A stretch of DNA of 64,000 nucleotides. Source: Anthoceros angustus. Its lineage: Eukaryota > Plantae > Anthocerotophyta. Both the position numbers and the translations under genes were made by a program. Of the stretch, positions 1 through 64,000 are shown piece after piece; within the stretch, counting starts at the first letter, position 1; each line of letters starts with the position of its first letter. The notes beneath the pieces are model-generated. The model did no database searches and was not told where the DNA came from. It was given only the letters and a program-made list of their open reading frames with translations. Location: positions 954,954 to 1,018,953 of the forward strand of contig MU008182.1 of assembly GCA_010909165.1 (NCBI GenBank). Direction: 5' to 3'.

Positions 1-791
1 CTGGCCTCACCTTCATCTACATACCCGCATCCAAACAACAGAGAAAAAGAGACCAGTATGGACCAACCACCATTCCTCGTAACCACAAAACAAGACAGTG
101 AACTCCAAATACACATACCTCCCGTTGAGTCGGCGTGAACTTCCAGGGCATACCATCCGCCACATCCGCATTAAACTGCACTACCAGCTCCCTACCGAGA
201 GACACATTCACAAACCCTATCGATTAGGGTACGCCGAGCCTTCCCCCCACAAATTCACTCCCCTCCACAGCATCCAAGGCAGCAGCAGGAATTCACCTGA
301 CCGGCGCGGCGGAGGCTTCAGCATCCTGCCTTGCAATCTTTTCCTCCACTGTCTGCAAGCAGCCACTGAGCGGATGAACCAGTTCCTTTGCCACGACAGG
401 ACCGGAAACCCATGGGCACAGCAAATCCTTCATGTCACAACCAGCTCACCTCACGCCGCTTCACAGTCCCCCCATAACCAGTGGCCTGGCAGAACTTCCG
501 GTACAGCGGCACGGAAGCGTACGTGCATCCCACCATAGCCACAACCAAGGCGGTGAGATACATCAGCGTTCCCTGCGAATTTTTCTGCCCCGGATGTGCC
601 CTGGCAGCAGCCCCATTTACAAAATTCCTCCTCAGAGCTGGGCTCCCAGGATCCCCTCCAGCCTGCGAGCTGAACCTACAACCTCCCCCTGCCCCTGCCA
701 CTCCAGCCTTGCACTCCGCTCCCAAAATCCACCCTCGTCGAGCACCCGCATCCAAACCCCACCACACCCTTCGACCGCAATGCCGCAACAT
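1..791 (-). CDS. COX11: Cytochrome c oxidase assembly protein COX11, 5' part (exons ~791-450, ~352-298, ~193-118, ~18-1; gene continues beyond the window)
   Basis: Exons encode YLTALVVAMVGCTYASVPLYRKFCQATGYGGTV, TVEEKIAR and RELVVQFNADVADGMPWKFTPTQREV, which are COX11 hallmarks. Introns are GT-AG. The Arg-rich N-terminus from ATG 791 resembles a mitochondrial presequence. Confidence 0.92.
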
Positions 792-1496
792 TCTCCCACT
801 CCAGCTCCGCACCTTCCCCTGTTCCGCGCATCAGCTCTCAGCTCCCCTCGACTCGAGCTACTCCTCTTGTCAATCCATACCCATCGAGATCAAGCCAGGA
901 TCAACAAGCAAGCAGCAAAAGTCGAAATTTCTCTGAATCGCATAAAATCGACTAACAGTAACTCGTTCCCGCTCCCGAATTAGGGCAGCAATACATTCAG
1001 ATGCTTTCATCTTCAATTTGTCTGAGTGCGAAGCAGATTCCTTCCACCGTGTGTAATAAGGACAACTGTGGATTGCACAGAAGAGAGCGAAAATGGAAAA
1101 GGACAGCATTGCAGGTAACCGAGAGATGCTGTCCGGAGACGATGTGAATCAAAACGACACAAAATGCATTAGGCAATTGAGGCAAACAAAGCATCGTGAA
1201 CGAAAGAGAATTTTACACAACCGTCAGCAGAAGTGCAGACGCAGCGCTCCGGACGTGGAATGCTGGCCAAGTTCTCCACATTCGGCTTCTAGGTGCAAGA
1301 CATTCGACATTCGGCAAGCGACTGCTCGAACTTGCTGACGGGGGAGAGTGATCTGCTGTCGCAGCAGCAGCGAAAGAACCAGCATTGTACAAGACAGGAT
1401 CTAGCCGGCATCACACAATGACCCCAGCCGCGGAGGACATCAGCGAATTGGGTTTCAAGCGCGCGAGCTTGAAGGGAAAGGACTAAATTCAATAAT

Positions 1497-2464
1497 CTAA
1501 TTCCCGGGGACGAATTTGGTGGCATAGGCCCAGGCGTTGTTGTTGGAGGGGTCGGCCAGGTGGTCGAGGAGGTTCTCGATGGGGCCCTTGCCGGTGACGA
1601 TGGCCTGCACAAAGAAGCCAAAGGCGGAAAACTGGGCCAGTCTTCCATTCTTGATCTCCTTCACCTTGAGCTCGGCGAAGGTGTCGGGGTCGTCGGCGAG
1701 GCCCAGGGGGTCGAAGGCGCCGCCGGGGTAGAGCGGGTCGGTCACCTCGCCCAGGGGCCCGCCCGCAATGCGGTAGCCCTCCACCGCCCCGATCAAGATC
1801 ACCTGCACGGCCAGCACGGCCAGGATGCTCTTTGCGTGGATGAGAGCCGGGTTGCCCAGGTAGTTGAGCCCCTCCTCGGAGAAGATGACGGCGCCGGCCT
1901 TGAACCACACGGGCTCCTGGATGGGCACCCCGTACTTGGCCAGGATCTCGGGGGTCACGATCCCGAGCGTTCCCAGCAAGGCCCACCGCGAGTGGATCAC
2001 CTCCAGCTCCCGGTTCCTGGCGAACGTCTCGGGATCAGACGAGAGGCCTGCCGTGTCCCAGCCGTAGTCGCCCGGGAACTCGCCCTTGAGGTAGCTCGGG
2101 GGCTCGCCGGAGAGCGGGCCGAGGTACTTGGGCCTGTCGGGCCCGTACCTGCGCAACACACCATTCACGATTCATTCCCACGAGAATCATTCATTCTATC
2201 AATCCATCAATCAATCAAACAATCAAACAATCAAACAATCCCGCCTTGCCGGGCCGGCTGCATTGCATCCCACTGGAATGCAATTGAGAAGGGGGCGATG
2301 GAGTACCAGATGCTGTCGGACTTGGAGGCCTGCGTCTTGCGCATGGTGACCCTGGCGTCCGCAGCCCTGCCGCCGTTCACCTTCCTGGAGAGCTCGGAGG
2401 GCGCCTTCAGCACGGCCTGGCCGGCGAAGGTGGCGCTGCTGATGCATGCCGAGACGGCGGCCAT
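1497..2464 (-). CDS. Lhcb: Light-harvesting chlorophyll a/b-binding protein, major LHCII type (exons 2464-2307, 2148-1497); mature protein has no Met or Cys
   Basis: Transit peptide ends VTM|RKT. WYGPDR trimerisation motif is split by one GT-AG intron. Contains [30 protein letters not shown] and DHLADP. Confidence 0.97.
2195..2240 (+). repeat. Short (AATC/AATCAAAC)n microsatellite in the Lhcb intron
   Basis: Sequence tcaatccatcaatcaatcaaacaatcaaacaatcaaacaatc. Confidence 0.8.
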
Positions 2465-2708
2465 GGCTGCTTCCGCCGGTGCCCGGGGAGGAGAAGAGAG
2501 CAGGCGACGGAGACAAGTCAGCTGGAGGACGCGATGCCGATGTCCGTGAAATCACTGCTCGCACAATATATATGTTTGGTAGGCGGGCGGGGCGCGCGGC
2601 CAGGTGCATGCACCGACGGTAATCGGCAGGGCCCAATCGGGGGCCAGGATTCCCTCCAGCGCTTCAACTACGGTTCGGGCGACTGACTGCGGGTTACTTC
2701 TGTGGCGT

Positions 2709-2728
2709 ACGTGCATTGAACCTGGATA
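2709..2728 (+). promoter_or_regulatory. UPE-box-like element (putative SLIM1/EIL3 sulfur-deficiency site) upstream of Lhcb
   Basis: ACGTGCATTGAACCTGGATA versus recalled consensus AGRTWCATTGAAYCTRGACR, with an unbroken CATTGAACCTGGA core about 245 bp upstream of the ATG. An extra TEBS (AYGWAYCT) match ATGAATCT lies at 2982-2989. Confidence 0.6.
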
Positions 2729-3488
2729 GGCGAGGCGACAACATAAGCCTGCACCAACGCTCCTTCATGTTGCATCGCCTGTGAGCGTCTAAGGGGGCTG
2801 AAGTTTTAAGGCTTGAAGGACTCGACCACTTCAATTTGGCAGCATTAGCTCTACTCTATGTAAGCCAGTTCCACCACACTAAAAAGGAGGAGATATGTTT
2901 GAAGTTACATTGGATAAGGTTCGGTGTGAAGATAATGTCCTTGAACAAGTATAGTCTTGTCACCTCTTACTGTGCAGTAAAATGAATCTGTAGTAGCCTC
3001 AAGGTTCTATTTTTTCAGTTTATGGAAACATTGATGGGTAGTGTTGGAGTTGTGGGGTACAGGATCCGAGAAAGAAGGAGAGGAGAAGGAGTCTATGCGA
3101 CAAAGATCTGTATGATTCAGATTAAATTTATGTCTCGTTATATGTAGAAATGTAAACCTTCAAAAAAATAAGAAGGCGGTGATTAATAAAGGTTTACCTA
3201 CAACAATAACAATCAAATTTCATGCACATAAGTTGCACACTTGCTTCCTAAAATGGAATTCTTTTCCCATAGTCATCTCTAAATGTATATACTTATATCA
3301 AATAATTGTATTTCCTACACTTTTCTGTACAAAACAATTTGTTACATCAAGTTTTTGTAGTACTTAAATCGATTTTGGGACGATTTACTGGAAACAAAGA
3401 GATGAGATATAACAGCCCATCTTCTATACTATGTATTGCTAAAGAGAGTTTCATTGCTAAAGGCACCATTACCCTATCTAACCTCATT

Positions 3489-4781
3489 TCAAGTAGTAAA
3501 GATTATTTCAAGTAGAAGCTTTACGAAAAGGTCCAAAGGATCTTCCGATATAGTAGATAGTTCTAAATAAAATTTCATATATATACCATTAAATCTTGTT
3601 TGATCTTCATGAGTTTTCAAGCGCAACATATTTAACAATTCAGCTCTCATAGAATCCAAATCAGTTTGTTGTCCGTCATGCAATAGGTAGTTTTGTATTT
3701 TTGCTAGCAATTCAGTTCTTTTGAAAAGGAAAATTTTCATTCTCCCCGCCAAATCAAGTCCATCAGGACCGAAATCCATTGACATCTCATCATCATCCTC
3801 GTCATCATCATCATCATCGTCGGCATCATCTGTATCGTCATCATTTGTATCATCATCATCATCATCGTCGGCATCATCTGTATCGTCATCATTTGTATCA
3901 TCATCATCATCATCGTCGGCATCATCTGTATCGTCATCATTTGTATCATCATCATCGTCGGCATCATCTATATCGCCATCATTTGTATCATCATCATTTG
4001 CGTCTTCATCATCTTCATCATCATCATTTGCGTTGTCATCATGTGCGTCGTCATCATCTGCATCGTCATCATTTGTGTCGTCATCATTGGCATTGTCATC
4101 ATCCGCATCAAATGCGAGCCTCAAAATTACACCATTAGGATCAAAATCCATTGACATCTCGTCATAATACTCGCAGTCATTATCTGCATAGTCATCATCT
4201 ACATCGTCATTATTTGTGTTGTCATGAACAAGGTCGTCATCATCCGCATCAAATGCGAGCTTCAAAATTACTCCATTAAGATCCAAATCCATTGACATCT
4301 TGTCATGATGCTCGCCGTCATCATCTGCATAGTCATCATTTGCATCATCATCATCCGCCTCCTCATCATCTGCGTCCTCATGAGCGAGGTCATCATCATC
4401 CGCATCCCCATCATGCTCGCCGTCATCCTCTACATAGTCATTATCTGCATCTGCGTCCTCATGAGTGAGGTTGTCATCATCCGCATCGTCATCATCAGCG
4501 ATATCATCATCATCATCCTTGATTGACATTTCTCCATCATCCTCCATTGCTATCTCATCATCATCCTTGTCATCATAGTTTTCGATTAACATCTCTTCAT
4601 TATGCAACCATGGCATGAGACATGTCTCGCGAAATAAGTGAGGACATGTATTTATTTGTGGAATCTCTTTCGCTAGTTTAATGTTCTCTCTTGAGATAAA
4701 ATTTTTCCTCTCTTTAGTCTCATTATATTTATATAGGGTTGTTGTCAATTTTTCTTCTCCTGGTGGAACATTAAAATCCAT
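3489..4781 (-). CDS. Orphan, extremely Asp-rich protein (430 aa from ATG 4781), intronless
   Basis: Uninterrupted 1293-nt ORF with a central poly-Asp region built from repeated units (MSMDxDxNGVILxLAFDADDD; TNDDDTDDADDDD) and non-repetitive N- and C-terminal regions. No recognised family; expression unknown. Confidence 0.5.
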   Translation of the reverse strand: MDFNVPPGEEKLTTTLYKYNETKERKNFISRENIKLAKEIPQINTCPHLFRETCLMPWLHNEEMLIENYDDKDDDEIAMEDDGEMSIKDDDDDIADDDDADDDNLTHEDADADNDYVEDDGEHDGDADDDDLAHEDADDEEADDDDANDDYADDDGEHHDKMSMDLDLNGVILKLAFDADDDDLVHDNTNNDDVDDDYADNDCEYYDEMSMDFDPNGVILRLAFDADDDNANDDDTNDDDADDDDAHDDNANDDDEDDEDANDDDTNDGDIDDADDDDDTNDDDTDDADDDDDDDTNDDDTDDADDDDDDDTNDDDTDDADDDDDDDEDDDEMSMDFGPDGLDLAGRMKIFLFKRTELLAKIQNYLLHDGQQTDLDSMRAELLNMLRLKTHEDQTRFNGIYMKFYLELSTISEDPLDLFVKLLLEIIFTT

Positions 4782-4928
4782 TTCGTGGACGATGAAGCAG
4801 CCAAAAGCCAACTTGCGTTCAAATGAACTTAAAGAGGTATGTGCAGATAGATCTCACACACAGAAGAAACTAGCGCCCGTCGCACTGCAAAGCAACAAAG
4901 CTGCCATGCCCAAATGTCATGGTCAGCA

Positions 4929-5420
4929 TGTAGGCTGTTGGCATCACAGGTCAAAAATGAACGGTCAAACCACTAGCTATAGGCTTGGCAAAGACTACTG
5001 CCTACAATAGGCCTAGAGCCCGCGAACAGAAAAACGGGCTTGGAGTTTGTGTCCTCTTCACCGGAATGCGACCCCAAGATGTTGCAAAAGAAAGTTTAGC
5101 GAAGAAGTATGGCTGCCTCTTTATTAGACAAACATCAACAGTCCACTTAGCTTGGAGTGTTGAGCTACATATATAGCCTATGGTGTCCGCCACCTCTCGC
5201 TATTGCATACTGCTTAGCTCTATGGAGCACGCGCCAAGGTAATATAACTATTTAGTCCTTGGCCTTTGGCAATAATGCCTGCTTGGAAATAATCCTTTAT
5301 TTCCTTGGCCCTTGGTAATGATGAGACTCATTACCTATTTCCTTGGTCTTCGACCCACGTTTATATTGTTTATGGCTAAGTTAATGTTACAAGCTTAGTT
5401 CTAGAGCCAAACTTATAACA
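4929..5420. mobile_element. Possible solo LTR
   Basis: Starts TGTA, ends TAACA, flanked by CAGCA/CAACA (5-bp near-TSD, one mismatch). Internal TATA-like site and short TCCTTGGCC repeats. Confidence 0.25.
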
Positions 5421-6848
5421 CAACACCTAGTGTTAAAAATAATGATCTTCTCACCTCCTTTTATATCCTTCAAGCTCACCCCGTATAAGCAATTACTAAT
5501 TGTAAGAATACATATAATCATATATCTATTTAACTACCCATTAAGGCAGTTTCTTCTTCTGAAATTGCATGCCACCACATGCAGCCATGCTTGCAAATAT
5601 GCAAACAATTCACCAGGCAGATACTATATGTAGCTTTTATTTTCACTTGTTACTTTTTTCAGTAGAACCTATAAAGGTAAGATGTTTTTGTTTCACATCT
5701 CTAAAGTATATTCTCTATTTCATGGTGAAGGGAACTTAATGTGATCTTTGGGACCTAATTTTGGAATATCTAAAATAGATTGGATAATCTATCTCTATTT
5801 CTTTTTGAGTATTTATTATAATTAATTAATTAATTAATTGATCATTTACAAGAATACCACCAAAACAGCAGATGAAAGGCATGACCACATCCTTCCAGAG
5901 CTGTCCTCACTCAAAATTCTATATTTTATGTTTTAAATAATTATTTTGAAATTTATTTATAAAATTTAATATTATTTTTATAATAATTATCTATAATTTT
6001 TTGAAAATTTAAATAAATATAAGTTCGCGCTCAACAAATTGTTTTAGAATAGCTTAGTTCACCCCGGAGATCTTGGCTTTTGGCTTATCAACAGGACTCA
6101 TGGGCAGCATTACCACGTTTGCATCCTAGAACTAGCACATGCTTGAATTCCTTACCTACCGCTTGAACTTCTCAATGGCTTCTCTCTCTTGTTTCAAATA
6201 CTTACCGGTTGAACTACTCTCTCGGGGCCAACTTACTTTTGACTTGGGTGACCAGGTGGTGCAAATTTGGTGGTAATAAACCCTCCCCAATATAGTTTGT
6301 GAGCATGTCATCGTCAACCCTCTGGGCTGGGCGGCGTAGGGATTCGTGATTGCCAAGGTTTACAAGTACACCCCATGCATGAAGGCCATGCTTTCATTCC
6401 CCTTACTATTGAGAACGTGAATGGACTTCATGGTTGGGGTGTGGTTGGGCTCAAGTTTTGAACAAAACCAAAATCGAGTCACACCAATATTGCTTCAAAC
6501 AAGTTCATGTATTGAACCATGGTTGCTTGTATGGTATGTATGAATTACAGTTTCAACCAACCATGGGCTCAGACCAAAACTTCCCCCTTTTATCGAGTTT
6601 GGCATGAAAACTGATTTGAAGTTAAAATTCGTATATAGTACAAGTAAAATAATTAATCTAAGTAAAAAAAATTTCTTCTTCTTTTACTACTACCAAGCTT
6701 AAGAAAAAATCATTTGTGTTAAGACGGTTAAGTTTGACTCAGGTTCCATTACGTACGAGATAAAGTTTCGTGACCGTAGTTCATGAGCTGCATTTGAACA
6801 AACTTTGTCCATCGCCCTGCTGAGGGCGTTGGCAAATGCTGTTTGGAG

Positions 6849-6935
6849 GATGACTTTGAATGCGGGAGATGCTGTAGGATGACTTCGAATGCGGGAGACG
6901 CTGAAGGACGACTTCGAGTGTGGGAGACGTTGCAT
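6849..6935 (+). repeat. 3 x 29-bp tandem repeat
   Basis: GGATGACTTYGAATGCGGGAGAYGCTG repeated three times with substitutions. Confidence 0.85.
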
Positions 6936-7007
6936 CTTCAGCTGTGGTGGTAAGTAGGCCCTTCCTTACTCTTGACTACGACATGTTGGGGGCGGTAGAC
7001 AGCTTCA

Positions 7008-7147
7008 CGGTAGACAATTGTGGGGGCTAGTTCCCCTTAACCTGGGCCTTGTAGTGGGTTGTTCCCAACCACCATGGTAGACAATCGCGGGGGATAATTA
7101 CCCTTAGCCTGGGCCTTGTAGTGGGTTGTTCCCCACCACCACGGTAG
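7008..7147 (+). repeat. 2 x ~67-bp tandem repeat
   Basis: GGTAGACAATyGyGGGGG...CCTGGGCCTTGTAGTGGGTTGTTCCC occurs twice. Confidence 0.85.
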
Positions 7148-7267
7148 GGATGGGACCTTTTTAAATTGCAATCCTTGCAATTTTTATAAAGTCTCTATTC
7201 CACTATTATAGTAGGTGGTCAAATTAGCTTATATATCTTCTAGAGGTAACTTGCAATATTTTTTTTT

Positions 7268-7460
7268 GTCCAAATAGCCTAGGCCAAATGGACTAACATT
7301 TATAAGAACTTCCTGATTAAGCATCCTGAACTTAGATCGGGACTTAAATGAGATTCCTAAAGGGAGTGGGTGCCCTTGGTGCAAGTAGCTTAGGCACACA
7401 ATGGTACAAGTTGATAAGTACCAAGTCCCATGTTCCACTAAATAAAATTCTTCTTCTTCT
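7268..7460 (+). mobile_element. ~190-bp dispersed repeat (SINE-like or LINE 3' end) ending AATAAAA+(TTC)n; copy A
   Basis: Reverse complement aligns with 41811-42033 and 42034-42258 (shared core GTGCCTAAGCTACTTGCACCAAGGG). Confidence 0.7.
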
Positions 7461-7561
7461 TAAATTTATGATAAGAATATTAATTACAAATTTATTTTTC
7501 TTTACTTTAAATCCATGTATTCACACACCACGCATCCTTGATAAGCAAGTTCATACCTAGC

Positions 7562-7690
7562 AACTTTCAACTTGTGTGTCCGAAGATAGTTTCAAACTAG
7601 TGTGCAGAAGATGGTTTCAACTTGCGTTGATGAAGATAGTTTCAACTTTCGTTCATGAAGGTAGTTTCAAACTTCCGTGCATAAAGATAG
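7562..7690 (+). repeat. Degenerate ~25-bp minisatellite (GAAGATAGTTTCAA(A)CT plus variable linker), ~5 units
   Basis: Direct inspection of repeated gaagatagtttcaa units. Confidence 0.75.
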
Positions 7691-7885
7691 AGTGTTACAA
7701 CTTTCTCCGCTTCTAATACACAGCATCCCATGTCCACACCGACATCCCATAAGAAGTAATGTACAACACAGTTTTAAAATGAAACCATCTCTAGTCCAGA
7801 CATAGCCCAACACGTAAAGAGACATGACTTCTGCCATACGGCGTGGACATAAAATGTTATTTGTTCCAACAAAACTTACCCCGCG

Positions 7886-10800
7886 TCAAGAAATTGACGG
7901 CAGCGGAAAGGGCTCTCGCTGGTGAGATTGACGCGATGAAGAGGCTCTAGGAGCTACAGGCGAGGGGACAGACAGAGTAGCCATGGTGTTAGAAAAAGCA
8001 AGTTGCGGCACTTGCAAAGAATTGACGACTGATGAACCAAAAGGGAGCTGGCTGGTCTGAATTGTCGGTATACATGGTACAGACTGCGATGACTGCAGGC
8101 TCTGGGATTGTTCTGGAGCTTTGTGTTCAGGTGGTTCTGAGGATTGGACGGCTTCTGAGCCTTCCACTGATGTTGAGGCTGGGTCCAGTGGGTGATCTGA
8201 AGAAACCGGGACTGGGGTATTAGAAGCAGGACTTGGGACTGGTGATAAAGTTGGGTTACTGGAAAGTGAGCCCTTACCGACGTGTGCCAAAGCTTCTGCC
8301 TTCATCTTGTTGGACCTCGCCGCTTCAAAGTAGGGATCTGCAGCCAAAGCCCGATCAAATGACGCTATTGCAAGATCCCAATCTCCCTCTGCAATGTGCA
8401 GGAGGCCCAGGTTATTGTAAGCTGGTGCGTAGTCGGGACATAGCTCCAGCGCCTTCCTGTAAACAGCATGAGCCTCACTGAAACGCTTCTTTTGCCGGTA
8501 CAGATTCCCCAGGTTTGAAAGAATGGTGTGTACTAGCTCTGGACGAGCAAGAGCAAGGGCCTGTTTATATACGGCTTCAGCACCAGATGGGTCGTCCGAA
8601 AACTGAAGGGCAATACCTGGGAGACAGTAGACAGCGTTCAGTCATATTGATCACAGATGAGGTTGACCCTACGGTTCATTCCTGCTTCTAGTTAACAACA
8701 GCAGCAACTCCTCATATCTCTGCAGGGCATGAGTATGCAAGCATCAACTAGAGTACACGAATGTCACCTAAATTGGACCATGAAACTGGGCAGTTATGCC
8801 GTCTGGCAATTGCCGCTCTGAAGTACTTGAGTGCATCCCCAAATTGTAACGTACATAGTGTATGTAATCCAAGCTGATGCCACGGGACAGCATTGTTTGG
8901 ATCTTCTTCTATTGCCTGCAAATACCCCAGATTTCTGTAAGAAAAGCTGGAAATACAAGAATAGCCCCAACACGTCATCCTTTTGCCAAAGTCACATGAG
9001 CGGATGTATGCTGACCTGGTGAAGACTTTGAATAGCCCGATCTTCTACTTCTTTGAGATCCAAGCCACCTCCCTCAAACGACGCTACAGTTTCATGCTGA
9101 GCCCTGTTAACCATAGCCAAACCGGCCCATGCTAGATGGGGCTGCACGGTCGTAGAGTCCCCTTCTCGTAAAACAGATGCCATTTCATTTGCTGCCCAGT
9201 TGAGCTGCTCAGACTGCTCTGCAGAGCCATCCAGCCGCTCAACATCCCGTAACCGATGAGCAGCGACAGCAAATCGAGTTGACATCCTAGACGGCTCCAA
9301 CTTTGCTGCCTGGAAAAACCCAAAAGTGACGGGATTTAGGGGGCAAGAGAATACAAGATACCATAACCATTTCCAAGAAGAAACAAATCACAAGTGGGAA
9401 ACATTCACTCAACCTAGGAGCTGTAAGTATCGTACCTGTTCCAAGCACTTATTTGCATCCCATATGCTGCCAGATGCTGCATAGGCTGCTGCAAGATTGG
9501 CCCATATATGACCAGCTTTAGGATCATCCTTCACAGCAGACTGCAGACATTGTTGAGCTGCGACAGCCGCAGTGTGCTGCAAGGAGTAGACACCGTTGTA
9601 CCCCTCAGATCCTGCTGCTGTCCCTAAAAGTGCGGTTCACAGACACCGTTCAATATTGGAAACAAGTACAATTTCATGCACGAAACGTTTTTGAGTGAAT
9701 GGTGCAAACCTGAGAAGCCATATTGATGTATCAGAAGGGCCCCATAGTTTACTAAGGCACCTGGGTGAGTTCTTTCCTTCTCCAGCACAGCTTGAAAACA
9801 ACGCGTCGCATTCAAGAGATGTCCACTGCAATTTCAGAATCAACTGTTACGAGCTCCAAAATACAACTTCCCCTACTCATCAAGGACCTTGGCATCCACG
9901 TAGGAACCTCAACGTTTCGTAAGCAGTATATACAGCAAAAACTGAAAAGGCTACCTTTGCATGTACGCGACACCCAGGTTGGCCAATGCATCCAGATAGT
10001 CTGGAACGATACTCAACAGTGCTGAAAAAACAGCCACAGCACTCTGTCCAATGACAACAAACACGTAAGCAAAAAGTTAAGAAATTCAGTACCAACGATA
10101 TTCAGTGTAAAGCAAGCAAGCAAGATCACCTGTACTCGCCCAGTCCTGAGGAGCAGCAGTCCTAAAGTGTTCCAAATCGAAGCTTGGCCACTGTCTTCTT
10201 GTGCCCCTTCCCTTACCTTACTGGTCACACCCTCCAACTCCTCTTTTTTCAACTCTTTCCCCGAATGTCCCAGTTGGACCGTGAGGTTGCTGTGCAACAA
10301 ACACTGCATTCCCAACGGCTGTTATATCAGAAGAATCTACGAAAACATGATTCAAATCTTGATCTTTCAATAGGATTTCCTCTTAGGTCAACTGCATTCT
10401 CTGAATATGGATTCCTTCCACAACTCAGAATCCTAGAGCACCCTACCTCTGCCTGGTGGATCTGGACGAGCTGAAGGAACTGCGCTCTGTTTTGTCCACT
10501 CTCTTCCTCTGACTGCTTAAGGATCTCGGCAGCCTTTTCGAAGTTCGTGGCGGCCTGCCAGGATGGAGAGAGTGTTGTGAACTTGAAGTCATGTACAAGA
10601 CTTTTAAAATACAGTGCTCAACTCACGAAACACTCAAATTGCATCATACCAGAATAAGCCGTGTCTAAGAAAATGCTTACTTTAGCAGGCTGCCCCAAGC
10701 GCTGAAACATGAGCCCCAGGAAAAACTGCGCGTGCGCATTCTTAGGCAGCTTCCGCGCAACATGCATGAGCCCCTGCACAAATTGTAGGACAACGATAAG

Positions 10801-11562
10801 CCACCTCCGCGTCAAACACGCAAGAGCAAAACCCGCACTCTAAAGCTCGGTCTCACTCATCGTACCGCCTTCAAGCTCTTGAGTTTCTCCTCCCTCGTGG
10901 TTGGAACGCCCGTTACTTGAGAATCCGTATCACCGTCCAGCCCCGTATCAAGGTGTTCGCTCTTCGGCTTTGCGCGTGACTTGGCTGGCTTGGCTGCCTT
11001 CCTCAAATCCTCTCCATCTTTCACCACCGGGCCTTCCTTACTCCCTTTCTTCCTCTTCCTCTTCTCTTCAGGCGGGGACGCCCTGATCAGCGCAGGAAAC
11101 AAGAAAAAGACGGAATCTCATTACACGTGGCAGCAGAATCAACAATTCCCTCCTCCGCGTCACTTTACAGCAACAAACCGCACACGGCTCGGCGAAATAC
11201 CTGCTGCATTCCTGGTGCGGCATGGTGGCCGCACTGGGAGTGCTGTCGCTGGGAACCGGACCATCCGCCTCCCCGTCGCTGGCCGGCGGCTCCGCATTCA
11301 GGTCGGCAAAACCTCCCTCCCTGGTTGCGCGCAGCCCGGGCTGCGCCTGCGAGCTTGCCGCCACACCGTTCACATGGCTCATCCCTCCCTGCTGATACCC
11401 GCCCTGCTGCGCATACGGATTCTGATGCTGCTGCTGCTGCTGCTGATGTTGCTGCTGCTGCTGCAGCAACGCCTGCCTGTGCAGCGCCTGCTGGTGCGCC
11501 GCCTGCTGCTGCAGCATCTGCTGGTGCGCAGTCCCTGACGGAACCAAGCCCCTGGGATCCAT
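7886..11562 (-). CDS. Multi-exon tetratricopeptide-repeat (TPR) protein with poly-Gln N-terminus and Ser/Pro-rich tail
   Basis: Exons encode GLMHVARKLPKNAHAQFFLGLMFQRLGQPAKA, ASIWNTLGLLLLRTGR, AVPWHQLGL and PAYNNLGLLHIAEGDWDLAIASFDRAL (TPR helices). GT-AG introns. A CAG-run encodes the polyQ near 11425-11466. Confidence 0.85.
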
Positions 11563-12332
11563 GGCCTGCCTCACGGACCTACCTCCCTGCCAGCGCCGAG
11601 GTCCCTCCTCCAAGACCCCCGCAACGTCCCGGCCTCATGTCCGTACCCGCCCGCCGCACCTGCGATCCGCACCAATTGCGAAGCGGGCTGTTTGCGCATC
11701 TGCGGACGATCGCGCGGCTGCGGGGAGCGTGAAAAATGAATCCCGGCAAGAGGCAGAGGCATCCGCAGAGGCCGAGGCAGAGCAGGGAGAGCAGGCGTGC
11801 GCCCTTCGCCTGCGGCGGCAGCGCAGGACAGGAATCAGGATTGCGAGTGACGAGAACAAACGACCCTTGAAATATATAAGGTTCGGATTTGGTGTCAGAA
11901 CTCGCGTAACTCTGCTGTGTATGGGTGCTGAGCTGGCACCTCCTGGTTAGCTGCGCACAAGTGCCCGCTTCCAGGTTGCGCCACCGATTCCGCCGGTCCC
12001 GCCTTTAACACACTTGCACTTTGTCTGCCTGTTTCTGTTTCCCTGGCCGGCCTTGTCCTTGCGGCTCACGGGTTACCGGCACTGGCAGCCGCTTTTTTTG
12101 CCCCTTTTTTCCTTTCCCGGACGTGAACCGTGATAGGACACGCACGCTTGTTCTTTTCTATCGTAACGATAGGACACGCTTGTGCGGTTGGGGTTTCACT
12201 ATTCACAAATACAATCACGATTCACGATTCACGACTCGCGACTCATGGCTTCCCGGAGGAAGGAGAAGATGGAAGGTGCTGATTCTGGAGGCTCTGAAGG
12301 TTGAAGGCAAAGGAAAGCTTTGGATCATTCAG

Positions 12333-14879
12333 TCAATGCCTGTCTCTGCAAGAACAGGAGCCATCCGCAAAGCGATGAACTCGGTGAGCGTCTCTCACGA
12401 TGATTTCCCGCTTCTCGAGGCGGGACATGATCTTGGTGCTGCTATGGCAGTCCGTACACATGCGAAGGTTCTTGGTGACCAGCAGCGTGGTGCCCTCCGG
12501 CGTGTTGAGGAGGCCATATGCTAGAGCTAGCTTCTCGGCATGGCCGCACAGTGCGAGCTCCTTCTCCTGCTCGTTCAAGGCCTTCAGAACCAGGTCTGTG
12601 TGCGGGATGTGGCCTCCTTCCTCCTTTACCCTGGCGTATACGCTGGTGAGCTTCGGGGAAAGATCGGACCTGTCTTCCCCGACGGTGAACTCGTGCAGGG
12701 TTTTCTGCACTTCGATGCACGCCTTGGCGGGCTTCTTCACTGCCCCTGCCGATTTTCTGAGCCTTTCTATCCTACCAACGTCGTCCCACCTGCCGGCGTC
12801 GGCGTAGATGTTCTCCAGCAGCACGTACGAGCTGGCATGTTCAGGAGCCAGTTTCACGACCCGGTCGAAGCAGCGCTGGCCGCGCTCCACGTCGCCATAG
12901 CTTCTGCATGCTGTGAGGAGAGATTTCCAGCCCACTTCGTCCTGCTCGCAAGCCCTTGTTTGGAGTACATGCTCTGCCTCGGCCAGATGGCCTGACCGGC
13001 CGAGGAGATCCACCATGCAGTTGTAGTGGGAATCGGTGGCCGGGATGCCGTAATCTTCTACCATGATTTTGAAATACTGCTGGCCCTCGTGCACCAAGCC
13101 GGCGTGACTACATGCCACCAGAAGGCAGAGGAAGGTGGTCTCGTTGGGCTGGATGCCGTGCTGGAGCATCTGCTGGAAGCACTGGATGGCCAGTTGGGCA
13201 TCGCCATGTTCAGCGTATCCGTTCAGCAAGGCTGTCCATGTGACCACGCCCTTCGTGGGCAGGTTGTGGAATACGGTAAGCGCTTCCTCCAATCGTCCGC
13301 ACTTCGCATACATGTTGACGAGGCCGTTGCCGGTGATAGCATGAGCTTCCAAGCCTGTTGCACGGATCTTGGAGTGAAGCTCCCTCCCCTGCTGCAAGGC
13401 TCCCACATTGGCACATGCTTGAAGAAGACATACGAAGGTGACATGATCAGCTGGAGTTATGCCCTCGTGCTGCATGCTAGCATACAGATCAAGGGCCTCT
13501 TGCCCAAGCCCCTGGTGGGTATATCCTGCGATCATGGAATTCCATGTCACCACATCTCTTGTGGGCAAGCGGTCGAATAAATTGCGAGCATCCTCCAAGC
13601 TCCCGCATTTGGCATACATGTTCACCAGGCTGTTACCGATGACTGCATCAGCTTCTAGCCCTTGTTCACGAAGCTGTAAGTGAAGACGCTTTCCCTGTTG
13701 CAGGGATCTTGAACTAGCGCATGCTTGAAGAAGGCACACGAAGGTGACATGATCAGCTGGACTGATGCCCTCCTGCTGCATGCTTCCATACAGGGCCAGG
13801 GCTTGTTGCCCTAGCCCTTGTTGGGTATATCCTGCGATCATGGCAGTCCATGTCACCACATTCTTGGAGGGCAGATTGTCGAACACCTTGCGAGCATCAG
13901 TCAAGCCTCCGCACTTGGCATACATATTCACTAGGCTGTTGCCAATATAAACATCGTCCATCATACCACAGGCCTGGACATCACCATGAACCTCCTTCCC
14001 CGAAACCAGGTCCTGTGCAGAAGCACAAGCCTTGAGGACTGCCACGAATATATGGTTGTTTGGCTCCACACCCGTCACTCGAAATTGCCGATACAGGTCG
14101 ATAGCCTGTGCGGCCTGTCCCTGTCGGGCATGGGCCAAGATGATGCAGGACCACATGTGAAGGTTGGGTCTGGACACTTTCGTGAAGACCAGCCCTGCGT
14201 CATCCAATTTCCCAAGAGAAGCATACATCCTGATGATGTGCGTGGCTAAGAAAGCATTGCCTTCATACCCATATTTGAGAGCAAGAGCATGGACAAGCCT
14301 GCCACAAGCCAGATTCTTGTGCGCCGTACACCTCTGCAGGAGGCCGTAGAAGACGGCGGTGGTGACATGACCTCCTCCCTGCACCAGGAGATCCAAAGCT
14401 GCAACAGCCTCGTTCAGGTCTGCCTCCTGACAACGTTTCCTCAAGGTCTGAGCCATGGAGTGCTCCATGGAAGCACGACACCCCCTCATCTGAACATCCC
14501 ACACAGCCAGCTGAGAATCCACCCATGGCGGCTTCTGATAGTTGCTCAGCCATATGGGCTCGTCGGACGTCTTGTGCCTGAAGTCGGGATGGCGGGGGCT
14601 TTCTTTATCAGCCCTATTGTCCCACCACTCCGAGGGATGCAAGAAGAAGTGGTGCCACAAGAGCTCCTGTCGGTGCTTCTCTGTGATTCCCTCTGTGCTT
14701 GCATCGAACTGTTCCGGGCGGTTGCGGAACCTATATCCGCCTTTCACACAAGAGGAGCTTGGGTGAGCTGACAACAAGTTGGGCATGTAGGACACCCCAG
14801 AGCGTGGCTGCGTCACCAACTTCCCCGAATCCCAGAGTGCGCAATCCGACACCAATGCCAGTTCCAGCTGCATCCCCAT
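12333..14879 (-). CDS. PLS-class PPR protein with DYW:KP (DRH-type) deaminase-like domain and N-terminal OSB-type PDF motif; candidate U-to-C editing factor
   Basis: P-L-S triplets, E1/E2, KKPAKACIEV in place of the PG box, HAEKLA...CTDCH zinc motif, C-terminal CSCRDRH. N-terminal FFLHPSEWWDNRADKESPRHPDFRHK. Confidence 0.95.
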   Translation of the reverse strand: MGMQLELALVSDCALWDSGKLVTQPRSGVSYMPNLLSAHPSSSCVKGGYRFRNRPEQFDASTEGITEKHRQELLWHHFFLHPSEWWDNRADKESPRHPDFRHKTSDEPIWLSNYQKPPWVDSQLAVWDVQMRGCRASMEHSMAQTLRKRCQEADLNEAVAALDLLVQGGGHVTTAVFYGLLQRCTAHKNLACGRLVHALALKYGYEGNAFLATHIIRMYASLGKLDDAGLVFTKVSRPNLHMWSCIILAHARQGQAAQAIDLYRQFRVTGVEPNNHIFVAVLKACASAQDLVSGKEVHGDVQACGMMDDVYIGNSLVNMYAKCGGLTDARKVFDNLPSKNVVTWTAMIAGYTQQGLGQQALALYGSMQQEGISPADHVTFVCLLQACASSRSLQQGKRLHLQLREQGLEADAVIGNSLVNMYAKCGSLEDARNLFDRLPTRDVVTWNSMIAGYTHQGLGQEALDLYASMQHEGITPADHVTFVCLLQACANVGALQQGRELHSKIRATGLEAHAITGNGLVNMYAKCGRLEEALTVFHNLPTKGVVTWTALLNGYAEHGDAQLAIQCFQQMLQHGIQPNETTFLCLLVACSHAGLVHEGQQYFKIMVEDYGIPATDSHYNCMVDLLGRSGHLAEAEHVLQTRACEQDEVGWKSLLTACRSYGDVERGQRCFDRVVKLAPEHASSYVLLENIYADAGRWDDVGRIERLRKSAGAVKKPAKACIEVQKTLHEFTVGEDRSDLSPKLTSVYARVKEEGGHIPHTDLVLKALNEQEKELALCGHAEKLALAYGLLNTPEGTTLLVTKNLRMCTDCHSSTKIMSRLEKREIIVRDAHRVHRFADGSCSCRDRH

Positions 14880-15075
14880 GTGATCAACATTGGTTCCTCA
14901 GTCGCCCACAATCACACATTGCCCGGGCGAAACCAGCTCTGGCAACTCCAGCCTGTTAGCTCCTGTCGAGAGGAGCAATTGTGTCATGTGGGTTTCAATT
15001 TACATGTCCAAAACAAGTACTGTCCATTTCTGGGTGTGATGCCAGTGGGTGCTGCACGCTCTTCGTAGCTGGCCT

Positions 15076-18000
15076 ATGGATTGTCTGTGTAGATTTGGAT
15101 CCTCCACCTTGTATCCGAAGCTGCTAACTCGTCGGGCGGACTGCGTTATTAGTAGATTCTGCAGGGGGGATGTTCGTGTTGCCTTCCAGAACGCCGATCA
15201 TGTGACGGGGCTGTGTACGGATGGAGCAATGGCTGAGGCACTGGATGCTCTGCAGATCATGGAGGAGGAGGGCATTGTGGCCTCGCTTGAGACTTGTGCG
15301 TCTCTCTTGCAGAGGTGCAGCAAACTAAAGTCTCTGTCCCAGGCCAAGCTAGTACATGCTTACATTGCAAAAAATGGGCTAGAATCGCAGGGCTGCCTTG
15401 GTGACTTGGCTGTCAACATGTTTGTCAAGTGCGGGAGTTTTCACGATGCAGTGGAGGTCTTCAACAGGTTGCCGGAACGCACCGTTTTCTCTTGGACGGT
15501 GCTTATTTCAGGCTACACAGAGCAAGGGAGGGTTGAAGAGGCTTTTAAAGCTTTCCGGCAGATGAAAGTGGAAGGTGTGAAGCCCAATTCCTACACTTAT
15601 GTGAGTATGCTGAAGGCCTGCAGGAGCGTAGCAGATCTCCAGAAAGGGAAGCAGATTCACGCTGAAGTTTTAGCTACGAGGTCGTTCAACCTGTTTGTGG
15701 GCACAGCTTTGATCAGTATGTATGCAAAGTGCGGGAGCATGAAAGATGCCCGGGATGTCTTCGACAAATTGGAGCAGCCCAACGTTGTGTCATGGAATGC
15801 GATGATTGCAGGATATGCTCAAAATAAGCAGAGTGACCTTGCACTGCAGCTCTTTTCCCTGATGCAAGAAGAGGGTGTGCAATCAGACAAATGGACTTTT
15901 GTCAGTGCACTCAAGGCGTGTAGTGGCTTGGCAGCGCTGGAAGGGGAGACTCTCATTCATGGACAAGGTGTGAAGTTGGAGTCATTGTGGAGGGGCAAGA
16001 TTATCCACTCGGAAGGTGTTGGAAGAGGCTACGAGTCTGATGTGTTTGTTGCCAACACTCTGGTGCATATGTATGCGACATGTGGGAGTATACGGGAGGC
16101 CAGGTATATGTTTGACAAATTGCTGCAGCGTGATCTGGTGTCCTGGAATGCGGTCATTGCTAGCTATGCTCAGCAACAACAGGGTGAAGAAGCTCTGCAA
16201 CTGTATAGACAAATGCAGGATGAAGGTGTTGAGCCTGATAAATGGACCTTGGTTAGTGTGCTTAAAGCTTGCGGCAATCTGGCTACGGAGAAGAAAACTT
16301 GTATTGAGGGACAGACGTTGAAAGTGGAGGCCCTGAGGATGGGTAAGGCTGTCCATAATCTGGCTGTTAGACTGGGTTGTATATCAGACAAATTTGTTGG
16401 GAATACACTTGTCAACATGTATGCACGTTGTGGGGGCCTGCACCAGGCCAGACATGTCTTCAAGAACTTGGTGCACAAGGATGTGGTGACATGGAATGGC
16501 CTGATTGCAGGCTATTGTGAGCAAGAGGAAGGTCACAAGGCTATTCAATTGTATTCAGAGATGCAAGCCGAAGGTGTGCAACCGAACAGGCATACCTTTG
16601 TCAGTGTACTCAGAGCATGTGGCAGCCTAGCAGGCACGGAAACAGACACTCTGCTCCATGGAAAACCACTGAAAGCCCAGTCCCTTGGAATTGGTCAAAA
16701 GATTCACGGAGCAGTTGTCAGACAAGGGTATGAGGAAGACCCACATGTCAGTGCAGCTTTGATAAGTATGTACTCAAGATGCGGGAGCATCTCAGATGCA
16801 CAGCTTGTATTTGACACTCTCCACCAGCGGAATTTGATGTCATGGAATGCGCTGCTTGCAGGATATGCACAGCACGACGAAGGCGAACAAAGCTTTAACG
16901 TGTATTTGAAAATGCAGGAGGATGGTGTGAAGCCTGACTGTAGAACGATCTGTAGCTTGCTGAAAGTATGTGGCAGTCTGGCAGCCAAGGAACAAGAGGT
17001 AGTTGTGGATGGTCAGTCAGTGACACCAAATTCGCTGAGCAAGGTGGAGTCTATCCATGGTGCGATTGTTAGATGGGGTTTTGAATCTGATGCAACAGTC
17101 GGAAATGCTTTGGTTCATGCATACTCAAAATGTGGGAGCATGGTGCAAGCTCAGCAAGTGTTCGCAGGGTTGGACGAGCCTGGTTTGGTCACATGGACGG
17201 CGATGGTCGCAGGGTATACTAAGCAAGAGCAAGGCCAGAGGGCATTGCAACTGTCTAGACAATTACTAGGGAGTAGTTTGGAACCAGATGACGCCACCCT
17301 TGTGTCTATCCTGAAAGCCTGTGCCTGTGTTGGAGCCCTAGAAGTCTGTCGGCAGATCCATCACCATCTTCTCGGTAGGATAGACTCCAGCATGCTCGTA
17401 GCAAACACTCTCATCCACGCATATGGAAAATGTGGAAGCATGCTTGCAGCTCAACGTGTCTTTGACTCGCTGTCCCACCCTGACGTGATCTCATGGACAG
17501 CCCTCATGGCAGGCTATGCTCGCCAAGGTGCGTCCAGAAGGATCGTGCAATGCTTTGACGAGATGCGAAAGGTGGGTGAAGACCCAGATGAAGCCACATT
17601 CATTCCCCTGCTCACCGCATGCAGCCACTCGGGGTGGGTAGACAGAGGCCTAGAATACTTCGGGTCCATGGGTAGGGAGTTTGGCATCCCTGCAACCATC
17701 CAGCACTATGCTGTTCTGGTTGACTTGCTAGGCCGTGCGGGACTCTTCGGAAAGGCAGAGAACTTGATCTCCAGGATGCCGATGCAACCTGACTTGGCAA
17801 TCTGGATGTCCTTGCTGAGTGCATGCCGAAAGTATGTGAACGTAGAAGTTGGCAGACGTGCCTTCGACTGCGCTGTGAGTCTCGCACCAGCAAACAGTGC
17901 GGCCTATGTGCTCATGTCCCATATCTACAATTGCGCTGAGATGTTCGAGGATGCATCCCAGCTGCTGGGAGTGAAAGCAGCTGCAGTCTCATGGAAGGAG

Positions 18001-18156
18001 CTTGGCCAGAGCTGGATCGAGCATGGGCAGGAGGTGCATGTATTTGTGGCTGGGGACAGGGTGCATCAGCAGACTTGGCAAATCTTGGAGGTCCTTAAAG
18101 AAATTTCTGTTTCTGCACATCTTGGACGTGCACGAATGAGTAGTGCCAGCAAATGA
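15076..18156 (+). CDS. PLS-class PPR protein, E+ type (no deaminase active site), with four long-L motifs
   Basis: Intronless ORF of P-L-S repeats and E1/E2, ending shortly after ELGQSWIE...VHVFVAGDR. No HxE/CxxC motif. First ATG at 15076. Confidence 0.93.
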   Translation: MDCLCRFGSSTLYPKLLTRRADCVISRFCRGDVRVAFQNADHVTGLCTDGAMAEALDALQIMEEEGIVASLETCASLLQRCSKLKSLSQAKLVHAYIAKNGLESQGCLGDLAVNMFVKCGSFHDAVEVFNRLPERTVFSWTVLISGYTEQGRVEEAFKAFRQMKVEGVKPNSYTYVSMLKACRSVADLQKGKQIHAEVLATRSFNLFVGTALISMYAKCGSMKDARDVFDKLEQPNVVSWNAMIAGYAQNKQSDLALQLFSLMQEEGVQSDKWTFVSALKACSGLAALEGETLIHGQGVKLESLWRGKIIHSEGVGRGYESDVFVANTLVHMYATCGSIREARYMFDKLLQRDLVSWNAVIASYAQQQQGEEALQLYRQMQDEGVEPDKWTLVSVLKACGNLATEKKTCIEGQTLKVEALRMGKAVHNLAVRLGCISDKFVGNTLVNMYARCGGLHQARHVFKNLVHKDVVTWNGLIAGYCEQEEGHKAIQLYSEMQAEGVQPNRHTFVSVLRACGSLAGTETDTLLHGKPLKAQSLGIGQKIHGAVVRQGYEEDPHVSAALISMYSRCGSISDAQLVFDTLHQRNLMSWNALLAGYAQHDEGEQSFNVYLKMQEDGVKPDCRTICSLLKVCGSLAAKEQEVVVDGQSVTPNSLSKVESIHGAIVRWGFESDATVGNALVHAYSKCGSMVQAQQVFAGLDEPGLVTWTAMVAGYTKQEQGQRALQLSRQLLGSSLEPDDATLVSILKACACVGALEVCRQIHHHLLGRIDSSMLVANTLIHAYGKCGSMLAAQRVFDSLSHPDVISWTALMAGYARQGASRRIVQCFDEMRKVGEDPDEATFIPLLTACSHSGWVDRGLEYFGSMGREFGIPATIQHYAVLVDLLGRAGLFGKAENLISRMPMQPDLAIWMSLLSACRKYVNVEVGRRAFDCAVSLAPANSAAYVLMSHIYNCAEMFEDASQLLGVKAAAVSWKELGQSWIEHGQEVHVFVAGDRVHQQTWQILEVLKEISVSAHLGRARMSSASK

Positions 18157-18341
18157 CTGGACGTATATATATACCGTCCCCTGACATGCCATCCTCTCGG
18201 AGTAGGACTGGCCAACAAGGAAGCCGGCGGTTCATGTCACAAGTACACGGGGTATGCAGCGAAGCCCTGACCGTTGGTGGTCGCTGATCCCTGTACGTCC
18301 TCAGGGCCGGAAGGACTAGCTTGTGGCGGATTAAATCGAGG

Positions 18342-20742
18342 ATGCCGAGTTCTACGTCTTTCCTGGTGTTTGGGGCGGGCGCCCTATTGGGAACCTGTGT
18401 CACCGTTGCTGTGCTCAAACTTAGTTCCCACAGACCCAGGTATTCCAAAGTTGGGGCTTTGAACACTGGGACAGCCCAGCTGGTGGAAATGTGTTCGAGC
18501 AGGTTTCAAGTTTGGTTTCTAACACTTGCTTGGGGTGTTGTTGCAACAGATTTGATGAAAGCGGAGGCGATGATTCTCAAAGGGCCTGTGAGTATGGCAG
18601 ACGGACTGACCTACTGCTTAGGAAAAGACTTATGGAAGTGAGTTGTCCACTGACCTGCCTTTTTTGGATTGGCAGTTGGATTTCAGGGAGAGGATGAGAA
18701 ACCGGCTGCCATGAACAAGTCCACCTCAGTGGATCTTTTGCAGGACGAGATCACGGCAGAACATTTCACAAGGTCTCTATCCGTAGGCAACGAACATGTA
18801 GACTGATGTGTACTGGTCTGGCTCGCTGTGAGTCTGCTCCAACTTTTGTTGCATGGGGTACCATGAATGTTTGTTTATGGTTGATGGTTAGTGCAGGAAT
18901 ACCCAGTTTTTTGGTTCTGAAGGGCAGCTGAGAATTCATAGCTCCTTTGTTGTAGTCGTGGGACTCGGTGGCGTGGGCAGCCATGCAGCTGCTATGCTCC
19001 TACGATCAGGGGTGGGAAAGATTCGTCTTGTAGATTTTGATCAGGTATGCCAGAGTCTCGTTGTTGTAGAACGGCATGTGTGTTAGTTGATGCTGTCGAG
19101 TTTCTAGAAGCCCTTACAGTGACTCTTCTGCTTTCCGATAGGTGTCCCTGTCATCTCTCAATCGTCATGCGGTAGCAACTAGGGGTGATGTTGGGTTGGC
19201 CAAGGCAGTTTGCTTGAAGAACCACTTTAACAGCATCTTTCCAGAGTGTGAAGTGGAGGCCAAGGTTCAGTTGTTTGATGCATCGTCTGCAGATGAGATC
19301 CTTTCAGGCTCACCAGACTTTGTCCTTGACTGCATCGATAACATAGACACGAAGGTGAAGTGCCTGTCTCGTAATTGCCCACATTCTGTAGTGGAGTTAC
19401 CTTGTGATTATCCATCAGCTGTGTTGTGTTCTGGAGTGCCTTGCGATTGGCCATGTTCCTTTCTAGAGTGCCTCCGATTTGGTCATTTGACCAAACTTGT
19501 TCTTGCATTATCCAGACTTCTCCTCTTATGTCAGACCCCTACTTTTTGCAGGTGCTTCTGTTGGCGGCATGTGTGAAACGAGGTCTGAAGGTCGTGTCTG
19601 CTACTGGTGCTGGTGCACGTGCAGATCCCACTCGCATACGGGTTGCAGACTTATACGAGTCATCAATTGATCCTCTGGCTCGCTCAGTACGTGGAATCCA
19701 AGTATGTTGTTGAAACGACTTCGAAGCACGAGATGTCATAACCTTATAGGGGTATGTTTCATGTCATGCAGGTAAGACACAGGCTGAGAAGGGAGCATGG
19801 CATAGACGGAGGACTGCCTGTTGTGTTCTCGACTGAGCGCCCAAAGACAAAGCTGCTCCCATTTGAAGCTCCCAATGGAGAAGATGCAAATCCCTTGGAC
19901 TATCAAGTAAGCATTTCTCTTGACGTGAACAGACATCCAGAGTGCTGCAGAACTGCAACGTAACATGAACTTGTTCCGGTCGTCAGGTTGTTCCAGGCTT
20001 CAGAGTGCGGATCATACCTGTGCTTGGCACCATTCCAGCTATATTTGGCCAGGTCATGGCCTCATACGTTGCCACACAGATTGCAGGCATGCCAGTGCAG
20101 CTAGAACCTGTCCTGAACCTGGATAAAGATCACTATGCCGCTCTGCACCAGCGGCTCATCGAGCGTGAGGAGGAATGCTTCGGGACTGCAGCAGCTGTGG
20201 AGGTATGCCCCAGCACCCCACACTGTCCATCTTCTCAAAGCGTCTTCATCTCACATCCCCTCATGTCAAGCAACAACCTCTGTGCCTTAGGTGGATAGAG
20301 AGGAAGTTGCATACATTGTTCGGGAACTGTGGCATGGACGCAGTGCCCGAGATCAGTCCAGGGGGAAGGTTGGACGAGGAATGTGGCGCTCCATGAACAA
20401 CCTAACACTCACAAGGTCTCACTTCTCACCTCTCATGTCCCGTCTTATGGTGCTCTCTTCCCACATCCTCATGTTTGCCTTGATGTTGGCAGATGGGACA
20501 TGAGCAAAGCTCCCTCCATATCCAACCTGGTGCTGCTCACGTTCCAAGAGGTTAGATCCACACAACTCCAGCCGATTGGATTCCAGTTCACAAGTCCCCT
20601 TCCTTCTTGACCCCACTGTGGAGTATGGCAGGCGGAAGACCACTCGCGCACCACTTTGAACGACATCGAAAAGAACGAGCCTGAATATTTCCGGAGGGTG
20701 ACACGCTTGTTGCAGCAAGCTCACCTCGACTTGTGCGCTTAA
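18342..20742 (+). CDS. tcdA: tRNA threonylcarbamoyladenosine dehydratase (TcdA/CsdL, ThiF/E1-like family), multi-exon
   Basis: N-terminal membrane anchor. Exons encode VVVVGLGGVGSHAA, RLVDFDQ, VSLSSLNRHAVAT, DFVLDCIDNIDTK, SATGAGARADPTRIR and RIIPVLGTIPAIFG. Confidence 0.88.
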
Positions 20743-20836
20743 ATTTATGTAAATATTAAATCAAAAAGCTATGGAATATGTGGCATTTGTGATAAGCCCG
20801 TAACCGATTGAATCGTCGGTGCCGCGACACCTGTCC

Positions 20837-20968
20837 GCCACGTGTCGGTCACCCTAACACCACGGACGCGCTAAACCACCCCAGCTATCCTAAACCACCG
20901 GCTTGTTAGCTACTTTCCTCCTCCCTTCCTTGCCGTACTTGACCACGCGTCATTCCCCCGGCTATAAA
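20837..20968 (+). promoter_or_regulatory. ABRE/G-box (GCCACGTGTC, 20837-20846) and TATA box (TATAAA, 20963-20968) upstream of His/Pro peptide 1
   Basis: Exact motif matches in promoter-like order. Confidence 0.5.
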
Positions 20969-21205
20969 TTAGGACTCGTCTCCCCTCCCGGACTCAGTAA
21001 CTTTGTTCGACGCTGCACGCAACTGTTGTTCCCACTGCTTCGTGCTTGCTCTTGTGGTAAGCAGCTGTTGTGGTGTGGCTATCTTGTCGTTGTTCCAGTC
21101 TTGTGTTGAGGAATTGTGATCCTCGAGGACTGCGTTGCTGAGGAGCGTCTGGTGGTGTTGTGGTTGCAGATATAGTGCTTTCAGTGCAAGGCTGATTTGA
21201 TCGAC

Positions 21206-21466
21206 ATGGCCTCGAGAGGATGTGACTCCGTGGTGCGCAACCATCCGCACCACAACCATCACCCGGCGCCTCACCACCCGCATCCGGCTCCCCACCCGCC
21301 GGTCGTGGTGGTGCCGGTGCCTACGCACCCGGTGCCGCACCACCCTGCGCCTCACCACCCCGGGCCTCACCCGCACCACCACCACCCGCATGCGCACCAC
21401 CACGGTCCTCACCACCGGGCAGCTCCTCAGGCTCCCTGCTCTCGCCGTTTCCGCTCAGTGGCTTGA
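21206..21466 (+). CDS. Small His/Pro-rich protein 1 (86 aa)
   Basis: MASRGCDSVVRNHPHHNHHPAPHHPHP...HHHGPHHRAAP. GC-rich codons, upstream TATA box and a likely 5'UTR intron (GTAAG at ~21057). Confidence 0.6.
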   Translation: MASRGCDSVVRNHPHHNHHPAPHHPHPAPHPPVVVVPVPTHPVPHHPAPHHPGPHPHHHHPHAHHHGPHHRAAPQAPCSRRFRSVA

Positions 21467-22621
21467 GTAGTGGAAGCTCCCTGGTAAGCGTGTAGGAAGC
21501 TGGTTGTCTCTTGGTTTGGGTTCTAATTTGCAGAGAGCATTTCGCTGCCCTAACGGAGGAGGAAGCCGTTGCATTCGTAAGTGTTCTCACGGGTACGTCG
21601 TGAACTTGCAGAATCTGTAATCTTCTCGCCGGCAGTGGCGAAGGCGGGGATCTCTATGATGATGAATGTGATTGTAAATAGGCGCACTGAAGATGGACTG
21701 GTACTGTGGAAGGTGATTTTGGACGGATAGGGTGGTATAGATCTATTAAAATGTTCCTTTCCTGAAGTCGTTAGCCTTTCCGACGATGGAAAAACGTTGC
21801 TGGGTAAATTACATGCACTTTGTTAAAGTGGAATCTTGTTCATAAGATCCTCGTCCTCGTTGTTCACAATCTGTGATATAAGCACCGAAAAGGGAAATGG
21901 ATGAAAGCGTTACGAAAATTGAACGAAATTGGCCATTCTTGTAACCTTGTGCAAACTTGTAGTTCCTTCTTCAATTGCCAGCTACCTGTGAATGCTTCCA
22001 TGATAAGCAACTTTGCAGCAAATTGTCTGATTGACGAAAACGTTCCTACATTCAATATACATGTAATTATTAAGGCAGCTTTTCAATTAACTGTATGTCG
22101 CTTTCTTCCCCGTAATGCAAACTTGGTCCTACAGGACGCACAAAACGGAAGAACGCGTACAACAGCTAAAACCGAGGAAGCAGCGGAGGGATGTACATAG
22201 TTTATAGCTAACTAGTTGCCGCCTTTGAAAAAACACTGTCGAACACATGAGACCTGACAACAAGGCATTGTTATTCTGCGCTGTGTTCATCCAGCTGAAC
22301 CAGACCCCAGGCTTTGCTTCAACACGCGGGAAGTGGCGTGGTCTTGATAAGCAAAATGACCAGCCAGGAGAGGGTAGCATGTAGGATCAGAGTGCCTCTG
22401 CCGATCGAGGCCCTTCAGCAACCACGAAACCGCTTCACAGCTGCGGCAAGAGAACGGCACGAAACCTGAAGGGCACGAGAGGCACAAAACCAATCAGAGA
22501 TCCGGCAACCATAGCACTTCACAGCTTTCCAAGGACACGAATTGCAGGCGAGGGGACACAAGAAACACACCTGCGGCAGATACAAGGGAGCGTCGCGGGC
22601 CGCCATAAGCTCAGGTGACGC

Positions 22622-22747
22622 TCAGCGGCCGTGGTGCGGGCCGCCATGGCCGTGCCCGCCACCGTGCGGGTGGTGCGGAGGCGGGTGGTGCGGAGCACCG
22701 TGAGGGTGAGGGCGGCCGCCTCCCCATCCGAAGCACGGCAGGCACAT
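22622..22747 (-). CDS. Small His/Pro/Gly-rich peptide 2 (41 aa; below the ORF-track cutoff)
   Basis: Hand translation: MCLPCFGWGGGRPHPHGAPHHPPPHHPHGGGHGHGGPHHGR*. ACAATG start context. Confidence 0.55.
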   Translation of the reverse strand: MCLPCFGWGGGRPHPHGAPHHPPPHHPHGGGHGHGGPHHGR

Positions 22748-23661
22748 TGTGCAGTAGCGGGAGCAACAGTAGCGAGAGCTCGCCGAAAGCAGATAACAAG
22801 GGACGCGTCACAGGGAGAAGGCAGCGAGCCGAAGGACTGATGGATGAGAGCTGGCGGAAGAGATGAAAATAATAATAAGCCGGTGTGGCGTCGTCCCACT
22901 TCCCACGTTGCGTGTTTGGATGGTAAACCAGTAACCAAGGACGAGTTACGCAACACGTTACGGACCCGACTCAGGTTGCCTGACCCAGAGTGTTTGGTTG
23001 GCGCTTGCAGGATATTCCACGGCGGGTGGTTGTGTTCAGAGCACCTGGGCGAGTGGCAGTGGCTGGCCCAGCGGCGTAACCCGGCGAAAGCGTCACGGGC
23101 TTCCCGGCAACCGGCAAGTGCGGTCGCCGCGTGGACACGGCTCCCGTGTGTGCCAGGGGAAAGGGTAATCGGGTTAAGGAAAGTACGGTTTGCGGACGGC
23201 GATAAGCGTGTCTGTGTTGCGATGACGCACACATGCATGTACGTGTGTACTGCCGGTATGGATGTGTATGGTGTAGAATCCCCAGGAGCTGGAGCTGGAG
23301 GCGGGGAAGGCCGGGGCCCGAGACACCACACAATCAATCCAGCCTGCCGTCGTTTTCTTGTTGGTGGGCCTGGAGGTTGCAGCCCATCCAATGGCTGTGT
23401 AGGTGCAAAGACAGCCACTAAGACGCACGTCTGCCACCGTGGTGCAAGAGACAACCACGCTGCCCTCTGAACAATCCTCGAAAGATGCCTCTAGATCTTT
23501 GACGACGCGGCAGCGGCAGCGGCATCGGCACCCCCACCGGCGCAGGCACCGGCTATATAGCGCAAGATCTTGAAAACGGTTGTAGCAGTGCTTTCCGGCG
23601 CCTTCTTCCCGCTGGTTGTGTTCCAGTTGCGCTTCTGGTGAGCCTGGTGCTGTGTTTCTCG

Positions 23662-23778
23662 ATGGCGTCCGCAAGCATGTCGCTGGTGATGTTCAATCAC
23701 CCCCACCCGGAGCCGCATCCCAAGCCTCATCCTCACCCGGAGCCTCATCCCCCGCATCATCCCCACCACGGGAAGTGA
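23662..23778 (+). CDS. Small His/Pro-rich peptide 3 (38 aa; below the ORF-track cutoff)
   Basis: Hand translation: MASASMSLVMFNHPHPEPHPKPHPHPEPHPPHHPHHGK*. TATATA at 23554-23559. Shares MAS...V..NHPH with peptide 1. Confidence 0.55.
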   Translation: MASASMSLVMFNHPHPEPHPKPHPHPEPHPPHHPHHGK

Positions 23779-24291
23779 ATGGGGGCGGCTTACGCGCTCC
23801 CCAGCTGACAATGGTGAGGGAGCTTGATCTGTTCTGTTGTTTGTGTTCGTCCGTCATGGTTTTTGTTGTCGGGGATAAGATGTTCCTGACTCCTTGGCAT
23901 TGTCCTGCAGCCCCTGAACAATGGGGAGGGGAGTGAAGAAATGGCGGGGCTGGGCAAGGGGTCCTGCACGCATGTGCACTGCATGCTTGCCGGCTGTCCG
24001 CCATCTATGTAAATTTGCTTAGTTGTACCATGTGTGGATTTCCCACTACTACTCTGAAGTAAAGTTTGTACTTGGTTGACAGACGGTTGTTGGCTGCTAG
24101 TGCGTAGCTTAGGTACACCCAAGGGTAGTGTCTGCCACAATGTGCACTGCCAAGTTTCAACTCCTCTCTCATTTGTGAGCGTTCGAACACTTACTGCACG
24201 TCCGTGCACATGTGTGGAGGTACACGCACTGATTGTTTGCTGACAGTGAAAACAAAATGAGACTGTGTACACGCCCAATCGACAAAAGCTT

Positions 24292-27200
24292 CTACACTGT
24301 CCTCAACTGCAACATCTGTGCCTGCTGCCACAACCGCAATGTCCTCTCCGGCCCCAGCGACCCATGTGACACCTTCTGCAGAAAGCTTACTAACTCCCTC
24401 GATATACAATTGTCGACACCGATGTGATGAACGATGCCATGCCCATCATCTGCACCTTCACTTTCCGCTTCAGCAGAGCAGGTACCTGCTCTCGTCAAAA
24501 CCTTTGCCGGAAGTCCTGCAATGATAGAGTCGTGAGCACTGAATTGTTAGCGAAGCGTGGATACTTAAGTTCGGGGCCAGGCATATTCGCCGCGCATGTT
24601 ACCTGCCAGCCTTGCGACGTTTACGCCATAGCTTCGAGGACAAGCCCCCGCGGCGAGCTTATAGAGGAACGTCACCTCCTCCGGTCCACCGACTTCAGTT
24701 CCAACTTTACAAGCCATATGATACAGGCCAACCTATTTACAGACAGGCGCATGATTGTAATAGAACGAGACAAAGTGGACGACTACAACCTCAAAGTATC
24801 CAACTTACCTTAGGGTCGTTGGCATGGTCGAACGCAAGCCGATGATAATGAGTTGAAAACATGCCTCTGCAACCTGTTCCATGTGCTAGATGTTGCAACA
24901 CTGCGTGCCTGAAAGCGAATCACCAAAGTTACCGGCTGCCAACATCATTTATAATGGGAGAAACCACAAAGCACAAGCACAGTGGCAAGATAAATAACAG
25001 ACCGATAGCCACTTACGCAATAGCTTGACCATCAGCAGTTGAGGTGCCACGACCTACTTCATCCAATGCAACTAAGGAATTCCTTGTTGCACTTTTCTGC
25101 AAAACGAGCAACTATGGCTCAGGCCATGATAAAATTCGTCAGACAGAACTTGGACAGGAGAAAACGAATCGTCACCAGCATAGAGGCTGTCTCCAGTAGC
25201 TCCACAAGAAAAGTGCTTTGCCCAGCCATTATGTTATCGGATGCACCCATGCGGACAAATATTCGGTCTACTGGTGAAAGTTCGAAAGACTTCGCTGGAA
25301 CATCTGCCCCAACCTGCACAGAAAAGTGGAAACGTCAGTAAGACAGGCAAGTTGTAACCTGATAACATAACCGTGATCCAGAACAGGATCGGGATCGCTA
25401 CCTGTGCCATTATAACCGTCAAACAAACTTCTCGGAGAAGAGTTGACTTTCCACCCATGTTAGGCCCGGTGAGAACCATAAACATAGCCTTATCACCCCC
25501 CAGAGCCACGTCATTTGGTACAAATGGTCTACAACCGGTTTTACTAGCTCCCAGAGTAGGATGCCGCAGACCTCGTGCTTTCAATACAGGGGTGACGTTG
25601 CTTGACACAAAAGTTGGCGTACACACAGGTTTTTCCATGTGGTCGCTTGCGACAGAGAGGCTTATTAAAGCATCCAGCTCTGCAAACATTCAGTTGATAC
25701 ACAAATGAGTCAGACGAGATGAGATGCAATGTCTGTCAAAAAGTTAAGAACCTGGCTGTTCCTAGACTTGAAGCTTAACACTAGTCAGCTTCCATGCGTC
25801 ACAAACGGATATACCTGCTACTCCGTGCAGCACAGCGTCCCACTTATCACGAGTCTCAAAGAACTGGCTGACTAGGCTTCCAAGTATTCCACTCATTGCT
25901 ACCTCACGCTCCTCACGTGCAGCAGCAAGCTCAAGTAGCAGCTCCTTGATCCTAGGAGTCCAGTACCGCTGAAACCCCTGATTTTGAATTTTCCATCAAA
26001 ACACATCCAAAGAGGCTCTTAGCAACCCATGCAGACACATATTTGAGATTCCTCACACCACTAGAAGAGTAGCTTTTACCTTTCTGGACGACCTGACCTC
26101 AAATGTTGACGGCACCTTCAAATGTAAATGGGCAGGAATTTCAATTTGGTAGGACTCCTTTCCCACTGTGGTATATGATATCTATTCGAAAGAGAGGCGA
26201 CATTAGCCCATACTCACCACATCACCAACTTTTGAACTTTTTTGACTTGCACCCAGGGCACTGGCTTACCTCAGAGGATGTCCCAAGCTTCTTGCACACG
26301 TCCTTCAGATAATCCTCAAATTCCTTCTCGACATCAGAGATCCTTGAATTAGCTGCATCAAAACCTTCATTTACGCCTTCATTTGGCATGATACGCCCAG
26401 ATTTATCCGCATCATCCCAATCAAACGCTGTCTTGAAATCTGTAATGGTTGATGACATATCCGGAATCCCTCCACCTGCATACCAGTTTACCTATGCTTC
26501 AAGGACAGGATTATGGGAGCAAGAACCTGCACTTCAAGACTATGCAGCATCAGCATTTTACCTGGCACTAGCAGATCTAGAAGTCTTGAGGAAGTCAAAC
26601 TCTGGAGGCAGTTCTGAAAGGATAGTACAGCTTCAATTATTGTCTGGCAGCTACGAAGTGCCTTGGTAAACATTTGCACTTCCCTCTTGGATTTGTCTTC
26701 ATACACAACCACATTTTGAGAGTTCATGCCATAAACAGATCTGCAGATTGCCCAGCTTGCAACTCTGATTAAACTCGCTAGCTAGCTGAAACCCACCAGA
26801 AGACAATACACAGTGGAAGCACCTTTTACCTGGTTCGGTTGATCTGTGCAAGCAATCTCTCCATGTCAGGTAACCCAATCAATGAAGCTCTGAAGTGGGC
26901 AACTCCCTCCGCAGCAGGCCCCTGCAACAGGAGGTTCTTATCAGATAGAGTCCAGACCCCTCAAGTGCTATTCAGCTGCTGGCATGGCCATGTTAAGCAA
27001 GCCTGAGAAGGCCAGCAATACGAGTAGTCATTCCTATTACCTTCAGATCTGAAATGGCCACCTGTCTTTGTTTGATTGAGACAGTGTCCACTAGAGGCCG
27101 AAGCAGCCATTGTCGCAGCAGTCTATGGCCCATGGATGTCACACAGTGGTCCAACTGGGCAAGCAAACTCCTGCCAAAGACGACGCGGTCAGTGACAGAT

Positions 27201-30200
27201 GCCCAGCAGGAAACCGACCAGTGCTGCTCAGGAGAACCGTCTCTCTGCAAATTCATATGGGCACACAACATACCCTGATGTGCCTCTGTCTAAGCTGTTC
27301 TCCAGGATCTCAAGGCTGTCTAGGGCAGCACTATCAAGCGCCATATCAGGTGCCAACATTTCAATGCCCGGGCTTTTACATGCTGAACAGGGAAGGAGAC
27401 TGAACTGTCCAGATGCTAGCAAATACTTGTCTAGCAGGGCCTGCTGCAAATAAAAGCAGCACCCTCCAAAAGCTGATACAGCATCTTCTCCACTTGACCC
27501 AGAAGTTACCAGATGGAGCAGCACATCTGGCAAAGCTTGCAGACTGTCTGTAAAAACATCAATGTCTCCATACTTCCCTTGGAGGTTATCACTAGCTATG
27601 TTAGCTGAACTATAATTTCTTTTCCTAGATTGCCTTAATTCCCAGACGTCTGAATACTTTGAGACCAGATTATGTACACATGTTTTGGCATCCCAGAACT
27701 CTGTGCCAGGCATCAATAGACTTATAAGAGGTTTCCGTGTGTGGTCACGTAGAGCTCTCTCAGTTGCTTCAGAGAGCAATCCATGAGGTTTGACCAGCTC
27801 AACAGGCCTTAGGTCTGCAAGAAGTGATTTCAGCTGTGTCCTTGTCTCATCATCTGCAAACTGTGATCAAACAAAGCATTCGGTGATGAATAGTATGCAC
27901 GGGAACATCACTGAGGGGAAATGATGAGATGAGTCACAATCTTACCTGGCCGAGCAGGAATCGACCGGTTGCAGTGTCCACAGCACAAACTCCAATGTTG
28001 GAATTGTTAAACTCTAAGGAGCTTTCCGTGATACTCAAGAGATAAGATGTCTCTGAAACAGCTGACGATTCTGTCATGGTTCCTTTGGTGATTATGGCAC
28101 ATATTTCTCGTCGAACAACCTACACAATTGGCGCAGTTCCATCAGGTCATCAAGATGTCTGTTTCAGGGACATAGACGCTTACTCGACTGCAGATGAGGA
28201 AACCAAGAAGAAACACACACCAATCTGGGTTATCCCAAGTTATACCTTAGAGTACAGGACAGTTCCAGACCCCAAATTGATACTTAGGGGGTGGAACGAA
28301 AATTCAACCAAGAAGAGGTACAAGTGACATGCTGCATTAGGCCCACATACCTTGTCTTTAGTACCAGTTACCTTCCTACGCTGCTCCAACTGATCGGGTG
28401 TTTCTGTTTGTTCAACAACTACGACACGATAGCCCTGCAATTCATGCCGACAGAGCAATAACGTCAAGCGACACCCAGGGACACTCCATGCAGCAATCAT
28501 TTCAAACCACACCTTTCAAATCATTTCTGCTTGACCAATTGACCCCTTTACTTCACCTGCTTGAATCGCCTACTTTGAATCTTTCTATTGACTCAAATAG
28601 AAAGATTCAAGCAGGCGAAGTAAAGAGGTCAATTGGTCACAAACCACACCTTTTGCGCCAGTTTCGTCACATTCTCCAGGTAATTCCTCTCTGGGAAACC
28701 ACAATGGGGTTGTTCTCCCTGGATGAATCATGTCAGAACACACAGTGAGATCGCCTTTCTGGAGAGAGCTTATTGTCACCAACAATCCTACCAACGCAAG
28801 GAGGACATGTGTGTGCAATAACGATTGGGAAAATGATTGACTGCAGACCTTCATGTATTGTAAATCAAGCTCTTGTGCTCCGATGTGGGCGTCAACCTCA
28901 AACATTTCATAGAACTTTCCCATCTGTGAGAGTTGTTTCACAAAAGTCAAAAGGAAGAAATATTCGCATAACTTCCACACCAGGACTGGAGATTGATGCA
29001 ATGGAATACAGTAGAGTTTGACGAAACACTACATCGCAAGCTGATCATTCCCATGAAGGATACCTTGAATAGAAGCACCTTGTCCATGTGCATACCCTTG
29101 ATCTCCCACCATTGGCGCTGAAAGGCACATGCAGTTTAGCAGCAGGAGCTTCACATACAGAAACGTATGCTGAGCCGTGAAGATTTCAATTTCTACAAAG
29201 CAATCCAGGTTTACCTGACCAGCAGGAAGCCCTTTAAGAAATTGAGGAGGTAGCAGTAGTGTTCCGGGATCATACTCTGGATGACCGGGTTTCCTCCCAG
29301 CGGCATCTCGCCTAGACCTGACATAAGATGGTCACAATCAGGGGGTGTGGTTGCAACAAAATGCTTTCATACACTCCTCAGTGTCTATATCTTACTTCCC
29401 AAGGAACTGAAACTTCTCCACGTCACGGCCAGCAAACCGGTCAGCAATATCACCCTGAAGGCTCACAGAAAGCTCAGCACGAGGAACCCTCTCTGCAACC
29501 AGTCAAATGAGAAACATGAGGTGAAACCGCTCAAAACCACAGAAACTGACTGAGGGACGGAGAACATACCTACTGCTGGACGCAAACACAAGCATACCTG
29601 AACACGAGGGAATAGATTTACGATGACCTTCGCCGCAGCTCGCTGGAGGGGATTCCTGGCAAACGACACAAGATGGAGTTTGAGCATAATGCCAAAGGCC
29701 TACGTGGAGGACATGAGCGTTGCCGGCTACCGCAAACGAAACCTAAAGAAGCGGAACCTTTGGCGCCGGCGGCAATCCTGGCTTCTGCGATGCTGCAACA
29801 ATCTTCCTCCGTTTGGGAGGCATCGTTTCGGCATCCACGCCCTGAATTCCCCTTCTCAGCTGCGGAGCCCCATCACTTGCACTGATACTACTGGCCAGCC
29901 CTTTCCCAAGTGTGGAACAATTAGGGGCAACTTCGCCATCCATCTGGCCCAGGCATGCGGCTGCCCGCAAGGCCGAGACGCGTCTCCCCGTCCTCCGTCC
30001 GGTACAGGTGGCAGCAGGCTGTACATCCCCGAGCGAGACCTTCTCGCCGGGAGCAGCGACAACAGACATTGCCTGTGCATTCTCTCCATTCCCCGAATCC
30101 AACAATGCGACCTTGAACTCTCTGCCGCCTTCAGGCTCGTCCTCCTCTACGCGTGGCCGCCTCGCTGAACCAATCCCCGCTCCCGCAGGCTTGAGCGCAA

Positions 30201-30231
30201 AGAAGGACTGAATGTTCCTCTGCTTTCCCAT
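24292..30231 (-). CDS. MSH6: DNA mismatch repair protein MSH6-like, multi-exon
   Basis: PIP box [43 protein letters not shown] (MSH6-type, not MSH7). [17 protein letters not shown], Walker [29 protein letters not shown] and [14 protein letters not shown]. Confidence 0.93.
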
Positions 30232-31064
30232 TTCCAGGTCTTGATAGGCCCCCGGAATCGGAGAAACAGCAGCAAAGCAAGCCTCGAGCTTGAAGGCTGC
30301 AGAGAATTGTCAAGGAAGCCGTGGCAGAACCCCGTGGATTCCACACATTCTGCTCCTTACACCCATTTCCAGCATTTTCGATAGAACCTCACCACACCTC
30401 ACTGGACTTGACATTGACAGAACATCCCTTCCTCCAAGTACGCAGACACTCGCTTGCACATTTGGTTGCCATCGCATGATTCGCGTACATAGAGCAGAAA
30501 ACAAATCGCTGGCACGCATCCGATGTTCATTCCCGTTTCCCGCCAAAATCTCTATCGGGGTTAGGGCCGTGGGTTATCACGGGCGAACTCAGGTTCCATC
30601 AGCCCGGCCCAGAAGGGCCGACAGGGATTAGCGCCGTTGAGCGTGTGACAGAAAAATGGCTGTCAGTGATACGATCTCGCTGAATGCGGGAAGAAGGAGA
30701 TAGATCGTACACATCTCTCTACACAGTTGCTGAGTTGTCCAATCTGTTGAGTGAATTTCCTACTTGTCGCGCCATCCTCTCTCGAACAGAGCACACTTGC
30801 GAAGAGGGCATTCCAATCGGTTTATTGGCTTTAGGTGGGCTCAATTCAGACGCTCTTGAATATGTCTGTGGGCGGTGGTTGAGTTGGTGGATTGCTCAGT
30901 TTTTCCTCTTGGAGAGTGGACCTGCGCATACTGCATCTGATATTCTAGGGTGGGATTTAGAACTGTGTCTTCTTGTAGGTGACGGATTTGGGTTGTGGGT
31001 TGCCTTGAGGCAAAGGATCCACTCTGAAGATTCAGGTTTGCGGAAGGGAAAATGGGGTCCGATT

Positions 31065-33392
31065 ATGTCAGGGGCTTGGAGCGGCTGGCTAAGATTGGCA
31101 AGCAGCTGCAGCCAGAGGCAGCACCATCTGAGCACGGTGAGGTTGGGGTTGAATGGATATTCCCGCTGTCAAGGTGGCATATATTGAATGGCTGCTGAGT
31201 CTGTGGAGGTGAAGGACATGTGACGGGTGTGTTTCCAGTGTTTGCAGGTTCCGGTTTGCAATTGCACCAAACATTGGGCATCGGCCAGCCTGGCTTGGAT
31301 GTTGCCCTGGCATTCCCACAAGCAACTCCGGCATCCAAGTTTCCTCCTCTTGGTACAGTTTCCTCCTCTTGATGTCCTTCGAATGCTCGAGGGGGACAGC
31401 TTTGGGTGGTCCGTACTCATCACACATCGTCACGGTGCAGCGGCGGACTACTTTGCGTTTGATGACCTCCTGACCCCGGAAGAACAGGATCTAAGGAAAC
31501 GTGTGAGGGCACTGATGGAGAAGGACATAGCCCCAATTGTGGCTGGGGTAAGTGTTGTCACGGATATTAGCAATACTCGCACATCTTGTACCTGTTCCTT
31601 CCTGCTCTTCAACATTTAACTGGAGCTCTTCCCTTGTTAGTATTGGGAACGAGCGGAATTTCCATTCGAGGTCATCCCCAAGCTGGCTACCCTCAAGGTC
31701 GCTGGAGGAACGATTCAGGTGTGTATCAAGCAGGCTTTCCTGGTCGACAAGGTGATGCACATGATAGCATGCACTAAGCAGCACTGTCTCCTGATTCCAC
31801 GCAGGGCTATGGATGTCCAGGCCTGTCGGTGGTAGCAAGTGCCGTTGTCGTAATGGAGACGGCGAGAGTTGATGCCAGCTGCTCCACGTTCCTAATGGTG
31901 CACACATGCTTGGCCATGCTGACAATAGGTATGGCCATCAGAGTCGCCACCGTTTCAAAACCAGTCCTTTGTCTGTCACTGAAGGAAGAAATCTAAGTCC
32001 TCCTCTTTCAGGAATGCTGGGAAGTGAGGAGCAGAAACAAAAGTATCTCCCTACAATGGCACGGTTGGAAGAAATTGGGTGCTGGGTATGACGCTCGTCT
32101 TTCTTGGAGCACAAGTATGCCACCCAACCTTCCTTCCCTGCGCATGTGAAACCCTCGTGTGTTCTCTTGCAGGCTTTGACAGAGCCTGACTACGGGAGTG
32201 ATGCCAGCTCTCTCAGCACTACAGCAACCAAGGTAGACAAAAAACCATGTCACAGCAGTCCCCATGTCCTCACCTTCTCCCCCTTTACCGACTTATATCT
32301 TTGCGCTGCTTCAGGTGGAAGGAGGCTGGATCCTGAATGGGCAGAAGCGGTGGATTGGAAACAGCACCTTTGCCGACGTGTCTGTTGTCTTCGCTCGAAA
32401 CACTGCCACTAACCAGATCAACGGGTGAGTCAACAACCTTGTAGGGACAGTGCACAAGCTTGAGAACGATGTTGTCGCATCCCACTTCCCCGGAAGCACA
32501 AGCACCGATGTCCTCATCATGGCTGGCAGGTTCATTGTGAAGAAGGGAACAGCTGGCTACCGTGCCACCAAGATCGAGAACAAAATAGGACTAAGGATTG
32601 TGCAGAACGGGGACATCTTGCTGAAGGGTGTCTTCGTCCCAGACCAAGACCGCATCCCGGGAATTAACGCATTTCAGGACACCGCCAAGGTCAGTCAGTG
32701 CTCACATCCACATACCATCTCCTTTCGGCCATAACATCTGAAGAGAATCTGATGGGTTTTTGTGCCAGGTCCTTGCAGTGTCACGCATCATGGTGGCCTG
32801 GCAGCCCATTGGAGTGACCGTGGGTGTGTACGACGTATGCCACAGGTACCTGCAGGAGAGGAAACAGTTCGGAGCTCCTCTGGCATCCTTGCAGATAGTC
32901 CAGGAGAAGCTGGTGCGCATGCTGGGCAACATCCAGGCCATGACGCTGGTGGGCTGGCGTCTGTGCAAGATCTACGAGGCTGGGAAGATGACTCCCGGGC
33001 AGGCCAGCCTTGCCAAGGTGGGTAGCTTTGCTGCCTGCAATCCCGTCTGTGTGCTGTTCTCTGTTTGAGCATGCTCTGATGTGAGAATGCCACAGGCCTG
33101 GAACACTCTCCGAGCCAGGGAGACTGTGGCGCTAGGGCGTGAGCTGCTGGGCGGGAATGGAATCCTAGCCGACTTCCATGTTGCCAAGGTAAATGCTTCT
33201 AGAAGCTTCAAGGGTTGGTGGATGCCGCTCCTCATGCCCACGTTATCAGATCGTGACGCTGGGCGCTTGCAGGCGTTTTGTGATCTGGAGCCCATTTACA
33301 CTTACGAAGGCACGTACGAGGTGAACGCGCTGGTGACCGGACGGGAGGTGACCGGCACCGCCAGTTTTAAGCCGCCGACCAAAAGGAGTTAA
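31065..33392 (+). CDS. ACX4: ACX4-like short-chain acyl-CoA oxidase / acyl-CoA dehydrogenase-fold protein, multi-exon (first exon inferred 31065-31173)
   Basis: [89 protein letters not shown] and EPIYTYEGT. Confidence 0.9.
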
Positions 33393-33664
33393 ATTGAACG
33401 AGCGGAATCTGGACTAGGTACACAAAACCACCTAGTTGCTACAATATGGTTACTGCCATCTGTAACAAAAAACAAGTTGGTACTGTTGTTACAATGTAGG
33501 TACAGCCACCAGTTGCATGTGACTTCAAATAAGAGTTTCCGATGGATACAAGATAGAGCGCCTTTCTAGTTAGTACTGGAATACATAATGCCGATTGCAG
33601 TTCATGGTACAGTTTGGCAACAGAGCTTTCAAATAGCCTTCAGACCTTTCAGATGGCATAGCCT

Positions 33665-35368
33665 TCAAGTGGTGGTCCTAACCAGCTTCAACCTCTCTCG
33701 CAAGCTTTGTTTAACTTTTGCAAGCAGGAGGCAAATAATGAAACATACTAAATGGAATAGAGAGAGAGCTAAATACCTGCAGCAGCAGAGCAGACAGCGG
33801 AATGCTTAGCTCAGAAGATACAAGAGCCTGCTAGAGGAAGTTATGGACAAGTATGAACTGCAACAGGCACGTACCAGGCGGGGGCATAGGGTGTTGAGAG
33901 ACTGAGAAATGGATAGGGCCACCTGTAGTCAAGTCGACACCACCCCAATATGAGCATGTGAAGATGGCAGATTGTCGAAGGTGAGCGATAAGTTCCACAG
34001 AAGGAAAAGGGTGGTAAGCTTACCCTGTGGAGGAGCCTGAAAAATGGAGAAACCACTGAAAGGAAATATATGCAACACTCCACATGACCATATATGCTCC
34101 ACGAAACCATGGGAAGCGCTGGACAATGAGGTTGGACTTGATCAGTATCATGTTCTAGGTGCTGTTCAGTGAGGCAAGGTATGTGAATTTCAAGAGATGG
34201 GGCTTAGAGCTACCATGTCGTTAAGGAGGAGTTCAATGACAAAAAACAAGGCATTCACTGCATGCATGTTTATGTCCACCTGCACAACCATTTTCAACAA
34301 GAGATTTGTGAGACATGATCCAAAGTGATGAGAAGGGTTCGGACTGTGATTAGACAACAGCACTTACAAAATCATGCTGAAAATCACGTGGAAGAACGAA
34401 GGGAACCAACAGAAGCCAGTACACGCTGTCAGTTAATAGCACGGCTGGGCCTAGGACCTGCAAACAATGGCGAGAGTCACACATCTGTGTGCATTTACGA
34501 GTTGCAAATGAAAGCATTTCGAGCCTTCCAAAATGTTGAGACCTGGAACAGCACTTGCAAAGCGTAGCTCCAAAATCCTCCGCGGGTTCTGCTACCACCT
34601 TCAGGTAGGCTGTACCAGCGATGAGCTTCCTGGCTTGCATCTCGAAAGCTTGCATTCTCCGCCTCCTTCCCCGGTAAAAGCGAATCGCCCTCTGCTAGGT
34701 TCAACTCCTTGGATTCAGGAGCAATTTCGGTCTCAGGTATCCGTTGCAGAACGTTTGCTGCACTGGTACCCGCTGCCAGCTACCCATGGCATTCCCGAAT
34801 GGCCAAACAGACTCAGAACGCAGTGCTGGTGCAAAAGACTGTTGATGGACTGCTCATCAGCAGAAAGAGACCTACTAACAACCATCATAAAAAAAGTTGA
34901 AGTGGACACACCCCGAAATAAACAGCCAGCAGCGTGAATGTCCATCTGCAAAACAGCCAACAACGAAGAAGTGTCATTCAATGGAGGTCCCAAGGCTCAA
35001 CACACGAAGATCCTCCAAGAAGTGCAGCACATTCCTTACTGTGTGTAGTAATAGTAAGTTAGACTGGGCCCCAAGTGAATCAAATTGTACAGCTGAAAGG
35101 GCACTAAGTAGAGAAACGCGAAAGAACGAAAGGCAAGGAGCCAGCCCGGATGAATCCAACCACCCCCTGCAGTCCACACTTCATCCGAAAACACAATCCC
35201 ATCCGCCGCAATAATAGAGCGAGCTGCTGGCCTCCCACCAGCACGTGCCTTGGCACCTTTGGCACGCCCTTCATACTTGAAGACAACAATGAAGCTAGAC
35301 ACTAAGAAGCCAAGCACAACCAAGAAGCAGGAGAAGACAGGCCATATATCCCACAACGCCGAGGTCAT
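33665..35368 (-). CDS. Multi-pass membrane protein (plant 'rolling stone'/FAR-17a-like family), multi-exon
   Basis: Hydrophobic exons with IHPGWLLAFRSFAF, YYYTQW, HAVNALFF and WPYPFLSLSTPYAPAWY. Confidence 0.75.
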
Positions 35369-36571
35369 CTTCCACCCAAGATCCCTCCGCTAACTGGGTG
35401 GAAGCAATGACACGCAACTCACTCTAGGGCACGTCCCGCGGACAGTTGGAGGACTTCCCCAGATCCCAACCAACACCCACTTGTTTACTCAATTTCTTGG
35501 TTCCCCACCAATGCTTCACTGCTCACCATACTACTCCCATCATTCCTCCGCCAGCCAGCCAAACTTCATATCCTCCTCCTCCCAGCTCTGCCCACCGAAG
35601 GTATCTTATCCAGACTAGGAATCGGGCCTGGATCCTCGCAAATTGGACTGGCCGCAGGCGGGCTCTGACTGCATGCCCAGTGTCGTGGCATCGTGGGCAG
35701 CTTCTGCGTGTCTTTCATAACGAGGTTGCGAATGGAGGAAAAAAGATAGAATATGGCGTCCAATTTTCCAAAAGGTAAAGGACTGGTAACCACAAAAAGA
35801 TGCCAAACCAAAACAACCAGTCTAAGTTGGAGATAAGTGGATAAATGTTTGATCAGTTTTACATAAACGATAGGCATTCTAATCTAGTGCTAATAAATCT
35901 TGCAATAGAATATGCATAAAATTCAAAGGAGAGAAGAAGATCGTGGAAGCAAATCGAACAAAGTTGTCATCCTTGGGTGGGGGGAAAAAGAAGACTTTAT
36001 TATAAAAAAGAGATGGAAAAAAACTCATCCACCCCAAAAACAAAGGGGGAAAACCCAACGAAAGGGTACCATGCCAAAGGGACTAGCCCATGATCACGCA
36101 TTTCAAAACTACCAATTGTAGTGCTTGTGATGATCCGTCCCGTGAGTTACAACTACGGGAATCCTTCCCAGACCTACCCTTTTGTTTTTGCACAAAGCAT
36201 ACCTTCCTCTATCGATTACTCTCGAGAAGAAAACTTCAAGAGGGGCTGCCATTTCTGGACCAGACCACAAGAGTTGGAGAGGATGGTTCATCAATGGGTT
36301 ATTAGGTATCCATTGCTCTTGAGAAGAAAACTTTGGAGTACCATTTTCTGGACCACAAAAAGTGCGGGGATGCTTCTTAAAAAACTCCGACGGCAAGTAA
36401 ACCACACCATATGAAAGGGAACGGGTAGGTGCTTTTCGATCGAACTTTCAGACAGCATAGCATTCTAAGTTCTAACTAGTACACCAGGGAACTTCTTCGA
36501 ACTGTTGTAGTCTACCTACGCGACATAGTAAGACCTGAGAGAGAAGGTGGTGGGGTCCACCACGGACGAAT

Positions 36572-36665
36572 TGAGAGACCGGGTTGTGCACCAGCCCGGA
36601 CAAACTTGAGAGACCGGGTTGTGCAGCATCCCGGACAAACTTGAGAGACCGGGTTGTGCACCACC
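36572..36665 (+). repeat. ~2.7 x 35-bp tandem repeat upstream of MATE copy 1
   Basis: TGAGAGACCGGGTTGTGCA-CA-CCCGGACAAACT repeated. Confidence 0.9.
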
Positions 36666-36919
36666 GTGGCCGCAAGGAGAGCAATGGGCACAGTCCGCTT
36701 GTCCCATTCTGCTCGGGAAGAGCAACGGCGTTTGTTCGTGTCCGCGGGGATCGCCGAAGGTGACCAGCCGCCTGGCTTGCCTCGCGCTCCACACTAGCGC
36801 CCGATCTGGGATGCGGGCAGATAGAATTCATTGCTTGCCGGCTGCTGCTGTGTGGATGAGTCCGGGGGTCCGCTTCCAGGCTCGGGTTCTGCGCTGCGCC
36901 GAGGCGCAGGGAGTACGCG

Positions 36920-38377
36920 ATGGACTCCAAGCTGGAGCAGAGCACGCTGAGCAGCAGCGGCAAGGGAAGTGGACTGGAAGCAGCGCTCCTGGAGGCGCAG
37001 GATTTGGATGAAGGGCCGGCGTCCTTGCTGGAGGAGGCGAGGAAGAACATGGCCCTGGCAGTCCCGGTGGCGCTCATGGGGATCGTGAATTACACGCTCT
37101 TCAGTGTTTCGGTGGCCTTCGTCGGGCGGCTCGGGGCTCTGAGGTTCGCGGCGGCCGCCATGGCGTCCAGCTTCGCGAATGTGTTCGGGTACGCCATTCT
37201 CGACGGGCTGTCGGCCGGGATGGAGACATTCGGGGGGCAGGCGTACGGGGCCGGGCAGAACAGGATGCTGGGAGTGGTTTTGCAGCGGGGGATTTTGGTT
37301 TTGCTCGTGGCGTGCTTGCCGATTTCCGTGCTGTTCAATCTGGCTTCTCCGATTTTGCTGGCCCTAGGGCAGGATCCGGAGATCGTGCAGCTGGCGTCGC
37401 AGTACGTGCTGGTGCTGCTGCCGGGCCTGTTTGTGGCGGCGGGTCTGTCGCCGGTGCAGAAGTTTCTGGAAGTGCAGGGAGTGATGGTGCCGATGGCGAT
37501 GAGTGCGTGCTGCGTGCTGTTGCTGAGCGTGCCTGTGAATTACATGTGGGTGTATGCGCTGGAGCTAGGGTTTCTCGGGGCCGGGGCTGCGTTTAGTACT
37601 GCGACCTGTATGAATCTGGGGTTTCTGTTGCTGTATTTGCAGTCTGAGAGTACGGGGATTTTGGAGAGGGCGTGGCTTGGGTGGAGTAGGGATGCGTTTC
37701 GGGACTGGGTGCCTTTTCTGAAGCTTGCGGTTCCTGCCATGGCTATGAATTGTTTCGAGTGGTGGTTTTTCGAGGTGCTGTTGGTTATGTCTGGCTTGTT
37801 GCCTGATCCGCAGATCAGCTTGTCCGCCATGAACATAACCTACCAGACGGCTGGGGTGTGCTACATGGTGCAAATAGGGCTCAGCACGGCTGCCAGCGTC
37901 CGAGTCAGTAACGAGCTGGGTGCCCAGAGGCCTGCCAGGGCGCGGAGGGCTGTGGTGGCAGCTCTGTGCAATGCGTTGCTCACTAGTGGAGTCTTGTCCA
38001 TCGTGCTGCTGCTGTTCCGACGTAAGTGGGCCTTGATTTTCACCACCTCGGATGAGGTGGAGGTGGTGTCCTTGGTGGGTTTGCTCATCCCCTTGATCGT
38101 GGCATGCCAGCCCATCTTCTGCATGAGCACGGTTTTGTCTGGGATTTTGAGAGGGTCTGGGCAGCAGCTGGCAGGTTCCCTCGTCAACGGGCTCACCTTT
38201 TGGGCAGTGGCTCTGCCCCTTTCCTACTACCTTGCGTTCCGTGAAGGACATGGCTTGCAAGGCCTGTGGTGGGGAGTCATGGCTGGGTCCGGGTCCCAAG
38301 CGGTCATGAACGCCGGCCTTGTCTGGAGAACTGACTGGTCTGATCAGGCAGACAAGGCCTTCGAGCGAGTTAGCTGA
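36920..38377 (+). CDS. MATE/DTX family efflux transporter, copy 1 (intronless, 485 aa)
   Basis: GLSAGMETFGGQAYGAGQ, LAVPAMAMNCFEWWFFE, AASVRVSNELGA and LSGILRGSGQQ; about 12 TM segments. Confidence 0.95.
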   Translation: MDSKLEQSTLSSSGKGSGLEAALLEAQDLDEGPASLLEEARKNMALAVPVALMGIVNYTLFSVSVAFVGRLGALRFAAAAMASSFANVFGYAILDGLSAGMETFGGQAYGAGQNRMLGVVLQRGILVLLVACLPISVLFNLASPILLALGQDPEIVQLASQYVLVLLPGLFVAAGLSPVQKFLEVQGVMVPMAMSACCVLLLSVPVNYMWVYALELGFLGAGAAFSTATCMNLGFLLLYLQSESTGILERAWLGWSRDAFRDWVPFLKLAVPAMAMNCFEWWFFEVLLVMSGLLPDPQISLSAMNITYQTAGVCYMVQIGLSTAASVRVSNELGAQRPARARRAVVAALCNALLTSGVLSIVLLLFRRKWALIFTTSDEVEVVSLVGLLIPLIVACQPIFCMSTVLSGILRGSGQQLAGSLVNGLTFWAVALPLSYYLAFREGHGLQGLWWGVMAGSGSQAVMNAGLVWRTDWSDQADKAFERVS

Positions 38378-38679
38378 ATTCCTGCCTTTTACTAGCAGCT
38401 GCCTCAATTTTTTGCTTGTTTCCATAACTTGGAACAAGCACAAGCAAGCTTAGCTTCACGAACTCCTCTGCTATCTCGTGCGACGTGCTTGCAAAGAGAG
38501 CTCTGACGTGCATCCAGTGTTGGGCAGTACTAGTGCGCGGGAGCATTTTGAGGGCGTAAGACATCGGATTGGATCGGAGGGGAGCCGTGGACATGCTTCC
38601 GGAGCGTGCAGGAGAGCGGTGCTTGCGTGGCTTGTTCTTCTGGTGGGTGCAAGCAGAGAAGCTCATCCGGAGCTCGGTG

Positions 38680-38840
38680 GCAGCGTATATGTTCGACATC
38701 AAGATATATGCTGAGGCATCTTGCTTGTCTAGCTTCACTGGTGCATCGACAGCGTGACGTCCCACTTCCACATTGGTCCACTTTCTACAAGAACCCAGGA
38801 GAGTGTGCCACACTGCAGCATCAGGCCTTACAGGCATTGT
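38680..38840 (-). pseudogene. PPR E-domain remnant
   Basis: MPVRPDAAVWHTLLGSCRKWTNVEVGRHA...ASAYILMSNIYAA resembles the E1/E2 region of the neighbouring PPR genes, with no upstream repeats. Confidence 0.7.
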
Positions 38841-39518
38841 CTCATAACCAGGGCACGTAGGAAGTGAGAACCAATGCAAAAGTTCAAGCACGGTCTGCAA
38901 GAACCCCTACAGAAGTCTGCTGCAATCTGAGATCGAAAAGAGCATCATACAAGGAAATCCAATGCTCTTGGAGAATCGTAATGCGTCCGAATCAAAACCG
39001 ATACACGCTATCCTTTGCACCAAGATATGTCGCATAATCTTTAGTAACGTCCCCTCTGTGGTTGCGAAAACGCATTAGAAACCCGCTGCTACAAAGAAAT
39101 AAAAAGGAGAGATGCAAAAGGTTATGAATGCCCGATGCAAGGCAGGTATGTAGATTTTCATGCTCATGGTCTCGCACAGGGCCACCAGAATGCCCTCGAA
39201 AGCAGGAACGGGCTGGTCTTAAACACACCACAACCGCTAGTAAACGAAACTATATACGAATCTGACGTCAAGACTGAAGTGCCCACACACCTTAGTTGCT
39301 ACCAAGGGCGCTCCTTTGCCGACCACCGTCACACCCGGCAAGCCACTGAAATCTGCTGCAATTAAACTCATGGTGGTCCGTACATGATGCAGAACATCCA
39401 GTAATTGCTGCTAGCAGACATCTGCACACAGACTGTTACAACTCCACTATGTAGCTAGCTTTGCAAACTCTGTCGACAGATAGAATTTCATAAGTACCAT
39501 CAGAGGTGACAGCCAGCT

Positions 39519-39626
39519 CAGTCGCTCCATTCACAGAACAGTCAATAGGTGAAGTACTTGCCAAGCATCCAGTCGCTCCATTCACAGAACAGTCAATAGG
39601 TGAAGTACTTGCCAGGCATCCAGTCG
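39519..39626 (+). repeat. 2 x 51-bp tandem duplication
   Basis: CAGTCGCTCCATTCACAGAACAGTCAATAGGTGAAGTACTTGCCARGCATC twice, bounded by CAGTCG. Confidence 0.9.
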
Positions 39627-40011
39627 GAATCCAGAAAAGCTCAGACTTAAGCCAGAACCTCGAACTAATCTTTTGACGAAATCAAGCCACCTGATATGTC
39701 CACTAGCATTATCACTAAAGATGTCTAGAAATTGCTTAATCAGAGGACCTTGTAAAGGATGGAGGGTTTCAAAAGCTTCACCCCTGTTATACGAGACAGC
39801 CATGGAGCACCAGCCCAACAACTATTGACATGAGAATCATGAATAAGAGTTGATTCTTAACAAAATGGATGTGCAAAAACGAATCCACAAAGCTCAAGAA
39901 AGCATACCCATGCCCCTTTTAAGAGATAACAACTTCCATCCACGAGGATGACTGAGAAGGTTTGCAAACCAAGTCATGAGGCAGATTATCTAGAACCTAT
40001 CAAAAAGTCAA

Positions 40012-40091
40012 ACAATGGCCTCAGTTGGATTGAGAAAGAGATGAAGACTGGTCGCACAATGGCCTCAGTTGGATTGAGAAAGAGATGAAGA
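40012..40091 (+). repeat. 2 x 44-bp tandem duplication
   Basis: ACAATGGCCTCAGTTGGATTGAGAAAGAGATGAAGA twice. Confidence 0.9.
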
Positions 40092-40449
40092 TTGTTCACT
40101 GTGAACGGATTGTTGTGAAGTTTATTCATACATTTCTCAATTACAAAGACCTATAATTTTTGTTTCCATATGCATATACTTGTTAAACAAGGAAACATAT
40201 CACTTGTTACCCACCTCTCTATGTTGGTGGCGTGTAAGCAAAGAGTGGAGGTGTGGTGCGCCGTGCGTCAAGGCAGGGTTTTGCGAGGCCTAACTCGGAG
40301 TGGGCAGCCCGGGCCTAAACACGGTGTACGAATGTGGGGAGGCCGGGCGTATGTGCTGCGCTTGTGTTGCGACACGCTTCGAGCATGTTGCAAGGAGCTA
40401 TGGATGTGTTCTAAACGATTGCTAACTCAGATGCTTTCACGTGGTTTGC

Positions 40450-40690
40450 CATCATTTTCATGCATGTTAAGCAGAGACAGGATAGGGAGGCCATACAACT
40501 GTATCATCAGATCTGCATGGCGAGTGTGAAGGTAGATGGTCATGTGTTTGTAGCAACCCTGCAGGCTTGTGCCCAAGGAGTTGACCTAGAAGATGGGCAG
40601 CTGGTGTAAGCTGGTGTGTCGGCCATTGGGGTTGAGCTTGATCTCTTTGTTTTTACAAAATTAGTTGACAGTTATGCAAAGTGTGGTAAA
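40450..40690 (+). pseudogene. Degenerate PLS-PPR fragment
   Basis: Hand translation EAIQLYHQICMASVKVDGHVFVATLQACAQGVDLEDGQLV*AGVSAIGVELDLFVFTKLVDSYAKCG shows P-L-S motifs with an in-frame stop. Confidence 0.75.
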
Positions 40691-40811
40691 GAATGCACAC
40701 AGCAAAATTAGTTGACAGCACGATGCATGCCGATCGACAACTCAAGCCCGAAGAGCATTGGACAAAAGACAATCGTAAAGATTAAAAAAGATGCCTCAAG
40801 TACCAAAAGGT

Positions 40812-41700
40812 TGTAACCGTTTTATAACCAAAAATAACTAAACTATATATGATTAACGAATACTTAAACCAAATAACATTTCATAATTAAGCCCTGACCC
40901 TATTAGGGGTTTTTGGGTTGAAACGATAATTAAGGCTTATTATCTAACACCCCCTCTCAAACCAAAAACAAGCCATAGTGCTTCAGCAAGCCTAGAGACA
41001 GCCATTTGTAAGAACTTAAAATCTAGATGTAAGGTTCACAAGATCTCCCATGGGTTGGGTTTCACCACGACCTAGCCAATCAATCACTACACAAAGAGAC
41101 TTGCACAACTCTCATTGCTCTCAATCTCACGACGCAGCACTAGGCTCCAAGGAGCCCGCCATTAACTGATAACTCACAGACCAATCTCTTCGAGGTGCTG
41201 CTCTTTATTCACAGAATAAAGACTTGAGTCTGCCTATTTACGCCCAACTAGTAGCTGCTCTTTATTCACATAATAAAACTTGAGTCTGACTATTTACGCC
41301 CGACTGATAGCTGCTCTTTATTCACAGAATAAAGACTTGAGTCTGGCTATTTACGGCCAATTGGTAGCTGCCCTTGACTCAAGGACAAGGGCACTAACTT
41401 GGCTCTCCATAACTCTCTCCACACAAGGTGTGAAGCGCACAATGAACTAAATGATGAATGCTCAAAGCTCTTGCTCTAGCCCTTATATATCCCGCATGCT
41501 CACCTCAATTAGATAGCCACTAACTCAGGGGATTCTTGCAGACCACTCATCACTAAGAGTCCTCTCTAGACAGCTCTTCATTAGTCCTCTCTAGACAATT
41601 CTTCATTAGTCCTCTCTAGACAGTTCTTCATTAGTCCTCTCTAGACAGCTCTTCAATAGTGGCTGCAGCAATTCTTTTCTAACAGGAGATAACATGAAGC
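40812..41700 (-). mobile_element. Probable LTR-retrotransposon remnant with internal tandem arrays
   Basis: On the minus strand a polypurine tract GAGAGGGGG (40958-40950) directly precedes TGTTAG. Contains 3 x 57-bp repeats (41197-41371) and 4 x 25-bp repeats (41558-41656). AT-rich, no ORF. Confidence 0.45.
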
Positions 41701-41810
41701 ATGCAACACATACATTTCTTAAGAGGGCAGCTGCTAATTAACTTTTTACTCTTTTAATTTTTAATTACTCTAAGTTTGATAATATAGGATAATTTGCCAT
41801 ATCAAGTGCG

Positions 41811-42258
41811 GAAAGAAGAAGAAGAACAGGAAGAATTTTATTTAAGTCCACTAAGGACGGATTTCTGTCATGGAACTTGGTACTTAACAACTTGTACTGC
41901 GATGTGCCTAAGCTACTTGCACCAAGGGTATCCACTCCCTTTAAGGACCTCATCTAAGTACCTATGTAAGCGTAGGATGCTTAATCAGAATCACGACGTT
42001 CTTATAAATGTGTGTCCATTTGGCCAAAGCCAAGAAAGAAGAAGAAGAAGAATTTTATTTAAGTCCATTGAGGACGGATTTCCGTCATGGACTTGGTACT
42101 TAACAACTTGTACCATGGTGTGCCTAAGCTACTTGCACCAAGGGCATCCACTTCCTTTAGGCACCCCATTTAAGTACCGATCTAAGCTCAGATGCTTAAT
42201 CACGGCGTTCTTATTAATGTGTTTCCATTTGTGTCCATTTGGACTAAGCCATTTGGAC
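41811..42258 (-). mobile_element. Two head-to-tail copies (B, C) of the dispersed SINE-like repeat
   Basis: 41811-42033 and 42034-42258 resemble each other and the reverse complement of 7268-7460. Each starts with (GAA)n TTTTATT on the plus strand. Confidence 0.75.
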
Positions 42259-42642
42259 TTTACCAACTCTCCACTTTCATCCCGCCACCATGCTACTTTA
42301 CCAACTCTGCACTTTTCTGTGGTGGTGGTGAATTGGGAATGGGCAAGCGCCGGCTGACCTGGGGTCAGTTCCTCCCGTACATGTACCATAAATCAACAAT
42401 ACATATGTACGTTGGATTTGTCCTTTCACGCTCATAGAGATGTTCAACTGTATTCGTCCTGTCTGATGGCGTCGCGGAAGCTTCCTCCGCATGGCGGGTA
42501 AGTTGCCTTGTGCTCCACACTTTCCGGTAGTGCCGCTGAGGCGAAGCCTTTTAACGGTGCCGAGACTCGGGCGCTTCAGGCCGAGATGAGTCCTGGTGTC
42601 GCGCTTCCAGAGAGCTGCGATTGCGCGGCTGGGAGTCCGGCA

Positions 42643-44115
42643 ATGGACTCGGACCACGCACAGCAGGCCAAGAGCAACGGCAACGGCAAGGAGGGCGGCC
42701 TGCGAGCGCCGCTGCTGGACCTGGAGGCGCGCGACGTCGATTTCGATGGAGGCCCGACGACTCTGCTGGCGGAGGCGAGGAAGAACATGGAGCTGGCGCT
42801 CCCCGTGGCGTTCATGGGCATCGTGAGCTACACGCTCTTCGGGGTCTCCCTGGCCTTCGTGGGCCGCCTCGGGGCCCTGCATTTCGCGGCAGCTTCCATG
42901 GCCTCCAGCTTCGCCAACGTGTTCGGGTACGCCATCCTGGACGGGCTGTCCGCGGGGATGGAGACGCTCGGGGGGCAGGCCCACGGGGCCGGGCAGCACA
43001 GGCTGTTGGGGGTCGTTTTGCAGAGGGGGATTTTCGTGCTGCTCATGGCGTGTTTGGCCATTGCGGGAGTCTTCACTCTGGCTTCCCCGATTCTGCTCGC
43101 CCTGGGGCAGGATGCGGGGATTGTAGAGCTGGCGGCGAGGTACGTCCTGGTGCTGCTTCCGGGGCTGTTTGCGGCGGCCTGTTTGTCCCCTGTGCAGAAG
43201 TTTCTGGAGGTGCAGGGGGTGATGGTGCCCATGGCTGTCAGTGCCTGCGTCGTGCTGCTGCTGAGCTTTCCCGTGAACTACGTCGGGATTTACGTGCTGG
43301 AACTGGGGTTTCTCGGGGCCGGGGGGGCGTACAGCATGTCCGCCATCTTCAATCTGGCGTTTCTGCTGCTGTTTTTGCAGTTTGAGTCGAGTGGGATTCT
43401 GGAGCGGGCGTGGCCTGGGTGGAGTAGAGATGCGTTTCGGGATTGGGCTCCGTTTTTGAAGCTTGCGGTGCCTGCTATGGCTATGAATTGCTTTGAGTGG
43501 TGGTTCTTCGAGGTGTTGCTGGTTTTGGCGGGGCTGTTGCCTGATCCGGAGATTACCTTGACGGCTATGAACATTACCTTCCAGACGGCGGGGGTGTGCT
43601 ATATGGTGCATTTAGGGCTGAGCACGGCTGCCAGCGTCCGGGTGTCCAACGAGCTGGGGGCTCAGAGGCCTGACAGGGCCAAGAGGGCTGTGCTTGCGGC
43701 TGTTTGCAATTCCGTGTTGGCGAGCGGAGTGCTGTCTGTTGTGTTGTTGCTGTTTCGGCATCGCTGGGCTTTGATTTTCACTACTTCGGATGAGGTGGAG
43801 GTGGTGGCTCTGGTGGCCCTGCTCATGCCCTTGATTGTGGCGTCGCAGTTCATCCTGTCCCTGAGTGCGGTCATGTCTGGGATTTTGAGGGGGTCTGGGC
43901 AGCAGCTGGCAGGGTCCATTGTGAACGGGGTCACATTGTGGGCGGTGGCTTTGCCCACGAGCTATTACCTTGCATTCCGGGCAGGGTATGGCCTGCAGGG
44001 GCTGTGGTGGGGGCTCATGGTAGGAGTAGGGTTGCAATCTGTGATGAACGTCAGCCTGTCGTTCAGAACGGACTGGTCTCATCAGGCAGCTAAGGCCTTT
44101 GAGAGAGTCAGCTGA
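42643..44115 (+). CDS. MATE/DTX family efflux transporter, copy 2 (intronless; alternative in-frame ATG at 42586)
   Basis: Colinear close paralog of 36920-38377 with the same motifs and the same KAFERVS end. Confidence 0.95.
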   Translation: MDSDHAQQAKSNGNGKEGGLRAPLLDLEARDVDFDGGPTTLLAEARKNMELALPVAFMGIVSYTLFGVSLAFVGRLGALHFAAASMASSFANVFGYAILDGLSAGMETLGGQAHGAGQHRLLGVVLQRGIFVLLMACLAIAGVFTLASPILLALGQDAGIVELAARYVLVLLPGLFAAACLSPVQKFLEVQGVMVPMAVSACVVLLLSFPVNYVGIYVLELGFLGAGGAYSMSAIFNLAFLLLFLQFESSGILERAWPGWSRDAFRDWAPFLKLAVPAMAMNCFEWWFFEVLLVLAGLLPDPEITLTAMNITFQTAGVCYMVHLGLSTAASVRVSNELGAQRPDRAKRAVLAAVCNSVLASGVLSVVLLLFRHRWALIFTTSDEVEVVALVALLMPLIVASQFILSLSAVMSGILRGSGQQLAGSIVNGVTLWAVALPTSYYLAFRAGYGLQGLWWGLMVGVGLQSVMNVSLSFRTDWSHQAAKAFERVS

Positions 44116-44527
44116 ATCCATCCCTGTGCACTCTCCACATTTTTGCTCTCAGGTTATTAGTTTGACAGCAGCTGTGGAAGCAGTCACGGTCCGTGACAAG
44201 CGACACCGCAAATGCTCCGTAGTCCGTCCTTCTCGTGAGGTGAAATGCTGTCGAATTAGAAGCAGGGCTCCTCTTCCTACGACTGTCTCAAAAGGTCGCC
44301 TTCATCTGCATGTAGGTGAATTCACCAAACCTTGGTTGGATGAATGAGACTGCCCAACATACAAACTGGACGTCGAAGTCCCAGAGTCGGTTGCACAATC
44401 GGGGGGGTTGATCTCCCGGTGGATTTTGTTTGTGGTTTGAAGGCCGTTAAAGCTCTGGCATGAGCTTACACATTAGCAACGGAAAACACATGAGATAACA
44501 TCAAGCAGCAGCTGAGCTTCTGTACGC

Positions 44528-44650
44528 CTATGCGAGGATCAAGGCTTTGGCCTTCCATGTGTACAACTTCTCATGTAATTTCTTGCTGAATTTCTTGTAA
44601 GCTTCATTCCTCCTGCCTGTGGGAGCACCCACAGGTAAAAGGGTGGACAT
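44528..44650 (-). mobile_element. Short LINE reverse-transcriptase-like remnant
   Basis: LPVGAPTGRRNEAYKKFSKKLHEKLYTWKAKAL resembles the post-RT 'LP.G...KL..WK...L' region of plant L1-type ORF2. Confidence 0.4.
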
Positions 44651-44703
44651 AACAACTGCCAATCGCGTGAGAATCAAGCCGTCATGATGATTGGACAGAG
44701 AGG

Positions 44704-45236
44704 TTTCCTCAATCAGAGCCAGTGTGTTCAGATTTGGGGACAATGTCGGTTTCACACCTTTTGCTGCGAAAACCTCCTCCGCTGTCCTGGATAGAGAGGA
44801 CACCATTTATCACATTTGCATATTGTCACGAACAGTCTTTTGCGTGCAGAGGGCAAATGAAATTCATGGACATCTTGTGAACCTTGCTAGGATGGGCCTT
44901 GGTTTGAAACGGTCATCAGGATCACTGCACAAGACACTCTGTTAGGGCTTATCTCCACACTTTGGCAAGTCACTTCACAAAGCTGCAGACGGTCCTGTCC
45001 GGTCCGAAGCAAATGAAACAGCGAGTCAGGTTAGAGGACCTTTGCACACAAATGACAGCATCAACTCGATTAGAACGCAGCATTCCCACTGCAATTGTCG
45101 TCACAATTCCTGTCCATTGAACACCTGTAGCACAAAGCCACTGCATGTCAGCAGTTGCGAAAGTCAAGCAAGCAAGGCAGACCTGGCCAAAGCTCCAACC
45201 TTCGATAGGCTCAATCTTCTGGGCATAAAGCATTTC
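44704..45236 (-). pseudogene. HCAR: Four-exon internal fragment of 7-hydroxymethyl chlorophyll a reductase
   Basis: Exons encode MLYAQKIEPIEG, VQWTGIVTTIAVGMLRSNRVDAVICVQ, SDPDDRFKPRPILAR and TAEEVFAAKGVKPTLSPNLNTLALIE. No N-terminal Fe-S Cys exons or C-terminal exons found nearby. Confidence 0.8.
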
Positions 45237-46653
45237 CTCGCGGATTCACAACAGATGAACAGGACATCGGGGTGTCTCACGCCGACAATCTGGACTGCAG
45301 TTTGAACGGGAGAAAAAGAACCGGTCAGCTGATGCCGCACGTTGTCAATGCAGGCACCAGCAACCGTGGCGCTGAAGGTGCCGGAATTGCTGCATCCGGG
45401 CTGCAGAACTGCGGATTCCCTCCATCTCGTCATCTCAGGTGAGCTGCTGCGTGGGAAGCGGAATGCTTTCGTGTTTGAGGCTGCGGACTCCCGGCGGAAA
45501 CGCTCTGCGCAGCTACGGCTCATTGGTGGAGAGGGTGGTTCGACACAAGGTCAGCCGATGCTCACTGCTGATGAACGCAAAGACAGGTTGGTGACCTGCA
45601 GCGTTTGATTCAGCTAGGTGTGTGAGGTGAATGGCGTCCTGCACTTCCGATCTCTGTGATGGGCACGAGGAGAAGCTAGAAACCGGAGAGCTGAGGGTCT
45701 GTGCTACCGTCTTTTCTGTCTATGACCGAGCTTCAGAGGTCCATAGTGACTGTCAAGGTATTAGAAGACAATGTCCTCGTGCGCAAAGCACTGTTAAAAG
45801 AAGGTAGGGGCAAGGTTTTATGGTGTGCATTGCTGAGAGGGATCCTCGCAGCCATGGCACAAGATAAAGGGTGGCAGGCATGATTGTGAATGGGTGCGTG
45901 CGAGAAGTGGACGAGGTAAATGCTTTGAAATTGGTGTGAGGGCTCTTGCTTCCCATCCCGTTGAGAGTAAGAAGAAAGGACACGGTGAGACAAATGTGGC
46001 TGTATCTGTAGCTTAAGTCCGCATAGCCCCTGGAGACTGGTGCTATGCTGACAAAGACGGAGTTATTGTCTCCAAGGTGGAACTGTGATCCAGGAGTGCT
46101 GCCTTCTAGGAGTCTGAGATTTGCAGGGAATCGGCTCCAGTCTCCGACATCTTCTGTTGTTCTGCTTGAACTAGGAGCTGCAGTGCAGCTTGGATTTGCT
46201 TAATGATAAAAAGTACAGCACAAGTAGGATTTGTTGGAAACGAGCAGGTAACGTCGGATTGATCAACCGACATTGCAACTTTGCTTCATTCTCAAGTGAC
46301 AATGCATAATTCACAGATCGGAGCTATCCTTGGAGACTGTTCATGGACAACCCTGCTAGTATGTCCACAGATGGGGGATCTCCAGTTCAGTTATTCTCTC
46401 GTCTTCAAGTCCAATTCTTGAAGCTGAGAGGTGTTTCTAGGTATGAATGGGTTAGCCTCATTTGGGTTCTGGTTGGCTTGCTCGTTTTCAAGCCATTGTT
46501 GCCGGTTTTGGGAAGGGGTCTGGTCTGGTCTGGAAAATTGGTTGGTACATGTTCCAAATGGTCTTCTATACATACAGTCTAAGGCTTGACATCTGGCTCT
46601 GATCTAGCTAACAAAAGTTTCCTTTCTGTCAACGATCTCTGCTCACTTCTCAC

Positions 46654-49600
46654 TTACAACCTGTGCCGTACACTGTCGTTAAAAGGCAGTGGTACCTGAT
46701 GTACAGCCCTGAATTTTCCAACGTTGTTCAGGTGCTCATTCTCCAAGCTGTAAACAAGTGGAATAGAACAGTGTGGTGAGTTTCATCTCTGATCGGCTTT
46801 GCCTATCCAATGGAGAAACAAAAGGAAGCAGACTAGAGCATGAAGAAGGTAAAGAGCGTTGAAGAACGAACCGATAAAAATTCCACTGCCCACGCCGGAT
46901 GACTTCAAGGGCAGCAAACGTTAAGTCTGTTAGATTGTTGGTCAAACCATAATGTGGGGCACGAAAGGCCGTGTACATCCATGCTAGGCGCAATACAGAG
47001 TTCAGTGCCTGCCAAGCAAAATCCAACGTGTGAAACATCCAAACATGTCCAACTCCCCTTCAACTGCCGGAAAATATACTCTGCCAGTAAATGAGGTGTG
47101 ACGCTTACCATTGAGATGAAATATAGATACTTTCTTTTGAGGATGAGCTGATCCCGGAGCCAAGGATTTGCTGACTTTTTCCGAAGCAGTCCCCAGTCAA
47201 CCACAATGTCCCAGTAGAGTTGATAAATGGTAGCTATGATTGACGACAATATAAACAAACTCTTCCATACCAGGGAGTGGTTCCGTGTGTATGTCACTCT
47301 CATCACAACAGCTATCAGTGCTGATAAGTACTTCCCCATATTGGCTACATGTGCCGGGTCTTGATCTTCGTCAATCCACCTTCTTAAGCACTGGTTTGGA
47401 ACAAAGCACATAAACGAGATTCTTGAAGTGAATAACCACGTCATCAGTCGGAGCATGAAAACATGGAAAGCCGAAGAGAGCCCCAGTGGAAAAGACCTGC
47501 ATGATTCTCCACCAGTAAGGTAGTATTGACACGATGTACTCGAAGCTCCAGAACAGTTTAGAACCCGCGCAGTGCTCGAAAATGGCGGTGCTGTCTGTCG
47601 CATTAATCGATCCTATGCAGTAGCATGCAGCATACTCGAGACTTCTCAAACCCGTAACCTGAAAGTTCACCCAGGATGACGACTGTCAGTTCACGGTAGC
47701 AGTGGGAATTGTGATGGTTGCATCTGCCTGCAACATTTGAAATTGTAGAACCGTGACATGAGGTGCATCGTGACATTGTCAAGTGAATATATGATGTTAG
47801 GCATCTGACCTGGCTTGTAATCTGATCCGCAAGAAAGAAATCAACCAGGACGACCTGTCATAGAAGACCACAGGTGAGGTGAACATCAAGTGCCATTCGG
47901 AGCTGCGATCGATGACTAATTAATTCTCGAGGGGTGGATGAACTACCTTGTAGAATGGGGCAAGGATGACTCTCATCATGCTTTTGAGAAATACGATTCT
48001 CGAAGACTTGTAGAAGAGATTCAAAGGGAGGAACAAAAGCATCAGGAATACCTGTGGTGCAGATCACAGCAGACTCATGATCAGAAATTGTCTAGCTACA
48101 AGATCGTCTACGGCAGAACCAGGACAGTCTGATGGGAAGCCTTGAAATGACTATTCAACGGTTCAACCGCTAACTTACCATGGTAACCATTGGTGGGATG
48201 CTCACACTCTTGATACCGAGAAATGTCTCGTTTCCCGAGTTCATCATAAGAAGATGAGAAAGCATTCCGAGAGTCAAAACTGTCGTGAGAACTGTGCTCA
48301 GCAGCAAGACTTCACGGGACCGCAACTCCGTGCCAGGTGCAAACTGAAAGATAAACGCGTAGTTGATGCGCACCCTTTGCCAGAGATATACATTGCAGCA
48401 ATACAGGTACAGGTGCAATAGGATCAATGCCAGAATGCTGTAGAGAAACATGGACGACAGAATCAGCATGTAGTCGCTTGTGGCGGATGATATAAATACT
48501 GTGCCCCAATAGCCTGCAAGCGAGAGTAGTAGATTTGACAGGCAAACCTGAAAATTGGAAACACGGCTCTGTCGTCCTTGAAATCATACCCTTTCAGCAA
48601 GACAAGATATACCAGAAACAGGGTCAAGGAACAGCCGGAAAAGATCCCTGCAGACCGACAAACGTTCGGATGAGCCTTTCTGGTACTCCTAACACATGTG
48701 GGTGTACATTGGAAAACTGAGATGTGTTCTTGCCTGACAGAAAGGTTATGGTGTGTGAAGCTTTTTGTTTTGTTGGCTTTAGATACGCCATGGCTTGACG
48801 CTGGTTCTTTTTGGTGAAGTGCTCAGTGAAGATGGCTTCTACCCTTTCCATGAGCTTCACCACCTGCCATTCCAGTAACCAAATGTTTTATAAATCTTCT
48901 CGAAACCGCCAGCCTAAAAAGAGCTTCGGTAACTTCCATGGATATTGAATGAACAAGCAATGCACCTTGTCAGAGCCCGCAAAGTATGAAGTTTCGATTG
49001 CCCTCAGGTATGTGTCTGACGTATGTCGTCCTGTCACCTGGGTGCAGAAAATTGAACTCGATTAGTCACGATGGTTGGAAGTCCAAGCTGGGATGTAAAG
49101 TTGTTGCACGATTGCAAATTGTGCGCGATTGCCTCCCTCACCTTGTCATACTTCTTGAGGATTTTCTCGAATGCTTGCCTGTTTAGAGAGCTGTTCCAGC
49201 AGACGAAACATTTGTCAGTTGCCGTCAGTGGCCAGCCCGAATGCATTCTGCTGAGAGCGAGAAGGACGTACCTGAAGCTCGCCAGCAAGGTTAGCCCACG
49301 GTAGAATTCTGTAAATGCAGCCCGTAGCATTTTCTCTGCACCTCGAACCTTTTTCTTGCTCATCGTTGTGTGAAACTCTTGCTTGCCCTCGTGCGAGTAT
49401 CCCTCGTTTTCCTCCAATGCTTGTAGTTTCTTTGTGGTGCCGGCCATTTCCTCCCATAGCATCCTAGAAAGGGCTGAAATAGCTTCAAGCGACTGGCCTG
49501 GGAGAGGAATGTTGACTACCATGTGGCTGGTGGGGGGAAGGGACGAGGTGAGTTGAACCTTAGACGCTGCAAAGCTGCAGTGCTGGTATGTGCACTCCAT

Positions 49601-50687
49601 TTTGTCGTCGCCTAATGTGTAACATACATGATCGTTCAGTTGAAGATCATATTGCGTGTTTGCCTGCAACGTCAGAGCAGCCTGGCCTCCTAGGTTGGAC
49701 TGCAGCTCACGGTTGCTAACATCCAAGAGGTTGAATGAGAAATACTCTAATAAGCTCTTCTCAGCTATGCTCACGATCTTGGCCTCTTCTGCTGGGTAGC
49801 CTAAATTGCCTGAAATGCCAACTGCGTTAGCCGTTGTGCGCAAACTCAAGTAGCAGCAGTAGTAGATTTTTGCGGCTGTAGTCACCTGCTGATGCCAGAA
49901 TTTGGAGGTCGGGGTCGGAATCATCAGAGCTTCCATCACTGTCGGAAGGGGAGTCTAGATGAGAAACCCGAATCGGACGACGAGACCGAGCCCTTTGCAT
50001 TTCAAGCAGAGTCTTCATTTGCGTTTCCAATTGGTGAGCCCTGATTATGAACTCTCCCTCCTTTCTCCTATAGAAACCGTCGACGATGTTGAGCTGTTCA
50101 TCGAGCTTTTGGAAGAAAATTCTCTCGTGCTCCGCAGACGCAATGCAGGGCTCGAGGATTTCCGTCTCGTAGTACTCTCCACCATGTGTGTCTGACTGCC
50201 GCTGATGTACCTGCCACATAGCATTGATAATGGACAAGGATGAGCCCTGGAATTCCTCAAACTCTGAAGCTCTAAGACAAATCGTAAATTCTATCCAAGT
50301 ACCACCGTCTTTGACAGACGGATAATATCACTACGTGCGAACCTTGATGGAAGGGATGGAAGCCGAAGGCTTGAAAGTGTGACTGGTGCGACGAGCCAGC
50401 CCCGTGAATGCTGCCAAGGGGCTTTCAAAAATCCTCATGACCACCTGGTGCTGGGGCAAATCAGTGGAGGAATTGGTGCTTCCGGCCTCCACGTCGCCAT
50501 CGCCAGAATGGGGCTCCAGAGTCAAGCGGAGATCTAGAGCAGCTATGCCCACCACGGAGGTCTTGATGCCCTGGTGATGGTGCTGCTTTATCCTCTTGAT
50601 CTGCTGCTTGAGGACCTTGTAATTGCAGTAGGCATCCGTCCATTCCGGCACAAGCTGCTGCGCCAGCTGCTTTTTGAACTTCACCAT
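46654..50687 (-). CDS. PHO1: Phosphate exporter PHO1 family (SPX + EXS), multi-exon
   Basis: [90 protein letters not shown] and [22 protein letters not shown] donor overlaps the stop, so the last codons are uncertain. Confidence 0.95.
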
Positions 50688-53007
50688 CTTGTGCCCGCTG
50701 CTGTCTAGACGGATGGGGGCCAAGATGCTGATCAGCACCAGATTGGCATGTAATGCGTGCTAGCATTCAGCTTGATGAACAAGTAATCTTTCTTCCACAC
50801 TCGCTCCAGGTCCCGGCCTTGTGATGAACAATCCGAGCCGCACACGGCATGACAGCCTTTTCACTGCCTGGAGGTGTCAGAGCTGCATTACTATGTCTAT
50901 CGCTCTTCTTTTAGTACAAAGCTGCAGCAGAGGCGCCGGCTCTGCAGCTGCACATGACCGATTTCTCCTCGCCCCCTGGAGTCACAGAGCGTTGAAAATT
51001 GAAGGGTATCTGGGAGTGGTTTGCAGGCTGAACATCTTTTACATCATTCGTTCGCAGAGCTGAGAAAGGCACGATTCCGTTGTCAGCTTCCAAACACCGG
51101 CCTGCAGGCAAATCATTTCAACCTTGGCAGCAAGGTCGTGGGTAGCAAAACCGAGATTTTCCTGGAGCACTTTCAGAGGGAAATCAGCTCTAGCTCCTAC
51201 TTGTAGTTCAACTTTCTCCCTAGTGATGTATCCCAAAAGATTGTGATGGCGAAGGACCCAGTACTTAGAGATGATGAGGTTAAACGGATGCGCTTGAAAG
51301 CTCCTAATTCAGCTCCCAGCCTTGCTCTCAGCGGTCTGCCCGTCACCTGCACAGCCGGAAACCGAAGGTGTGTGGACGACATTGGGAGCCCACAGATTTC
51401 CTCCATCCAAAATTCAGGCGGGCAATCAAGCGGCGCCACAACTCCTCCGTCATCGCCTCTCTCCAACCCAAGCCCAAATATTTCAGCATTTTAGCTCCGT
51501 TGCATCACATGCCCAACGCTTCCGCGAAAAAAAATATGCCCAACACCACAGAAACTTTCCGGATCATTGGCCCACTTCAGGCATCACCCAGCAGATTTAA
51601 GGATGGCAATGCCACAAAACATGAAGAATCTGAGACTGCGAGCCAGCACAGCATTCTGTGGCTCAGGACTGTTCAAACGCTTGCAAGTCCGCGGCTGGTG
51701 GAGAGCCCGCCAAAACCAGGAAGTCCTTCGAAAAGAAAATCGACTTGCGTACGCTGATCGAGAAAGATCCCGGAGACTAAATGCGGCTCGCACATGCGGG
51801 CAATGCAGCTCGTGCCCGCCTTGGGCGACGCTGATCAATGAAACAGAGGTCTACACAGTCCACAGAGCAGACAGACTTGTTGTCAATGCGACCTGCATGT
51901 GGATGCGGAACTTTCCAGAAGCCGTCCGGCCGTCGGCCCAGGCCGCAGAAACACACACTCCCAGTCGTGAAATCGGCATGAAGCTAGCGCTCACTGGCTG
52001 CTGCAGCATAGACTTTGGGGCATTCCTTGTTGCAGCAGCGCAGAGCATAGCAGAGCAGCAACTCGTTCCCAAGGGAGAAGCGGAAGAGAGAAAAACAGCA
52101 GCACACACAAGACAGGCAGCACAGCACTGAGCACAGCACCGCACAGCACAGAGGTCTGGCTGCCACAGCGCTCTGGTCGCTGCTCGCTTTCCAGCTACAG
52201 GTACAAGATACACCGCCCCAGCATGGAAGAAAGCGCTACCTGCAGAGCAGCTTTGGGCGTACGCTCCGGAGCTGCGATTGCCGAATTTCGTGCCCGCTGG
52301 CCGGCAATGGCAGAGCAGCAGGAGCAGCGGGGGCTTTTATAAACGGCCGGCTCTAGAGCGGTCCCTTTCCTGCTCCCAGCGGCCATGGGCAACATCCGCG
52401 CCGGGTCCCTGGCCCGGCTGCAGCTGGCATGAGAGAGATGGAGCTATGGGCGGGAGAGGGAGAGGCAGCAGCAGAGGCAGAGGCAGAGGCATGGCGTGGG
52501 GAAAGGAAAAATACATGTGTGTCCTGGGCGCGGTACAAAAGCAAGCGAGAAGCTTAAGGAGAAGGAGAAGGATTCGGGAAAATGGGGAGCCGGGAGGGAA
52601 AGCAAGAGAGTGAGGCCTGGCCGTCACAGAACCCACGCTTCCCAGGGCTCCCTTGCCTGCCTCAGCAGGACAGCTTGTGTTCCCCACAGTGGACTGAATC
52701 TTCTGGGCCCCCTCAGCTGGTGGCCGCCTGGTAGGCCAGCGTGTGTGTGGGTGTGTGTGCCTCCCAGCGTGCTCCAATCACGTTAACATTAAACACATAC
52801 CTGCCTTGGAAAGCAAAGCCTTCGAGTCCTCACCCGGATGATTCCATCTCACCGTGCACTACACTTCCCTGCTGCAGGTAGGTAGTCTGTGAACTCCTCA
52901 GAAAAGAGCCTGATTGGCCGGCTCTCCAGCACAGCCCACCACGCATTGGTACTGTTCGCAAAGGGCAAATTCAAACGGTTGGAGTTGTCGTGTCCTGTCT
53001 GCTCTGC

Positions 53008-56000
53008 TCTGTAGCGTGGCCATGGCCGTGGACGAGGCCGTGGTGAACAAACTCGACGCTGCGAGCCTGAGGCCGAGGCCACACAAATATCTTGTCTCAG
53101 CGATGTGATGGTGACGGGACCCATGGATGCATGCGGGATCCATCCACATCCAGGCCTTCGAACCCTGCTTTGCCCTGGATGGAATCTCCTATTCACCAAT
53201 GTTCTTTTCCTCATGGAATCTCCATTGCTGAGGTCGTCACCCCGGCATTAAAAAACTCCCCGTTGCACTATTTCATTACCGTTGCTCACGTATGCCGGGC
53301 CTGTAAGGCGTGCGTGATATCTGTGTTGTGCAAAAGCTGGGCTTGATTTCCGTGTCCGTCCGGCCAGACACCGGTACCGGCGTTCAAGGAAAATCCTATA
53401 TTGTTTTCTTCTTCCAACGGCACGTAGATTTAGCAGCGCTGCGCAGCGCAGGCAGGCCACTGCGCTCCGCAATTTGGCCATCTTCCTAGCTACCTATCAC
53501 ACACTGAACTTCTATCATGCCACGTCTTTGCCCTTCAAAGGCAAAGCACACACAGCAAAGAAACCCAGTTTCACACTCCAACCCAAGTGGCCCACCAGCA
53601 GCATTCACATGTCTCATCATCCTAAAATCTCCCTTTCCCCCTTTTACATAACTCCCCAGGTGCCCCGAAATTCCATCTCACCGGTAGTTGAAACGATCCA
53701 CACTTCTCAACTAACAGCCCATACGTGTGCACATTCTTACACCGACACCTCCAACTGTAGATTTTGTGCCCACCTAGGCCTCTTGGCTCCGCGGTGGGGG
53801 TCCCAATTCCGACCACTTCATCGCTATATCTTTGTGAACCACCCACATTTGCTGGCCTACTAGGCGCCTAGGGCCTGTCAATGCATCAAGTCCGAGTGAT
53901 TGGTTCAACCAGTGTATGCACGTCAGGACATACTTTGTCATCAGGCAATCCATGTTGGAGCTAACTCGGGCAGGTGGCCCCCGTCGCCAGAGCCAACCTG
54001 CAGTTACTCATACCTGGGGCTGCAATTTAACTAATCTGCTAGTACGAAGCTGGAATGAATTGGGCAATGTGAACTCGAACAGCTGATTATGCCAACTTTC
54101 ATGATCCTGCAGCATATCCCACCTCTGAGGACTTCATCCCAGTCACAATACAATTGGCTACCTATTCTGTGTCATGGGGATGTACAAGTCAAAGGCTAGC
54201 GAGGATGAGAATGTCTGAAAGCAGTGTTAGTCGCCCCTTGTTGGCATGTGTGAATTCCTGGCCAGGATTCCAGGTCCCCTAGATTGTTGCACAAACGATT
54301 CCCCGTTCTGATTACTTAGGTACTGTAAGTGGAGATTCCCTCACTTCCTCTTTCACCCAAAGATTCTATGTGCCAGGCAAGAGGGTCTTTTGAACATCCA
54401 AGGAGAGTTTATTTTATCGGTTGGCAGCATCGCTGTTTCCAGGTCCACAAAACCGTGGTACCCAACAAATTGCGTTCACTGGTAAGTTAGGAGCTGAATT
54501 ACTAATATTAAATTCTTAAAATCGGTTCCGCTTGCGCCGTCTGAAAGGGAACTGTAAAGTTCATTCTACGGCCGGAAACCCTAAAATTGACGCGCGATTC
54601 TAGGGCTTCCTGTCCTTCCTTCCTCACAGCACTACATGCGTGTGCCTCATCGCAGGTGTTTTGTTCTTTCAGTCGCTTCGGTGACCTCAGAGTCCGTGCC
54701 AGGGAGGTTGGCATGCCTGTACTGTTGGATGTTGCTTGCTAGATTGATGATGGCTGGTATAGTGGTTAGCCTGTAGATCGGACGAGGTAATCGCCGGCTT
54801 CTTGCTGTGGCTGGATGTTGCTTGTTGGATGGATGATGTCTGGTTTATTGGTTTGCCTGTTGGTCGGGCGAGGCAATCGCCGGCCTCTTGCCGTGGCTGG
54901 CGGTTGCGTTGCTGCCACAGCGTATGTGTGGGTGCGGGCTTTGTGCAAGTGATGCGAAGCAAGAATAGGGACATCTGATTGCCTTTCGGGGCTCTGATGA
55001 CGTATTCTATGGGAATCTCTCTGATGCACCAGGTCTCACGTTCGTGTCGTCTGTGCGGCTGTTGCGGGATTTCTGAACGATGTTCAAGTCGAATGAGGGC
55101 TCTGAGACGTGCCCCTCTGTTCGTCTTGCTCCCTTTGTGTGTGGGCAGGATGTGACTGACAGGGGTTTTGGTTTGGTGCCGTTGTGTTTCGTCATGGGGT
55201 TTCGTTTTTTTCCGGCTACCTTGGGTGGACATCACCAAGGGAATTGTGAGGTGAAGGATATTGTGTTCGACAGCTGACTGAGAAAGCAGACCGCGTCGTG
55301 TAACGTCTGATCACGAGATCTGTAGCGTGGCCATGGCCGTGGACGAGGCCGTGGTGAACAAACTCGACGCTGCGAGCCTGAGGCCGAGGCCACACAAATA
55401 TCTTGTCTCAGCGATGTGATGGTGACGGGACCCATGGATGCATGGATCCATCCACATCCAGGCCTTCGAACCCTGCTTTGCCCTGGATGGAATCTCCTAT
55501 TCACCAATGTTCTTTTCCTCATGGAATCTCCATTGCTGAGGTCGTCACCCCGGCATTAAAAACTCCCCGTTGCACTATTTCATTACCGTTGCTCACGTAT
55601 GCCGGGCCTGTAAGGCGTGCGTGATATCTGTGTAAAAGCTGGGCTTGATTTCCGTGTCCGTCCGGCCAGACACCGGTACCGGCGTTCAAGGAAAATCCTA
55701 TATTGTTTTCTTCTTCCAACGGCACGTAGATTTAGCAGCGCTGCGCAGCGCAGGCAGGCCACTGCGCTCCGCAATTTGGCCATCTTCCTAGCTACCTATC
55801 ACACACTGAACTTCTATCATGCCACGTCTTTGCCCTTCAAAGGCAAAGCACACACAGCAAAGAAACCCAGTTTCACACTCCAACCCAAGTGGCCCACCAG
55901 CAGCATTCACATGTCTCATCATCCTAAAATCTCCCTTTTACATAACTCCCCAGGTGCCCTGAAATTCCATCTCACCGGTAGTTGAAACGATCCACACTTC

Positions 56001-57623
56001 TCAACTAACAGCCCATACGTGTGCACATTCTTACACCGACACCTCCAACTGTAGATTTTGTGCCCACCTAGGCCTCTTGGCTCCGCGGTGGGGGTCCCAA
56101 TTCCGACCACTTCATCGCTGCTATCTTTGTGAACCACCCACATTTGCTGGCCTACTAGGCGCCTAGGGCCTGTCAATGCATCAAGTCCGAGTGATTGGTT
56201 CAACCAGTGTATGCACGTCGGGACATACTTTGTCATCAGGCAATCCATGTTGGAGCTAACTCGGGCAGGTGGCCCCCGTCGCCAGAGCCAACCTGCAGTT
56301 ACTCATACCTGGGGCTGCAATTTAACTAATCTGCTAGTACGAAGCTGGAATGAATTGGGCAATGTGAACTCGAACAGCTGATTATGCCAACTTTCATGAT
56401 CCTGCAGCATATCCCACCTCTGAGGACTTCATCCCAGTCACAATACAATTGGCTACCTATTCTGTGTCATGGGGATGTACAAGTCAAAGGCTAGCGAGGA
56501 TGAGAATGTCTGAAAGCAGTGTTAGTCGCCCCTTGTTGGCATGTGTGAATTCCTGGCCAGGATTCCAGGTCCCCTAGATTGTTGCACAAACGATTCCCCG
56601 TTCTGATTACTTAGGTACTGTAAGTGGAGATTCCCTCACTTCCTCTTTCACCCAAAGATTCTATGTGCCAGGCAAGAGGGTCTTTTTGAACATCCAAGGA
56701 GAGTTTATTTTATCGGTTGGCAGCATCGCTGTTTCCCGGGTCCACAAAACCGTGGTACCCAACAAATTGCGTTCACTGGTAAGTTAGGAGCTGAATTACT
56801 AATATTAAATTCTTAAAATCGGTTCCGCTTGCGCCGTCTGAAAGGGGAACTGTAAAGTTCATTCTACGGCCGGAAACCCTAAAATTGACGCGCGATTCTA
56901 GGGCTTCCTGTCCTTCCTTCCTCACAGCACTACATGCGTGTGCCTCATCGCAGGTGTTTTTGTTCTTTCAGTCGCTTCGGTGACCTCAGAGTCCGTGCCG
57001 GGGAGGTTGGCATGCCTGTACTGTTGGATGTTGCTTGCTAGATTGATGATGGCTGGTATAGTGGTTAGCCTGTAGATCGGACGAGGTAATCGCCGGCTTC
57101 TTGCTGTGGCTGGATGTTGCTTGTTGGATGGATGATGTCTGGTTTATTGGTTTGCCTGTTGGTCGGGCGAGGCAATCGCCGGCCTCTTGCCGTGGCTGGC
57201 GGTTGCGTTGCCACAGCGTATGTGTGGGTGCGGGCTTTGTGCAAGTGATGCGAAGCAAGAATAGGGACATCTGATTGCCTTTCGGGGCTCTGATGACGTA
57301 TTCTATGGGAATCTCTCTGATGCACCAGGTCTCACGTTCGTGTCGTCTGTGCGGCTGTTGCGGATTTCTGAACGATGTTCAAGTCGAATGAGGGCTCTGA
57401 GACGTGCCCTCTGTTCGTCTTGCTCCCTTTGTGTGTGGGCAGGATGTGACTGACAGGGGTTTTGGTTTGGTGCCGTTGTGTTTCGTCATGGGGTTTCGTT
57501 TTTTTCCGGCTACCTTGGGTGGACATCACCAAGGGAATTGTGAGGTGAAGGATATTGTGTTCGACAGCTGACTGAGAAAGCAGACCGCGTCGTGTAACGT
57601 CTGATCACGAGATCTGTAGCGTG
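53008..57623 (+). repeat. Near-identical tandem duplication of ~2.3 kb (53008-55318, 55319-57612)
   Basis: Copies are colinear. The 11-mer TCTGTAGCGTG sits at 53008, 55319 and 57613. Confidence 0.97.
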
Positions 57624-58345
57624 CACTTCCGTGGCTTTCTAGTTATGTGACTACCAGACAACGTTTTAGAATGAATGACTGGTTCAAGCTGGGGACTGCT
57701 CGAAGATATCTTCATGTTTGAATTATCATTGCACGATTCGGATGAAATCTTCTGAACAAAAATTGCGTCCAATTGCGTTGCTGCCACAGCGTATGTGTGT
57801 GCGGGCTTTGTGCAAGTGATGCGAAGCAAGAATAGGGACATCTGATTGCCTTTCGGGGCTCTGATGACGTATTCTATGGGAATCTCTCTGATGCACCAGG
57901 TCTCACGTTCGTGTCGTCTGTGCGGCTGTTGCGGGATTTCTGAACGATGTTCAAGTCGAATGAGGGCTCTGAGACGTGCCCTCTGTTCGTCTTGCTCCTT
58001 TGTGTGTGGGCAGGATGTGACTGACAGGGGTTTTGCCGTTGTGTGTTTCGTCATGGGGTTTCGTTTTTCCGGCTACCTTGGGTGGACATCACCAAGGGAA
58101 TTGTGAGGTGAAGGATATTGTGTTCGACAGCTGACTGAGAAAGCAGACCGCGTCGTGTAACGTCTGATCACGAGATCTGTAGCGTGCACTTCCGTGGCTT
58201 TCTAGTTATGTGACTACCAGACAACGTTTTAGAATGAATGACTGGTTCAAGCTGGGGACTGCTCGAAGATATCTTCATGTTTGAATTATCATTGCACGAT
58301 TCGGATGAAATCTTCTGAACAAAAAATTGCGTCCAATTGCGTTGC
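57203..58345 (+). repeat. Overlapping tandem duplication of ~570 bp (57203-57772, 57773-58336)
   Basis: Copies are colinear. The 9-mer TTGCGTTGC sits at 57203, 57773 and 58337. Confidence 0.95.
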
Positions 58346-58526
58346 CGCATGAATAATTGAAATGTTTTCCCATCTCCCACCTATGTACATCTCCCTCAGG
58401 CCGGAGCTCTCAAGCCGCCAGCAACAGATCTGTTTCAGTCTCCTTTTCCAAACACCCTAATGACATACCCAATTTCGCACTCATCCAACTTGACGCTTCC
58501 GAGATTCAACTTTAAAAGTGAGAATT

Positions 58527-60438
58527 TCACACGCTGCGACACAGCAGTATCCCCCTTCCCTCTAGGTACGAAATAATTTTGGCAGCCATGACTTCAGGCG
58601 TAGGACATGCACCATCTATGGGCTCCATCACGATCTGCGTTCCCAAGCATCACCAGTTAAAATCTTCCAGGACATATTTAAAATGATTCCTCCTTGCAGT
58701 CAAAGCGTATGCGTTGTCTTACCTCAGAGTGGACAGGTTCCTCGTAAGGATCGTCGATTCCTGTAAAACCTGTTCATGACTCTGAAGGATTAGCACTGTT
58801 TTAGGTCAAGAGACTAAGAGAACGTTCATTGTCTTAATGCCTTTACATTTAATTTTGCCGGCGCGGGCGAGCTTATACAGTCCCTTCGGGTCCCTCTGCT
58901 CGCAAACGGTCAAAGGAAAGTTCATGAACACCTGCGTACAAACGTCCAGATACACTTCACTGTCAACCGCTTCTGACAATGATCTCTCTGACTATTATCT
59001 CGCTGACGCAGGTGAGAAGGAGGGCTACAATGGCACCAGATACATGGAAGGCAGATTAGCACCTCTATGAAGTCCCCCGGCGATACAAGCTCCCTGCATG
59101 CTTCACGGTCTTTCTTGTATGGAGATATGAAACTTGCTATACAGATGATGCCAGCATCTGCAAAAAGTTTGGCAACCTCACCTACAAGAGTACAGAGCCG
59201 TGAGAACAAGACAAATACGTGTGCGTCAATCCATCAGTGTGGTTCTTCCAGGGCAATCTTTGGCTGAACCTCTGGTTTGATGGGGAGCGAAATGGAGAAT
59301 GGGTTGGCTCGTTGTCAGGCATCTTACCAACTCGACGGATGTTTTCCGATCTGTCTTCAGCACTGAAACCAAGGTTCTTGTTCAGGCCATGTCGCATGTT
59401 GTCCCCATCCAAGACGTAGCATAGCTTCCCTCGCTGTAAAAGGGCATGATCTAAAGTGCACGCAAGTGTGCTCTTACCTAAGCCCCAGGACAAGATCCAC
59501 CAGCATCACGTAAGGTCTCATATCCGGATAAGATGCAGGATAGCACTAGTCTCATTCCAACAAGAGGCATCAGCAACCTCAACAGGGGCTCACGACATAC
59601 CTGACCCACTGAGCCCCGTCATCCAGATCACACAGCCCCTCTGACCAAGCATGGCCTCTCTTTCCTCGCGCTTCACCATACACTCATGCCACACAATGTT
59701 GGTGGACTTCCCCACAGTACTGAGAGGCGGAAAAATAATGCCTGCAAGATGCACAGCACAAAGAAGAGCCCATCAGCATCCTCGAGTCTGACGATTAGAA
59801 GGCCTGAAGTGCAAGAGGGCGTGAAGAGCATGCTGACCTGGCAAAGACGACTGGTTGGACACATTGACGCTCTCGGCCTCCAACTGAGACTCTGAGTTGG
59901 CCCACAATCTCGTCTCCATAGCTATCTTCTCACCTTCCACCACAATGCTGGGAGTGGAGGGAGGCTCAAGATCCATCCTCAGTTTCTTCAACTTGGCAAT
60001 CTTCTTCTGCTGCTGCTGGGCCCAGACCCTGGGCCCCAGCGGAGTGTGACGCCCTCCCCCGGGCCCGAAATTTCCCACTTCGCTCCTGATTCCCAGCCCG
60101 ACATCTACCTTCTTGGGCTCCAGCCTCGCGGAAGCCATCCCAGTGCCCTGCAATAGAAACCTCTCATCATCCCCCGACATCGACGAGCTCTGCGCCCTGC
60201 TCTTACAGCTGCTCGACGGCTTCCTCTGCTCCAAGGCCTCGCAGAAGACATTCCAGACGTAATCCGCTGCGCACTTCCCAAACCCTGCGGGCCGGAACAG
60301 ACCTGTGGGCGACAGGGCTCGCTCCATCACATGATGGTGCCTATCGAAAACCTGCGCATCTATCACCACACTGGACACCCGTCCTCCGCCCAGCACCTGA
60401 GCTCTCCCACACGACGCGCTCCCTACCGGGGCCAGCAT
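58527..60438 (-). CDS. APK: Adenylyl-sulfate (APS) kinase with long N-terminal extension, multi-exon
   Basis: [20 protein letters not shown]-loop, [62 protein letters not shown] and FTGIDDPYE. Confidence 0.93.
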
Positions 60439-61251
60439 GGCTGCGATCCTTCAGAAGCGCGTCGCCCCAGATCCGATGCCACAAGCCAAGTCCGCACAAC
60501 GTTCGACTTTTCCCCAGCCCACCTGGGTCTTATACAGATCAGAGCCCGGGGCAGCAATAATGAGGTAGAAGACGCAGTGGATCCGCGCCCTGGCTCCAAT
60601 TCCGCCCCTTCGCTACAAGCACATTGCGCCCGTCCCTGCACAAGTCAGACCAGCGAGGCCGGGAGAATTGAGAGACATACAGACCAGCCCACAAAAATCT
60701 CTTCACATCAGCAGGCCCAGCAGAGCAGAGCGGATGAGATGAGAGGGAAGGGAGGGGAAAGTGAAGGGACAAGCAGCAAGAGAAGGATGAAGATGGGCAG
60801 GCGCCTGCGCCTGCGCGTGCGCGTGCGCGTGCCTTGTGAGTGTTTGCGTCAAAGGCCAAGAGAGGTAGAGAGGTTCATACCATCTGGCCAGAGCCCCGCC
60901 ATTTATGCGTTTCCTCCACTGCTGCTTATTCTACTGTCTGATACGATCTTACCGCTGCCTGATAAGCTCTGTAAACTTTATAACTCAAGTATAGTACACC
61001 TCACACTCAAGCTAGTAATCCACAGCATAGATACGCAACACATACACACGGCTCGCTGGCTTGCTATTATTTTTTTTAGCGAAAGATTAAAGGTCTCACT
61101 ATTGAACCTTAAAATAGGGTATGGAAAACCTAATCTGTGAAGGAGAGAGGTGAACATCCTAGGAAACTTCCTCTCCTCTATCTCTATTCTATTTGGTGCT
61201 ACCAACTCTCACGTTTGGATGGTTTGGGATGAGCTTATCTGAAACCCCGAC

Positions 61252-61701
61252 ATGTATACGAATTCTGATTATGCAGGAGATATAGACACACATAAGTCTG
61301 TGTTTGGTTATGTGGTTAGCATTGCAAGGGAACCCATATACTGGTCAAGGAAGAAGCAGCCCACTGTGGCTTTATCAAGCACAGAGGCTGAGTACCGCTT
61401 GCTTACAGCAGAAGCCAAAGAGGTGATCTGGTGCAAACTGCTCTTAAAGGAGCTAGGTCTGCTCTTGCCAACCTGCACAATGATAAAGACCGATAACCAA
61501 GGATCGATGTCATTAGCCCGAAACCCTGTATTTCATTCAAGGACAAAACACGTTGAAGTAGAACATCATTTTATCAGGGCTCTCGTCACAACAGGAGAAG
61601 TCAAACTAGAATATGTTCCTACACAAGATAACCTTGCAGATGTTCTCACTAAACCATTAGGAAAGGATCTACATGAGAAACGTAACATGTCAAAACTCTA
61701 G
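61252..61701 (+). mobile_element. Ty1/copia retrotransposon RNase H fragment
   Basis: YTNSDYAGD...WSRKKQPTVALSSTEAEY...TDNQGS...NPVFHSRTKHVEVEHHFIR...NLADVLTKPL. No RT upstream, and the first conserved Asp is changed to Asn. Confidence 0.93.
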
Positions 61702-64000
61702 GCTTGGGGGATTATGGAAATCCCATTATGAAAATCTAAAAGTCCGAGGAATCTGAGTCATTTGACTCCTGTCAATAAAGAGGGCTTTGGGCATCATCCT
61801 CCGGGAGCGACTCTTCAGAAGATTTGCCCTCTGGGCCACTGGGAACAGAGTCATCATCTTCAAACTCAGAAGAAGTACGATCATATGAGATCCTGTCCTC
61901 CCTATCCAAGTTTTCTTCCTTCTCAATCCTTTGCTCAATACTTCACAAAGAGAGAAATCTTACTATAGAAGCTAATAACATGGCCTTCAAACTTATGGAA
62001 GTGCTCAACCCTAATCCTCCGCATCACAATCTTACTGCTTACAGTGATACCACTCAGGAGAACCCGGATCCTGTGTTGTTCCTAGAGTCACAATTTTAGT
62101 TTCCTTCCAGAGCATACCTGGAAAGAACTTAGGAGCAGAAGGGTGGTCCTGATTAGCAGAATATTCGAACTCGGGACTTGGAGCTGGCTTTTCAGAAGAA
62201 CTGGCAAGCTTGGAGGATTCTCTGCCTGCAGATCCTTTGGGAAGGGCGTCAATCTAAGCCGCTTTCCCTACTAGCTTACAAGTAGCTAAGATAGCCTTAA
62301 TCGGACGTCGAGGACGCTTCAAGTTACCGATGTAAGAGGTTAACAGCCAGAGCGGAATTGATTGTCCTATGTGCAAACCTCCCGTGACTGTCCCGAGCTG
62401 GCGATTTCCTCTTCCGGGAACCCAATGCATCATGCATAGAGGGATCCATGTTCTCAGACAGCAGGAGAATGATTCTCGAAGCAAGCCAATCATGCGAAGC
62501 TTCGCTGGAAAAGAACAACAAGAACTAGAGAGAGGCTAACCTAACCTCCAGCGACAGAGCATTCATGTTGTCCTGCAAGTTTTACGCTCAGTCGAACAGG
62601 TTTGGGACGTAGGCCCGGCTCACACATGGGTCTACTCCGGAACATGAAGAGACAACACGAGAAACCCCGATACTCACTGGATATGACAACAAGTGAGAGT
62701 GATGAAAAAGAGTGTTAATCATATCGCATGGGTTTAGGGTTTATCATAATTAAGTCAATATTAAGTTTTATGAAGAGACATAACCCTTTGTTAAAGGGTA
62801 CAACTATTAGGTCAATAGACGCGCCCATTCATCTAAGTTAGCTTTAATGTCTTTTCATAGGCTTAAGATACACTTTTACTTTTATCTTCTATGATGTTGA
62901 TATTGTAACTACTTTCTTAATTGTTTATAATGTATATTATACTGATTGTATAATTGGTCTACAATACCCCATTTAATTTGTTAAGGAGTCAGCCGAAGTC
63001 AGCGCCCCAATCGTCATAGGCGCAGGTAGACATGAGCGAGGGATCCGCGTATGTGGGTAGCTGGCAGGAGGGCTAGCTAAGGGTTGTAATAAAGGCACAG
63101 CATTTGGAGCTGTATAAGAGGGAGGTTGTCGTCCCTGTAATGCGATTTTCCTTTCGGGGTTGATTCCGCATTGTTGTACTGAATTCTGCTGAGTGGAGTG
63201 TGAATGCGTTGCCTGAGTCACCGAGCGGGCGGATTACCTCGGAGACGATCATCCTAGCTCTGGTGATGAGCCCTAACACATGGTGGTGGCTTGCACCAAG
63301 AGCCTCCGAGTGTCCCACGAGATACCGCCAGAGCCGGATCGCGGAGCGCAAGAGATCGCGAGAATTGTCTCGAGGTCCGCGGAAATGACCTTCTTCCGCG
63401 ACCACGCCGGAGTAACCGGGCGGGAGGGCGCTTCTCGTCAGAATCGCGAGGTCCGCATGGCTTACTCGCCCTACGCCGCCACCGCCTTACGCCAGACTGC
63501 CCCACGCCGCCTGCCATGTGAATACCGCTATAACGGCTCGCAAGGTTACGGTCCCGACCCGACCGATGCCCGCCCTCCACTGTGGTCGCCCACGTGCCGC
63601 TTAGTCCGCCCCACGCCCAACTTCTAAGTTACTTTCCGCGATTTATCCCGCCTCGGGTCCCGGAGTGGGTCCGACTTATCCTGCTACTGGCGCCTACCAT
63701 AGTAGGTCTCTCACTCCGAGTCCGAGTATACTCCGAGGCAGTCCGAGTGCTATCCATGCTTATTTCCCCTTTTCGGCCTCATTTTATCCTTCACTCCTAT
63801 TTAAAAAAAAGCCAAAACCCTACCTATTTTCTAACCCCCAAGGGAAGTCCGTAGGTCCACACTCCAAATGTTTCCCACCGTAGTAGTCTCGTCTCTTTAC
63901 TCAGCTTCAATGGCTGTGAGGGTGGCGCCTCACGACAGAGTCTCCGCCAAATTTACCAATCTTTCGCCAGACCCCATCCACTCGTCTGGGGTTGTTTCAC

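Follow-up and report, generated by a model that had tools for sequence, protein, structure and literature searches.

The promoter of a sulfur-free Lhcb gene of the hornwort Anthoceros angustus carries a conserved pair of cis-elements which, judged from their sequences, are of the EIL/SLIM1 type and represent a palindromic variant of UPE/SEBS, with binding of an EIL protein and a response to sulfur as the predicted properties. Both elements are located upstream of the transcribed region and match SLIM1 motifs defined elsewhere, and their core is conserved and specifically enriched in front of sulfur-free Lhcb genes. We lean towards regarding the stretch from 2595 to 2730 of the analysed window (64 kb of hornwort DNA) as the regulatory core of this LHCII promoter, in which two presumed sites for EIL dimers would act as a switch for sulfur shortage. 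Control of the SLIM1/EIL type had been proposed in a previous sequence-only reading of the window, and such motifs are indeed present, with strong and specific enrichment in front of the sulfur-free Lhcb genes of four to five bryophyte lineages. However, the weight which that reading had placed on a distal 20-mer needs to be shifted, since the deeply conserved part is a proximal near-palindrome at 2600–2615 which includes AGGTGCAT, whereas for the 20-mer, Riccia alone provides a counterpart, which differs at one position of the core.

The gene, its transcript and the two elements

The Lhcb gene consists of two exons on the minus strand and starts with an ATG at 2464. The coding part of exon 1 (2307–2464) encodes the transit peptide and the start of the mature protein, followed by an intron of 158 nt (2149–2306) with GT..AG ends, seen as CT..AC on the plus strand, and by exon 2 (1497–2148, including the stop codon at 1497–1499), whose translation yields 216 residues containing neither Cys nor Met. 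A spliced RNA contig of the same organism (run X2, record 21) covers positions 1860–2144 and 2303–2532 with 0 mismatches, skipping 158 nt at the joint, and defines a minimum 5' UTR of 2465–2532 (minus strand). Because this exact-match contig ends at 2532, both EIL-type elements lie upstream of the transcript, and a TATA-like box (ATATATAT in gene orientation; 2566–2573, minus strand) is present about 34–41 nt upstream of the contig end. The exact-match RNA contigs showed depths of about 11–17, compared to 300–9850 for the contigs of paralogs in the same run; contig depth reflects expression only poorly, but these values are compatible with a conditionally induced gene which is near-silent in ordinary culture. 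The hexamer GAGACA, known as the SURE11 or auxin-response core and tied to the low-sulfur response of Arabidopsis, occurs at 2510–2515 inside the 5' UTR, and because chance alone would yield such a 6-mer about once in 2 kb, we assigned no weight to it. The next open reading frame upstream of the Lhcb gene (3489–4811, minus strand) encodes 440 Asp-rich amino acids with tandem repeats, and because its stop is located at 3489, the intergenic promoter of the Lhcb gene extends over at most approximately 950 bp.

The proximal near-palindrome CCAGGTGCATGCACCG (2600–2615) is composed of two inverted halves resembling EIL half-sites, which overlap by 2 nt and match the tebs half-site AYGWAYCT at 7/8 (ATGCACCT) and 6/8 (ATGCACCG) positions. 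It is situated at about −58 to −73 relative to the predicted transcription start site and about 27 bp upstream of the TATA box. Read towards the gene, it contains the conserved core ATGCACCTGG (2600–2609, minus strand) with a 9-mer common to four promoters, ATGCACCTG, which is the reverse complement of 2601–2609 and corresponds to AGGTGCAT plus one base. The core and two bases beyond it make up a SEBS-like 12-mer, TGCACCTGGCCG (2597–2608, minus strand), matching the SEBS motif WGNAYCTRGACR at 11/12 positions.

The positions previously given for AGGTGCAT (2602–2609) and for a half-site ATGAATCT (2982–2989, plus strand) were correct, and the two fared differently as supporting elements. While AGGTGCAT is trivial by itself, yet part of the most conserved element of the promoter, ATGAATCT lies outside that element. 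AYGWAYCT half-sites occur at chance frequency (12 found in the window vs. 12.25 expected), so ATGAATCT alone carries no weight; its listing as a supporting element amounted to noise, and we rejected a role for it. It is located in an AT-rich stretch which is partly missing from a related hornwort. The G+C content falls sharply near 2800, from about 0.57 to about 0.34. The hornwort with this partial loss (organism B, run X3) lacks 124 nt of distal promoter sequence, with the alignment skipping from 2767 to 2892, indicating that the promoter beyond approximately 2770 is not constrained.

The UPE-box is known from UP9C of tobacco and from LSU1-3, APR, SULTR2;1 and the OAS-cluster genes of Arabidopsis, and it is bound by NtEIL2 and SLIM1/EIL3. 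The UPE consensus given in the sequence-only reading, AGRTWCATTGAAYCTRGACR, is identical to the published one, AG[G/A]T[T/A]CATTGAA[T/C]CT[A/G]GAC[A/G] (PMC9229004; PMC13621327). The distal 20-mer ACGTGCATTGAACCTGGATA (2709–2728, plus strand) was confirmed at its claimed place about 245 bp upstream of the ATG, which is approximately 100 bp upstream of the proximal near-palindrome and at about −167 to −186 relative to the predicted start site, and it is directed away from the gene. Likewise, the claimed match to the consensus at 17/20 positions held, with mismatches at positions 2, 5 and 19 and a contiguous 13-bp core, CATTGAACCTGGA, identical to the UPE-box at 2714–2726. Regarded as a pair of tebs sites, the 20-mer consists of a right half, TTGAACCT, with a 7/8 match and a left half (reverse complement ATGCACGT) with 6/8, which is a poor half-site. 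It also contains a SEBS-like 12-mer, TGAACCTGGATA (2717–2728, plus strand), with an 11/12 match to WGNAYCTRGACR.

Conservation among bryophytes

Orthologs were sought with exon 2 as the query, with the exons searched separately. Sulfur-free relatives were obtained from Nothoceros (a hornwort, transcript only), Calypogeia fissa, Riccia fluitans (one Met), several Sphagnum species and the alga Coccomyxa, while the exon-1 ORF (2234–2464, minus strand) gave no match in the Logan contigs for related hornworts. Two plant Lhcb proteins (P0095 and P0100) were found filed under Salmonella enterica and a Lachnospiraceae bacterium, most likely reflecting plant contamination of bacterial assemblies.

When the 1 kb preceding the sulfur-free Lhcb gene was compared between the hornwort, Calypogeia, Riccia and Sphagnum, ATGCACCTG was the sole 9-mer common to all four, and shared 9-mers appeared in none of 200 shuffled sets of four promoters. 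A fifth contig, from a leafy-liverwort-like assembly (L099), contains CGGTGCATGCACCTG at −410, which is the string of the hornwort in the same orientation. In all five promoters, ATGCACCTG is a short sequence kept between flanks which have diverged beyond alignment. Near-palindromes equivalent to that of the hornwort are present in Riccia (AGGTGCATGCACCT) and Sphagnum (CCAGGTGCATGTACCTGG, which includes one perfect tebs half, ATGTACCT), and Calypogeia has related copies. The earlier reading had named conservation in orthologous promoters as a check on its proposal, and EIL-type motifs are indeed retained across the sulfur-free Lhcb genes of bryophytes.

Three related hornworts share about 90% identity with the promoter; among the differences listed (up to 2659), none falls within 2600–2613, while positions 2585, 2589 and 2614 differ. 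A reading of the conserved element as an SBP/GTAC site was rejected because GTAC is located outside the invariant core. An origin of the promoter from a repeat or transposon was rejected as well because no second copy of it was found within the window. A site II/CCAAT-like 11-mer, AGGGCCCAATC (2628–2638), is common to the hornwort (at −174) and the Calypogeia sulfur-free Lhcb promoter (at −266) and was not seen in the other lineages.

In Sphagnum fallax and Calypogeia, the 3 kb preceding ordinary Lhcb genes do not contain the element. A set of 80 metagenomic Lhcb loci included only two with the element in the 2 kb upstream, namely the sulfur-free ones (L038 and L039); both are from Sphagnum, so no further lineage was gained. 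On the Sphagnum-like contig L038 (around 2040–2060), ATGTACGT takes the place of ATGTACCT as one palindrome half, a variant creating an ACGT core similar to that in the left half of the distal 20-mer. No SEBS-like site was detected in the 2 kb upstream of the sulfur-free Lhcb gene of the chlorophyte Coccomyxa, which is a single case. To our knowledge, chlorophytes possess no EIL proteins.

Riccia fluitans contains two convergent, near-sulfur-free Lhcb copies about 4 kb apart (CM092408.1, around 15.85 Mb; R1flu_004989 and R1flu_004990), which code for one Met in the mature part. The second copy retains every element, but because the two promoters are 95% identical, we counted them as one and regard them as uninformative on selection. 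About 470 bp upstream of both copies, and in the same orientation to the gene as in the hornwort, the 13-bp core of the distal 20-mer recurs with one mismatch (CATTGAACTTGGA). This observation bears on the question of whether the resemblance to UPE/SEBS arose by chance, which would leave especially the 20-mer at 2709–2728 without function. Hunting for known motifs over many windows will yield 17/20 matches somewhere, the half-sites occur at chance frequency, and the promoters of Calypogeia, L099 and Sphagnum contain no counterpart of the 20-mer. On the other hand, a 20-mer with at most three mismatches was found once in the 64-kb window vs. 0.03 expected (3 of 100 shuffles), corresponding to about 0.0005 per 1-kb promoter, and the 13-mer core with at most one mismatch was also found once in the window vs. 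0.34 expected. Matches to the 13-bp core such as that in Riccia are estimated to occur by chance at about 0.004 across the three other promoters. Moreover, the proximal element is kept in all lineages, and the motif enrichment persists if the hornwort is left out. We therefore consider a chance resemblance very improbable as a general explanation and plausible for the distal 20-mer only.

Motif enrichment and candidate binding proteins

The SEBS motif WGNAYCTRGACR was derived from DAP-seq with SLIM1/EIL3 (PMC13621327), and two renderings of the SLIM1 DAP-seq motif differ in showing [T/A] in one where the other has N. In the hornwort promoter, it is matched at 11/12 positions at 2717–2728 (plus strand) and 2597–2608 (minus strand), and there are no 12/12 sites. 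The conserved bryophyte core together with its flank also matches SEBS at 11/12 positions in every lineage, with positions 1–9 perfect, and SEBS-like sites with one mismatch have been reported to be EIL4-responsive in rice protoplasts (PMC13621327). Applying a threshold of at least 11/12, we counted 8 sites in 4 kb of sulfur-free Lhcb promoters (2.0 per kb) vs. 0.74 in Markov simulations, and permuting the motif resulted in P = 0.0007 for SEBS with at most one mismatch, whether the hornwort was included or not. The corresponding values were 0.25 per kb for flanking DNA of the same genomes and 0.07 per kb for the 42.3 kb in front of ordinary Lhcb genes, which contain 3 sites, although only two of the latter control promoters belong to ordinary bryophyte Lhcb genes and the rest to plants from metagenomes. 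The SEBS-like sites are thus enriched about 8- to 28-fold, and this enrichment applies to one gene family, the sulfur-free Lhcb across lineages. Each of five promoters contains two copies of the exact string TGNAYCTRG (2.08 per kb vs. 0.09–0.13 per kb), but the P values obtained with this string are optimistic because it was trimmed from SEBS after the data had been seen. The test to rely on is that with SEBS because this motif was defined elsewhere.

The same sites may be assessed for proteins of another family. The conserved element might be real and yet serve a different factor, for instance a bHLH protein recognizing the E-box CACCTG or a B3 protein recognizing the RY-like CATGCA, in which case its inputs would be light, development or general stress. 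The invariant 9-mer does hold one E-box (CACCTG) in every lineage, CATGCA is part of most palindromic versions, and one or two positions of the core differ from the optimum of angiosperm EIL sites; the core has a C where angiosperm motifs prefer A/T and where position 4 of tebs is W. The tomato SlEIL3-1 motif, for example, is ATG[A/T]AT[C/T]T[A/G]G (bioRxiv 10.64898/2026.10.13.758863). However, 7 of the 10 exact TGNAYCTRG sites are not E-boxes (TGAACCTGG, TGTATCTGG, TGTACCTGG, TGCATCTGG and TGCACCTAG), which favours an EIL-type over a bHLH reading, and CATGCA is missing from the Calypogeia site at −535 and from the hornwort 20-mer. In addition, the conservation runs through CCTRG and therefore past a 6-bp RY site or E-box, and the motif behind the enrichment values is one determined for Arabidopsis EIL3. 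Considering all of these points, control by another protein family appears rather unlikely.

According to the preferred reading as EIL-type control, the promoter contains a pair of EIN3-like (EIL) sites, both apparently built from two inverted half-sites with the core TGNAYCTRG. Most likely, the hornwort EIL protein would bind to both sites as a dimer under sulfur shortage, and this binding would turn on the sulfur-sparing antenna isoform in the same way as SLIM1/EIL3 of flowering plants acts at the UPE/SEBS sites of LSU, SDI, APR and SULTR genes. Only one EIL gene each has been described for Marchantia and Anthoceros angustus (PMC9136324). This single EIL reported for bryophytes must also serve any ethylene-type signalling, which leads to another explanation, namely that the elements are EIL sites but the signal is ethylene/ACC or another EIL input (submergence, darkness), and the sulfur-free product is unrelated to the switching. 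EIN3-type sites are palindromic too, as in the primary ethylene response element of ERF1, and the bryophyte elements share this layout and the half-site core ATG-A-CT with the EIN3/TEIL sites (tebs, AYGWAYCT). In contrast to these, the conserved bryophyte half contains C instead of W as its fourth base, and its flank extends to CTRG; this CTRG(A) flank is closer to the SLIM1-specific extension than to a bare tebs site. Furthermore, the motif follows the sulfur-free isoform and is missing from the ordinary Lhcb promoters examined, and the algal low-sulfur LHCBM9 is regulated by sulfur. Therefore, we regard ethylene or another EIL input as an improbable signal for these sites.

Known systems and implications

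Like the UPE-box, the hornwort 20-mer seems to be made up of two inverted tebs-like halves, with 17/20 matching positions and the identical 13-bp core, and it occupies a promoter-proximal position at a gene whose product points to a function in sulfur shortage. Unlike the UPE-box, the three mismatches of the 20-mer include both key positions of the left half, and the form conserved in bryophytes is a shorter palindrome with the core ATGCACCTG, whose halves overlap by 2 nt rather than 1 nt as in UPE. Moreover, its host is a hornwort and its presumed target an antenna protein. With the SEBS and SEBS-like elements activated by rice EIL4 (PMC13621327), the two hornwort elements agree at 11/12 positions, as does the conserved element of every other lineage, whereas the bryophyte sites drop the terminal GAC(R), showing GGCCG, GGATG, GGTCG or AGAGA instead of a retained 3' GAC, and have C at position 3 where A/T is favoured in angiosperm logos.

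A functional parallel is provided by the low-sulfur LHCBM9 of Chlamydomonas and its Parachlorella homolog (LHCB1, 1779_t), whose expression increases more than 1000-fold when sulfur is withheld (PMC4724957). By analogy, the hornwort gene may likewise code for a sulfur-sparing antenna isoform that stays silent until needed. Chlorophytes use other regulators, and the algal system represents an analogue rather than a member of the family.

In the literature searched, sulfur-deficiency control by UPE/SEBS or SLIM1/EIL3 was not found outside flowering plants (Arabidopsis, tobacco, tomato, wheat and rice), and no paper linking UPE/SEBS to bryophytes or to an Lhcb gene was found; a text search for the conserved strings retrieved only primers and unrelated text. 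The apparently new feature is therefore a shorter palindromic form of UPE/SEBS with the core ATGCACCTG, which would be bryophyte-wide in front of the sulfur-free LHCII gene. The conserved motifs are compatible with EIL-type control outside flowering plants, and such control of sulfur-free Lhcb may be as old as land plants.

If this is true, the link between EIL proteins and sulfur dates back to the origin of land plants, as the element is present in all three bryophyte groups, and sulfur sparing in the style of the algal LHCBM9 would be connected to a land-plant regulator. As a tentative extension, which we regard as possible rather than probable, the single bryophyte EIL would be the ancestral regulator of sulfur status, and an EIL-SEBS regulon for sulfur deficiency would have existed in the land-plant ancestor before the split of EIN3 and SLIM1. 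Its targets would have included a sulfur-sparing proteome programme with the sulfur-free LHCII, which was later lost in seed plants. The gene and its 16-bp element would then provide a concrete target and a defined sequence for asking what the single bryophyte EIL senses, and the element could act as a compact sulfur-responsive switch in bryophyte synthetic biology.
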